From NCBI GenBank assembly GCA_045560915.1, contig JBJKYT010000036.1, forward strand, positions 1-41,495: DNA of 41,495 nucleotides, written 5' to 3'. Both the position numbers and the translations under genes were made by a program. The stretch comes from Alphaproteobacteria bacterium. GTDB taxonomy: Bacteria; Pseudomonadota; Alphaproteobacteria; HIMB59; GCA-002718135. The notes under the pieces were generated by a model that ran no database searches, was not told the origin of the DNA, and was given only the letters and a program-made list of their open reading frames with translations. Position 1 is the first letter of the stretch. Each line of letters begins with the position of its first letter. Below are positions 1-41,495 of the stretch, piece after piece.

Positions 1-184
1 AATCTTTTATATCACTATCAATAATTAATTTTCTTTCTTCAATTGATAATAAAGGAGTTTTATTATCGTTATCTGCTATACCAATTATTAGTTTATCAAC
101 TATTTTTAATGAACGTTTTATTACATCAATATGCCCAAATGTTAATGGATCAAATGTTCCTGGATAAATTCCTATTTTGTCCAT
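1..184 (-). CDS. coaD: phosphopantetheine adenylyltransferase, 5' part (runs off window start)
   Basis: Manual translation [37 protein letters not shown] has the YPGTFDPxTxGH motif; ATG overlaps the gyrA stop (TAATG). Confidence 0.95.
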
Positions 185-2856
185 TATACTTCTTCTAATT
201 CCTGAATTCTTGAAACATTGACAATTTTGTCACTTTCAGGAATTTTAAATATTGAAACTCCTTGAGTAGACCTTCCAGCTATTCTTACTTGGTTTATATT
301 TACTCTAATTATTTGACCTTTATCGCTAACTAAAATAATTTGATCTTTTTCACTCACTACAAAACAATCAACTACTTTTCCATTTTTATTGGTTGATAAT
401 ATACCAGTAATTCCCTTTCCTCCCCTATTAGATATTCTGTATTCATAAGCTGAAGATCTTTTTCCATATCCCTTTGAAGTAATTGATAATAAAAACTCTT
501 CGTTGTTTAACAAATCATTATATTCAGGCTTTGATAAATTTTTTGTTTTTCTATTTTCAGATGCAAATTTTAAATAATCACTTCGTATTTTCATATCTAT
601 TTCTGAATGTTTTAATATTGATTGAGAAATAACAAAATTATTATTATCCATTTTAATTCCTCTTACTCCTGCAGAGTTTAAACCACTAAATAATCTTAAC
701 TTCGATAAAGGGAATCTTAGACATTTACCATTATTTGTAGATAAAAGAATATCTTCATAGTTAGATGCAATCTTTACACTTATTAATTCATCATCAGGAT
801 TTAACTTAATACTTAGTTTTCCAGATTCTCGTAAATCTCTTTTTCCACTCTTTGCAACATCTAATAAATTATTTTTTCTAATCATTCCTTTTTTTGTAGC
901 AAATACTACTAATAACTTTGACCATTCATTATCATTAATAGGTAAGGGTAAAAAAGTAGCAATTTTTTCATTTTTAGCAAAAGGTAATAAATTAACAATT
1001 GGCTTTCCTCGAGCTTTTAAACTTGCTTCTGGAATATCATGGCATCTTAAAGAGTAAACCTTACCTAAAGAAGAAAAAACTAATAGTTTATTGTGAGTTG
1101 TTGCAAGATGAATTTCTTTTACAAAATCCTCTTCCCGAGTTGACATTCCAGTCTTGCCTTTGCCTCCTCTTTTTTGAGCTCTATAATTTTCTAATAATGA
1201 TCTTTTGATATATCCATTATTTGAAATTGTTATGATTATATCTTCTTGTTGAATATAACTTATATCATCAATTTGTTCATACTCTTTGTTAATAATTTCA
1301 CTTCTTCTAGGTGTTGAAAATTCTTCTTTTATCTCTTTTAATTCTTTTTTTATAACTTCTAAAAGAATTTTTCTTGAACTTAAAATATCCAAAAATCCTT
1401 TAATTTCTATAACAATTTTTTCTAAGTCTTTTTTTATATCTTCTCTTTCTAAACTTGTGAGACGGTGTAAACGTAACTCAAGAATAGATTTTGCTTGAGT
1501 TTCTGTTAACTGAAAACTGTTACCATTTATTTGATTTGTTTGATCATCTATTAATTTAATAAAATCTATATTCTCTTTTGACAATTTCCATTTAGTTTTA
1601 ATTAACTTTTCTTTTGCATCTTTTGAATCCTTAGATTTTTTAATAAGATCTATAATATTATCTATATTATCATTAGCGACAACTAAACCTATTAAGATAT
1701 GTGCTTTATCTCTTGCTTTATTTAAATCGAATACTGTTCTTTTAGTTACAATTTCCTCTCTAAAATCTATAAAAGATAATAATATATCTTTTAAATTCAT
1801 TTGTTCAGGCTTACCTTTATTAAGAGCAAGCATATTTGAATTAAAAGTAGTTTGAAGCAATGTATGTTTATAAAGTTGATTTAGAACTATATTAGAATCT
1901 ACATCTTTTTTTAATTCTATCACTACTCTAACTCCATTACGATCAGATTCATCTCGAAGATCAGATATACCTTCAATAATATTATTCTTTACTGTTTCAG
2001 CTATTTTTTCAATTAATTTAGACTTGTTAACTTGATAGGGAATTTCATTAATAATTATTGCTTCTCTGTCTTTTTTGAAATTTTCGATTAAAGTTTTTGA
2101 TCTCAATACACAGGCACCTCTGCCAGTATTAAATGCATCTTTAATTCCTTTATTTCCAATTATTTGACAGCCAGTAGGAAAATCTGGACCAAGAATAAAT
2201 TTATTTAATTCATCTATAGAGGCATCAGGGTTATCAATACAAAATAAAGTGGCATCTATTACTTCTCCTAGATTATGTGGTGCAATATTTGTAGCCATCC
2301 CAACTGCAATTCCAGAAGCTCCATTAACTAAAATATTGGGATACTGAGCAGGTAGAACACTTGGTTCATTGGTTGTATCATCATAGTTTGGTTGAAAATT
2401 GACAGTGTTTTTTTCTAAATCTGTAACAATTTTTTCTGAAATTTTTGATAATCTTGCTTCTGTATATCTCATAGCAGCAGGAGGGTCGCCATCTTGAGAT
2501 CCAAAATTTCCTTGTCCATCAATTAGCTCTAATCTCATAGAAAAATCTTGAGCCATTCTCACCATAGAGTCGTAAATTGCTGAGTCTCCATGAGGATGGT
2601 ATTTACCCATAACATCCCCTACAATTCTTGCAGATTTCTTATAAGATTTATTATAATTATAGCCAGATTCATTCATAGCGTATAGAATTCGCCTATGAAC
2701 TGGTTTTAAACCATCTCTACAATCAGGTAAAGCTCTCGAAACAATAACGGACATCGCATAATCTAAATACGATTTCTTCATTTCTTCTACTAATGAGATA
2801 TTAGTAATTTTATCTTCTTTTAAAGAAGATTTAGGCGAGTCAATATTTTCAGACAA
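184..2856 (-). CDS. gyrA: DNA gyrase subunit A
   Basis: HPHGDSAIY, catalytic AAMRYTE and the GyrA-box QKRGGKG (distinguishes it from ParC); TTG start. Confidence 0.97.
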
Positions 2857-2997
2857 AATAAAAAATCCTTATTTTCAGGTAAAAAGTTCTTTTTTTATAT
2901 CAAAAAAAACTATTGCCAACAATAGTAATAAATCTATTTATAAAGATTAAATAACTAATAATTTCAATAATTTAAAATATATAATTAATAGATTTTA

Positions 2998-3447
2998 TTA
3001 AAAAGGAATGTCATCATCAGCAGATGAAGAATCACTAATTTCACTAGTAAAAGAATCATCAGTTGAATTTTCTATAGATTGTGCAGGAGTAGAGGAATTA
3101 CTACCTAACATAGTTAAATTGCTATTATATCCCTGTAGAACTACCTCAGTCGTATATCTATCATTTCCATCTTTGTCTTGATATTTTCTTGTATTAAGCT
3201 CTCCTTCTACGTAAATTTTAGAACCTTTTTTTACATATTTTTCAATAACATCAACAAGACCCTCATTAAAAACAACAATATTATGCCATGAAGTGCTTTC
3301 TTTTTGCTCTTGAGTGTTTTTATCTTTCCATCTTTTAGAGGTAGCAATAGAAAATGATGCCATTTTCTTACCTGATTGCATGGATCTTATATCAGGATCT
3401 CTCCCAAGATTTCCTAATAGAATTACTTTATTTACACTACCAACCAT
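2998..3447 (-). CDS. ssb: single-stranded DNA-binding protein
   Basis: MVGSVNKVILLGNLGRDP start and acidic DDDIPF tail; true start at 3447, not the 3645 of the ORF track. Confidence 0.96.
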   Translation of the reverse strand: MVGSVNKVILLGNLGRDPDIRSMQSGKKMASFSIATSKRWKDKNTQEQKESTSWHNIVVFNEGLVDVIEKYVKKGSKIYVEGELNTRKYQDKDGNDRYTTEVVLQGYNSNLTMLGSNSSTPAQSIENSTDDSFTSEISDSSSADDDIPF

Positions 3448-3508
3448 AAAAAAATTTAATATATATCTATTTATAACAAAATAATTAAATTCACTAACTA
3501 TATTTTCA

Positions 3509-6334
3509 ATGAATCTGGATAAAATAATAATAAAAGGTGCAAAAGAACATAACTTAAAAAATATAAGTTTAGAGATTCCAAAAAATAAATTAGTTGTAAT
3601 TACTGGAGTTAGTGGATCAGGAAAATCAACATTGGCTTTTGACACTATCTACTCTGAAGGACAAAGAAAATATGTAGAAAGTTTATCTGCTTACGCAAGG
3701 CAATTTTTACAAATGATGGATAAACCTGATGTAGAAAGTATTGATGGTTTATCACCTGCAATTTCTATAGAACAAAAAACTACTCAAAAAAACCCAAGAA
3801 GCACAGTAGGTACAGTAACTGAAATTTACGATTATTTAAGAGTTTTATTTGCAAGAATAGGTATTCCTTATTCTCCAGCAACTGGATTACCTATAAAATC
3901 ACAATCTGTAAGTGAAATTACTGATAATATATTAAATAATAATTTAGGTAAAAAAATTTATATTCTTTCACCTATTGTTCGTGATCGAAAAGGTGAATAC
4001 AAAAAAGAAATCGAGGAAATAAAAAGAAAAGGATACCAAAGATTAAGAATTGATAAAATAATTTATGAGATAGATGAAGTTCCAAATTTAAAAAAAAATT
4101 TTAAGCATAATATTGAAGTTTTAATAGATAGGTTAAATGTTAAAGAAAATATTAAGCAAAGATTATCAGAAAGCATTGAAACAGCTTTGACATTGTCAGA
4201 TGGGCTTATATATGTTCAAAATCTAGAAAATGATAAAATAGAAATTTATTCATCAAAATTTGCTTGTCCCGTCTCTGGATTTACTATTGAAGAAATTGAG
4301 CCAAGATTATTTTCCTTTAATGCGCCTCAAGGTGCATGTGAAGAATGTGATGGATTAGGAGTAGAAAAATATTTTGATGAAAGAAAAATTATTCCAGATG
4401 AAACAAGATCTGTAAATCAAGGAGCAATAAAACCTTGGGAAACAAAAGTTTTTGGCAGACAAAGGAGATTATTTATAGAAACTATAAATAAAATATTAAA
4501 GAATTATAAAATATCAATCAATACAACTTGGGAAAAAATACCTTTAAAAATCAAAAATATAATTCTGGATGGTGATAAAAAAAATGAAATAAAAAATTTA
4601 GATAACTTTGAAGGAATTATAAATTATATTGATCGCAAATATAATGAAACTGAAAGATGGTGGGTTCAATATGAATTAGAAAAATACTTATCAGAAAGAG
4701 ATTGTGAAATTTGTGAAGGATTTCGCTTAAATAAAAAACCATTATCAATTAAAATAGATAATGCACATATTGGAGAAGTAACTAAAAAATCAATAAAAGA
4801 GTGTCTAGATTGGTTTGAAAATTTATCAAAGAAATTAAATAAAAATCAATTAACTATAGCAAATACAATAATTAAAGAAATTTATGAGAGGCTTAATTTT
4901 TTAAATAAGGTTGGATTAGATTATATTTCTTTATCAAGAGCTAGCAAAACATTGTCTGGAGGAGAAAGTCAGAGAATTAGACTTGCTAGTCAAATAGGAT
5001 CAGGATTAACAGGAGTGCTATATGTTTTGGATGAACCATCTATTGGTCTTCATCAAAAAGATAATCGTCAATTGATTGAAACATTATTCAGATTAAGAGA
5101 TTTGGGTAATACTGTAATAGTAGTAGAACACGATGAAGAAGCTATTAAAAATGCAGATCATATTATTGATATTGGTGTTGGTGCAGGTATTCATGGAGGA
5201 GAGATTATAGCTCAAGGATCAATAGAAAATATTACTAAAAATAAAAAAAGTTTGACTGGTCAATATATAAATAAAGAAAAAGATATTATTTTACCTAAAA
5301 TAAGAAGAAAAACAGATAAAAATAAAATACTTAAGATTCACAAAGCAAATTTAAACAATCTTAAAGATTTATCAGTGAACTTTCCGTTAAGTAATTTTAT
5401 TTGTGTAACAGGAGTATCTGGTAGTGGAAAATCATCATTAGTAATAGATACATTATATCAACGCTTAGATGAATATTTTAATAAATCACTAAATAAAGAA
5501 GAAAAAAATTTTAATATTAGTGGAGTTAAGAATATAGATAAAATAATTGACATAGATCAATCTCCAATTGGTAGAACTCCTAGATCAAATCCTGCAACAT
5601 ATACAGGTTGTTTTACACCTATAAGGGAATGGTACACTACTCTAAATGAATCTCAAATTAGAGGTTATAAGCCTGGAAGATTTTCGTTCAATGTTAAAGG
5701 TGGAAGATGTGAGTCTTGTGAAGGTGATGGAGTCAAAAAAATAGAAATGCATTTCTTAGCAGATGTTTATGTAGAATGTGATGTATGTAAAGGTAGTAGA
5801 TATAATAGAGAAACATTAGAAGTAAAATATAAAGAAAAATCTATTTCAGATGTGTTAAACATGACAGTAGAAGAAGGATATAAATTTTTTTATAAAATTC
5901 CATCAATAAAACAAAAGCTTGAAACTTTAATGAATGTTGGTTTGGATTATATAAAAATTGGTCAATCAGCTACCACTTTATCTGGTGGAGAAGCACAAAG
6001 AATAAAATTATCTAAAGAATTATCTAAAAGATCTACTGGAAAAACTTTGTATATTTTAGATGAGCCAACAACTGGCTTACATTTTGAAGATGTAAATAAA
6101 CTTTTAAAAATACTACATAAATTAGTCGATGAAGGAAATACAGTAATAGTAATTGAACATAATTTAGATGTAATTAAAACTGCTGATCATATAATAGATT
6201 TAGGTCCTTTAGGAGGAAATAAAGGAGGAGAAATTGTTAGCATAGGAAAACCTGAAGAAGTTGCAAAAAATAAAAAAAGCTTTACAGGTAAATTTCTAAA
6301 AGATATCTTAAATCAAAAAAAGGGAATAAAATGA
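3509..6334 (+). CDS. uvrA: excinuclease ABC subunit A
   Basis: Two GVSGSGKS Walker A motifs, two LSGGE signatures, CxxC zinc fingers; divergent from ssb as in other alphaproteobacteria. Confidence 0.98.
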   Translation: MNLDKIIIKGAKEHNLKNISLEIPKNKLVVITGVSGSGKSTLAFDTIYSEGQRKYVESLSAYARQFLQMMDKPDVESIDGLSPAISIEQKTTQKNPRSTVGTVTEIYDYLRVLFARIGIPYSPATGLPIKSQSVSEITDNILNNNLGKKIYILSPIVRDRKGEYKKEIEEIKRKGYQRLRIDKIIYEIDEVPNLKKNFKHNIEVLIDRLNVKENIKQRLSESIETALTLSDGLIYVQNLENDKIEIYSSKFACPVSGFTIEEIEPRLFSFNAPQGACEECDGLGVEKYFDERKIIPDETRSVNQGAIKPWETKVFGRQRRLFIETINKILKNYKISINTTWEKIPLKIKNIILDGDKKNEIKNLDNFEGIINYIDRKYNETERWWVQYELEKYLSERDCEICEGFRLNKKPLSIKIDNAHIGEVTKKSIKECLDWFENLSKKLNKNQLTIANTIIKEIYERLNFLNKVGLDYISLSRASKTLSGGESQRIRLASQIGSGLTGVLYVLDEPSIGLHQKDNRQLIETLFRLRDLGNTVIVVEHDEEAIKNADHIIDIGVGAGIHGGEIIAQGSIENITKNKKSLTGQYINKEKDIILPKIRRKTDKNKILKIHKANLNNLKDLSVNFPLSNFICVTGVSGSGKSSLVIDTLYQRLDEYFNKSLNKEEKNFNISGVKNIDKIIDIDQSPIGRTPRSNPATYTGCFTPIREWYTTLNESQIRGYKPGRFSFNVKGGRCESCEGDGVKKIEMHFLADVYVECDVCKGSRYNRETLEVKYKEKSISDVLNMTVEEGYKFFYKIPSIKQKLETLMNVGLDYIKIGQSATTLSGGEAQRIKLSKELSKRSTGKTLYILDEPTTGLHFEDVNKLLKILHKLVDEGNTVIVIEHNLDVIKTADHIIDLGPLGGNKGGEIVSIGKPEEVAKNKKSFTGKFLKDILNQKKGIK

Positions 6335-6933
6335 TTAAACTTGAGTTACCAGATTTACCTTATAGTAAGGATGCACTTCAGCCATATATGTCGGCTGAAA
6401 CATTAGAACTGCATCATGATAAACATCATCAAGCTTATGTTACTAATGGCAATAAATTTATTGAAGAACAAAATCTTAGTGAATCAAGTATAAATGAAAT
6501 TGTTATTAATTCTTATAAAAACAATAATGCTCCTGTTTTTAATAATGTCTCACAACATATCAATCATATTCATTTCTGGGAAATTATGTCAAATAATCCT
6601 GAAGGAAAAATACCTGGAGAATTAGAATCAAAAATTACAAATGATTTTGGATCAGTCGATCAAATGAAAAATGATTTCATAAATGCTGGAATAACTCAAT
6701 TTGGTTCAGGTTGGTGTTGGTTAGTGCTAAATAATGGAAAACTTGAAGTTACAAAAACTCCTAATGCTGAAAATCCAATAGTTCATGGACATATACCTCT
6801 TTTAGGTTGTGATGTGTGGGAACATTCATATTACGTAGATTTTAAAAATAGAAGACCTGACTACTTAAAAAGTTTTATAGATAATTTAGTAAATTGGGAA
6901 AAAGTAAACGAAGAATTTACAAAGAATAATTAA
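6331..6933 (+). CDS. sodB: superoxide dismutase, Fe-type
   Basis: HHDKHHQAY and DVWEHSYY; SQHINH and TPNAENP residues favour Fe over Mn specificity. Confidence 0.88.
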   Translation: MIKLELPDLPYSKDALQPYMSAETLELHHDKHHQAYVTNGNKFIEEQNLSESSINEIVINSYKNNNAPVFNNVSQHINHIHFWEIMSNNPEGKIPGELESKITNDFGSVDQMKNDFINAGITQFGSGWCWLVLNNGKLEVTKTPNAENPIVHGHIPLLGCDVWEHSYYVDFKNRRPDYLKSFIDNLVNWEKVNEEFTKNN

Positions 6934-7830
6934 TTACTCATCATCCTGCGGTCTAAACTTAAATAATAAGAGAGTTGGGACCGCAATAAATATAGATGAA
7001 TATGTTCCTATAATTACACCTATAACCATAGCAAAAGCAAAGGGTCTAATAACTTCACCTCCAAGGAAATATAGTGAGAATAATGCAATTAAAGTTGTTA
7101 AACTTGTCATTACAGTTCTAGATAAAGTATTATTGATAGAAATATTGAAAAGTTCTTTCATATCTAATTTTTTATATTTTCTTAAATTTTCTCTAATTCT
7201 GTCATACACAACAACGGAGTCATTAATACTATAGCCGCAGATAGTTAATATTGCAGCAATACTAGCAAGAGAAAAATCAATTTTAAGAAGAGATAAAACA
7301 CCTAAAGTAAATAAGACGTCATGAGTTAACGCAACTACTGCACCAAAACCAAATTGCCACTCAAATCTTAACCAAATATAAAATAATATAGCTATTAACG
7401 CAAAAGATATAGCTTGAAGACCTTTCCAAAGTAATTCCGAACTAATAGTTGGTCCAACAAATTCAGATCTTCTAAACTCTTCAACTTTATCATCTATTAG
7501 ATCTTTAACTTTATTAATTGTTTCAATACTTTCTTCATTAGAATTATTTTGCAATCTTATGATTATAGTTTGTGAATTTCCAAATTCTTGTAATGAAACA
7601 TCATTGAAATGTGGTGATAAAACACTTCTTAACTCTCCAATATCTGAGGTTTTTGTTGTTACTTCAACTAATGTTCCTCCCTTAAAATCAATTCCTAAAT
7701 TTAATCCTCTAAATGATAAAAGAAACACTGAAATAACAATTAAAAAAATTGATAAATAGATAAAATAATTTTTTAATTTCATAAAATCATAATTAGAATT
7801 AGTAGGAATTATTTTATTTAAACCAAACAT
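6934..7830 (-). CDS. secF: protein translocase subunit SecF
   Basis: LGIDFKGGT, VGPTI, GYSINDSVVVYDRIREN motifs. Confidence 0.96.
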   Translation of the reverse strand: MFGLNKIIPTNSNYDFMKLKNYFIYLSIFLIVISVFLLSFRGLNLGIDFKGGTLVEVTTKTSDIGELRSVLSPHFNDVSLQEFGNSQTIIIRLQNNSNEESIETINKVKDLIDDKVEEFRRSEFVGPTISSELLWKGLQAISFALIAILFYIWLRFEWQFGFGAVVALTHDVLFTLGVLSLLKIDFSLASIAAILTICGYSINDSVVVYDRIRENLRKYKKLDMKELFNISINNTLSRTVMTSLTTLIALFSLYFLGGEVIRPFAFAMVIGVIIGTYSSIFIAVPTLLLFKFRPQDDE

Positions 7831-9380
7831 TATAAATTAATTTCCTTTTTTTTAGAGAAAGAATACCATAAATAGACTAAAAAGTTTGTAAACATAATTG
7901 CACTAAACATTGATGCAAATATTCCTAAAGATAAAGTTATTGAAAAACCTTTAATGGGACCTGAGCCAAAAACAAACAATAGCAAAGATGCAATTAATGT
8001 AGTTATATTAGCATCTAAAATTGTAGACATAGCTTTGTCAAATCCATTTTTAATTGCAGATAAAGTTTTTGTTTTTTTTGAAAATTCTTCTTTAATTCTT
8101 TCAAAGATTAATACATTTGCATCGACAGCAATACCTATAGTTAATACTATTCCTGCAATACCAGGTAGGGTTAAAGTGGCACCAATGACACCTAATAAAG
8201 CAATTATAATGAATAAATTTATTATAAGCGATATACTAGCTAAGATGCCAAAAATCCCATAAATTAAAATCATAAATATACAGACAAAAATCATACCAAT
8301 AATAGAGGCAATTTTACCTGCATCGATAGAATCAGATCCTAAAGATGCTCCAACGGACCTTTCTTCAATGATTTCCAAAGGTGCTGGTAGAGCGCCTGCT
8401 CTTAAAAGAACAGCTAAATCAGCTGCCTCCTGACTGGTAAAATTACCTGTAATTATTCCTGAACCCCCTGTTATCGCAGAGTTAATAACTGGAGCTGTAA
8501 TAACAACTCCATCTAATATCACTGCAAATCTTTTGCCAACATTTTCGCTTGTAGCTTTTCCAAATTTTTGTGCACCTGTTGTATCAAATCTAAATGAAAC
8601 TGCATGTCCTTGTTGAGGATCAAATGATCCTTTCGCATCAATAAGATTTTCGCCCCCTACTCTGGATTTTTTTTCTACTAGATATTTTGTACTAGAATCA
8701 TAAAAATCAGTAACTATTAATTTTCCAAATGGAGCTTTATTTGATTGCAATGAAGTTTGATCTTCATCATCAACCATATGAAATGTTAATTTAGCAGTTT
8801 TACCTAATAATTCTTTTATTCTTTCAGGATCTTTGACACCAGGTAATTGTAGAAGAATTCTATTTTTTCCAGATCTTTGGATCAAAGGTTCTTTAGTTCC
8901 AGATTCATCTATTCTTTTACGAACAATTTCTAATGATTGTTTTAAGGCAGAATCTCTAATAGATTTTTTAAAATTATCATTAATTATAACTTTAAGTATA
9001 TTATTGTTTATAACAACATTAACATTATTATAATTCTTTATAAATTCTTTTCGAATATCTTCTAGCTTTAGAGAATTCATAAATCTAAATGATATTTGAT
9101 CATCTTGAATATTTATATCTGTTAAATTTATTTGAAAATTTCTTGAAATTAATCTTATTGAATCACTAATGTTCTCTAATTCTTCTTTAAAAAGAACATC
9201 TGATTGTACTTCTAAAAGTAGATATGATCCACCTTGTAAATCTAAACCTAAATTAATTTTATTTTCTAAAAACCAATTTTCTGTATCTTCTTGATATAAA
9301 ATAGATGGTATAGAAAAAATTATTCCAGAAGATATTACAAGAAATACTATTAATGATTTCCACAAGGGATAATTTTTCAT
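7830..9380 (-). CDS. secD: protein translocase subunit SecD
   Basis: LGLDLQGG, LRAGALPAP, AVDANVLIFERIKEE motifs. Confidence 0.96.
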   Translation of the reverse strand: MKNYPLWKSLIVFLVISSGIIFSIPSILYQEDTENWFLENKINLGLDLQGGSYLLLEVQSDVLFKEELENISDSIRLISRNFQINLTDINIQDDQISFRFMNSLKLEDIRKEFIKNYNNVNVVINNNILKVIINDNFKKSIRDSALKQSLEIVRKRIDESGTKEPLIQRSGKNRILLQLPGVKDPERIKELLGKTAKLTFHMVDDEDQTSLQSNKAPFGKLIVTDFYDSSTKYLVEKKSRVGGENLIDAKGSFDPQQGHAVSFRFDTTGAQKFGKATSENVGKRFAVILDGVVITAPVINSAITGGSGIITGNFTSQEAADLAVLLRAGALPAPLEIIEERSVGASLGSDSIDAGKIASIIGMIFVCIFMILIYGIFGILASISLIINLFIIIALLGVIGATLTLPGIAGIVLTIGIAVDANVLIFERIKEEFSKKTKTLSAIKNGFDKAMSTILDANITTLIASLLLFVFGSGPIKGFSITLSLGIFASMFSAIMFTNFLVYLWYSFSKKKEINL

Positions 9381-9385
9381 CTATA

Positions 9386-9730
9386 TTATTTTTTTTTACC
9401 AAATAAGCCTGAGAAAATTCCACCTTTGTTTTCAGTAGAAGGATCTGTTTTTATTTTTGGTTTTTCTTGTGTAATATATAAATCAGCTACCATACCTGGT
9501 GCAATCTTGATTTCTACTTCGTTGGAAATTTCTACGTTCAATTCCCTATTATCATTTACTTTACTTATTTTACCAATGATCCCGCCAGAAGTAATTATTT
9601 TATCTCCTTTTTTTAAATTATTAAGCATTTCTTTATGTAGCTTAACTTTTTTTTGCTGAGGTCTGATTAATAAGATATAAAATACACCAAATATTAAAAT
9701 TAGTGGTAAAAAAGCTCCTATTCCTTCCAT
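9386..9730 (-). CDS. yajC: preprotein translocase subunit YajC
   Basis: N-terminal TM helix then IRPQQKK and KGDKIITSGGIIG; first gene of yajC-secD-secF. Confidence 0.95.
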   Translation of the reverse strand: MEGIGAFLPLILIFGVFYILLIRPQQKKVKLHKEMLNNLKKGDKIITSGGIIGKISKVNDNRELNVEISNEVEIKIAPGMVADLYITQEKPKIKTDPSTENKGGIFSGLFGKKK

Positions 9731-9811
9731 AAAAATCCTATTTTATTTAATTTGAGGATTTTCTTATACTGTGTAAAAGAAAAATGCAATTATAGTTAAA
9801 TAAAGATTAAA

Positions 9812-10618
9812 ATGGGTTTTTTTGCTAATTTATTAATAAAAAGTCAATTAGACAAATTTAATGCATTTATTTGGAATACCAATAAAAACAGTTTTGATCC
9901 TATTGTTAATATAAAAACAATTAATTTAGATTTAATTATTGGCATCGAAAGACAAAAAAAAATTCTTTTAGAAAATACTGAGAATTTTTCATTAGGTAAT
10001 TTTACTAATAATGCTTTACTTTGGGGCTCTAGAGGTAACGGCAAAAGTACTTTAATTAAATCTATATTTATTAAACTATCAAAAAGTTATAAAAATTTAA
10101 AATTAATTCAACTAAACAAAAATGATATTTTTGATATTGAATCAATTTATAAAAAAATTTCTAAATATTCAAAAAAAAGATTTATTATTTTTATTGATGA
10201 TTTATCATTTGAAAAAATTGATAATGAATATAAAATCATTAAATCTACTCTTGATGGAAGTATTCAAAATCAACCAACAAATATCATTTTATATGTAACT
10301 TCAAATAGAAGACATTTAATGCCAAGAGATATGATTGATAATGAAAGATCATCAGCTATTCATACAGATGAAAGTGTCGATGAAAAAATAAGTTTAAGTG
10401 ATAGATTTGGACTATGGATAGGATTTCACAATCTAGATCAAAGTGTTTATTTGGATATTATCAAAAATTACTGCAATCATTATAAAATTTCATATAATCA
10501 AGATATTGAAAAAAGATCTATACAATGGTCTGTTCAAAGAGGTAATAGAACAGGAAGAACAGCATGGCAATTTATAATTCAATTAGCCGCAGAAAAAAAT
10601 TTAAGAATTGATTTTTAA
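9812..10618 (+). CDS. DUF815-family AAA+ ATPase
   Basis: Walker A WGSRGNGKS, Walker B FIIFIDDLSF, TSNRRHL and EKISLSDRFGLW motifs. Confidence 0.85.
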   Translation: MGFFANLLIKSQLDKFNAFIWNTNKNSFDPIVNIKTINLDLIIGIERQKKILLENTENFSLGNFTNNALLWGSRGNGKSTLIKSIFIKLSKSYKNLKLIQLNKNDIFDIESIYKKISKYSKKRFIIFIDDLSFEKIDNEYKIIKSTLDGSIQNQPTNIILYVTSNRRHLMPRDMIDNERSSAIHTDESVDEKISLSDRFGLWIGFHNLDQSVYLDIIKNYCNHYKISYNQDIEKRSIQWSVQRGNRTGRTAWQFIIQLAAEKNLRIDF

Positions 10619-11338
10619 TTTTTTCTCTAATTTTCTTATGAAATAAGAAATAATCAAAATTAAAACAAAGTATTCTAAAACTAAAAAGGTATAAATTTCT
10701 AAAGGTCTATAAACTGTAACAACTAATTCATTAGCTTTTCTTGTAAGATCAGCTAAACCAATAATAGACACCAAGGACGACATTTTTAAAACATAAACAA
10801 ATTGATTGCCTATTGCAGGTAGAATAATTCTTATTGCTTGAGGCAGAATGATTAATCTCATTTCTTGTGCTTTACTTAAACCAATAGATTTTGCTGCATC
10901 TTTTTGTCCTGAACCAATAGATTGTAATCCTGCTCTAAAAATTTCAGCTTCAAATGCTGCATCACTCAATGAAAGAGAAATAATACCAGCCATAAAAGCA
11001 CCTATGCTAATACCAAAAATTACCGGTAAACCATAATATACCCAAAGTAAAAGTACTAACAAAGGAACAGCTCTAAAAAATTCTATATAAGATCTATTAA
11101 CTAAAATTAATAATTTATTGTTACTTAAACCTGGTAATGCAATAAAAAAACCTATGAAAATAGAAATAATTATAGATATTAAAGAAATACTTATCGTTAG
11201 ACCTAAACCGCTAATTAAAAACTCAAGATTAGTTAATCCACTTTCAAGTCTAGGATCTAATATATACCATCCCCAATTATAATTACTAGAACATGAAGTT
11301 AATGATAATAATAATAAAATATAAAGAAATTTCACCAA
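10601..11338 (-). CDS. polar amino acid ABC transporter permease (HisM/GlnP type)
   Basis: YIEFFRAVPLLV, AEIFRAG and IILPQAIR motifs; N-terminal lipobox-like LTSC. Confidence 0.9.
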   Translation of the reverse strand: MVKFLYILLLLSLTSCSSNYNWGWYILDPRLESGLTNLEFLISGLGLTISISLISIIISIFIGFFIALPGLSNNKLLILVNRSYIEFFRAVPLLVLLLWVYYGLPVIFGISIGAFMAGIISLSLSDAAFEAEIFRAGLQSIGSGQKDAAKSIGLSKAQEMRLIILPQAIRIILPAIGNQFVYVLKMSSLVSIIGLADLTRKANELVVTVYRPLEIYTFLVLEYFVLILIISYFIRKLEKKLKINS

Positions 11339-11384
11339 GTAGTTATATTATAGAAAAAAAAAATTAGTAAAGTAAAAACAGTTG

Positions 11385-12158
11385 CTACAAACTTTTAAGT
11401 TGATATTTTTCCATCATTTGTTGAAAAAAACCTTGAGATTTTTTAATAGAAATCCAATGATTTAAATAATTAATCCATACTTGGTCGTCTTGGGGTGTCA
11501 ACCAGGCAAGAGGGGTAGGATATTTAGGTTCACTAACAGGAATAATTGCCATTTCAGGATATTGCTCAACTAAAGTCGCAGCTTCTATATTAGATGTTAT
11601 ATGCACTTCAGATCTTCCTGCTAAGACTTCTTGAAAATCTCTAGCTGGAGATTCAATAATATTTAATGTAGCGTTAGGAAATATTTCTTTAGCCTGAATT
11701 TCTTGAGTAGTTCCTAAAGTAACAGCAACTTTAACGCCTTGTTTGTTTATATCGTCCCAATTTTGGAATTTATTTAAATTCTTTTTTAGTGTTAGAGGAA
11801 CTGTTGCAAGTTTAAAATATGAGTCTGTATAACCTGTTGAAAGAGCTCTCTTTGCACTAAGTGATGCACTAGTTGAAATATCATATTTATTAGAAACAAT
11901 ACCATTAACTAATGTTTTCCATTCAGTTGGTATTATAACAAGATTTACGTCCATATCTTTTGCTAACTGTTTAACTATTTCTATTTCAAAACCTATATAT
12001 TCATTAGTAGCGGGATCTTTTACTGTCATAGGATTCCAATCTCCAGTTGTTCCAACTCTAATTTCTCCATTTTTTAGGATTGTTTGAAGTCTAGACTCAG
12101 CAAATGCAGAATTATTGAAAGAAATAATAGCAAAAAATATAAATAGTATTCTAATCAT
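11385..12158 (-). CDS. family 3 solute-binding protein, cyclohexadienyl dehydratase (PheC)-like
   Basis: Signal peptide, SRLQTILKNGEIRVGTTGDWNP, adjacent permease. Confidence 0.8.
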   Translation of the reverse strand: MIRILFIFFAIISFNNSAFAESRLQTILKNGEIRVGTTGDWNPMTVKDPATNEYIGFEIEIVKQLAKDMDVNLVIIPTEWKTLVNGIVSNKYDISTSASLSAKRALSTGYTDSYFKLATVPLTLKKNLNKFQNWDDINKQGVKVAVTLGTTQEIQAKEIFPNATLNIIESPARDFQEVLAGRSEVHITSNIEAATLVEQYPEMAIIPVSEPKYPTPLAWLTPQDDQVWINYLNHWISIKKSQGFFQQMMEKYQLKSL

Positions 12159-12289
12159 TGAATAAAGCTCCTTATTTTATCTAAATATATAATTATTATA
12201 GTTTAAAACAAAATCAATAGTATTTAAGTAAAAAATAATTTTATCTAATTTATTGCATATATTAGTTATATGAAATAAATATATGTATT

Positions 12290-12577
12290 ATGGCAGCATA
12301 TATAATTGTTCAGGCAAATATTACGGACAAAGAAAAATATAAAGAATATCTTAATAAGGTAACTTCTATTGTAGAAAAATATAGTGGACAATATTTAGTA
12401 AGAGGTGGAAAATATGAAAAAATGCTTGGAAATTGGGATTATGAAAGAACAGTGGTAATTAAATTTCCTTCTTTTAAGTTAGCTAAAGATTTTCATAATT
12501 CTTCAGAATATGAACCAGTAAAAAAGATAAGAGAAGAAAATTCAATAGGAAATTTGATTATAATTGAGGGTTGTTGA
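12290..12577 (+). CDS. DUF1330 domain protein
   Basis: KYSGQYLVRGG, VVIKFPS and SSEYEPVKKIR fit DUF1330. Confidence 0.85.
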   Translation: MAAYIIVQANITDKEKYKEYLNKVTSIVEKYSGQYLVRGGKYEKMLGNWDYERTVVIKFPSFKLAKDFHNSSEYEPVKKIREENSIGNLIIIEGC

Positions 12578-12578
12578 G

Positions 12579-13304
12579 CTATTTTTTTAATTTTCTTCCT
12601 TCAAGGATCCATTTATCTATACCGCCAACTAAAGTATAAATATTTTTTTTACCCAATTGTTCAACAAAACCGTTTGCTAAAATTGATGAAATATCCCCTG
12701 TTTTAGAAACAAAAATTACATGGTCTTTTGGTTTAATTTTTTTTTCAAAAAACTTTATAAACTCTGAATTAAAATTACCTTTATTATCAAATGCAGTCAT
12801 TTGAAGAGAGCCTTTTATAATTCCAGTCTCTTCTCTATCTTCTAAAGTCCTTATATCTATAATTTTAAATCCATCTTTTTTTTTATTTAATAATTGGTAT
12901 GAAAAAACTTTTTTGTAACCAGGAGGTATGGCATCAATAATCTCTATTTCAAAAATTAATGTAGAATTTGGTGGAATTAAATCCCCTACTCCATTTTTTC
13001 CATAAGCTAAATTAGGAGGAATTTTTATTTTTCTTTTACCTCCAACTCTTATATCTTTTAAACCTATTTCCCATCCAGGAATTACCTGCCTTAATCCTAT
13101 TTGAAATATAAAAGGTTGGTTTCTTTTAAAACTACTATCAAATTCAATTCCATTTTCCAAAAAACCTCTGTAATTTACAGTAATTTTATAATGTTCTTCA
13201 ATCTTTAAACCATTACCAGGAATGTCAGATAGAATTTCAATATCATTAGCAAAACATAAATTAGAAATAAAAAGAAAAACAAATATATAAATAAAATTAT
13301 TCAC
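12579..13304 (-). CDS. exported FKBP-type peptidyl-prolyl isomerase fused to a rhodanese-like domain
   Basis: Signal peptide; FKBP motifs FDSS, VIPGWEIGL, IPPNLAYG, IPPNSTLIFEIE; C-terminal IIDIRT, GIIKGS, LVGGIDKW. Confidence 0.85.
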   Translation of the reverse strand: MNNFIYIFVFLFISNLCFANDIEILSDIPGNGLKIEEHYKITVNYRGFLENGIEFDSSFKRNQPFIFQIGLRQVIPGWEIGLKDIRVGGKRKIKIPPNLAYGKNGVGDLIPPNSTLIFEIEIIDAIPPGYKKVFSYQLLNKKKDGFKIIDIRTLEDREETGIIKGSLQMTAFDNKGNFNSEFIKFFEKKIKPKDHVIFVSKTGDISSILANGFVEQLGKKNIYTLVGGIDKWILEGRKLKK

Positions 13305-14181
13305 TAGATTTATCTTTTAATTGATAAAATTGACCGGGTATAGAAATTAAACCACTTATTATTATGAATAAAGCGCCCAATAAAGCTAAAGTGTTAAGAT
13401 ATTCATTAAAAATAAAATATCCAATTATCGAAGACCATACTATCTGAAGATAGACTAAACAAAAAACAGAAGAATAATGTTTTTGTGCTTTTTTAAATGC
13501 AAAAGTTGCTAAAAATATCGCTATATTTATTAAAATTGAAGCAATAGTAATTAAAATAAAAACATTTAGATCAACCTTTATTGGATCATAAATAAATAGC
13601 AAAAATGATAAAATATGAATAATTAAACCTCCATATATAAAAAAACCTAAAGCAGTTGAAATATTATGAAATTTATTAACTATTGTTGTTGTTGAAGTAA
13701 TTAATATAACGCCAAATAATACTACTAAGAAATATATATTAAAATTTTTAAATCCTGGCTGAACTACAAAAATTACACCTAAAAAACCAATTAATAATGA
13801 AAGATATAAATATCTATTAAATTTTTCATTTAAAAAAAAATAAGCATAAATAGAGGCAAATAAAGGTGCTGCCATGTTAAGAGTAGTAAATTCTGGTAGA
13901 CTAATATTTTTTAGCGCAATAAAAGTTAAAAAAGGCATGGGAGCAAATAATAAACTCCTAATTAAAAGAATATAATAATTACTGGAAGATAAGTGTTCTT
14001 TAAAATTTCCTTTAAAATAAAGAAATAACGGAACAATTAAATAAGCTGGGGATCCATAAAAAACAAAATGATAAAATTGAATTTGATTTACTGATAGATA
14101 ATTTATTATAGCATCATTAATAACAAAAAAAACACTTGAAATTATAATTGAAAGAGAAGCTATTAATATACTTTTTTGCAT
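13297..14181 (-). CDS. DMT/EamA family transporter
   Basis: About 10 TM helices, FLNEK and GFLGVIFVVQPG motifs. Confidence 0.85.
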   Translation of the reverse strand: MQKSILIASLSIIISSVFFVINDAIINYLSVNQIQFYHFVFYGSPAYLIVPLFLYFKGNFKEHLSSSNYYILLIRSLLFAPMPFLTFIALKNISLPEFTTLNMAAPLFASIYAYFFLNEKFNRYLYLSLLIGFLGVIFVVQPGFKNFNIYFLVVLFGVILITSTTTIVNKFHNISTALGFFIYGGLIIHILSFLLFIYDPIKVDLNVFILITIASILINIAIFLATFAFKKAQKHYSSVFCLVYLQIVWSSIIGYFIFNEYLNTLALLGALFIIISGLISIPGQFYQLKDKSSE

Positions 14182-14237
14182 TATTTATAACGTTTGAATT
14201 GTAACTAGATTTTTAATACTTATATTAAATTAAATAT

Positions 14238-14538
14238 ATGAATGATACAGAAATTAAAACTTATAGACTTATTATTAAAGGAAAAGTACAAAATGTTGGA
14301 TTTAGACATTGGTTTAGTAATTTAGCTATTTCTTTAGGTTTAAATGGCTATGTGCAAAATTTAGCTAACAAAGATGAAGTTGAGGCTATAGTTCAAGGAA
14401 ACATAAAAAATATTTTAAACATTACTGAAAAATCAAAAAGTGGCCCTCAAATGTCTTTGGTTGAAGGTGTGATTTCCAAATCAAATTATCAGTAATGTAA
14501 AATATTCAGGTTTTATTGTAAAATACGATAATAATTAG
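14238..14538 (+). CDS. acyP: acylphosphatase, apparent +1 frameshift near 14471-14480
   Basis: IKGKVQNVGFR and GYVQN motifs. The ORF stops at 14495, but a family-like tail (QIISNVKYSGFIVKYDNN*) continues in the next frame to 14538, 1 bp from the convergent gene. Confidence 0.8.
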
Positions 14539-14539
14539 A

Positions 14540-15874
14540 TTAATTAAAAGCTTCTTTTATCGTCTTGTGGAGACTATCAAACATTTCATCTATTTGATTT
14601 TTAGTTATAATAAATTGAGGACACAAAACAATAGCTGGTCCTAAAGGTCTACATATTAAACCATTATCAATAGACATATTAGCTACTTTATCTCCCATAT
14701 TCATATTTCCTTCAAAAGGCTCTTTAGTTTTTTTATCTTTAACCATTTCTAATGCGGCCATTAATCCTATTCCTCTTGTTTCACCAATATGTTCATAATC
14801 ATTAAATTCATTAAGTCTTTCATGAAAATAAGGAGATACATATTTAACATTATCTAACAATCCTTCATTTAATATTATATCAATGGCTTTTAGTGCAATT
14901 GCACAACCAACTGGATGTCCACCAGCTGTAAATCCATGAGGAAATTCCTCTTCTTTTTCTGAAATGTCTTGAAATTCATCTGCTAACTCTTTTTTAACAA
15001 TTACTGCACCCATTGGAAAAAAACCTGCCGTTAAACATTTAGACGCTATTATTATATCTGGCTTTATATTGTAAGTTTCACAGCCCCATAAATTACCAGT
15101 TCTTCCAAAACCACAAATAACCTCATCCGCAATTAATGGTATTTTATATTTTTTTAAAATTGGCTGTATTAAATCAAAATAATTTTTTGAAGGAGGAATA
15201 ACACCTCCTGCACCCTGAACAGGTTCAGCAATAAATCCTGCAATTGTATTAGGGTCCTCTTTTAAAATTAAAGTTTCTAAATTGTCAGCCATTCTTTTAG
15301 TAAAATTTTCTTCAGTTTCGTTTTCTAGACCATATTTCCAAAAATGAGGACAATCAGTATGAATAAAATCCTTAAGTGGAAATCCAAAAACTTCATTGTA
15401 GGGTTTAGCAGTTAGAGATGAAGCTCCTAAAGTAACACCATGATAACCATTAATTCTTGATATAATTTTTCTTTTATGCGGATTGCCTTTTCTTAAATTT
15501 AACATCCACAACATTTTAATCATAGTATCATTGGCTTCAGATCCTGAATTACATAGAAAAACTCTACCATCATCAAATGGAGAAACTTCTATAATTTTAT
15601 CGGAAAGAGTTATAGTTTCTTCTGATAGTCGTCCAAAAAGAGAATGGTAACCAGCAAATTTTTCATATTGTTTTTTTGCTACTTCAACTAAACCTGGATG
15701 ATCAAATCCTGCACAAGCATTCCATAATCCAGAATTAGCATCTAAGTATTTCTTATTATGAATATCAAAAACATATATGCCTTTTCCAGAACTAATTATT
15801 AAGGGGCCTCTTTCATTTAATGACTTTAAATCAGTAAAACCATATAGATGATGTGAAGAATTAGATTTTAACAT
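14540..15874 (-). CDS. class III PLP aminotransferase (omega-amino acid/amine:pyruvate type)
   Basis: SGSEAND, YHG, IAEPVQGAGG, IADEVICGFGRTG and PLP-lysine ASKCLT. Confidence 0.9.
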   Translation of the reverse strand: MLKSNSSHHLYGFTDLKSLNERGPLIISSGKGIYVFDIHNKKYLDANSGLWNACAGFDHPGLVEVAKKQYEKFAGYHSLFGRLSEETITLSDKIIEVSPFDDGRVFLCNSGSEANDTMIKMLWMLNLRKGNPHKRKIISRINGYHGVTLGASSLTAKPYNEVFGFPLKDFIHTDCPHFWKYGLENETEENFTKRMADNLETLILKEDPNTIAGFIAEPVQGAGGVIPPSKNYFDLIQPILKKYKIPLIADEVICGFGRTGNLWGCETYNIKPDIIIASKCLTAGFFPMGAVIVKKELADEFQDISEKEEEFPHGFTAGGHPVGCAIALKAIDIILNEGLLDNVKYVSPYFHERLNEFNDYEHIGETRGIGLMAALEMVKDKKTKEPFEGNMNMGDKVANMSIDNGLICRPLGPAIVLCPQFIITKNQIDEMFDSLHKTIKEAFN

Positions 15875-15898
15875 AATTATTTTATAAATATTTTTTCA

Positions 15899-16792
15899 AT
15901 GAAAGCTAATACATTATTTTCATATTCAATAATAGGAATAATATTAATGATTGCCGGACAATTATGTTTTGCAATAAATGATACTATCGTTAAATTCGAA
16001 GTTCAAAATATAGAAAATAATTATGTAATATTTAATATAATTTTTATACGAGGATTATTTTCAACATTTTTTATAATTTTATATTTGACATTATTTGAAA
16101 AAAAAAATTGTTTAACAATTATAAAAAATAAGAAATATAATCTACGAGGAATTTATGAAGTAATTACAGCTTTATTTTTCTTTACAGGATTAATTTTAAT
16201 GCCTGTTTCACTAGTTTATACATTATTAATGACAAACCCATTTTTTGTGACAATATTCGCCTATCTTTTTTTAAAAGAAAAAGTAGGAATTAGAAGATGG
16301 ACAGCCGTAATCATAGGATTTATCGGAGTTATATTAATAATTAGACCTCAAGGTATAAATTTTAATTATCTTTTTATCTTACCAATATTAGCAGCAATAT
16401 TTTTAACTATTAGAGATATCCTGACAAAAAATATTGTTAACAAAAAAAATAGCTTCGAAATAATATTAGTTACCTCAATATTAATGACTTTATTTTCAGG
16501 AATCAGCTCTATATATTTTGGTTTTAACATTCAATTAAATCAAATTTTAAATATACTTTTTTCTAGTATTTTTTTAACTTTTGGTTATCTTTTTTCAGTT
16601 ATGACTATTTTTTATGCCCCATTATCATTAACTGCTACAGCCAGATATTCAGTGATTATCTTTGGAATAATTTTTGGTTATATAATATTAAAAGAAATTC
16701 CAACTTTAAATATGATTATTGGAGCTGTAATAATAACTTTAAGTGGTATGTTTGTAATTAAAAGACAAAAAGATTTAGGAAAAATAGAATAA
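15899..16792 (+). CDS. DMT/EamA family transporter
   Basis: LKEKVGIRRWTAVIIGFIGVILIIRP; about 10 TM helices. Confidence 0.88.
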   Translation: MKANTLFSYSIIGIILMIAGQLCFAINDTIVKFEVQNIENNYVIFNIIFIRGLFSTFFIILYLTLFEKKNCLTIIKNKKYNLRGIYEVITALFFFTGLILMPVSLVYTLLMTNPFFVTIFAYLFLKEKVGIRRWTAVIIGFIGVILIIRPQGINFNYLFILPILAAIFLTIRDILTKNIVNKKNSFEIILVTSILMTLFSGISSIYFGFNIQLNQILNILFSSIFLTFGYLFSVMTIFYAPLSLTATARYSVIIFGIIFGYIILKEIPTLNMIIGAVIITLSGMFVIKRQKDLGKIE

Positions 16793-16800
16793 ATATTTAG

Positions 16801-17244
16801 TTATAGACTTTTGGAAACTGATAGTACTTCATCTACATGCCCCTTAACTTTAACTTTATTCCAAGAAAATAAAATTTTACCATTAGTATCAATAATAAAT
16901 GTTGATCTATCTATTCCAAAATATTTTTTTCCATACATAGATTTTTCAACCCATATTCCTAATTTTTCACAAGCATCATTTAAATCAGAAGCTAATTGAT
17001 ATTTTAAATTAAATTTTTTAGCAAAGTCTATATTTTTTTTTATAGGATCTTTGGAACACCCAATAATTGCAAAACCTATCTTTTTAAATTGATTTAATTT
17101 TAATTGAAATTCATTAGCTTCAATAGTGCACCCAGGAGTATCTGCTTTAGGATAAAAAAAAAGGATAGTTTTATTTTCTATATTTTTTGAATCAAATATT
17201 TCACCATTAATTAAGCTTAACTTAATATGAGGAATTTTATTCAC
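16801..17244 (-). CDS. bcp: peroxiredoxin, BCP/PrxQ type
   Basis: FFYPKADTPGCTIEA peroxidatic motif, KSMYGKKY, RSTFIID; GTG start. Confidence 0.92.
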   Translation of the reverse strand: MNKIPHIKLSLINGEIFDSKNIENKTILFFYPKADTPGCTIEANEFQLKLNQFKKIGFAIIGCSKDPIKKNIDFAKKFNLKYQLASDLNDACEKLGIWVEKSMYGKKYFGIDRSTFIIDTNGKILFSWNKVKVKGHVDEVLSVSKSL

Positions 17245-17258
17245 AAAATGGAAGGTAT

Positions 17259-17720
17259 TTAATTAGATATACCGTCTTGAAGAGATTTGTTTGAGGATGA
17301 GTCTTCTTTTTTAGAAATATCTTTTATATTTTTAATTTTATCAGAAACTTTAATGTCCCCATTAATTTTTCCACCTAATTTTATTTGCAAATTTTGATAT
17401 TCAATAGTTCCAGAAACGGACCCAGCTTCTTGAATAGTAAGTGTTCCTGATACTTTGATATCACCGTCTGCCTCTCCCCATATGTCGGCATTATGAGCTT
17501 CAATAGTTCCTTTAGTTTTGCCAGTAGCACCAACAATTAAGTTGTCAGTTTTCATAGTGACATCAGCTGTGCCATCAATTTGCACTTCATCAGCCTCAGT
17601 AATATCACCTTTTAATGTTACCCCATTACCAATAATAACTTTTGCACTGCCTTTTGCGGGTCTAAATACATCCATAGAACTTTTATCTGAATTTTCCACT
17701 TTTTTATTTTTTTCAAACAT
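17259..17720 (-). CDS. bactofilin (polymer-forming cytoskeletal protein)
   Basis: Repeating hydrophobic-x-G pattern (IIGNGVTLKGDI, IDG, GDIKVSGTL, GGKINGDI) typical of the bactofilin beta-helix. Confidence 0.85.
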   Translation of the reverse strand: MFEKNKKVENSDKSSMDVFRPAKGSAKVIIGNGVTLKGDITEADEVQIDGTADVTMKTDNLIVGATGKTKGTIEAHNADIWGEADGDIKVSGTLTIQEAGSVSGTIEYQNLQIKLGGKINGDIKVSDKIKNIKDISKKEDSSSNKSLQDGISN

Positions 17721-17810
17721 TATTAAACCTAATTAAGTAAATTTACTATAAAAAATATACTAAGTAAATAGTTATTATATATTAATATTAAAAATAAATA
17801 ATTAAAATAC

Positions 17811-17975
17811 TTATTTCTTTAGAGTTGTAGCAAATAACAAAGGTATTATCATTACCAAAGTCATTGGTATAGATGGATTAAATAACCAATATAATAAACC
17901 TAAGGAAAATAACATCATCCAAGTTTCATTTTTTTCTAAAAATCTAAGTTGAATAAAATATTTAAGAGTTTGCAT
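17811..17975 (-). CDS. small hypothetical membrane protein (54 aa, not in ORF track)
   Basis: Manual translation MQTLKYFIQLRFLEKNETWMMLFSLGLLYWLFNPSIPMTLVMIIPLLFATTLKK*; fills an otherwise empty gap, co-oriented with both neighbours. Confidence 0.55.
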   Translation of the reverse strand: MQTLKYFIQLRFLEKNETWMMLFSLGLLYWLFNPSIPMTLVMIIPLLFATTLKK

Positions 17976-18002
17976 AGTTAATCAAAGTTAAAGTAATATA
18001 TA

Positions 18003-18656
18003 TTAATTTAATGGTTTTATACAATCTATAGAATTATTTAAAGGATTATTAACATATTTACTTATAGAATAAAAATCAATATTCTCTTCAATTGATGAAG
18101 TAAATTCTTTGTCTAAATAAGAAGAATTGTAGTCATTGATATAATTTTCTCCTTCATTTTGAGATAAAATAATTGGCATTCTATCATGAATTTCATTAAG
18201 TTTATTATTTGATTTTTTAGTAATTATTGTAAAATTTTTTTTTATATTCTCTTTAAAATTATTATATTTCCATATTCCAGCAAAATACATTGTTTCACAA
18301 TTGGGTATATTAATAAAATAGGGTGTTTTTTCATCTTTATTTTTAAACCATTCATAATAACCATTAGAAGGTACTAAACACTTTCTCTTTAAATATGAAT
18401 CTTTGAATAGATATTTTTCTTTTAAAGTTTCTATTCTACTATTTATTACATTTTTTAAAATATTTGATTTTTTATCATTAAAAGTAAATCCCCAATTAGC
18501 ACTTTCTAAATCAATTTTTTCATTATTAGTAATAATTAAAGAATTTTGAGAAGGAGCAATATTATATGACTGAAAATTTTCATTAAATAATGATTTTATA
18601 TCAAATTTTTTTTTAATTTTATTAGAATTAATTAATTGAATATATCGTCCACACAT
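18003..18656 (-). CDS. SRAP family abasic-site crosslinking protein (YedK/HMCES)
   Basis: MCGRY start with catalytic Cys2, YNIAPSQ, GYYEW, IHDRMP; start corrected from 18740. Confidence 0.92.
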   Translation of the reverse strand: MCGRYIQLINSNKIKKKFDIKSLFNENFQSYNIAPSQNSLIITNNEKIDLESANWGFTFNDKKSNILKNVINSRIETLKEKYLFKDSYLKRKCLVPSNGYYEWFKNKDEKTPYFINIPNCETMYFAGIWKYNNFKENIKKNFTIITKKSNNKLNEIHDRMPIILSQNEGENYINDYNSSYLDKEFTSSIEENIDFYSISKYVNNPLNNSIDCIKPLN

Positions 18657-18685
18657 AATTTTAATTATATCCTTTAAAAAACAAA

Positions 18686-19144
18686 TTAAGAAGAACTTGA
18701 TAAAAGCATTGGTTGAGTTACCCCTATAGTCATCCAACAATTCTTATATATACCATCTTCCAAAACTTTATTTAAAGTCCATTGAAACCCATACATTTTT
18801 CCTTCATCTGATGTAAGTTCTATAAAAAAATATGCTGTGTTTTCTTCAACTTTAACTTCAAGAATATTATGTTTTTCATGATTTATCATTACAGAGTAAA
18901 ATGGAGCATAAATCATTTGAGTGAATTTCTCAATTGGTCCAGTAAAGGCCCTATTTGAAGGATGAGCAAACTCCCAAGTTTGTTCTATTCCAGCATTTAA
19001 ATAAGGTTCATTGTTTTGCATTAATGAATTTAGCTGTATTTTAACAACATCTTCAGGTTGAATGTTAGGATTAGGTTTTTTTATTTCAGCACTAAGAGAT
19101 GTGGTGAAAAAAATTATAAATGGTATAGTTAAGATTATTCGCAT
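18686..19144 (-). CDS. exported protein, DUF4864-like
   Basis: Signal peptide; PEDVVKIQL, AGIEQTWEFAHPSNR, FTQMI and CWMT resemble this family from memory. Confidence 0.55.
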   Translation of the reverse strand: MRIILTIPFIIFFTTSLSAEIKKPNPNIQPEDVVKIQLNSLMQNNEPYLNAGIEQTWEFAHPSNRAFTGPIEKFTQMIYAPFYSVMINHEKHNILEVKVEENTAYFFIELTSDEGKMYGFQWTLNKVLEDGIYKNCWMTIGVTQPMLLSSSS

Positions 19145-19179
19145 TTATATAAATTAGTTTAATTTATGATTTTTACAAT

Positions 19180-19779
19180 ATGAGTATATCAGATTTTATA
19201 CAAGGATTTATAATTGGATCATCTCTAATTATTGCAATTGGACCGCAAAATTTATATGTAATAAATCAAGGATTGAAGAAGAATTACATCCTAATTGTAG
19301 TGTTATTATGTAGTTTATCAGATAGTTTGCTTATTGTTTGCGGAATTTATCTATCAAATAGCTTACTAAATTTAAATGATTCTTTAATAATAACTATGAA
19401 GCTTATTGGTGGAATTTGGTTAATTTTATATGGAATTAATAAAATTAAAAATTCAAATAGTCACAATATTGAAAATAAAGAATTTAAAGAATCATCCTTA
19501 AATAAAATAGTATTCACAACACTTGCTATTACTTATGCTAATCCTCATGTTTATTTAGATACAGTTGTATTACTAGGATCGATTTCAGTAAATTTTGATA
19601 ATAAATTTTATTTTGGTTTAGGTGCTATAGTTGCAAGTTTTATATTTTTCTTTACTTTAGGTTATTTTTCAAAATTTTTATCTAAATATATTAAATCAAA
19701 AAAAGTTTGGTTTTATATTGATAATATTATGGGTTTTTTGATGTTGTTTTATGGATTATTTTTTATTTTTATGAATTAA
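19180..19779 (+). CDS. LysE/ArgO family amino acid exporter
   Basis: LIIAIGPQN and TYANPHVYLDTVVLLG motifs. Confidence 0.9.
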   Translation: MSISDFIQGFIIGSSLIIAIGPQNLYVINQGLKKNYILIVVLLCSLSDSLLIVCGIYLSNSLLNLNDSLIITMKLIGGIWLILYGINKIKNSNSHNIENKEFKESSLNKIVFTTLAITYANPHVYLDTVVLLGSISVNFDNKFYFGLGAIVASFIFFFTLGYFSKFLSKYIKSKKVWFYIDNIMGFLMLFYGLFFIFMN

Positions 19780-22770
19780 AAAATTATTAATCTCACTACA
19801 TAAAACATCAGCATTTTTTTTATTAAAAACCATTGGTGGTTTTATCTTTATAACATTATTAAATGGTCCATCAGTGCTTAATAATATACCTTTATGTCTT
19901 AAATTATTAATTAATTGAGAAGCTAAATTTGGATTAGGGAGTAAAGTATTAGAATTTTTGATTAAATCTATGCCAATAAACAATCCTCTACCACTTATAT
20001 TACTAATTGAATGAGGAAATTTTAATTTTAATTTATTTAATTTATTAATTAAATAATTACCAACTTCTTTGGCATAAAGCTGTAAATTTTTATTATCAAT
20101 AACATCTAACACAGCATTGCCTACTGCACATGATACGGGATTCCCTCCAAATGAATTAAAATATTCCATTCCATTATTAAAACTGTTTGCAATTTTTTCT
20201 GTAGTAACAACAGCTGCAATAGGATGTCCATTTCCCATTGGTTTTCCTAATGTTACAATATCAGGAACAATTCCATGTTCTTCAAATGCCCAGAAATTAT
20301 TCCCCACTCTACCAAAACCTGTTTGTACCTCGTCTGCTATACATAAAGCATTTTTTTGTCTTACTAATTTAATAATATTTTTAAGGTAATTTTTAGGTAA
20401 TACAACTTGGCCTCCACATCCTAAAATACTTTCAAAGAAAAATGAGGATAATAAATTGTCCTTAGTGAAGTTTTTATTTATTAGTTCTTTTGCCTCATTA
20501 ATATAGTTAGTTAACCAATTTTTTTTCTTACTTGTCCATTTGCCTCTTATTTCATCAGGCATTCTTAATACGTGAACATTTTTCTTTTTGCCCTCGCCAC
20601 CTTTGTTTTTGAATTTGTAAGGACTTAAATCAATTAATGTATTAGTATGGCCATGATAAGCATTGTCCATTACTAATACATTATTCCCTTTTGTATATGT
20701 TTTTGCAATTCTTAATGCTAAATCATTAGCTTCAGATCCAGTACAAACAAAAAATATTTTATTTAATTTTTTTGGAAATGTTCGTAACAATCTATCACTA
20801 TATTCATTAATAATATTATAAAGATAACGTGTATTAGTATTCAATTTTAAATTTTGTTCTACTAAAGCTTTGTGTACATCTGAATTAGAATGACCAACAT
20901 GTGAAATGTTATTTACACAATCTAGATATTTTCTTCCTTCTTCATCATAAAAATATTGATCTTTAGCCTCAAGAATATGTAGAGGTTCTTTATATGAAAT
21001 TGATAAATTTTTTCCTATATTTTTAATTCTTTTTGATAATACTTTTTCTTTTTTTTCTTTATTATATAAAAAAGATTGAGGGATTTTTAAAATAATGTTT
21101 GGATCAGGTGATATTTGCTTCCATACATCAATTAAATATTCTTCACCAACCCCTGGAAAATTATTAACTTCATTCAGTAAAGAAAGTAAAATTTGAAAAT
21201 GCAAGTGTGGAGGCCAATTTCCATTAACTTTGTACCCCCCTATTTCACCTATCCAGTCTCCTTTCTTAATAGTTTGTCCAATTTTAAGTTTCTTAAGACA
21301 TTTTTTAGATAAATGACCATAAAGTGTGTAAAATTTAAAATTTTTAATCTTGTGTTCTAATATTAATGTTGGTCCATAATCATATTTAAAATTGTTATTA
21401 TGTAAAATAGAAACTTTTCCATCAAGAGGTGCTCGTATTTGAGTTCCTTCTTTAATAAATATATCAATACCTAAATGAATATCTCTTTTTTCTGATGTAT
21501 TTAATGTAGAAATATAATGATTACTTTTATAAATTTTTCTCTTTTCATTATATAAACCAATTCCCACATCATCTTTTAAGAATTTTTTAACTAAAATATT
21601 TAATTTATTATTTGAGGGATTAGATTTTAATAAAAAACTTTTTTTATCAAAATTTAAAATTTTTTTATTAATGTCATTAAGTTCAAAATTAAATATGTTT
21701 TCATATTGTTGATTTTTAATTAATTGAAAAATTTCATTAAAATTATCTATTGGATCTAAATTACAAATCTCTTTTATAACAGCGATAAAAAAATATGGGT
21801 CAATTTGATGTAATTTAGACATCAATGACCAAGCATTTTTTTCACTAATACTTAAATATTTATTATTAGGATATTTTTTTCTTTGTTTAGCTGCCATTAC
21901 CAAAGTAATCGTTAAGCGAGATTTAATTAAACCTAGTAATGAATATATTTCATCTTTAGTTAACGGATTAATATTATTGTAACTACCAACAATGTTTTTA
22001 AGAGATTCATAAAAATTATTACTACTCATTAAAGCATAAGATAATGCTATTGATAAATCATTAATTGAAGGAGCATAAATTGAATCACCAAAATCAATTA
22101 AACCAATAATTTTATCATTTGATACAACAATATTATAATTATTTGGATCTCCATGTGTTACAGAAAATTTTAAATTCTTTATATTTTTTAGAACAAAATG
22201 TTCATATTGATTAATTGAATCTTTAATAAGTTTTCTTTCAAAACCTTTAAATAATTTTAAAAAATGTTTAGTCCATTTAATGTTTGAAGGATCCCAATCA
22301 AATTTTCTAATAGAATCTTTGTGAATAAAGCTTTGAAGATGGTTTGATTGTAAAGCTAATATTTTGCCAAAAGATTCTTCTATTTTAGTATTTATCTTTG
22401 ATTTGGCGTACATATTACCTTCAATATAAGTAAGAATACGAACTGCACAGTTTCTGTTTTTTTTATCTTTTAAAAATAAAATTTTTTTATGGCAAATTTT
22501 TGGATAAATACTTTTTAATTTTTTATTTGATCTTAAATAGTTAATTAATATATCTTGATATTTTAATTGATCTAAGGATTCTTTTGGATTTGAAATTTTA
22601 ATTACATATTTAGTATTATTTACTCCTTGTAATAAAAAATTTTTATCTCTTTCACTATTTAAAGATGTTAATTTAATATTTTTAAAATTCAGATAACTAT
22701 AATTATTTTTTAGCCATTTAGATAATTCACTAAGATTAATTAATGGTGGCTGTTCTTCAAAAACTGACAT
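19756..22770 (-). CDS. triple fusion: APH-like (hydroxylysine-kinase-type) kinase + M23-like domain + class III PLP enzyme (phospho-lyase type)
   Basis: [23 protein letters not shown] (kinase); HLGID, LYGHL, PPHLHFQ (M23); [34 protein letters not shown] (PLP domain). Confidence 0.88.
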
Positions 22771-22789
22771 ATTAGTGATATATATTTAT

Positions 22790-23698
22790 ATGAAACAAAT
22801 TAATAATAATTTTATCTTCTTTGGAGCCATTCATCAAGATTTTGTTTTTGAGCTAAAAAATGATTTAATAAAGTACAGAACTAATCCTATAAAACATAGT
22901 GAAAGCTATGGAGGTGTTGCGCACAATGTAGCAAGAGTTATTTCAAAACATGAAAATGTTAGTTTGTGTTCAATAAAATCAGATAGAGAAACCATTAGAT
23001 ACCTAAAAAAAATAGGAATCAATTTTGTATCTTTAAATAACAAAATTCAAAAGAGATATTATGGTATTTTAATAAATAAACTTAAAAAATTTCAACTAGG
23101 TATAGCAAATACTGAGGCATATGAATTATTTAAAAATAAAATTATTAATTTTCAATTTAAAAATAAAAATCTAATTTTTGATTTAAATTTCTCAAATATA
23201 TTTATAAAAAATATTATAAATAAATATTATAAAAATAATAAAATTATAATTTGTGGAACTTCACCTTTCAAAGTTTACAAAATTAAAGATTCATTAAAAA
23301 AAATTAATTGTTTGATCCTAAATAAAGAAGAATTATTTACTTTAACTAATATTCGAAATATTAATCAATCAATTAAATTTATTATTTCTATAAATCCAAA
23401 TATTAATTTAATTGTTTCAAATGGTGGTAATAAAACATACGCATATGAGTATTCAAAATTAATATCCATAAAACCTCCAAGAGTTAAAATAGTTAATGAA
23501 AATGGTGCTGGAGATGCAATGGCTGGAAATTATATTTATTATCGATCAAAAAATTATACATTAGAAAAATCTTTGTCGCTAGGTATTGCGATGGGAATTA
23601 TGCATGTTAAAAGTAAAAAGAATGCAAAAATAAATTTTAAAAGTATTAAAAATATAAGTAATAAAATCAAAATTAACAAAGAAAAATTATATGAATAA
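22790..23698 (+). CDS. psuK: PfkB family kinase, probable pseudouridine kinase
   Basis: GGVAHNVA and NENGAGDA PfkB signatures; overlaps psuG by 8 bp; ATG at 22790 preferred over GTG at 22775. Confidence 0.75.
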   Translation: MKQINNNFIFFGAIHQDFVFELKNDLIKYRTNPIKHSESYGGVAHNVARVISKHENVSLCSIKSDRETIRYLKKIGINFVSLNNKIQKRYYGILINKLKKFQLGIANTEAYELFKNKIINFQFKNKNLIFDLNFSNIFIKNIINKYYKNNKIIICGTSPFKVYKIKDSLKKINCLILNKEELFTLTNIRNINQSIKFIISINPNINLIVSNGGNKTYAYEYSKLISIKPPRVKIVNENGAGDAMAGNYIYYRSKNYTLEKSLSLGIAMGIMHVKSKKNAKINFKSIKNISNKIKINKEKLYE

Positions 23699-24605
23699 TA
23701 ATCAAATAAAAATAACTTCCAAAATAAAAGAAGCTATTCAAAATAATAAACCTATTGTAGCTTTAGAAAGTACTTTAATCAGTCATGGATTACCTTATCC
23801 AGATAATATTAGTGTAGCAAATGAATCTATTAAAGCTGTTGAAGAAAGTGGTGGCATTGCTGCTACTATAGGAATAATTAATGGAATAATAAAAATTGGC
23901 TTAGACAAAGATGACATTGAAATATTAGCTAGCACAAAGAATGTTGAAAAAGTCTCATTACATAATATCGCACTATCGCTATTTAATAAGAAAAATGCAG
24001 CTACAACGGTTGCTGCTACGATTAACATTGCTTCAAAAATTGGTATAAATTTTTTTGCAACTGGAGGTATTGGTGGCGTTCATTTAGATTCAGAAAATAA
24101 TAGTGATATTTCAGCAGATTTAACGGAACTTAGTAGAACTAAAATGTTTGTTGTGTCTAGTGGAGCAAAATCAATTCTTGATTTAGAAAAAACATATGAA
24201 AAACTTGAAACTTTAGGAATTCCAAGAATATCTTATAATTCAAATTTTATGCCAGGTTTTTGGTATGAAGAAACTACTTACTCTGTTGATCAAAACTTTA
24301 AAAAAATTAATGATATAGCTAATTATCTAAAGTTAATTAATAATTTAAACCATCAATCTTCTATACTTATATTTAATAAAATTCCTAAAGGTCAAAATAT
24401 TGAAAAAAAATTAATTGAAAAATGGATATTTAAGTCAGTTGAAAAAGCTAAACAAAAAAATATAAGAGGAAAAGATTTAACGCCTTTTTTAATTAATGAA
24501 ATCAATAAACTTTCTAAAAATAAAACTCTTGAAGCAAATAAAACTTTAATTATAAATAATTCTTTGCTTGCTGGGAAAATAGCTGAGGCATTTAGTTTAA
24601 TTTAG
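23691..24605 (+). CDS. psuG: pseudouridine-5'-phosphate glycosidase
   Basis: VALESTLISHGLPYP, ATTVAAT, FATGGIGGVH, DISADL, GAKSILD, GKDLTPFL. Confidence 0.95.
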   Translation: MNNNQIKITSKIKEAIQNNKPIVALESTLISHGLPYPDNISVANESIKAVEESGGIAATIGIINGIIKIGLDKDDIEILASTKNVEKVSLHNIALSLFNKKNAATTVAATINIASKIGINFFATGGIGGVHLDSENNSDISADLTELSRTKMFVVSSGAKSILDLEKTYEKLETLGIPRISYNSNFMPGFWYEETTYSVDQNFKKINDIANYLKLINNLNHQSSILIFNKIPKGQNIEKKLIEKWIFKSVEKAKQKNIRGKDLTPFLINEINKLSKNKTLEANKTLIINNSLLAGKIAEAFSLI

Positions 24606-25539
24606 ATAATTCATTTTTTAAAATTTTAAAAAAAGTTTCTGAATCTGCTTCAGTTATAACATTACAGTTTGGTTGAAGTTTCTTAACTCCTAACCAATCT
24701 ACAACTGTTTCACCCCTTGTTAATTCTGATTTTTCTTCAACTTGGACGTGCACTTTTTTTCCTTGGAATAACTTATGACTAAATAAATATGCAATTACAC
24801 AGGGATCATGCAGTGGAGATTCATTTGATTTATATAAATCTCTATGAAATCTTGAATAAAAATTCATTAAATCTGCAAAAAATATTGAAGCTTTATTATT
24901 ATTAGATTTTATAGAATTAATAATACTATCATTTACATTTACCTTATGTGTAACATCCAATCCCATCATAGTGATTGCAATACCAGAATTTAAAACAATA
25001 TTTGCTGCATGTGGATCAACGTATATATTAAACTCAGCAGAAGGAGTAATATTGCCAAGACATAAAGCAGCACCTCCCATAAAAATTATTTCCTTTATTT
25101 TATCTTTTATAGAAGGATCTTTTTTAAGACTTAATGCAATGTTTGTTAGTGGTCCCGTTGGACATAAATAGATAGGTTCATCAGAATTTTTACAAGTCTT
25201 AATTATAAAATCTACAGCATGTAAATCTTGGATTTTATGATTTTTATCTAATGTAATTGGATCACCATCAGTATCTAATCCACTTTTTCCATGTACATGT
25301 TCTGCTGTAACTAAATCATAGACAATTGGTTTATCTGCTCCTGCATATATTGGTATATCTTCTCGGTTTAGTAAAGAGCATATTTTTAATGCATTAAGTT
25401 TAGTATTTTCTAATGTTGTATTTCCCCCTACACAAGTAATTCCTAATAAATCTATTTCGTTATTTGCAATTGCAAGCATTATAGCTACTGCATCATCATG
25501 ACCTGGATCACAGTCTAAAATAATTTTTTTCTTTATCAA
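24592..25539 (-). CDS. inosine/uridine-preferring nucleoside hydrolase
   Basis: DCDPGHDDA, HGKSGL, GPLTN, AEFNIYVDP, LHDP; TTG start overlaps the upstream stop (TTGA). Confidence 0.93.
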   Translation of the reverse strand: MIKKKIILDCDPGHDDAVAIMLAIANNEIDLLGITCVGGNTTLENTKLNALKICSLLNREDIPIYAGADKPIVYDLVTAEHVHGKSGLDTDGDPITLDKNHKIQDLHAVDFIIKTCKNSDEPIYLCPTGPLTNIALSLKKDPSIKDKIKEIIFMGGAALCLGNITPSAEFNIYVDPHAANIVLNSGIAITMMGLDVTHKVNVNDSIINSIKSNNNKASIFFADLMNFYSRFHRDLYKSNESPLHDPCVIAYLFSHKLFQGKKVHVQVEEKSELTRGETVVDWLGVKKLQPNCNVITEADSETFFKILKNELSKLN

Positions 25540-26393
25540 ATAAATCCTTGTAATGGCATACTAGATCTTTGTAACCAATTATTAGATGAATATTTACAAT
25601 TTCCATCAATAACATGAAGAGTATATGCATGACGTGATTTATTAGAAGTGTTTTCACATGAATAATGAGGCAGCCTTCCATGTAACAAAACTAAAGATCC
25701 TTTTTTTACTTCTAAAGGTGTTGTTGTTTCTTCAAAAGGAGTATTATCAAGTGTCTTAAGGGTCATTACATTATCAATTTTAGTAAACAATTTTCTTAAT
25801 GGTCCTTTATGTCCACCTGGTGCTACCCACAAACATCCGTTATCTATATTAGCATCTTCTAAAGCTACCCAAAAACCTACAGCACTTTCTGGTTCTGTAT
25901 ATAAAAAAGTAGAGTCTTGATGACAAACTACTTCACCACCAATATTTGGTTGTTTAAAAATATACATAGATTGCAATAATAAAGGTTTGGAAATATTAAT
26001 TTTCTTAGCAATATCATCTAAATCTGATCTATGAGAGAAATTATAGAAATCTTCATCTAAGTCATGGAGAGCATGACCAATTTTGTTAATTACAAATTTT
26101 TTATCATTAACGAGATTCCCTTCATTATCAAAAGCTTTATCCTCAAAAAAAAATCTAATTTTATCTCCTGATTCTAAAAAATAGTTGTCATCTACATGAT
26201 TTTGATTTTTTGTATCAAAAATAGATTTTACTGAGTCAGCGTCAAAATCATCTATTAATTTTTCTGATTTATAAATTAACTTATCACATTCCTCATGAGC
26301 ATAAAAATCTTCTATAACCAAAAAACCATTAATATCCCAAAAATCTTGCATTTTTTGATCTAGAGGAAGATGGCTTCTATTAAACCTAAGCAT
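25536..26393 (-). CDS. PhyH family Fe(II)/2-oxoglutarate dioxygenase, PHYHD1-like
   Basis: YFLESGDKIRFFFE, INKIGHALH, QSMYIFKQPNIGGEV, HQD facial-triad motif, NGCLW, SRHAYTLH; ATG at 26393 preferred. Confidence 0.9.
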   Translation of the reverse strand: MLRFNRSHLPLDQKMQDFWDINGFLVIEDFYAHEECDKLIYKSEKLIDDFDADSVKSIFDTKNQNHVDDNYFLESGDKIRFFFEDKAFDNEGNLVNDKKFVINKIGHALHDLDEDFYNFSHRSDLDDIAKKINISKPLLLQSMYIFKQPNIGGEVVCHQDSTFLYTEPESAVGFWVALEDANIDNGCLWVAPGGHKGPLRKLFTKIDNVMTLKTLDNTPFEETTTPLEVKKGSLVLLHGRLPHYSCENTSNKSRHAYTLHVIDGNCKYSSNNWLQRSSMPLQGFI

Positions 26394-26397
26394 TAAA

Positions 26398-26628
26398 TTA
26401 TAGACCAATAAATTTTGTTAAAAAAGGGGCGCCAATCTTTAATATTTGTAAAATTTGAGGTAAAATAAATCTACCTGATGTTGCTAATAAAAATATAACT
26501 GCAAATATGACAAGAGCTATAATTAATTTTTTATATATTCCCGTGTTTTTATTCTTTTTTTTTGCATTATTATTAAAAATTAATAAAATAAAAAAAACTA
26601 CTAAAAACAATAACAATATTCTAATCAT
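26398..26628 (-). CDS. small hypothetical membrane protein (76 aa)
   Basis: Two hydrophobic segments flanking a basic loop, LATSGR motif; ends 4 bp before the dioxygenase start. Confidence 0.65.
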   Translation of the reverse strand: MIRILLLFLVVFFILLIFNNNAKKKNKNTGIYKKLIIALVIFAVIFLLATSGRFILPQILQILKIGAPFLTKFIGL

Positions 26629-26810
26629 AACAATCTAGATTTAATCATATATTCCTTTAAACGAAATTATCTAAAAAAAAGAATAAAATTCCCAAGCTTT
26701 CTAAGTAAAAATGAGCATACAAAAAAAAAAGAGTTAAAAAAAGACTATTTTAAGCCGTTTTTAATAGATTATAATTGATAATTTAAAAACATGTAAAATT
26801 TAATAATTTA

Positions 26811-26928
26811 TTAAAATAATTTATATATTTCAATACTTTAGTAAATAAACTATAAATATTCGCGATTCCAATAAAAAAAAGATAAAAATATTTAAAATAA
26901 TTACTATTTTTCAATAATTTAGTAACTA
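26811..26928. repeat. imperfect 37-bp direct repeat (26811-26847 and 26892-26928), each copy with an IHF-like core
   Basis: ttaaaataatttatatatttcaatactttagtaaata vs ttaaaataattactatttttcaataatttagtaacta: 32/37 identical by hand, 81-bp offset; cores TTTCAAnnnnTTA. Confidence 0.6.
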
Positions 26929-26973
26929 TTAGTTTTTTTTAATTAGTAACATCAAACAAAAAATATATTGAGA

Positions 26974-27021
26974 TCCTCACTTAGGAAAAGCCTAAGTAAC
27001 GTGATAAACTAATTCGAGGAG
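26974..27021 (+). promoter_or_regulatory. leader hairpin and strong ribosome-binding site
   Basis: ACTTAGG-aaaag-CCTAAGT stem (26979-26997); GAGGAG at 27016-27021; TCCTC at 26974-26978 is complementary to the RBS. Confidence 0.5.
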
Positions 27022-27028
27022 AATAAGT

Positions 27029-27250
27029 ATGTTAGATACTGTTAAGAGTTGGTTAAGGCAAATAACGGAAGTAGGCCTTCTGTTGATTGCTGCGGCTGTA
27101 GTACTCGAAATTATATTTGGATCAGCAGTTCCGTATATTGGAGTTGGGATTCTAGACAATATTATCGCGCTAACTGCAAAATTAGGTCAAGATGGTCTTG
27201 TTGGTATTATTGCCATTGGTATCATTGTTTGGCTATATTTGCGTAGATAA
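27029..27250 (+). CDS. small two-helix membrane protein, paralog 1 (73 aa)
   Basis: GAGGAG RBS 7 nt before the ATG; hydrophobic hairpin; about 40/73 identical to the next ORF by hand alignment. Confidence 0.9.
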   Translation: MLDTVKSWLRQITEVGLLLIAAAVVLEIIFGSAVPYIGVGILDNIIALTAKLGQDGLVGIIAIGIIVWLYLRR

Positions 27251-27277
27251 TCTTCTTAAAAACAAAGGAGTTCAACC

Positions 27278-27496
27278 ATGATGGATACAGTTAAAAGTTT
27301 TCTTAGAGGTATAATGGACGTAGCTATGACGGTTATTCCGCTTAGTGTAGTATTGGGTGTAATTTTTGGCCCTGCAGTTCCTTTTATTGGAGCTGATACT
27401 ATTGATAATATTTCTGCACTTGTTGCTGATTTAGGCGGAAGTGGCTTAATTGGAATTATTACTCTAGGTATTTTATACGCTTTATTTAGACGATAG
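27278..27496 (+). CDS. small two-helix membrane protein, paralog 2 (72 aa)
   Basis: AAGGAG RBS; shares DTVKSxLR, IFGxAVPxIG, DNIxAL and LGxxGLxGII with paralog 1. Confidence 0.9.
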   Translation: MMDTVKSFLRGIMDVAMTVIPLSVVLGVIFGPAVPFIGADTIDNISALVADLGGSGLIGIITLGILYALFRR

Positions 27497-27514
27497 AAAA
27501 TAATACATATTATT

Positions 27515-27547
27515 GAAGACCCTCTTTATTTAGAGGGTCTTTTTTTT
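27515..27547 (+). terminator. Rho-independent terminator
   Basis: AAGACCCTCT-ttattt-AGAGGGTCTT followed by a T run, about 20 bp after the paralog 2 stop. Confidence 0.88.
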
Positions 27548-28128
27548 ACATAAATAATTCTTATAGAAATTAACAGGATTAATAAAAAAATTAAAATTAA
27601 TATTTCTAAAGAAAATATATCTGAAAAAGTAAATGATTCTAATTTACTAATATTATTTAGTTGCTTACCAAAATATACAAAAGCAAAAACAAGAGGTGAG
27701 AAACCAATAATAGATGAAATAATAAATTTTAGTTTATCTATTTTTAAAATAGTTAATACTAAATTCTGAACAATTAAAGGAAAGCCTGGAATCATTCGAA
27801 AAATAATTAAATATTCAAATGTAGAGTCAGATAGATATGAATGAGCTTTAGATGAATATTTATTATAAAAAGAAGGAAAAATTTTTTTAAATAGAAAAGA
27901 TACAAATAGATAAAATATTAAACTTCCCAAAACTATTCCAATAATTGAAATAGAAAACCCAATTCCTATTCCATAAAGAAAACCAGCTGAAGTCATAAAA
28001 ATTGGATTACCTGGAAGGGAAAATGAGTTATATAATATCATTAAAGAAAGAAATATTATTAAGCTAAAATAGAAATTATGCTCTATTTTAAGTTGAATGA
28101 AATCTAAAAAATATAAAATAAAATCCAT
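27526..28128 (-). CDS. DedA/TVP38 (VTT domain) membrane protein
   Basis: SLPGNP, AGFLYG, GSLIFY, FRMIPGFP motifs. Confidence 0.8.
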   Translation of the reverse strand: MDFILYFLDFIQLKIEHNFYFSLIIFLSLMILYNSFSLPGNPIFMTSAGFLYGIGIGFSISIIGIVLGSLIFYLFVSFLFKKIFPSFYNKYSSKAHSYLSDSTFEYLIIFRMIPGFPLIVQNLVLTILKIDKLKFIISSIIGFSPLVFAFVYFGKQLNNISKLESFTFSDIFSLEILILIFLLILLISIRIIYVKKRPSK

Positions 28129-28129
28129 A

Positions 28130-28897
28130 TTATTTAATAACTCTAAAACCTTTATTAAATATATATAGACTAGAAGATATAATTAGAAATGTAATCATTA
28201 AAATATAAATATTGCCATATAAATTTATTTGTTTATCAAAATAAAATGAAGATCTAAAACCATCTACTAAATAATAAATAGGGTTATATTTAAGTATAAA
28301 TGAATAATCGTTATCAATAGTGTTAATATTAAAAAAAGAACCAGAAAGAAAACTTATAGGGACTATAAAAAAATTTGAGACAGTACTTTGTGAGTCCCAA
28401 CTATATGATAAGAAACCTGTTAAAGCACCTAATGAGGAAAAAATTAAAATACAAAGAAGAAGATAAAAAGTTAATGACAAATAATTTATAGTCTCAAACT
28501 CAGAAAAAAAATAAAGAACGAGTAAGTTAATATATCCCACACATAAACCTATAAATATTGAGGAAATCATAAAAGAAAAAAATAGTTCAATCCTTGATAT
28601 TGGAGACATTAAAAAATCCTCAAAAGAGCCAATTTGTTTCATGTTAATTATAACTTCAGAAATATAATTGAAGCTTGTTTGCATAACTACTGTCATAATA
28701 ATGCCTGGAATAAGAAAATTAAGATAAATTCCATTAGAAGAACTTAAAGAATAATAAGTATCAAGAGTTGAAAAAATAAATACGAATATAATTGTAGTTA
28801 TTAAAGGAGCTATAATAGTAAATTGAAATTCTTTAAAATATTCTCTAATTTCGTGTATAATTATAGTTTTTATTGATAAGTAACTAATGTTACTCAT
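28130..28897 (-). CDS. ABC-2 type transporter permease (YadH-like)
   Basis: TIIAPLIT, FLIPGII, LMSPIS, PISFLSGSFF, NPIYYLVDGFR. Confidence 0.85.
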   Translation of the reverse strand: MSNISYLSIKTIIIHEIREYFKEFQFTIIAPLITTIIFVFIFSTLDTYYSLSSSNGIYLNFLIPGIIMTVVMQTSFNYISEVIINMKQIGSFEDFLMSPISRIELFFSFMISSIFIGLCVGYINLLVLYFFSEFETINYLSLTFYLLLCILIFSSLGALTGFLSYSWDSQSTVSNFFIVPISFLSGSFFNINTIDNDYSFILKYNPIYYLVDGFRSSFYFDKQINLYGNIYILMITFLIISSSLYIFNKGFRVIK

Positions 28898-28899
28898 GC

Positions 28900-30072
28900 T
28901 TATTTAGCAAAAAAACTTTTTACTAAATCAACCCAAAAATTTACTCCTACTGGTAAAAGATTGTCATTAAAATCATATTTGGTAGTATGTAAGTGCGCTT
29001 CATGATTTTCATCTTTCTGACCTATATATAAATAAGATCCAGGTTTTTTATTTAAAAAATATGAAAAATCTTCTCCTCCCATTGAAGGTTCAACATCTGT
29101 TATTACATTTTTATCTCCAACTAAATTTTTTGCTACTTCACTTGCAAAAATACTTTCATCTTTAGTATTAACAGTAGGTGGATATCCAGGTTTGTAAATA
29201 AATTCAATATCCCCTCCATTCGCTTGAGCAATTCCTTTAGCAGTATCATTAAGTTTATTTTGTATTAATAGTCTTGTTTTTTCTTTAAATGTTCTAACAG
29301 TACCACCTAAAAAAACTTCATCATCAATAACATTATACGCACTTCCAGCATGAACCTTTGTAATACTAATTAACGCTTTATCTATTGGGCTAGTAACTCT
29401 ACTAATTATTGTTTGAACTGCATTTATTATTTGTGCAGCAATGATAACTGGATCTACACCTAAGTCAGGGATTGCTGCATGTCCCCCCTTTCCTTTAACA
29501 ATGATATCAAACTCATCAACTGCTGCCATCATTGGACCTGTAGAAACTCCAAAATGACCTAAAGGTAATTCAGGCCAATTATGTAATGCATAAACTTCGT
29601 CAATATTAAAATCATTTAAAAGACCTTCATTGATCATTATTTCACCACCACCAAAACCTTCTTCTCCTGGTTGAAAAATGAAATATACTGTTCCATCAAA
29701 ATCATTGTTTTCTTTTAAATATTTTACAGCTCCCAATAACATTGTAGTATGACCATCATGACCGCAAGCATGCATCATACCTTCATTTGAAGATTTATGA
29801 TCAAAATTATTTTTTTCACTCATAGGAAGAGCATCAAAATCAGCTCGTAAACCTATTGATTTTTTACTATCACCTTTTGATCCTTTTACCCAAGCAATTA
29901 AACCTGTATCAGCGTAGCCGTCTTTAAATTCTATATCCCATCCTTTTAATTTATCTTTTATATAAGATGATGTTTTATATTCTTTTAAACCTAATTCAGG
30001 GATCTTATGAAGATCCCTTCTCCATTCCTGCATTTCTTTTTGCATTTGATTTATACTATTTAATATTGGCAT
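28900..30072 (-). CDS. M20D amidohydrolase (hippurate hydrolase-like)
   Basis: RRDLHKIPEL, LRADFDALP, MHACGHDGH, FQPGEEG, GGHAA, GEDFS. Confidence 0.92.
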   Translation of the reverse strand: MPILNSINQMQKEMQEWRRDLHKIPELGLKEYKTSSYIKDKLKGWDIEFKDGYADTGLIAWVKGSKGDSKKSIGLRADFDALPMSEKNNFDHKSSNEGMMHACGHDGHTTMLLGAVKYLKENNDFDGTVYFIFQPGEEGFGGGEIMINEGLLNDFNIDEVYALHNWPELPLGHFGVSTGPMMAAVDEFDIIVKGKGGHAAIPDLGVDPVIIAAQIINAVQTIISRVTSPIDKALISITKVHAGSAYNVIDDEVFLGGTVRTFKEKTRLLIQNKLNDTAKGIAQANGGDIEFIYKPGYPPTVNTKDESIFASEVAKNLVGDKNVITDVEPSMGGEDFSYFLNKKPGSYLYIGQKDENHEAHLHTTKYDFNDNLLPVGVNFWVDLVKSFFAK

Positions 30073-30686
30073 TAGAATATTCCAAATAATCCTTTTTTAT
30101 TTAATCTATCTTCACATTTTTTTAATTGATTGTTATAGATATTTGTTTTTCTTTCAACATTTTTAGCAACATCAATCAACCATTTTTTAGAGTTATAAGA
30201 TTTATTTTTCCATCCATTATGACCTTCATGATATGCTAAGTATTGATTATAGTAATCATTTTTTGATATACCTAAAATATTCTCAGTTTGAGTAGTATAC
30301 CAGCCTATAAAATCAGTAATATCTTTAAAGTTAGCTCTAGAAGCATTTGAGTTTCCAGTACGATTTTTATACCAATCCCATGTAGGATTAGTAACCTGAG
30401 CATATCCAAAAGCTGAAGATGGTCTACTTCCTGGTATCAATCCTAAAAGTCTTTTTCTTTTAGGTTTAGCAAATTGTTTAAATGAAGATTCTTGATTAAT
30501 TATTGCAAGTTGCAAAGATATTGGTGTACCCCATTTTGTATAGCTATTTTTTGTTGATTTATACCAACTTTTTTTTTCTTCAAAAATAATACAACTATCT
30601 GCCGTATTAACATTATCAATTGAAGAGCAAGCAACAATGAAAATAAGTAAAATTGAGGACAAAATTAGGATTTTTTCTAAACGCAT
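30072..30686 (-). CDS. lipoprotein with SLT-like (lytic transglycosylase) domain
   Basis: Lipobox IVAC, NQESSF catalytic Glu motif, SSAFGYAQ, YLAYHEG; start MRLEK at 30686 preferred. Confidence 0.75.
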   Translation of the reverse strand: MRLEKILILSSILLIFIVACSSIDNVNTADSCIIFEEKKSWYKSTKNSYTKWGTPISLQLAIINQESSFKQFAKPKRKRLLGLIPGSRPSSAFGYAQVTNPTWDWYKNRTGNSNASRANFKDITDFIGWYTTQTENILGISKNDYYNQYLAYHEGHNGWKNKSYNSKKWLIDVAKNVERKTNIYNNQLKKCEDRLNKKGLFGIF

Positions 30687-30791
30687 AGATAGGTTTAATA
30701 ACATAAATATATGTATATAGACAAAAATATGGCAAAAAAAGATTGTAAGATATTGAATATTTAATATGAGTGATTAAATTTTGTAAAGGTT

Positions 30792-32657
30792 ATGGAAAAT
30801 TCGACTAAAAAAAGGGAAAATTTAGCTTTTCAGGCAGAAGTTAGCAAACTTTTAGATTTGGTAGCTAATTCTTTGTACAGTGAAAGAGAAATTTTTCTTA
30901 GAGAGCTTATTTCAAATTCAGCCGATGCTTGTGAAAAATTAAGATATTTAGCTTTATCAAAAAAAAATATTTTAGGGGGGAGTAAGATTTTAGAAATTAA
31001 AATAAATGTTTCTAAAAAAAGAAAAATAATAGAAATTGAAGACAATGGCATTGGAATGTCTCGTCAAGATTTAATTGATAATCTTGGCACAATAGCAAGA
31101 TCTGGAACAAATAAATTTATAGAATCAATAAAATCAAAAAAAACTAACGATATATCAGCAATAGGCCAATTTGGAGTTGGTTTCTATTCTTCCTATATGG
31201 TTGCTGATACAGTAGCTGTTCATTCAAAAAATGTAGAAAATGACTCTTCACATTTATGGATTTCTAATGGAAAAGATAATTATACAATTGAGGAACTAAA
31301 AAAAGAAGATAGGGGAACCAAAATTTCTCTTAATATAAAAAAAGACTCTGAAGAATTTCTTGATAGTATGAGACTTAGATCGATAATTTCTAAATATTCA
31401 AATTATATTCCTTTTCCAATTTATTTAAAAGATCTAGACACGAAGGATAAAGAAGAAAAAATAAATGAAGGCAATCCATTATGGTTAAAAGATAAAAAAG
31501 ATATAAAAATAGAAGATTATAAACAATTTTATAATAATATTTCATTCAATTTTGACGAACCATTAAAAACAATTCATTTTAATGCTGAAGGTGTAATAAA
31601 TTACAAAGCTCTTTTATATCTTCCTACTAATCAACCTATGGATTTATTTAATTCTGAAAGAAAAAATAAAATAAAATTATATGTACAAAAAGTTTTTATT
31701 ACTGATGAATGTGATGAAATCATGCCAAATTGGCTTCGTTTTGTTCCCGGCGTAGTGGACTCACAAGATATTTCACTAAATATAAGTAGAGAAATGCTAC
31801 AAAACAATCCAGTAATTGAAAAAATTAAAAAAGGAATAACGAATAAAGTTTTAAATGAAATAAATACTCTTTCTACTAAAGATAATAAAAATTTTTTAAA
31901 TTTTTGGAAAAATTTTGGAGCGGTAATTAAAGAAGGTCTCTATGAATTTAATGATCATCATGAAAAACTTCTATCATTACTTAGGTTTGAAAATTCATAT
32001 AATAATGACTCAATATCCTTGGATGATTATGTAAAAAACATGACAAAGGATCAAAAAGAAATATATTATTTTGCAAATACAGACAAAGAACATATTAAAA
32101 ATTCACCACAGCTAGAAGCATTTATATATAAAAAAATCCCTGTTTTATTTATGACAGATGCTGTTGATGAATTTTGGCTTCAAAATATTAATAAATACAA
32201 AGAATTTGAATTTAAATCTATTTCTAAAGGAAAAGTTGATATATCTAATCTAGGTACTTCACAAAAAGATAAAAAAGGATCTAGTAAAAAAATAAATAAT
32301 AAAATCAATGATTTAACTTCATTGTTAAAGAAAGAACTTAAAGATAAAATTTCTGATGTAATAATTTCGGATAGATTAACTAAAAGTCCTGTTTTGTTAG
32401 TAGCTGAAGAATCAGGGATGGACATAAACATGGAAAAGTTAATGAAAATGCACAATCAAAAAACTCCGGAATCTAAAAAGGTTTTAGAAATTAATGCTGA
32501 ACACCCTATGATAGTAAAAATATCTGAAAATCTTAATAATTTTAATCATAAAAAAGTATCTCAAATGATTTTAGATCAAGCAAATATACTAGATGGAAAT
32601 ATTCTATCAAACCCAACAAGTTATATGGAAAATTTAACAGATCTTTTTATTAAATAA
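30792..32657 (+). CDS. htpG: molecular chaperone HtpG (Hsp90)
   Basis: FQAEV, IFLRELISN, DNGIGM, IGQFGVGFYS, LNISREMLQ. Confidence 0.97.
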   Translation: MENSTKKRENLAFQAEVSKLLDLVANSLYSEREIFLRELISNSADACEKLRYLALSKKNILGGSKILEIKINVSKKRKIIEIEDNGIGMSRQDLIDNLGTIARSGTNKFIESIKSKKTNDISAIGQFGVGFYSSYMVADTVAVHSKNVENDSSHLWISNGKDNYTIEELKKEDRGTKISLNIKKDSEEFLDSMRLRSIISKYSNYIPFPIYLKDLDTKDKEEKINEGNPLWLKDKKDIKIEDYKQFYNNISFNFDEPLKTIHFNAEGVINYKALLYLPTNQPMDLFNSERKNKIKLYVQKVFITDECDEIMPNWLRFVPGVVDSQDISLNISREMLQNNPVIEKIKKGITNKVLNEINTLSTKDNKNFLNFWKNFGAVIKEGLYEFNDHHEKLLSLLRFENSYNNDSISLDDYVKNMTKDQKEIYYFANTDKEHIKNSPQLEAFIYKKIPVLFMTDAVDEFWLQNINKYKEFEFKSISKGKVDISNLGTSQKDKKGSSKKINNKINDLTSLLKKELKDKISDVIISDRLTKSPVLLVAEESGMDINMEKLMKMHNQKTPESKKVLEINAEHPMIVKISENLNNFNHKKVSQMILDQANILDGNILSNPTSYMENLTDLFIK

Positions 32658-33588
32658 CAGAATTATTAATTTTATTTTTTAAAAAATATTCAACAAACTG
32701 ATTAGCTACCATTTCAGCTACAATAATTTGTGCCTCAATAGTAGATGCAGCAATATGTGGTGTTAATAATACATTTTCTAAACCAAAAAGAATATTTTTA
32801 GTAGCTGGTTCAGTATCAAAAACATCAATAGCGGCCCCTGCTATTTTATTATTTTTTATTGCCTCACATAAATCAATTTCTGATACAAGGTTACCTCTTG
32901 CGGTATTAATAATAACTGCATTGCTTTTCATTTGATTAATTTCATTAGTATTTATTATAGAAGATCCATCTTTATTTGGCTTACAGTGAAAACTCACAAT
33001 ATCAGCATCTTTCAAAACGTTATTTAAATCAGAAGATATATATTCAGGAAAATCATCCTTAATACTATTAAAAAATTTAGAAACTATTAAAATTTTTAGT
33101 CCAAGAGAATGACAAATTTCAGCAAATCTTTTACCCACATTTCCAAAACCAATAATTCCTAATGTCTTTCCTCTTATCTCATTACCTTTTAATTTTTTTT
33201 TAGCCCATTCTCCTTTATGAGTAGTTATATTTGCTTTAACTATCTTTCTAGATAGAGATAATAGTAATGCCAGAGTATGTTCTGCCGTTGCATTAGTGTT
33301 ACCACCTGGTGTGTTCATTACTATAATATTTTTTTCTTTAGCTGATAATAAATCAATATTATCAACTCCTGCTCCAGCTCTACCAATAATTTTTAAATTT
33401 TTAGCCTTTTCTATAATTTCTTTTGTTACTTTTGTTGCTGATCTGACAATCAATCCGTCATATATTGAAATGTTTGCAATAAGATCTTCTATAGAAAAAT
33501 CTGTTATAACATCTACTTCAATATTGTTAGATAGGAGTATTTTTTCAGCAATACTATCCATAGCATCAGAAATAAGAACTTTAGGCAT
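32650..33588 (-). CDS. serA: D-3-phosphoglycerate dehydrogenase, short form without ASB/ACT domains
   Basis: GLIVRSATKV, GRAGAGVDNID, GIIGFGNVG, INTARG, LTPHIAASTIEAQ; overlaps the serC end. Confidence 0.9.
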   Translation of the reverse strand: MPKVLISDAMDSIAEKILLSNNIEVDVITDFSIEDLIANISIYDGLIVRSATKVTKEIIEKAKNLKIIGRAGAGVDNIDLLSAKEKNIIVMNTPGGNTNATAEHTLALLLSLSRKIVKANITTHKGEWAKKKLKGNEIRGKTLGIIGFGNVGKRFAEICHSLGLKILIVSKFFNSIKDDFPEYISSDLNNVLKDADIVSFHCKPNKDGSSIINTNEINQMKSNAVIINTARGNLVSEIDLCEAIKNNKIAGAAIDVFDTEPATKNILFGLENVLLTPHIAASTIEAQIIVAEMVANQFVEYFLKNKINNSVI

Positions 33589-34744
33589 AAGAACCTTTTA
33601 CTTTAATATAAGCCCATTCTAACCAAGGTAATAACAATTTAATATTATGTGGTTCAATTGTTCCACCGCCCCAAACTCTGAAAGAAGGGGGTGCCTTAGC
33701 ATATCCATTTATATCGTAAGCAATATTCTCTTCTGAGAGTATTTTGCATATTTGTTTAACAATTAATTTTTGATCATCTTCATTTTTAGATAAATACCAA
33801 TCTTCACAAATTTTAAATGTAATACTTGTATTAGATAAATATTCCTTACTTTTGTTATTTGATAAAAAAGTTACCCAATCATTATTTTCAATCCAATTAT
33901 AAATTATATCAAAAGATTTTTTTGAAGTTTCTAGTAAAAATTCTAAACCACCATTTTCTTTAGCCCAATTAAGTCCATCTAGTGCATCTTCAACACATAT
34001 CATCGAAGGAGTATTGATTGTGCTTCCTTCAAATATACCTTTAATAATTTTATTATTATCAGCTATTCTAAATAGTTTTGGAATTGGCCATTTAGGAGAA
34101 TGTTCTTCTAATCTTTTTAAAGCTCTAGGAGACATAGCAATCATTCCATGAGCAGCTTCTCCTCCTAAAACTTTTTGCCAAGACCAAGTGAGAACATCAC
34201 ATTTAGAATAATCAATAGGCATTGCAAAAATGGCTGATGTAGCATCACAAATAGTTAAGCCATCTCTATCATCAGGTATCCAGTTAGAATCTGGAACTTT
34301 TACTCCTGAGGTGGTGCCATTCCATGTAAAAATTACATCATTTTTAAAATTAATTTTTGTTAAATCAGGAAAATCTCCATAATTTACATCATGAATATTT
34401 AAATTTGATAATTGAAGTTGCTTTAAAACATCTTTAACCCAGTCTTTACCAAAGTTTTCCCATGCTAATATATCAACTCCCTTTAATCCTAATAAAGACC
34501 ATAAAGAAGCTTCAAGGGCACCAGTATCTGATCCTGGCAAAATACCTACTACATAATCACTAGGGAGATTTAGTATTTCTTTTGATTTATCAATTACAAG
34601 CTTTAACTTTAATTTTGCTTCACCAGATCGGTGAGATCTTCCTGTTTTAGCATTAACTAAATTTTCAATCTTCCAACCTGGTCTTTTTGCACAAGGACCA
34701 CTTGAAAAATTTGGATTATTTGGTTTTTTAGATGGTTTTTCCAT
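33581..34744 (-). CDS. serC: phosphoserine aminotransferase (alphaproteobacterial type)
   Basis: FSSGPCAKRPGW, GRSHRS, SDTGA, WNGTTSGV, DATSA, SWQKVLGGEAAHG, TINTPSM. Confidence 0.93.
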   Translation of the reverse strand: MEKPSKKPNNPNFSSGPCAKRPGWKIENLVNAKTGRSHRSGEAKLKLKLVIDKSKEILNLPSDYVVGILPGSDTGALEASLWSLLGLKGVDILAWENFGKDWVKDVLKQLQLSNLNIHDVNYGDFPDLTKINFKNDVIFTWNGTTSGVKVPDSNWIPDDRDGLTICDATSAIFAMPIDYSKCDVLTWSWQKVLGGEAAHGMIAMSPRALKRLEEHSPKWPIPKLFRIADNNKIIKGIFEGSTINTPSMICVEDALDGLNWAKENGGLEFLLETSKKSFDIIYNWIENNDWVTFLSNNKSKEYLSNTSITFKICEDWYLSKNEDDQKLIVKQICKILSEENIAYDINGYAKAPPSFRVWGGGTIEPHNIKLLLPWLEWAYIKVKGSYA

Positions 34745-34747
34745 ATT

Positions 34748-35938
34748 CTAATTAAATTCATAAACTACCAACCCATCAAGAGGCTTAGGATCAAACCAAG
34801 TTGATTTAGGTGGCATAGTCAAATTGTTATCAGCAACTCTAATAACATCTGTTATCTTAGATGGAAAGATTGAAAAAGCTACACTGTCAGGATTTTCATC
34901 TACTTTTTTTTCTAAAGCAGAAAGTCCATGACAACCTGCTATAAACCTTATTCTTTCATCATTATTAACATCTTTGATATTAAGCATTTTTGTTAAACAA
35001 AAATGATTTAATATATTAATATCCAAAGAATCAATAAAGTTATCAGAAGTGAGTGAATTAATAAATTCAAGAATATACCATTGTTTATCATGGTACATAC
35101 CAAATTCATTCTTAGTAGATGGCTTGTGTGGTTTATCTGTTTTTAAAATTTTAAAATCATTAGATAGATTTTTTATAAATTGCTCTTTAGAAAGGCCATT
35201 TAAATCTTTTATAACTCTATTATAATCAAAAATTTTACATTCATCTGAAGGAAAAGCAGCAATCATAAATCTTTTATTTAATGGATTAATTTTATTTATG
35301 TACTGCATTGCACCCATTCTATGATGGCCATCTGCGATATATAAATGGTTAATATTTTTCGCTAAATTCTTAAATTCTCGAATAAAATTTTTATCATTAA
35401 CACACCACAGTTTATGAATTGATTTATCAAAGCTTTCAAAATCATATGTTGGGGAATTCTTAGTAATAGATAATAGTAAACTAGCAACATTATCTTCAGA
35501 TGGATAAGAAACATAAATTGGACCAATTTGAGTACTAATATTCATCATTTGATCAGCTCTTTCAATTTTTCTATTTTCATAGATTTTTTCGTGTGGTTTA
35601 ATTATATTTTTTTCAAAATCATTAATAGAAGCAAGAGATAAAAATCCTAATTGAGAGTGCTTGCCAAGTTGAATTTGATAAATATAAAAATTTAATTCAT
35701 TATCTTTTTTAATAACATCATTTAATTTCATTTCATTAAAATGTTCACGTGCTTCAAATAAAGAATCTTTTTCTTTTAACTGACCTACAGGATTTAATAT
35801 TTTTAAATAATTCCAGTAATTATTTTTTCTAAAAATTTCTATATTTTCAATACTTAAATGATCAGTAGATGGAGCAATTAAATTTTTTGCGTCTTGATTG
35901 TAGGGACGGGTACCATGGAAAGGCCAAATATCTACCAT
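34748..35938 (-). CDS. DUF1015 family protein
   Basis: IKPHEK, LYIADGHHR, I-x-D-YNRV and C-terminal MPPKSTWFDPKPLDGL. Confidence 0.9.
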   Translation of the reverse strand: MVDIWPFHGTRPYNQDAKNLIAPSTDHLSIENIEIFRKNNYWNYLKILNPVGQLKEKDSLFEAREHFNEMKLNDVIKKDNELNFYIYQIQLGKHSQLGFLSLASINDFEKNIIKPHEKIYENRKIERADQMMNISTQIGPIYVSYPSEDNVASLLLSITKNSPTYDFESFDKSIHKLWCVNDKNFIREFKNLAKNINHLYIADGHHRMGAMQYINKINPLNKRFMIAAFPSDECKIFDYNRVIKDLNGLSKEQFIKNLSNDFKILKTDKPHKPSTKNEFGMYHDKQWYILEFINSLTSDNFIDSLDINILNHFCLTKMLNIKDVNNDERIRFIAGCHGLSALEKKVDENPDSVAFSIFPSKITDVIRVADNNLTMPPKSTWFDPKPLDGLVVYEFN

Positions 35939-35945
35939 TTATTTT

Positions 35946-36066
35946 TATCTAGCCCTCTGTTGATTATAAAAAATCTTCAGATATTAATTACAAAGGTCCT
36001 TTTGCCTGAGAGTTTCCGGGACGTTGCTCCTTCGGCGTTAATATAATTAATCTCTCCCAATGTAAT
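35946..36066 (-). promoter_or_regulatory. glycine riboswitch: one full aptamer (36066-35987) plus a degenerate 3' stem
   Basis: Minus strand reads attacattGGGAGAGA-ttaattatattaa-CGCCGAAGGAGCAAcgtcccGGAAACTCTCAGGCAAAAGGACctttgtaat, the conserved glycine aptamer core closed by a P1 stem. Confidence 0.92.
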
Positions 36067-36123
36067 AAAACATTAATATATTTTATGAATAAATAATATA
36101 TATAAATGCAAATATATTAGTAT

Positions 36124-37487
36124 TTATGAAACTTCAGGTAAATTTGCCATTGCTTTATTAACTGATTCTTCTTCAAAAACATCATCGGCAAGCTTTCCTG
36201 TAAAATAATCATCGTAAGCAGACATATCAAAATGTCCATGACCACAAAGATTGAAAAGAATAGTTTTAGATTCACCTTTTTTCTTACATTCTAAAGCTGC
36301 ATCTATAGCTCCTTTTACAGCATGAGTGGCTTCTGGGGCTGGAATTATGCCTTCTTGTTTTCCAAAATTAACACCAGCTTCAAAACATTCTTTTTGACCA
36401 TAAGCTTTAGCTCTCATTAAACCAAGTTCATACAAGTGACTTAAATGATAAGACATACCATGATATCTTAAACCGCCTGAATGGTTAGCTGGAGGTAGAA
36501 AATCTGATCCTAGTGTATGCATTTTTATAAGTGGTGTCATTTTAGCCATGTCACCATGATCATATGCGTATTTACCTTTAGTAAAAGAAGGGCAAGATAA
36601 AGGTTCACATCCAATTATATCTATTTTTTTACCACCACGTAATTGCTGACCTAAAAAAGGAAACATTAAACCTGATAAGTTACTTCCTCCTCCGGTACAT
36701 CCAACAATAATATCAGGATAATCACCAGCTTGCTCCATTTGCAATATAGCTTCATTACCATTAATTGTTTGATGCATTAAAACATGTCCTAAAACACTAC
36801 CTAAAGAATATTTTGCTTTGCCTTCACTTTAACTACTGACTCAATTGCATCAGAAATGGCAATGCCTAAACTACCTGGATTATTAGGGTCTTCTTCTAAT
36901 AGTTTTTTTCCAAAATCAGTTAAAGAAGATGGGCTTGGATTACATTTAGCTCCAAATGACTGCATCATTAGTTTTCTATAAGGTTTTTGGTCAAAACTGA
37001 TTTTAACCATAAAAACTTCAATATCTATTCCAAACATTTGTCCAGCAAATGCTAAAGAACTACCCCATTGTCCAGCTCCAGTCTCAGTAAATATTTTTTT
37101 TACACCCTCTTCTTTGTTAAAAAAAGCCTGTGGTACAGCTGTATTTGGCTTATGACTACCAGTAGGGCTGACTCCTTCATATTTATAATAAATTTTAGCA
37201 GGAGTATCTAAGAATTTTTCTAGTCTTCTAGCTCTAAATAAAGGTGAAGGTCTCCACTGTTTATATATTTCTCTTACTGGTTCAGGTATTTCAATTTCTC
37301 TTTCAGTTGAGACTTCTTGGAGAATCAATCCCATTGGAAATAATGGTGCAAAATCATCAGGTCCAGCTGGTTGTTTTGTTCCAGGATGCAAAGGTGGAGG
37401 TGGTGGACTTGGTAAGTCAGCGTTTATATTATACCAAAATTTAGGTGCTTTAGATTCTTCAAGTAAATATTTAATTGTTTCAGACAT
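36124..37487 (-). CDS. trpB2: tryptophan synthase beta chain, TrpB2 type; single-base frameshift near 36828-36830
   Basis: [51 protein letters not shown]. Adding one A joins the two ORFs via [22 protein letters not shown]. Confidence 0.9.
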
Positions 37488-37531
37488 AATAAAGATATAT
37501 TGAACTAAAAAATAAAAAAGATCAATAGAAA

Positions 37532-37615
37532 ATGAAATTTAATGCTGGAATTACAACTATATTTATAGCAATATTGCTAATTGCATATGCTTTCATTAGT
37601 TATTACTTGCACTAA
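37532..37615 (+). CDS. putative 27-aa single-TM peptide (not in ORF track)
   Basis: [27 protein letters not shown]; its stop overlaps the convergent EamA stop (CTAA), like other gene pairs here. Confidence 0.45.
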
Positions 37616-38506
37616 AATAATTTAATTTTTTTTTGACTTATAAAAACTCCTATCAAAATAAGAAATACTCCTATTCCAATACTAAAAGTTATTGTTTCTT
37701 TTAAAAAAATGTATCCCCATAAAATTCCAAAAGCTGGAATTAAATATGCAACATATGAAAGAAATATTGGACCAGCTTTAGAAATTATATGAAATCTTAA
37801 TTGAAATGCTATAGCAGTAGGAAATAATCCTAAATATATTATAGTTAAAAAAGAAGTACTATTAAATGATGAAGGGTAAATTAATTCTGCATAAATCATA
37901 AAAGGAAATGAAATTATTGCTGCTGCAGTTATTACTAAAGTTGTTAAAGTCATAGTATCTATATTTTTTAAATTATATGCAAGAATAGAAGAAATCACAT
38001 AACCCATAGCAGCTATAATAATTGCAAATTTAGGAATAAAATAAGATTCATTATCTGTAAAATTACTAATACTATCAAAACCAATAATAAAAAAAACTCC
38101 GACTAATCCAATAGTAATTGATATAAACTTTAATAGAGTAAAATTATCATCTTTGGTTAATATAGGCGCTAAAATTAGAGTAAAAATAGGTGCAACAGAT
38201 AATAATAATGCAGTAGTATTAGACTGTATAAATTGTTCTGACCAATTAATTAAAAAAAAGGGATAATATTTCCAATAATACCTATAAGAGTTATCAAGAT
38301 GAGTAATCTTATATTAAGATTAAAAACATATTTTTTATAAAAAAAATTGTAAGTAAGAATAAAGAAGCAATAATTAATCTTAAAGATGCAATAGAAATAG
38401 GATTTACAAATTGTACAGAAATTTTAATTGCAATAAATGCGGAGCCCCAAATTGCGCTTAATATAATTAATAAAGTAAGATTATTTGTAAAAAAATTTTT
38501 TATCAA
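37612..38506 (-). CDS. DMT/EamA transporter broken by two single-base deletions (near 38331-38336 and 38252-38259)
   Basis: IWGSAFIAIK ... GNIIPFF/LINWSEQFIQS ... YLGLFPTAIAF ... YLIPAFG form one EamA protein once one base is added to each homopolymer run. Confidence 0.8.
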
Positions 38507-38509
38507 AAA

Positions 38510-38808
38510 TTATCTTTTGCTTTTAGGCTGTGGGATATCAACTGTTTCATAGGGTTTCATAAAATCATCTCGCTGACCATCCCAAAGATAATCAGAATAA
38601 TCAAATTCTGTAATTATTCTATCTGATCTTTCAAAAGTTAGTCCATATTTTCTGCAATAACTTGCAAATTCTTCAGCATTTTCTATAGGAAGTTTTTCTA
38701 CAACCCATCTTCTTGAGCTTCTATCAAATTTAAACCCATTTTTTTTAAACCAGTCACGATGATAATAAGAGTCTCTACCAAAAGCTGAAAAGTAATTTGT
38801 TTAGCCAT
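38510..38808 (-). CDS. hypothetical 99-aa protein hidden by a frameshift just after the start codon
   Basis: Adding one A to ATGGCTAAA gives MAKTNYFSAFGRDSYYHRDWFKKNGFKFDRSSRRWVVEK...PQPKSKR*, ending 3 bp before the EamA start. Confidence 0.65.
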
Positions 38809-38901
38809 AAAATATAAATTTTTTAATGCTTATACTTATTTATAGATTTAACACAATTAATTTATGTAGAATTTTCTGTCTAATTATATAAAATAGAAAT
38901 A

Positions 38902-39234
38902 ATGGAATTATATAAAAATAGTGAGATTACCGTTCACAAGCTCAATGAATTAAGAGAAGAAAATAAGAAAATTCAGATTCTGGACGTTAGAGAGGATACT
39001 GAAAGAGAACATGCTCATATTAAAGGAACTATACATATTAAATTATCTGAGATAGCTAAAAGACATATAGAATTAGATAAAAATAAAAATATTTTTGTTA
39101 TGTGTCATGCAGGTACCAGAAGTCAAACAGTTGTAAAATGGTTAAAATCACAGGGATATGAACATAGTGTTAATGTACTTGGGGGTATTGATGCTTGGGC
39201 AGCTTTAATAGATAGAAATATAAGAAGATATTAA
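38902..39234 (+). CDS. single-domain rhodanese (sulfurtransferase)
   Basis: ILDVRE, HIKG, active loop CHAGTRS, GGIDAW. Confidence 0.9.
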   Translation: MELYKNSEITVHKLNELREENKKIQILDVREDTEREHAHIKGTIHIKLSEIAKRHIELDKNKNIFVMCHAGTRSQTVVKWLKSQGYEHSVNVLGGIDAWAALIDRNIRRY

Positions 39235-39422
39235 TTAATACTTTCAAAGTAAAGTCCTAAAAAAATTAAAGAAATACTTATAAAGAATAAAAAAAATCGT
39301 ATTACTATATTGATTATTAGATTGAATTTAAAAATACTCTTAGTTGTTAATTTATATAAAGGATTACTAATAGATAATGATAATAAAAATATTCCAATTA
39401 TAATTGTAAACCAATGAAGCAT
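39231..39422 (-). CDS. small hypothetical membrane protein (63 aa)
   Basis: Two hydrophobic segments; stop overlaps the rhodanese stop (TTAA); fills the gap exactly. Confidence 0.6.
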   Translation of the reverse strand: MLHWFTIIIGIFLLSLSISNPLYKLTTKSIFKFNLIINIVIRFFLFFISISLIFLGLYFESIN

Positions 39423-39446
39423 TAATTAATACTTATAAGATAATTT

Positions 39447-40112
39447 ATGATGTTTAAAAATGAAAAATTAGAATTTAATAGAATTCCAATTAAAGATATT
39501 ATTAAAAAATCTAAAAAATTTTATGAAATTATTTCTAAAAGAAGATCTGTTAGAGATTTTGATAGTAAAAAAATTGATTTAAAAATTATAAAAAATGCTA
39601 TTTTGTCTGCTGGATCTGCTCCTAATGGTGCTAATTTACAACCTTGGCACTTTGTTATAATCAAAGATAAAAAAATAAAGAAAAAAATTAGAATAGCTGC
39701 TGAAATTGAAGAAAAAGAATTTTATAATAAAAAAGCACCAAAGGAATGGTTAAAAGCATTAGAACCTTTGGGAACGGATGAAAATAAACTTTTTATTGAG
39801 AATGCACCTGTATTGATTGCTATATTTGAAAAAAAATATTCTTTTCAAAAACAGAAAAAAATTAAAAATTACTATGTAAGAGAGTCGGTAGGCATAGCTA
39901 CAGGTATTCTTATTACTTGTTTGCATATGTCAGGATTATGCATGTTAACGCATACACCTAGCCCTATGAATTTTTTAAATAAAATCCTTGATAGACCAAA
40001 TAATGAAAAACCTTTTGTATTACTAGTGGTAGGATATCCAGATAAAGAATGTAACATTCCTACATTTGCAAAAAATAAAAAAAAATTAAATGAAATAAGT
40101 ACTATTTTTTAG
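39447..40112 (+). CDS. nitroreductase-fold flavoprotein, iodotyrosine deiodinase (IYD)-like
   Basis: RRSVRDF, APNGANLQPWHF, AAEIEEKEFY, LEPLGTDENK, YYVRESVGIA, LTHTPSPM, RPNNEKP. Confidence 0.8.
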   Translation: MMFKNEKLEFNRIPIKDIIKKSKKFYEIISKRRSVRDFDSKKIDLKIIKNAILSAGSAPNGANLQPWHFVIIKDKKIKKKIRIAAEIEEKEFYNKKAPKEWLKALEPLGTDENKLFIENAPVLIAIFEKKYSFQKQKKIKNYYVRESVGIATGILITCLHMSGLCMLTHTPSPMNFLNKILDRPNNEKPFVLLVVGYPDKECNIPTFAKNKKKLNEISTIF

Positions 40113-40617
40113 TTTTTTTTAACTCTTCAATTGAAATTTCTTCATATTTTTCAAAAGGCATATGGATCCATGGTGAGTCCTCTAGATAATCTATATAATA
40201 ATTAGGCACAAAAGAAGAAACAGCTTTATGATATAATACAGCTGTTCTGATAGGCTCATCTAAATAAAAACCATAGAAATGTTGGAGCCAATCAATACTT
40301 TTTTTAAGAGTTATTCCTGAGTCTGATAAATCATCAACAAGAAGAACTTTTGATCCTATATTTGGACTAGTTTTTGCAAGATCTCTTGAAAAAGTTATAG
40401 CTCCTCTTCTGTTTTTAACTCCTTCACCTTTATAAGATTCAACTGATAAAATGGCCAATGGTACATTAAAAATTCTTGCAAATACATCCCCGACTCTCAT
40501 TCCACCTTTTGCAATGCATACTACTTGATTAAATTCCCAACCATCATCATGAACTTTAATTGCTAGATCTTCAGTTTTTTGATGATACTCTTCCCATGAA
40601 ACAAATAAATCAGACAT
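40102..40617 (-). CDS. type I phosphoribosyltransferase (purine salvage-like)
   Basis: CIAKGG, PRPP loop VLLVDDLSDSGIT, WIHMPFE. Confidence 0.85.
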   Translation of the reverse strand: MSDLFVSWEEYHQKTEDLAIKVHDDGWEFNQVVCIAKGGMRVGDVFARIFNVPLAILSVESYKGEGVKNRRGAITFSRDLAKTSPNIGSKVLLVDDLSDSGITLKKSIDWLQHFYGFYLDEPIRTAVLYHKAVSSFVPNYYIDYLEDSPWIHMPFEKYEEISIEELKKTKK

Positions 40618-40632
40618 AATATTAAATTCCTA

Positions 40633-40660
40633 TAAACCCCCCAAGATAACTTGGAGGGTT
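40633..40660 (-). terminator. intergenic hairpin after the BMP gene (terminator or mRNA stabiliser)
   Basis: Minus strand AACCCTCCAAG-ttat-CTTGGGGGGTT with only a short T tail. Confidence 0.6.
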
Positions 40661-40673
40661 CTATTAAATTAAT

Positions 40674-41495
40674 TTATTGAGGTAATTCTCCGTCTATTCC
40701 TTGAACATACCAATTCATTCCAGCAAGCATACCATCATCAGCAACTTCACCTTCAGCTACCATCAGTTCTCCTGCTTGATTATAAATTGGACCTTCAAAA
40801 GAATGTAATTTACCATCTTTTATTGCTACTTCCATATTAATTGCTTCTTGAATTAAGCTGGCTGGCATAAGTTTTGTGTTATATGGAGACATAACAACCA
40901 TACCCTTATCCATTCCATCCCATGTATCTTCAGAAGACCAAGTTCCATCTACAACAGCTTGAGCTCTTGCTGCATAGTATGGTCCCCAAATATCTTCAAT
41001 AGCAGTTAAATGTGCATTAGGACAAAATTCTTCTTGATTAGACGCTTGTCCAAAAGCCAATACTCCAGCTTTTTCTGCTGCCTGACAAGGCGCAAAAGTA
41101 TCAGTATGCTGAACTAAAATATCAGCTCCTTGATTAATTAAGGTATTAGCTGCATCAGCTTCTTTTCCTGGATCATACCAAGTAAAAGCCCAAATAATTT
41201 TAATTTTAATATCTGGATTAACTTTAGAAGCCGCTAAATAAAAAGCATTTATTCCTCTAACAACTTCTGGAATAGGAAAGGAAGCAATATAACCTATTGT
41301 ATTTGTTTTAGTCATATGACCTGCTATATGACCAGATATTGTTCTACCTTCATAAAATCTAGCAGAATATGTTGAGACATTGTCAGCTCTTTTATATCCA
41401 GTAGCATGTTCAAATTTTATATTTGGAAATTCTTTAGCAACTTCAAGAGTTTGGTCCATATAGTTGAAAGAAGTAGTAAAAATTAAATCATGACC
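40674..41495 (-). CDS. BMP family ABC substrate-binding protein (purine/nucleoside type), 5' end outside window
   Basis: Frame stays open to the window edge (GHDLIFTTSFNYMD), then FEHATGYK, YSARFYEGR, FPIPEVVRGINAF, WYDPGKEA. Confidence 0.9.
   Translation of the reverse strand, partial: GHDLIFTTSFNYMDQTLEVAKEFPNIKFEHATGYKRADNVSTYSARFYEGRTISGHIAGHMTKTNTIGYIASFPIPEVVRGINAFYLAASKVNPDIKIKIIWAFTWYDPGKEADAANTLINQGADILVQHTDTFAPCQAAEKAGVLAFGQASNQEEFCPNAHLTAIEDIWGPYYAARAQAVVDGTWSSEDTWDGMDKGMVVMSPYNTKLMPASLIQEAINMEVAIKDGKLHSFEGPIYNQAGELMVAEGEVADDGMLAGMNWYVQGIDGELPQ

Follow-up and report, generated by a model that had tools for sequence, protein, structure and literature searches.

A bacterial PHYHD1-type dioxygenase gene coupled to a nucleoside hydrolase gene in a putative salvage locus for modified ribonucleosides

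In the window (the whole stretch of 41,495 nucleotides analysed here), a preliminary description had placed a cluster of five genes, and all five open reading frames (ORFs) were found between positions 22775 and 26628 where it had put them. The cluster and its upstream region comprise the following features:

22775..23698, plus strand: PfkB-family kinase, probable pseudouridine kinase (PsuK-like); Pfam PfkB, 9e-16; likely start ATG 22790
23691..24605, plus strand: PsuG, pseudouridine-5'-phosphate glycosidase; Pfam Indigoidine_A, 3.5e-101
24592..25539, minus strand: RihA-like Ca2+-dependent ribonucleoside hydrolase, probably pyrimidine-preferring; IU_nuc_hydro, 1.1e-103; TTG start
25536..26393 (ORF to TTG 26408), minus strand: PHYHD1-type Fe(II)/2-oxoglutarate dioxygenase, predicted 2'-O-methyl-ribonucleoside demethylase; PhyH, 8.3e-47
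26398..26628, minus strand: 76-aa hydrophobic protein, first gene of the operon; without a Pfam or NCBIfam family
26768..26797, minus strand: candidate sigma-70-like promoter 5' of the small ORF; TTTACA-18-TATAAT, 11/12 matches

The plus-strand kinase-psuG pair, whose ORFs overlap by 8 nt as previously described, converges on a minus-strand operon encoding the membrane protein, the dioxygenase and the hydrolase. The kinase ORF begins with GTG at 22775, and ATG 22790 is its first ATG. The two transcription units had been said to meet tail to tail; they do converge, but this understates their contact, since the stop codons of psuG (24603-24605) and of the hydrolase gene (24592-24594) imply an overlap of 14 nt. 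The reported TTGA coupling was recovered exactly: the TTG start of the hydrolase (25539-25537) and the TGA stop of the dioxygenase (25538-25536) share these four letters, and an AAGGA lies 5 nt upstream of the TTG. The dioxygenase probably starts at ATG 26393, because most of its homologues are 285 aa long, and its residues are numbered here from that codon. By eye, the small ORF product shows two predicted transmembrane segments. A contig from an RNA library extends to 26728. The promoter is only a candidate, because the 46 promoter-like sites counted in total are not above the 39.6 +/- 7.0 found in shuffled sequences.

The gene arrangement is kept in all 30 loci from related genomes and in all 13 from a named genome collection (the two sets may share genomes and together make up the 43 family loci), and its order is thus not a chance juxtaposition. 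The small ORF lies upstream of the dioxygenase in 43/43 loci, with a conserved C-terminal motif, ATSG-(R/K)-F..PQ.L..K...PF.TK.IG; a search with the small ORF of the cluster did not find it in 67 loci of other taxa. Likewise, in every one of the 43 loci the start codon of the hydrolase gene touches or overlaps the stop codon of the dioxygenase gene, through an 8-nt ATGnnTAA overlap (37 loci), TTGA (4) or direct abutment (2), and this contact persists although the cluster proteins themselves have drifted to about 65% identity. Of 36 family genomes, the same 32 were found to carry the dioxygenase, the RihA-like hydrolase and PsuG. Among the family genomes searched, all three were missed jointly in G001, G006 and G017, and also in G019 save for a distant hydrolase paralogue. 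In the sister family, the three genes were found in 0 of 24 genomes. Within the family, such conservation is what shared ancestry would produce.

The dioxygenase is a close PHYHD1-type protein, judging from both its sequence and its predicted structure, and the earlier label thus held. Its PhyH domain scores 160.6 bits against a Pfam cut-off of 22 and covers profile positions 2-213 of 213. In a search of PDB sequences, human PHYHD1 (2opw/3obz) was the best solved relative (209.8 bits, E 4.7e-61, residues 21-282), compared with 50.6 bits for EvdO2 and 44.3 bits (E 1.2e-10) for PHYH. Foldseek agreed: the AlphaFold model (pLDDT 91.6) aligns to 2opw/3obz with TM 0.88/0.85 versus 0.63 for PHYH. When an hmmsearch with the profile of alignment A2 was run against the ORFs of seven PhyH loci, the cluster dioxygenase reached 444 bits, and ORFs from five of the six other loci reached 13-88 bits; the sixth, L007, gave no match. 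H158, D160, H243 and R254 are invariant in A2 and align with human PHYHD1; we take the first three to be the Fe(II) triad and R254 the 2-oxoglutarate-binding arginine. An HxD...H motif is described for PHYHD1-related enzymes in PMC12709175.

That PHYHD1-type enzymes demethylate 2'-O-methyl nucleosides had been mentioned in the preliminary description and is indeed published. According to Stonkus et al. (NAR 2025, PMC12709175), PHYHD1 and related dioxygenases demethylate free 2'-O-methyl nucleosides in a 2-oxoglutarate-dependent manner, with broad tolerance at the base (Table 1). The activity of these enzymes is specific to the 2'-O position: nucleosides modified at 3'-O are not accepted, and neither nucleotides nor RNA are substrates. 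Active members come from human, zebrafish, mouse, fly, fungi, plants and a giant virus, and the bacterial enzymes assayed are FJS and those of Acidisoma, S. colocasiae and Poribacteria. In the docking reported there, the ribose is contacted by K102, H105, Q139 and W277 of human PHYHD1, and the base is stacked on F161. The cluster dioxygenase has K, H, Q, W and F, respectively, at the five aligned positions. Alignment A2 shows no variation at its K104, H107, Q141 and W273, and overall the ribose-contact and stacking-Phe residues are invariant there or nearly so. S154, which in the same account forms a hydrogen bond to purine bases and is tied to purine preference and not to activity, is not kept and reads Val in the alignment ('GGEVVCHQD' vs 'GGEVSPHQD'). 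The paper also describes, as specific to PHYHD1, an additional alpha-helix (human Q56-L71) at the mouth of the cavity. The alignment of the cluster dioxygenase has a 4-residue gap in this region, and its model is of low confidence at residues 51-70 (mean pLDDT 70 and 59); the one helix seen there is short, at 70-73. The enzyme is predicted to demethylate 2'-O-methyl ribonucleosides.

The hydrolase has E. coli RihA (3g5i, 9.3e-78) as its best solved relative, and no second IU_nuc_hydro gene was found in the genome. RihA is also its best NCBIfam match, at 335.3 bits under an equivalog cut-off of 433, and we thus consider it a member of the family and not a certified RihA equivalog; it would probably prefer pyrimidines. 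It carries DCDPGHDD (the DxDxxxDD motif) and keeps, in the alignment, the equivalents of RihA Asp10, Asp15, Thr124, Asn158, Glu164, Asn166, His82 and His240-Asp241 (Ca2+, ribose and catalytic residues as listed in PMC2898832), while His227-Lys228 of the RihA base pocket reads His-Arg. Because the RihA Ca2+ site chelates the 2'- and 3'-hydroxyls of ribose (PMC2898832) and is retained here, it is reasonable that a methylated nucleoside would have to be unblocked first. The broader claim that such hydrolases need the 2'-hydroxyl holds only in part: the site is conserved, but LbNH, AgNH and RK9NH cleave 2'-O-methyl nucleosides directly, as stated in the introduction of PMC12709175, and prior demethylation is thus not a universal necessity.

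On the other strand, PsuG matches Indigoidine_A with 338.8 bits over profile positions 2-290 of 291 and matches solved PsuG proteins over its full length (8k05, 7.1e-66; 4gij, 1.8e-65). The name psuK fits its partner less securely. The kinase belongs to the PfkB family, adjoins psuG in 13/13 loci of the named genome collection and in Ca. Tethybacter, and shows by eye, against EcPsuK residues, the motifs H-Q-D, GGVAHN and GAGDA, including equivalents of EcPsuK D16, G41-N45 and the catalytic Asp (GAGD). However, it scores only 26 bits with the NCBIfam pseudouridine-kinase model NF007355 (cut-off 540); its best NCBIfam matches are generic hexose-kinase models, all under cut-off, and among solved structures the nearest is an unnamed carbohydrate kinase (E 1.4e-6). 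EcPsuK and AtPUKI are themselves only 21% identical. Sequence cannot assign the kinase to pseudouridine, and it is a probable PsuK by family membership and its coupling to psuG.

The proposed check of the neighbourhoods of PHYHD1-like genes did not refute the suggested nucleoside link, which recurs: outside the family, the dioxygenase orthologue lies beside nucleoside-catabolic genes in 23 of 67 loci, in differing arrangements. Woeseiaceae and other Gammaproteobacteria combine it with a pyrimidine-nucleoside phosphorylase, a CNT nucleoside transporter and a hydrolase; in Woeseiaceae, the orthologue and the transporter share one operon beside a TonB receptor. Kiloniellaceae, Pelagibius and Denitrobaculum have a phosphorylase and/or a DeoB-like mutase upstream and a 5'-nucleotidase or adenosine deaminase downstream. 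Phosphorylase and/or mutase genes also accompany it in Dongiaceae, and phosphorylase and adenosine deaminase genes in Acidimicrobiales; in Ca. Tethybacter the dioxygenase, psuK and psuG lie on one strand. The differing partners fall in seven clades of a quick tree, which is compatible with a single origin of the linkage. In the remaining 44 of the 67 loci, no nucleoside gene was seen among the two ORFs on each side, and neighbours included LexA in Pyrinomonadaceae and chorismate synthase in Niveispirillum.

Taken together, these observations suggest, with a probability of about 0.7, that the cluster is a salvage locus, inherited as a block, for 2'-O-methyl nucleosides and pseudouridine, the commonest ribose-level and C-glycosidic modifications of RNA. 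In the proposed pathway, the dioxygenase, with Fe(II), 2-oxoglutarate and O2, would hydroxylate free nucleosides at their 2'-O-methyl group, giving a hemiacetal that would decay to formaldehyde and an ordinary ribonucleoside. The translationally coupled hydrolase would then bind the ribose by coordinating both the 2'- and the 3'-hydroxyl to Ca2+ and release base and ribose. In the other branch, the PfkB kinase would phosphorylate pseudouridine and PsuG would split the C-glycosidic bond to yield uracil and ribose-5-phosphate. Pyrimidine base and ribose would reach the cell from both branches, and the uracil could be recycled by Upp, which is present in the genome. We infer which of the two steps comes first, what the dioxygenase acts on and what the kinase is specific for; the hydrolase would take the product of the dioxygenase, and psuK-psuG and the dioxygenase operon would form one pathway. 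The membrane protein may have a role in it, and the substrates may come from seawater uptake or from turnover of the cell's own RNA.

Several other explanations were considered. With the reverse order of steps, the hydrolase would produce base and 2-O-methylribose, and the dioxygenase would act on the free sugar, or on both sugar and nucleoside. Hydrolases able to cleave 2'-O-methyl nucleosides are described (PMC12709175, introduction; PMC6278475), and the free sugar is absent from the substrates in Table 1 of PMC12709175, whose main text has 'methylribose' once, in the introduction. We nevertheless consider this order improbable: PHYHD1-family enzymes are reported there to be efficient on intact nucleosides and the base-stacking Phe is kept here, the hydrolase retains the canonical Ca2+ site for O2'/O3', and the dioxygenase gene precedes the hydrolase gene. 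The locus could also serve general nucleoside salvage, with the dioxygenase acting on another modified, 2'-O-alkyl or base-modified nucleoside instead of a 2'-O-methyl one. Such a substrate would accord with the replacement of S154 and the broad base tolerance of the family, and the bacterial enzymes assayed in PMC12709175 are all FJS-type, not PHYHD1-type. Given that conservation extends to all four ribose contacts from the docking and to the ligands of metal and 2-oxoglutarate, and that the tested enzymes act at the 2'-O position and on neither 3'-O-modified nucleosides nor nucleotides, we give it little credence.

The same chemistry might instead serve detoxification, with 2'-O-methyl nucleosides and pseudouridine from the cell's own RNA turnover removed before they are phosphorylated and misused. 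Knockout zebrafish accumulate 2'-O-methyl nucleosides, and harm from this accumulation is proposed (PMC12709175); no transporter gene lies inside the cluster. Yet the Woeseiaceae operon with its CNT transporter, beside a TonB receptor, points to uptake, and the absence of the three genes from the 24 similarly small sister-family genomes argues against a housekeeping need, leaving detoxification rather unlikely. Finally, the dioxygenase could be unrelated to nucleoside metabolism, its position a historical one merely kept within one family. The 44 outside loci without nucleoside neighbours fit this view, as does within-family synteny, which can reflect ancestry alone. It is already disfavoured, and in our view very improbable, by the start/stop overlap with the hydrolase that has outlasted so much divergence, the shared presence and absence of dioxygenase, hydrolase and PsuG, the different nucleoside partners in seven clades, and the experimentally shown function of eukaryotic orthologues (PMC12709175).

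The salvage interpretation, drawn from sequence comparison, is supported by the literature and comparative genomics. A small marine bacterium most likely strips the 2'-O-methyl group, splits the nucleosides and degrades pseudouridine through adjoining genes. While PHYHD1-type demethylation is known, the bacterial member and its gene context are new, and a recently discovered enzyme activity would gain its first clear bacterial pathway context.

Among known systems, PHYHD1 and the plant and Fadolivirus PHYH-like demethylases stand closest to the cluster dioxygenase, being its best sequence and structure match and sharing the PF05721 fold. The PHYHD1-type proteins share with it the motifs 'NKIGHALH', 'QSMYIFKQP..HQD..FLYTEP' and 'NWLQ', and PHYHD1 shares the HxD...H triad, the 2-oxoglutarate Arg, the K/H/Q/W contacts and the stacking Phe. 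Unlike the PHYHD1 group, the cluster enzyme is bacterial, is encoded alongside a nucleoside hydrolase in one operon and has Val for S154; it is also 4 residues shorter than PHYHD1 at the poorly modelled region of the PHYHD1-specific helix. FJS and its relatives belong to the same Pfam family, are likewise bacterial and have the same reported reaction (predicted here), but form a separate subgroup with a different active-site context ('..VVKG..WHQDSGYV..') and Tyr in place of F161; as PMC12709175 words it, conservation of the four ribose contacts applies to the non-bacterial enzymes. In its Supplementary Table S2, 'QSMY' occurs eight times and never in a bacterial protein. FJS was cloned on an insert of about 1200 bp, too short for the clone to show gene neighbours.

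E. coli RihA is closest to the cluster hydrolase and has the Ca2+, ribose and catalytic residues in common with it. The RK9NH-RK9DPA candidate cluster (Aucynaite et al. 2018, PMC6278475) is likewise a hydrolase-centred proposed route for 2'-O-methyl nucleosides. There, 2'-O-methyluridine is a direct substrate of RK9NH, whose partner is an aldolase, whereas the present cluster has a dioxygenase ahead of a canonical RihA-like hydrolase and holds no aldolase. E. coli psuK-psuG (yeiC-yeiN) shows the same kinase-glycosidase pairing, with a PsuG alike over its full length and an EcPsuK that is distant from the cluster kinase, as the 26 bits indicate; a tie of E. coli-type psuK-psuG or RihA genes to a PHYHD1-type gene was not found in the literature searched. 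Deo-type operons (deoA/PYNP, deoB, deoC, add, nupC) house the dioxygenase orthologue in other lineages and use a phosphorylase route; the present cluster, with neither PYNP nor DeoB, would instead follow a hydrolase route to base and ribose.

All five reading frames that the preliminary description had placed in this cluster are present, with junctions as first described or tighter:

22775-23698, +: PfkB kinase (Pfam 9e-16), opening with GTG at 22775, first ATG at 22790
23691-24605, +: PsuG (Indigoidine_A, 3.5e-101)
24592-25539, -: nucleoside hydrolase (IU_nuc_hydro, 1.1e-103)
25536-26408, -: PhyH dioxygenase (PhyH, 8.3e-47)
26398-26628, -: hydrophobic reading frame of 76 aa, with no Pfam or NCBIfam family match

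The window has a G+C content of about 26%, and its contig (C36) belongs to a 1.04-Mb genome that is 68% complete. The 3' end of the kinase gene overlaps psuG by 8 nt; psuG and the hydrolase gene converge with a 14-nt overlap and have no terminator-like site between them. The dioxygenase stop (TGA) and the hydrolase start (TTG) share the tetranucleotide TTGA, with AAGGA 5 nt upstream. Because dioxygenase homologues are mostly 285 aa long, this protein probably starts at ATG 26393, 4 nt past the stop of the small reading frame. Divergent to the kinase lies a gene (19756-22770, -) whose 1004-aa product fuses a phosphotransferase (APH) to a peptidase M23 domain and a class-III aminotransferase (NCBIfam PRK06148, 1003 bits, under the 1128 cut-off). 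Its start codon is 4-19 nt from that of the kinase, and both promoters must therefore be within coding sequence.

Demethylation of 2'-O-methyl nucleosides by PHYHD1 was published in December 2025, from functional screening and in vitro work (Stonkus et al., Nucleic Acids Res 2025, PMC12709175); this is the work to which the preliminary description had pointed. According to its text, the 2'-O-methyl group is removed from free nucleosides by FJS (a dioxygenase from a soil metagenome), by human PHYHD1, and by animal, fungal, plant, giant-virus and three bacterial relatives, in a 2-oxoglutarate-dependent reaction that releases formaldehyde. The paper reports no action on nucleotides, 3'-O-methyl nucleosides or an RNA duplex, inactivity of human PHYH on 2'-O-methyl-nucleoside substrates, and a build-up of free 2'-O-methyl nucleosides in phyhd1-knockout zebrafish (PMC12709175).

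Among all solved structures, human PHYHD1 was the best match to the window's dioxygenase (2opw/3obz; E = 4.7e-61, 209.8 bits, residues 21-282), and PHYH scored 44.3 bits in the same search. A structural model built on 14 sequences (mean pLDDT 91.6) retrieved 2opw (TM 0.88) and 3obz (0.85) with Foldseek, PHYH following at 0.63. Docking in the published work sets the ribose against K102, H105, Q139 and W277 of human PHYHD1 and stacks the base on F161 (PMC12709175). The window protein carries K, H, Q, W and F at the aligned positions, within the motifs NKIGHALH, QSMYIFKQP...HQD..FLYTEP and NWLQ, and K104, H107, Q141, H158, D160, H243, R254 and W273 are invariant in our 14-sequence alignment. The position of S154, tied to purine preference in the same paper, is occupied by Val, and where the "PHYHD1-specific" helix would lie, the protein is shorter in the alignment and modelled poorly.

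Motif searches in the supplement of PMC12709175 set the window protein apart from the FJS type. In its Supplementary Table S2, all eight occurrences of "QSMY" are in eukaryotic or viral proteins, whereas the FJS, Acidisoma, S. colocasiae and Poribacteria proteins have "..VVKG..WHQDSGYV..", unlike the QSMY-type motif found here. Because it carries QSMY and not WHQDSGYV, the window dioxygenase is by its motifs a member of the PHYHD1-proper group, and the bacterial enzymes assayed in that study, as described in its text and supplement, all fall in the other group. The same genome contains six further PhyH-family matches (contigs C10, C16, C17, C24 and C44), many for a genome of about 1 Mb. None of the six has the FJS-type motif. 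Against the profile of the 14-sequence alignment, the window dioxygenase scored 444 bits and reading frames from five of the six other loci 13-88 bits; at the sixth (L007), no reading frame matched. Among NCBIfam equivalog models, none reached its cut-off for the dioxygenase, the hydrolase or the kinase.

Turning to the partner enzymes, no IU_nuc_hydro gene other than that of the hydrolase was found in the genome. Among solved structures the hydrolase is closest to E. coli RihA (9.3e-78), and it keeps the DxDxxxDD motif, the Ca2+ and ribose-hydroxyl residues of RihA and the catalytic His-Asp pair. The identity of PsuG is unambiguous; NCBIfam gave no match of any kind for it. By sequence the kinase is a PfkB member only, with ribose-binding and catalytic motifs that, by eye, fit a ribofuranosyl kinase; its coupling to psuG is our ground for a putative assignment to pseudouridine. 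The genome also encodes Upp and five other PfkB kinases. About 14 kb from the cluster, a phosphoribosyltransferase gene (40102-40617, -) with weak matches to xanthine/hypoxanthine phosphoribosyltransferases adjoins one for a Bmp/PnrA-like ABC substrate-binding protein (40674-41459, -, cut by the window end); the two could work together in the uptake and salvage of nucleosides or bases.

We consider it probable, at roughly 0.7, that the locus encodes a demethylation-then-hydrolysis pathway beside pseudouridine catabolism, as had been proposed when the dioxygenase was suggested to unblock 2'-O-methyl nucleosides for the hydrolase. Published activity of the family and comparative genomics support this interpretation, the activity of this particular protein being predicted. 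Free 2'-O-methyl nucleosides, from uptake or RNA turnover, would be oxidatively demethylated by the PHYHD1-type enzyme, and the co-translated hydrolase would split the demethylated nucleoside into base and ribose. In a parallel branch, the kinase and PsuG would turn pseudouridine into uracil and ribose-5-phosphate, and Upp could recycle the uracil.

The order of the first two steps is suggested by analogy. Because the metal of RihA contacts its ligand via O2' and O3' (PMC2898832), the 2'-O-methyl group would be expected to go first, before the hydrolase could act; since a few hydrolases of the same family cleave 2'-O-methyl nucleosides (PMC12709175, PMC6278475), we only infer this order. Its reversal, with the hydrolase acting first and the dioxygenase then taking 2-O-methylribose, is not favoured by the data, and neither is action of the dioxygenase on some other modified nucleoside, the ribose-contacting and base-stacking residues of human PHYHD1 being kept in full. 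The same holds for a role of the locus in detoxification, not nutrition.

The preferred reading, demethylation followed by hydrolysis, concerns genes that are inherited together. Of 36 other genomes of the family, 32 had a dioxygenase orthologue at E <= 1e-40, spread over seven of nine sampled genera, as against none of 24 genomes of the sister family. Family-wide, IU_nuc_hydro and Indigoidine_A follow the presence and absence of the dioxygenase: each of its 32 genomes also has the other two, and all three were missed in G001 (67% complete), G006 (84%), G017 (90%) and G019 (88%; a distant hydrolase paralogue only), and neither of the two was found in the 24 sister-family genomes searched. A single functional block would be expected to leave such a shared pattern, here among kin genomes that are not independent. 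The small reading frame, dioxygenase, hydrolase and convergent psuG are all kept in 30 of 30 loci returned, and the same arrangement, kinase included, is found in 13 of 13 loci from a named genome collection (a "MarineAlpha5" bin and AG-numbered "uncultured Alphaproteobacteria" records), two sets that may have genomes in common. Nowhere in these 43 loci is there a gap between the dioxygenase stop and the hydrolase start: the two overlap by 8 nt as ATGnnTAA in 37 loci, share TTGA in four and abut in two.

The preliminary description had named a lack of recurring linkage with nucleoside genes in other genomes as a ground for refutation, and such linkage is present. A scan with one genome per species gave at least 596 relatives, of which the best 80 of 596 were examined; 67 of these 80 loci lie outside the family, at 50-58% identity. 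We searched up to two reading frames on each side (250 in total) against Pfam, and complemented this by tblastn with the window's proteins as queries. A nucleoside-metabolism gene is present in 23 of the 67, three of which (loci L089, L098 and L107) each rest on a single, less specific family. Genomes hold few nucleoside-metabolism genes, and judging from this rarity a third of the loci would be far above chance. Nine Woeseiaceae or other gammaproteobacterial loci show parts of one shared arrangement, in full dioxygenase, pyrimidine-nucleoside phosphorylase, CNT nucleoside transporter and hydrolase, with the hydrolase found in six of the nine and often a TonB receptor and an amidohydrolase beside it. 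At L075, L076, L081, L093 and L097 (Woeseiaceae and other Gammaproteobacteria), a TonB-dependent receptor and Amidohydro_1 lie upstream of the operon on the opposite strand, which suggests that nucleosides or related compounds are taken up across the outer membrane there. Seven loci from Kiloniellaceae, Pelagibius, Denitrobaculum and Rhodospirillales have a phosphorylase and/or DeoB-like mutase upstream and a 5'-nucleotidase or adenosine deaminase downstream, and two Dongiaceae loci a phosphorylase and/or mutase. Three Acidimicrobiales loci have, one each, phosphorylase with adenosine deaminase, PNP_UDP_1 with a LOG-like protein, and DeoC; DeoC is also present at one alphaproteobacterial MAG locus. 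In Ca. Tethybacter castellensis, DeoC and a nucleoside deoxyribosyltransferase lie upstream, and psuK and psuG follow immediately downstream on the same strand. The other 44 of the 67 loci have no nucleoside neighbour within two reading frames on each side; the unlinked loci are mostly from Pyrinomonadaceae and other Acidobacteriota (by LexA and Ysc84), Niveispirillum (by chorismate synthase) and Kiloniella. Seven clades of linked loci appear in a quick tree (SH-aLRT support), tracking taxonomy and varying in the partner genes and in their order, on an unresolved backbone compatible with a single origin of linkage. Mere historical adjacency of the genes is not favoured by the data.

The 76-aa protein is encoded by a real conserved gene whose C-terminal motif is strongly conserved in related loci, and its stop overlaps the dioxygenase ATG in most of the 43 family loci. 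An ESM Atlas search with it returned "hypothetical protein" clusters only.

All five genes are present in RNA libraries: contigs from four marine runs of four studies (at least 90% likeness) lie on parts of each, at a summed depth of 0-15, although such contigs are no proof of transcription and gaps prove nothing. One of them, within the dioxygenase gene, has 0 mismatches over 265 nt, and another (26143-26508) bridges the junction of the small reading frame and the dioxygenase. An Rfam search of 22000-28000 gave no match at E <= 1, and a promoter scan (46 sites versus 39.6 +/- 7.0 in shuffles) carries no weight. The 400 nt upstream of the small reading frame hold no element kept beyond the closest relatives, except a block belonging to the divergent gene tm73. 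This block, of about 100 nt (about 26935-27028), is conserved in four related loci, has no Rfam match, and may serve as a leader or in regulation for the highly represented small-protein genes that it precedes. These encode two tandem paralogous hydrophobic proteins of 72-73 aa (27029-27250, +, and 27278-27496, +) that match no family in Pfam or NCBIfam and are 64-100% conserved in related loci; a strong terminator-like hairpin (27515-27542) follows them. In one rRNA-depleted marine RNA library, the summed word depth was 813-2938 over them versus 0-7 over the neighbouring nucleoside genes. Their ESM Atlas look-alikes (score 0.94) are "hypothetical protein" entries, the few taxon-labelled members being mostly Uroviricota. 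Elsewhere in the window, adjacent reading frames at 36124-36777 and 36801-37487 (-) each match half of the PALP (pyridoxal-phosphate dependent enzyme) profile, at positions 151-295 and 4-116; the pair has the look of one gene broken by a split or a frameshift, or of faulty assembly.

A bolder and rather doubtful extension is that the five genes form a dedicated scavenging module gained or lost as a block, in which the conserved, lineage-specific 76-aa membrane protein is a novel part that might, for instance, assist uptake or anchor the two enzymes to the membrane, and that bacterial PHYHD1-type genes are standard, unrecognised members of deo/nup-type operons in several phyla. Both 2'-O-methyl nucleosides and pseudouridine are abundant in eukaryotic rRNA and resistant to ordinary nucleoside enzymes. 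If the extension is true, streamlined marine heterotrophs harvest the two from dissolved organic matter with this module.

Among the papers listed by our full-text literature search we found none linking a PHYHD1-type gene to nucleoside genes, and the main text of PMC12709175 is silent on gene neighbourhoods, using "operon" and "gene cluster" for the pyr operon and the older RK9NH cluster only. Its operon setting, its inheritance as a block alongside pseudouridine catabolism and the broader deo/nup-type association thus appear to be unpublished. The chemistry is already known and would not surprise a specialist, and what we describe is confirmatory, not a new kind of system. It extends known biology in that predicted true PHYHD1-type enzymes occur in bacteria, beyond the FJS type; in one marine lineage, translation of the gene is coupled to that of a nucleoside hydrolase, and the gene is co-inherited with pseudouridine catabolism; in several others the orthologue sits within nucleoside phosphorylase, transporter or deaminase operons. 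These findings further suggest that modified nucleosides are valuable enough for very small genomes to devote a locus to them. The locus and its linkage lend independent comparative support to the proposed physiological role of the enzyme, turnover of free modified nucleosides, and place it in a complete predicted bacterial route from modified nucleoside to base and ribose.

Follow-up and report, generated by a model that had tools for sequence, protein, structure and literature searches.

Organisation of the serBK-serC-serA locus

The DNA analysed (the window, 41,495 nucleotides in all) belongs to what appears to be a widespread oligotrophic marine clade, which we believe to be AEGEAN-169/HIMB59. 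On its minus strand, a glycine aptamer (36069-35984) is followed by a DUF1015 gene (35938-34748), serC (34744-33581) and a short serA (33588-32650). The ORF coordinates place 3 nt between DUF1015 and serC and give serC and serA an overlap of 8 nt; together with an Rfam match to the aptamer, they confirm the order and spacing described in the original prediction. The serC product (387 aa), a phosphoserine transaminase of the serC_2 type, scores 588.6 bits against NF002841 (cut-off 477) and 525 bits against TIGR01365 (NCBIfam). The serA product (312 aa), a short-form 3-phosphoglycerate dehydrogenase, is identified by Pfam (PF02826 and PF00389) and NCBIfam as a D-2-hydroxyacid dehydrogenase, with phosphoglycerate dehydrogenase, TIGR01327, as its best model (314.5 bits). 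It falls below the 454-bit cut-off of that model because the match spans only model positions 1-309 of 525, the part without a match being what we take to be the C-terminal regulatory region.

Upstream of the aptamer lies a minus-strand gene for a TrpB-like PLP enzyme (36124-37487; TIGR01415/NF009057), which in the window reads as two ORFs owing to a 1-nt deletion near 36832. In relatives this gene is intact (454 aa) and is a conserved neighbour on the 5' side of DUF1015. The DUF1015-serC-serA trio was also found in genomes G080, G109, G115, G020 and G116, so that the adjacency occurs in both families of the order. The same operon lacks the glycine aptamer in G080, G109, G020 and, from the second family, G116; in the relatives without an aptamer the trpB-like gene and DUF1015 are separated by only 13-46 nt.

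DUF1015, a probable SerBK with a predicted free-serine-kinase-like fold

The DUF1015 protein (P0001, 396 aa) matches PF06245 over model positions 1-323 of 325 (215.2 bits, cut-off 25.8, E 1.4e-63). The YIADGHHR sequence singled out in the original prediction is present within LYIADGHHR at residues 199-207; 80 homologues keep D203, G204, H206 and R207 without exception, and at least 90% of them keep H205. E117 is likewise invariant across the 80 and is a candidate counterpart of the catalytic E30 of SerK. A sequence profile searched against the PDB returned 1vk1 as its sole match, a weak one (E 0.53), to which the IADGHHR (IVDGHHR in 1vk1) and PPKST motifs of P0001 align. An AlphaFold model of P0001 (pLDDT 94.4, pTM 0.91) was compared with known structures. 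Foldseek at E<=1e-3 retrieved nine chains, exclusively of SbnI, SerK and 1vk1, the next match having an E of 7e-3. VIA-align gave Z scores of 12.0-13.6 for the SbnI, SerK and 1vk1 chains over 212-227 aligned residues, and of about 5 for Noc/ParB and sulfiredoxin. The fold is thus of the ParB/Srx type and closest to SerK and SbnI, as the original prediction had anticipated. P0001 was also considered as a SerB homologue and rejected; it matched no NCBIfam model and its fold is ParB/Srx-like.

The proposal that DUF1015 interconverts serine and phosphoserine is therefore supported by the predicted fold and by the near-absence of serB from the order described below. This enzyme assignment is probably correct but already published, and the original prediction's statement that it knew of no demonstrated function has been overtaken. 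Price et al. (bioRxiv 10.1101/2024.10.14.618325; PLoS Genet 2026, PMC13759103) named DUF1015 SerBK, credited the first proposal to Hofmann et al. 2018, and reported that the clostridial CBO1128 complements an E. coli serB::kan mutant and that BT1151 is required when L-serine is the nitrogen source. They found SbnI to be the top fold match of DUF1015, proposed a two-way serine kinase, and described the kinase direction as thermodynamically favoured. Their co-occurrence test used similarity to CDIF630erm_01132 of at least 445 bits (about 50% identity). P0001 is only 30-45% identical to the nearest family representatives from outside its order.

As originally claimed, the window contains no serB, and its own assembly (68% complete) has no TIGR00338 match at E<=0.01. 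Canonical serB exceeds the cut-off in just 4 of the 187 genomes of the order, none of them among the 22 of high quality; these counts refer to the HAD-type phosphatase recognised by TIGR00338. With serB missing from 183 of the 187 genomes, the operon is probably also a route to serine. Furthermore, the sarcosine oxidase gene soxB was present in all five genomes examined for it and SHMT in seven of ten, and sdaA was found in none of five.

Anatomy of a type-1 singlet glycine switch

The aptamer, with its P1, P2 and P3a/b helices, matches RF00504 at 66.4 bits (gathering score 32, E 8.7e-12; Rfam), and a permissive scan of 35800-36400 detected no second aptamer. It lies directly 5' of DUF1015 in all five related genome loci with upstream DNA, scoring 66-73 bits in the relatives, and a pattern search yielded 28 distinct riboswitch-bearing leaders whose proteins are approximately 70-90% identical to that of the window. 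Since the linkage recurs in the five loci and the 28 leaders, it is not due to chance. In the alignment of these leaders 96.9% of cells are paired, both sides change in seven pairs (including five of the eight in P1), and the P3b loop carries an invariant CCC (36018-36020).

A ghost-aptamer hairpin (35956-35981) follows on the 3' side, with an outer UCUG/CAGA helix, an AA/AA purine internal loop and an inner GAUU/AAUC helix. Across the 28 leaders its two helices are paired in 100% (helix 5) and 96.4% (helix 6) and covary, one outer pair changing from UA to AU and one inner pair occurring as UA in 15 of the leaders and as CG in 12. Read by eye, the leader strand AUAUUAAU (36072-36079), which lies 5' of the start of the 28-leader alignment, has full complementarity to the linker between aptamer and ghost hairpin, AUUAAUAU (35981-35988), and the two may form a P0 or kink-turn helix like that of tandem glycine switches. 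Immediately 3' of the ghost hairpin is the G-run GGGC (35952-35955). The pattern CAG-N(1-2)-GGGY occurs in 28/28 distinct riboswitch-bearing leaders and in 0/12 distinct riboswitch-less orthologues. With its single aptamer, 3' ghost hairpin and invariant G-run, the switch is a type-1 singlet. Within the same genome, the tandem switch of gcvT is its paralogue: the two have in common an aptamer-1 core, a linker and a UCUG/CAGA helix followed by a G-run, and the ghost outer helix and linker match aptamer 2 of the tandem.

We propose that the P3b CCC pairs with the G-run in a pseudoknot. Both runs are unchanged in all 28 leaders, so that no covariation signal is possible for this pairing. Torgerson 2018 describes pseudoknot pairing of the P3b C-run with the post-ghost G-run in 85% of type-1 singlets, where it often overlaps the alternative helix. 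Here the G-run also forms the base of a hairpin, H3 (35921-35955), in which GGGCUAGAUA pairs with UAUUUGGCCU (codons 3-6) and the AUG (35938-35936) sits in a 15-nt loop; we propose that H3 is the OFF-state structure. H3 belongs to the minimum-energy fold of the window leader and forms in 28/28 leaders, with a median energy of -12.0 kcal/mol, whereas shuffled leaders reach -8.0 kcal/mol (median z -2.0; 15 of 28 at <=0.05). The codon-5 UGG that it needs is present in all 28 riboswitch-bearing genes and in none of the 12 riboswitch-less ones, although the co-occurrence of this codon, the G-run and the aptamer can be explained by one change on the tree.

Leaders with CAGAAGGGC extend H3 into the 3' strand of the ghost hairpin (10 pairs in L031 and L032, by our own count), and the two hairpins are therefore mutually exclusive there. 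In leaders of the window type they are compatible, and because both can form together, switching in this type would rest wholly on the pseudoknot. Blocking the GGG has a median cost of 5.6 kcal/mol in predicted structure, a figure outside which the pairing energy of the pseudoknot lies; the ligand stabilisation measured by Torgerson 2018 is just 2-3 kcal/mol.

Switch polarity and the direction of the pathway

The architecture suggests a translational ON switch, a polarity that we regard as fairly probable. In the absence of glycine, the post-ghost G-run would pair with serBK codons 3-6 and flanking bases, forming a hairpin around the start codon and blocking initiation. When glycine is present, the aptamer would dock the ghost hairpin and the P3b CCC would take up the G-run, freeing the initiation region and allowing the operon, which the switch presumably controls as a whole, to be expressed. 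In line with this, one type-1 singlet has been reported to be ON in vitro, and the ghost helix, stabilised by ligand, is described in that literature as part of the expression platform. The original prediction had remarked that switch polarity would reveal the direction of the pathway, which is sound; an ON reading favours the order glycine, serine, phosphoserine, 3-phosphoglycerate. Serine would be made from glycine by SHMT and the glycine cleavage system, the latter itself under the tandem glycine switch. With glycine abundant, SerBK, with its SerK/SbnI-like fold, would phosphorylate serine, and SerC and SerA running in reverse would convert phosphoserine to 3-phosphoglycerate. The same enzymes probably supply serine too, as well as phosphoserine for the neighbouring TrpB-like enzyme. 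For the whole combination, namely a serBK-serC-serA operon under a type-1 singlet glycine riboswitch, the ON mechanism and the reversed pathway, we put the chances slightly above even.

Induction by glycine is counter-intuitive for a biosynthetic operon, for which feedback repression would be natural. An OFF switch would achieve this: SerA, SerC and SerBK, in SerB's place, would make serine and from it glycine, and abundant glycine would silence the operon, leaving serine to be drawn from glycine. The scarcity of serB makes the operon a likely biosynthetic route, and the rescue of E. coli serB::kan by CBO1128 (Price et al.) points the same way. By eye, moreover, the 3' strand of P1 in the window (CCUUUGU) could pair with ACAGAGG and so open H3 without glycine, although by our own reading this pairing is broken in L028 (which has the same stretch as L004), L043, L047 and L022. 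OFF glycine switches are known, but those of Crum 2019 and Torgerson 2018 are type-2 singlets or tandems 5' of transporters, whereas the present switch is of type 1. The G-run also lies 13-15 nt from the AUG (own count), too far for a good ribosome-binding site masked by the pseudoknot, and the platform is homologous to that of the gcvT switch, whose 3' strand ACAGAG shows complementarity to the region of the start codon in the classical ON layout. We consider an OFF switch unlikely, if still a serious contender.

Two further explanations carry less weight. The aptamer could have decayed after being copied from the gcvT tandem and now regulate weakly or not at all, with the operon read through from the trpB-like gene as in the riboswitch-less relatives. 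The close spacing of the two genes in those relatives would fit, as would the compatibility of the ghost hairpin with H3 in the window leader type and the failure of a search for a convincing promoter or terminator. Yet the aptamer core is invariant, P1 and the ghost hairpin covary over leaders whose proteins have diverged to the extent given above, aptamer scores in relatives lie at 66-73 bits, and the G-run and codon-5 UGG are retained throughout, which makes decay very improbable. Alternatively, DUF1015 might have a role other than serine/phosphoserine interconversion, such as moving phosphate onto or off another small molecule connected with the TrpB-like enzyme's use of phosphoserine. The available account of Price et al. 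includes no enzyme assay of a DUF1015 protein, P0001 is only distantly related to the members that have been tested, and it exceeds SerK and SbnI by some 150 residues, with 212-227 aligned. We nevertheless judge this role improbable, given the adjacency of DUF1015, serC and serA in both families of the order, the scarcity of serB, fold matches solely to free serine kinases, and genetic data from two other phyla (Price et al.).

Taking the ON reading further, in these abundant ocean bacteria the "serine biosynthesis" operon might serve mainly in glycine-induced assimilation, with sarcosine or glycine betaine passing through glycine, serine, SerBK and reversed SerC and SerA to 3-phosphoglycerate, a possibility that we place somewhat below even. 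If so, the polarity of the riboswitch would be natural evidence that SerBK acts as a kinase in vivo, and these cells, like SAR11, would rely on external glycine or serine and not on synthesis from glycolysis. Price et al. raised the question of how a kinase-like enzyme replaces a phosphatase and in which direction SerBK runs in cells. Since serBK-serC-serA is preceded by a natural glycine switch, direction could be tested cheaply and directly: induction by glycine would mark the reversed, catabolic direction as the one selected in this lineage, and repression would mark the operon as biosynthetic. As glycine is made from sarcosine in these cells, the answer also matters for understanding the route by which C1/C2 osmolyte carbon reaches central metabolism in surface waters of the ocean.

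Comparison with known systems

We take COG4198 to be the DUF1015 family. Kazanov, Vitreschak and Gelfand 2007 (PMC2211319) reported single-aptamer glycine switches 5' of uncharacterised COG4198 genes in three metagenomes, and 5' of serC in the same three; the Sargasso Sea was the source of most of their annotated glycine-switch fragments, and the COG4198 fragments were assigned to Firmicutes. Their COG4198-linked switch is probably the same element as the one described here. Sun 2013 (PMC3766115) noted a glycine switch with serC/serA in one Clostridium. As far as the available text of these two papers goes, they give no gene function, ghost hairpin or pseudoknot anatomy, or polarity, and the preprint of Price et al. 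uses the word riboswitch for glyXS-glyXL alone, never for serBK. New here is the anatomy of the switch: a type-1 singlet, paralogous to the gcvT switch, in which the G-run doubles as the base of a start-codon hairpin.

This switch resembles the type-1 singlets of Ruff 2016, Torgerson 2018 and Crum 2019 in its single aptamer, the purine internal loop of its 3' ghost hairpin, the post-ghost G-run facing the P3b C-run, and its kinship to the first aptamer of a tandem switch. According to Crum 2019 (PMC6944388), 93% of type-1 singlets sit 5' of glycine-cleavage genes, whereas the target here is a serine-pathway operon and not gcvT, and the platform is predicted to act on translation, by a start-codon hairpin that extends into the serBK coding sequence, in place of a terminator. 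The SerBK proteins of Clostridioides difficile, Clostridium botulinum (CBO1128) and Bacteroides thetaiotaomicron (BT1151) belong to the same Pfam family, are likewise encoded beside serC and serA in genomes mostly without serB, and have a predicted fold nearest SbnI/SerK; in this marine alphaproteobacterium, by contrast, serBK comes first in the gene order and is preceded by a glycine riboswitch. Finally, P0001 has in common with SerK of Thermococcus kodakarensis (5x0b and others) and SbnI of Staphylococcus (5uje, 6nr6) the ParB/Srx-type fold, the DGHHR motif and a PK(S/T)T motif close to the C-terminus; sequence identity is 10-14%, and P0001 is longer than either by about 150 residues.

Organisation and neighbourhood of the serBK operon

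The operon lies on the minus strand of the window. Its glycine aptamer (36069..35984, -; Rfam, 66.4 bits against a gathering score of 32) is followed after 45 bases by a DUF1015 ORF of 396 aa (35938..34748, -; Pfam DUF1015, E 1.4e-63 over nearly the whole model), the product of which, here P0001, reads LYIADGHHR at residues 199-207. A permissive scan of 35800-36400 revealed no second glycine aptamer. Three bases separate the DUF1015 stop from the start of serC (34744..33581, -; NF002841, 588.6 bits, cut-off 477 bits), which is overlapped by 8 bases by the ORF of a 312-aa D-2-hydroxyacid dehydrogenase, serA (32650..33588, -), and htpG is convergent at the 3' end of the operon. The best model for the dehydrogenase is phosphoglycerate dehydrogenase, matched at positions 1-309 of 525 only, and the product is therefore a short form. 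The layout described in the original prediction is thus confirmed in every detail. The metatranscriptome contigs found were short fragments of relatives (80-225 nt), and the aptamer core also drew matches to switches of other organisms; the records bridging aptamer and coding sequence (X3 record 24, 35818-36043; X5 records 31 and 32) carry neither strand nor start information, with DNA carry-over possible.

The window's assembly comprises 1.04 Mb in 56 contigs (67.9% complete), and close relatives of P0001 are found in marine metagenomes and in single-cell genomes, such as "MarineAlpha5_Bin7". Profiling of DUF1015 against serB, as proposed in the original prediction, was carried out on 187 species genomes of the order, drawn from two families and including one complete genome of 1,410,127 bp. 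A P0001 homologue was found in 154 of the 187 genomes and in all 22 high-quality ones, versus 4/187 and 0/22 for canonical serB (TIGR00338) above cut-off. The four serB carriers (G005, G006, G008 and G057; L066-L069; 182-189 bits) are species of the large genus, and two of them, G005 and G057, also possess a riboswitch-headed serBK operon. At the level of the class, DUF1015 was present in 41 of 401 sampled alphaproteobacterial genomes. The second family, represented by G116, also has the DUF1015-serC-serA trio, with a DUF1015 protein of 380 aa that is 31-35% identical. The 384-nt gap before this gene (L070 5324-5706), which has no Rfam match at E<=0.01, may hold another leader element.

Genes in the window's family follow the order EamA transporter, TrpB-like PLP enzyme, DUF1015, serC, serA, and the TrpB-like gene (TIGR01415/NF009057) is conserved in the position immediately upstream of DUF1015 (L071 1922-3286; L072 1865-3229; L073 4645-6009). 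In the window, the TrpB-like gene is split into ORFs of 228 and 217 aa (36124-37487, -) and the EamA gene is cut to 131 aa (37612-38007, -), whereas both are intact in the same-genus relative L004 (454 and 298 aa). Compared with L004, the window carries 1-nt deletions near 36832, 38260, 38350 and 38792, of which three adjoin homopolymer runs; these deletions are either assembly errors or marks of recent pseudogenes. Elsewhere in the window, a 1004-aa protein (19756-22770, -) matches NF004799 over its whole length at 1003 bits, below the 1128-bit cut-off, and its C-terminal part includes a class-III aminotransferase domain. We take TIGR01415 to be TrpB2. According to Busch 2014 (cited in PMC11917138), TrpB2 enzymes use O-phosphoserine, so the conserved TrpB-like neighbour suggests that the gene cluster may be organised around phosphoserine.

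The predicted fold of P0001 resembles that of free serine kinases

An AlphaFold2 model of P0001, built from an alignment of 80 homologues, reached a pLDDT of 94.4 and a pTM of 0.91. The Foldseek comparison with SerK and SbnI that had been suggested for DUF1015 bore out the expected fold: all nine matches among solved structures at E<=1e-3 are free serine kinases or an orthologue (SbnI 6nr6, 5uje and 5ujd; SerK 5x0b, 5x0e, 5x0g, 5x0j and 5x0k; 1vk1), the next match having an E of 7e-3. In VIA-align, SbnI, SerK and 1vk1 gave Z scores of 12.0-13.6 over 212-227 residues, versus about 5 for Noc/ParB and sulfiredoxin. A search of the PDB with the P0001 sequence profile returned nothing significant; its sole match, 1vk1 (E 0.53), aligned at the IADGHHR and PPKST motifs. 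Residues E117, D203, G204, H206, R207, K378, T380, P384 and K385 are invariant across the 80 homologues.

The proposal that DUF1015 interconverts serine and phosphoserine is probably right but already published, almost word for word, by Price et al. (bioRxiv; PLoS Genetics 2026, PMC13759103), who named the family SerBK. The original prediction knew of no demonstrated function; these authors report that CBO1128 allows E. coli serB::kan to grow on minimal medium. According to the same paper (PMC13759103), Hofmann et al. 2018 had put forward the DUF1015 protein of C. difficile for the role of missing phosphoserine phosphatase, and serB is absent from 47 of the 50 genomes in which a close homologue adjoins serA. 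Price et al. further report SbnI as their top Foldseek match, confident placement of ATP by AlphaFold 3, and the importance of B. thetaiotaomicron BT1151 for growth with L-serine as nitrogen source (PMC13759103). They propose SerBK as a serine kinase for both synthesis and utilisation, and describe the reverse-kinase direction as thermodynamically unfavourable (PMC13759103).

The serBK leader resembles a type-1 singlet

The riboswitch is conserved but not universal. An aptamer of 66-73 bits precedes DUF1015 in all five related loci with upstream DNA, and a pattern search collected 28 distinct leaders with an aptamer. In three genomes (G080, G109 and G020), just 13-46 nt lie between the trpB-like gene and DUF1015, with no aptamer, and a glycine aptamer is absent from the whole G116 genome. 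None was found in 30 DUF1015 loci of other Alphaproteobacteria with 1.5 kb flanks, which leaves no independent lineage for reading polarity.

The pattern AUAUCUG-AA-GAU..AUC-AA-CAGA is kept in all 28 leaders downstream of the aptamer and forms a ghost hairpin (35956..35981, -, in the window), in which a purine internal loop separates the outer helix (UCUG/CAGA) from a variable inner helix. In the alignment of these leaders (A1), the structure is 96.9% paired and seven pairs are changed on both sides, which shuffles reach in 6/500 cases; slid controls are 25-47% paired. The outer helix shows one UA to AU exchange; at one position of the inner helix, 15 leaders have a UA pair and 12 a CG pair. 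An invariant GGG(C/U) follows immediately 3' of the hairpin (GGGC, 35952..35955), and (U/A)CCC is the P3b loop sequence of 28/28 leaders (CCC at 36018-36020 in the window). Folding of the whole leader without constraints did not recover the aptamer (z -1.1). [quoted passage not shown] The serBK leader fits this published picture, its P3b CCC and G-run being the putative pseudoknot partners.

The serBK element is a paralogue of the genome's own tandem glycine riboswitch, which is found at the very end of a contig (G000 C52:26209-26370; L002 1501-1668) and in relatives (L062, L057 and L059) precedes gcvT. The aptamer-1 core and the linker differ from their serBK counterparts at one position each, and the UCUG...CAGAG helix recurs in tandem aptamer 2, with GGGG after it. 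An IMES-4 RNA motif (RF02037, 78.1 bits; L002 755-835) also lies about 0.7 kb upstream of the tandem switch.

Polarity of the switch

We found no intrinsic terminator between aptamer and AUG, and therefore treated the serBK platform as translational. The 3' strand ACAGAG of the gcvT tandem complements the region around the start codon (CUCUGUC or CUUUGU), which is the ordinary ON layout, in which glycine raises expression. The gcvT ORF seems to begin at a CUG or UUG that lies within the stretch pairing with the P1 3' strand of aptamer 2. In the serBK leader, the proposed OFF-state structure is a hairpin, H3 (35921..35955, -), with the G-run at its base, codons 3-6 (GAU AUU UGG CCU) as the other strand and the AUG in its loop. 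As the MAFFT alignment A1 misplaces AGAGGGC relative to AGAAGGGC, H3 was scored by purpose-written scripts rather than by pair counting on A1. In the window, the minimum-energy fold includes this hairpin, and 28/28 leaders form it, with a median energy of -12.0 versus -8.0 kcal/mol for shuffled leaders (median z -2.0; 15/28 at <=0.05). In leaders with CAGAAGGGC, H3 extends into the ghost 3' strand (10 pairs, counted by hand in L031 and L032), such that the two hairpins are mutually exclusive and enforcing the ghost in these two leaders costs 4.6 and 7.1 kcal/mol. In the window's own leader type, the ghost and H3 can coexist, and thus only the pseudoknot would withdraw the G-run from H3; blocking GGG has a median cost of 5.6 kcal/mol.

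The UGG codon needed by H3 is present in all 28 switch-bearing genes, whereas the 12 switch-less orthologues all have AAA or AAU at this position and no G-run; a quick tree needs only one change to account for the association of aptamer, UGG and G-run, which is therefore given no statistical weight. Mean unpaired probabilities over positions -12..+12 (free versus constrained; medians 0.52, 0.51 and 0.54) are uninformative, as the hairpin has the AUG in its loop. Under the opposite polarity, in which glycine would lower expression, the P1 3' strand could open H3 by pairing with ACAGAGG, but this complementarity, read by eye, is interrupted in four leaders (L028/L004, L043, L047 and L022), and we dropped it as a conserved OFF mechanism. 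[quoted passage not shown] Taken together, the gcvT layout, H3 and these surveys make it reasonably likely that the serBK element is a translational ON switch.

Metabolic implications

ON polarity would fit the kinase direction favoured by Price et al. on thermodynamic grounds. The lineage makes glycine catabolically: sarcosine oxidase soxB was above cut-off in 5/5 genomes, the window's own included. SHMT was detected in 7/10 genomes searched, two misses in the window's genus being offset by 3/3 other genomes of that genus; the lineage's gcvT is under the tandem glycine switch, and an iron-sulfur serine dehydratase was found in none of five genomes. The route from glycine through serine, phosphoserine and 3-phosphohydroxypyruvate to 3-phosphoglycerate would then yield C3 units. 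With serB missing, serBK-serC-serA is probably also the route to serine, a role for which induction by glycine would be odd, and this counts against the assimilatory reading. The short SerA, presumably devoid of the serine-sensing regulatory domain, fits either reading, assimilatory or biosynthetic.

Comparison with known glycine switches

We take COG4198 to be the DUF1015 family. Kazanov et al. 2007 (PMC2211319) reported single-aptamer glycine switches before uncharacterised COG4198 genes, as well as glycine switches before serC in metagenomes, and Sun et al. 2013 (PMC3766115) placed serC and serA of one Clostridium under a glycine switch. The preprint version of Price et al. mentions "riboswitch" only for glyXS-glyXL, so that the riboswitch is the part it does not cover, and our literature search turned up no paper that deals with how the serBK glycine switch is built or with its polarity. 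The linkage was probably glimpsed in 2007, and what is new is the type-1 anatomy of the leader, its origin from the gcvT tandem and its probable ON polarity.
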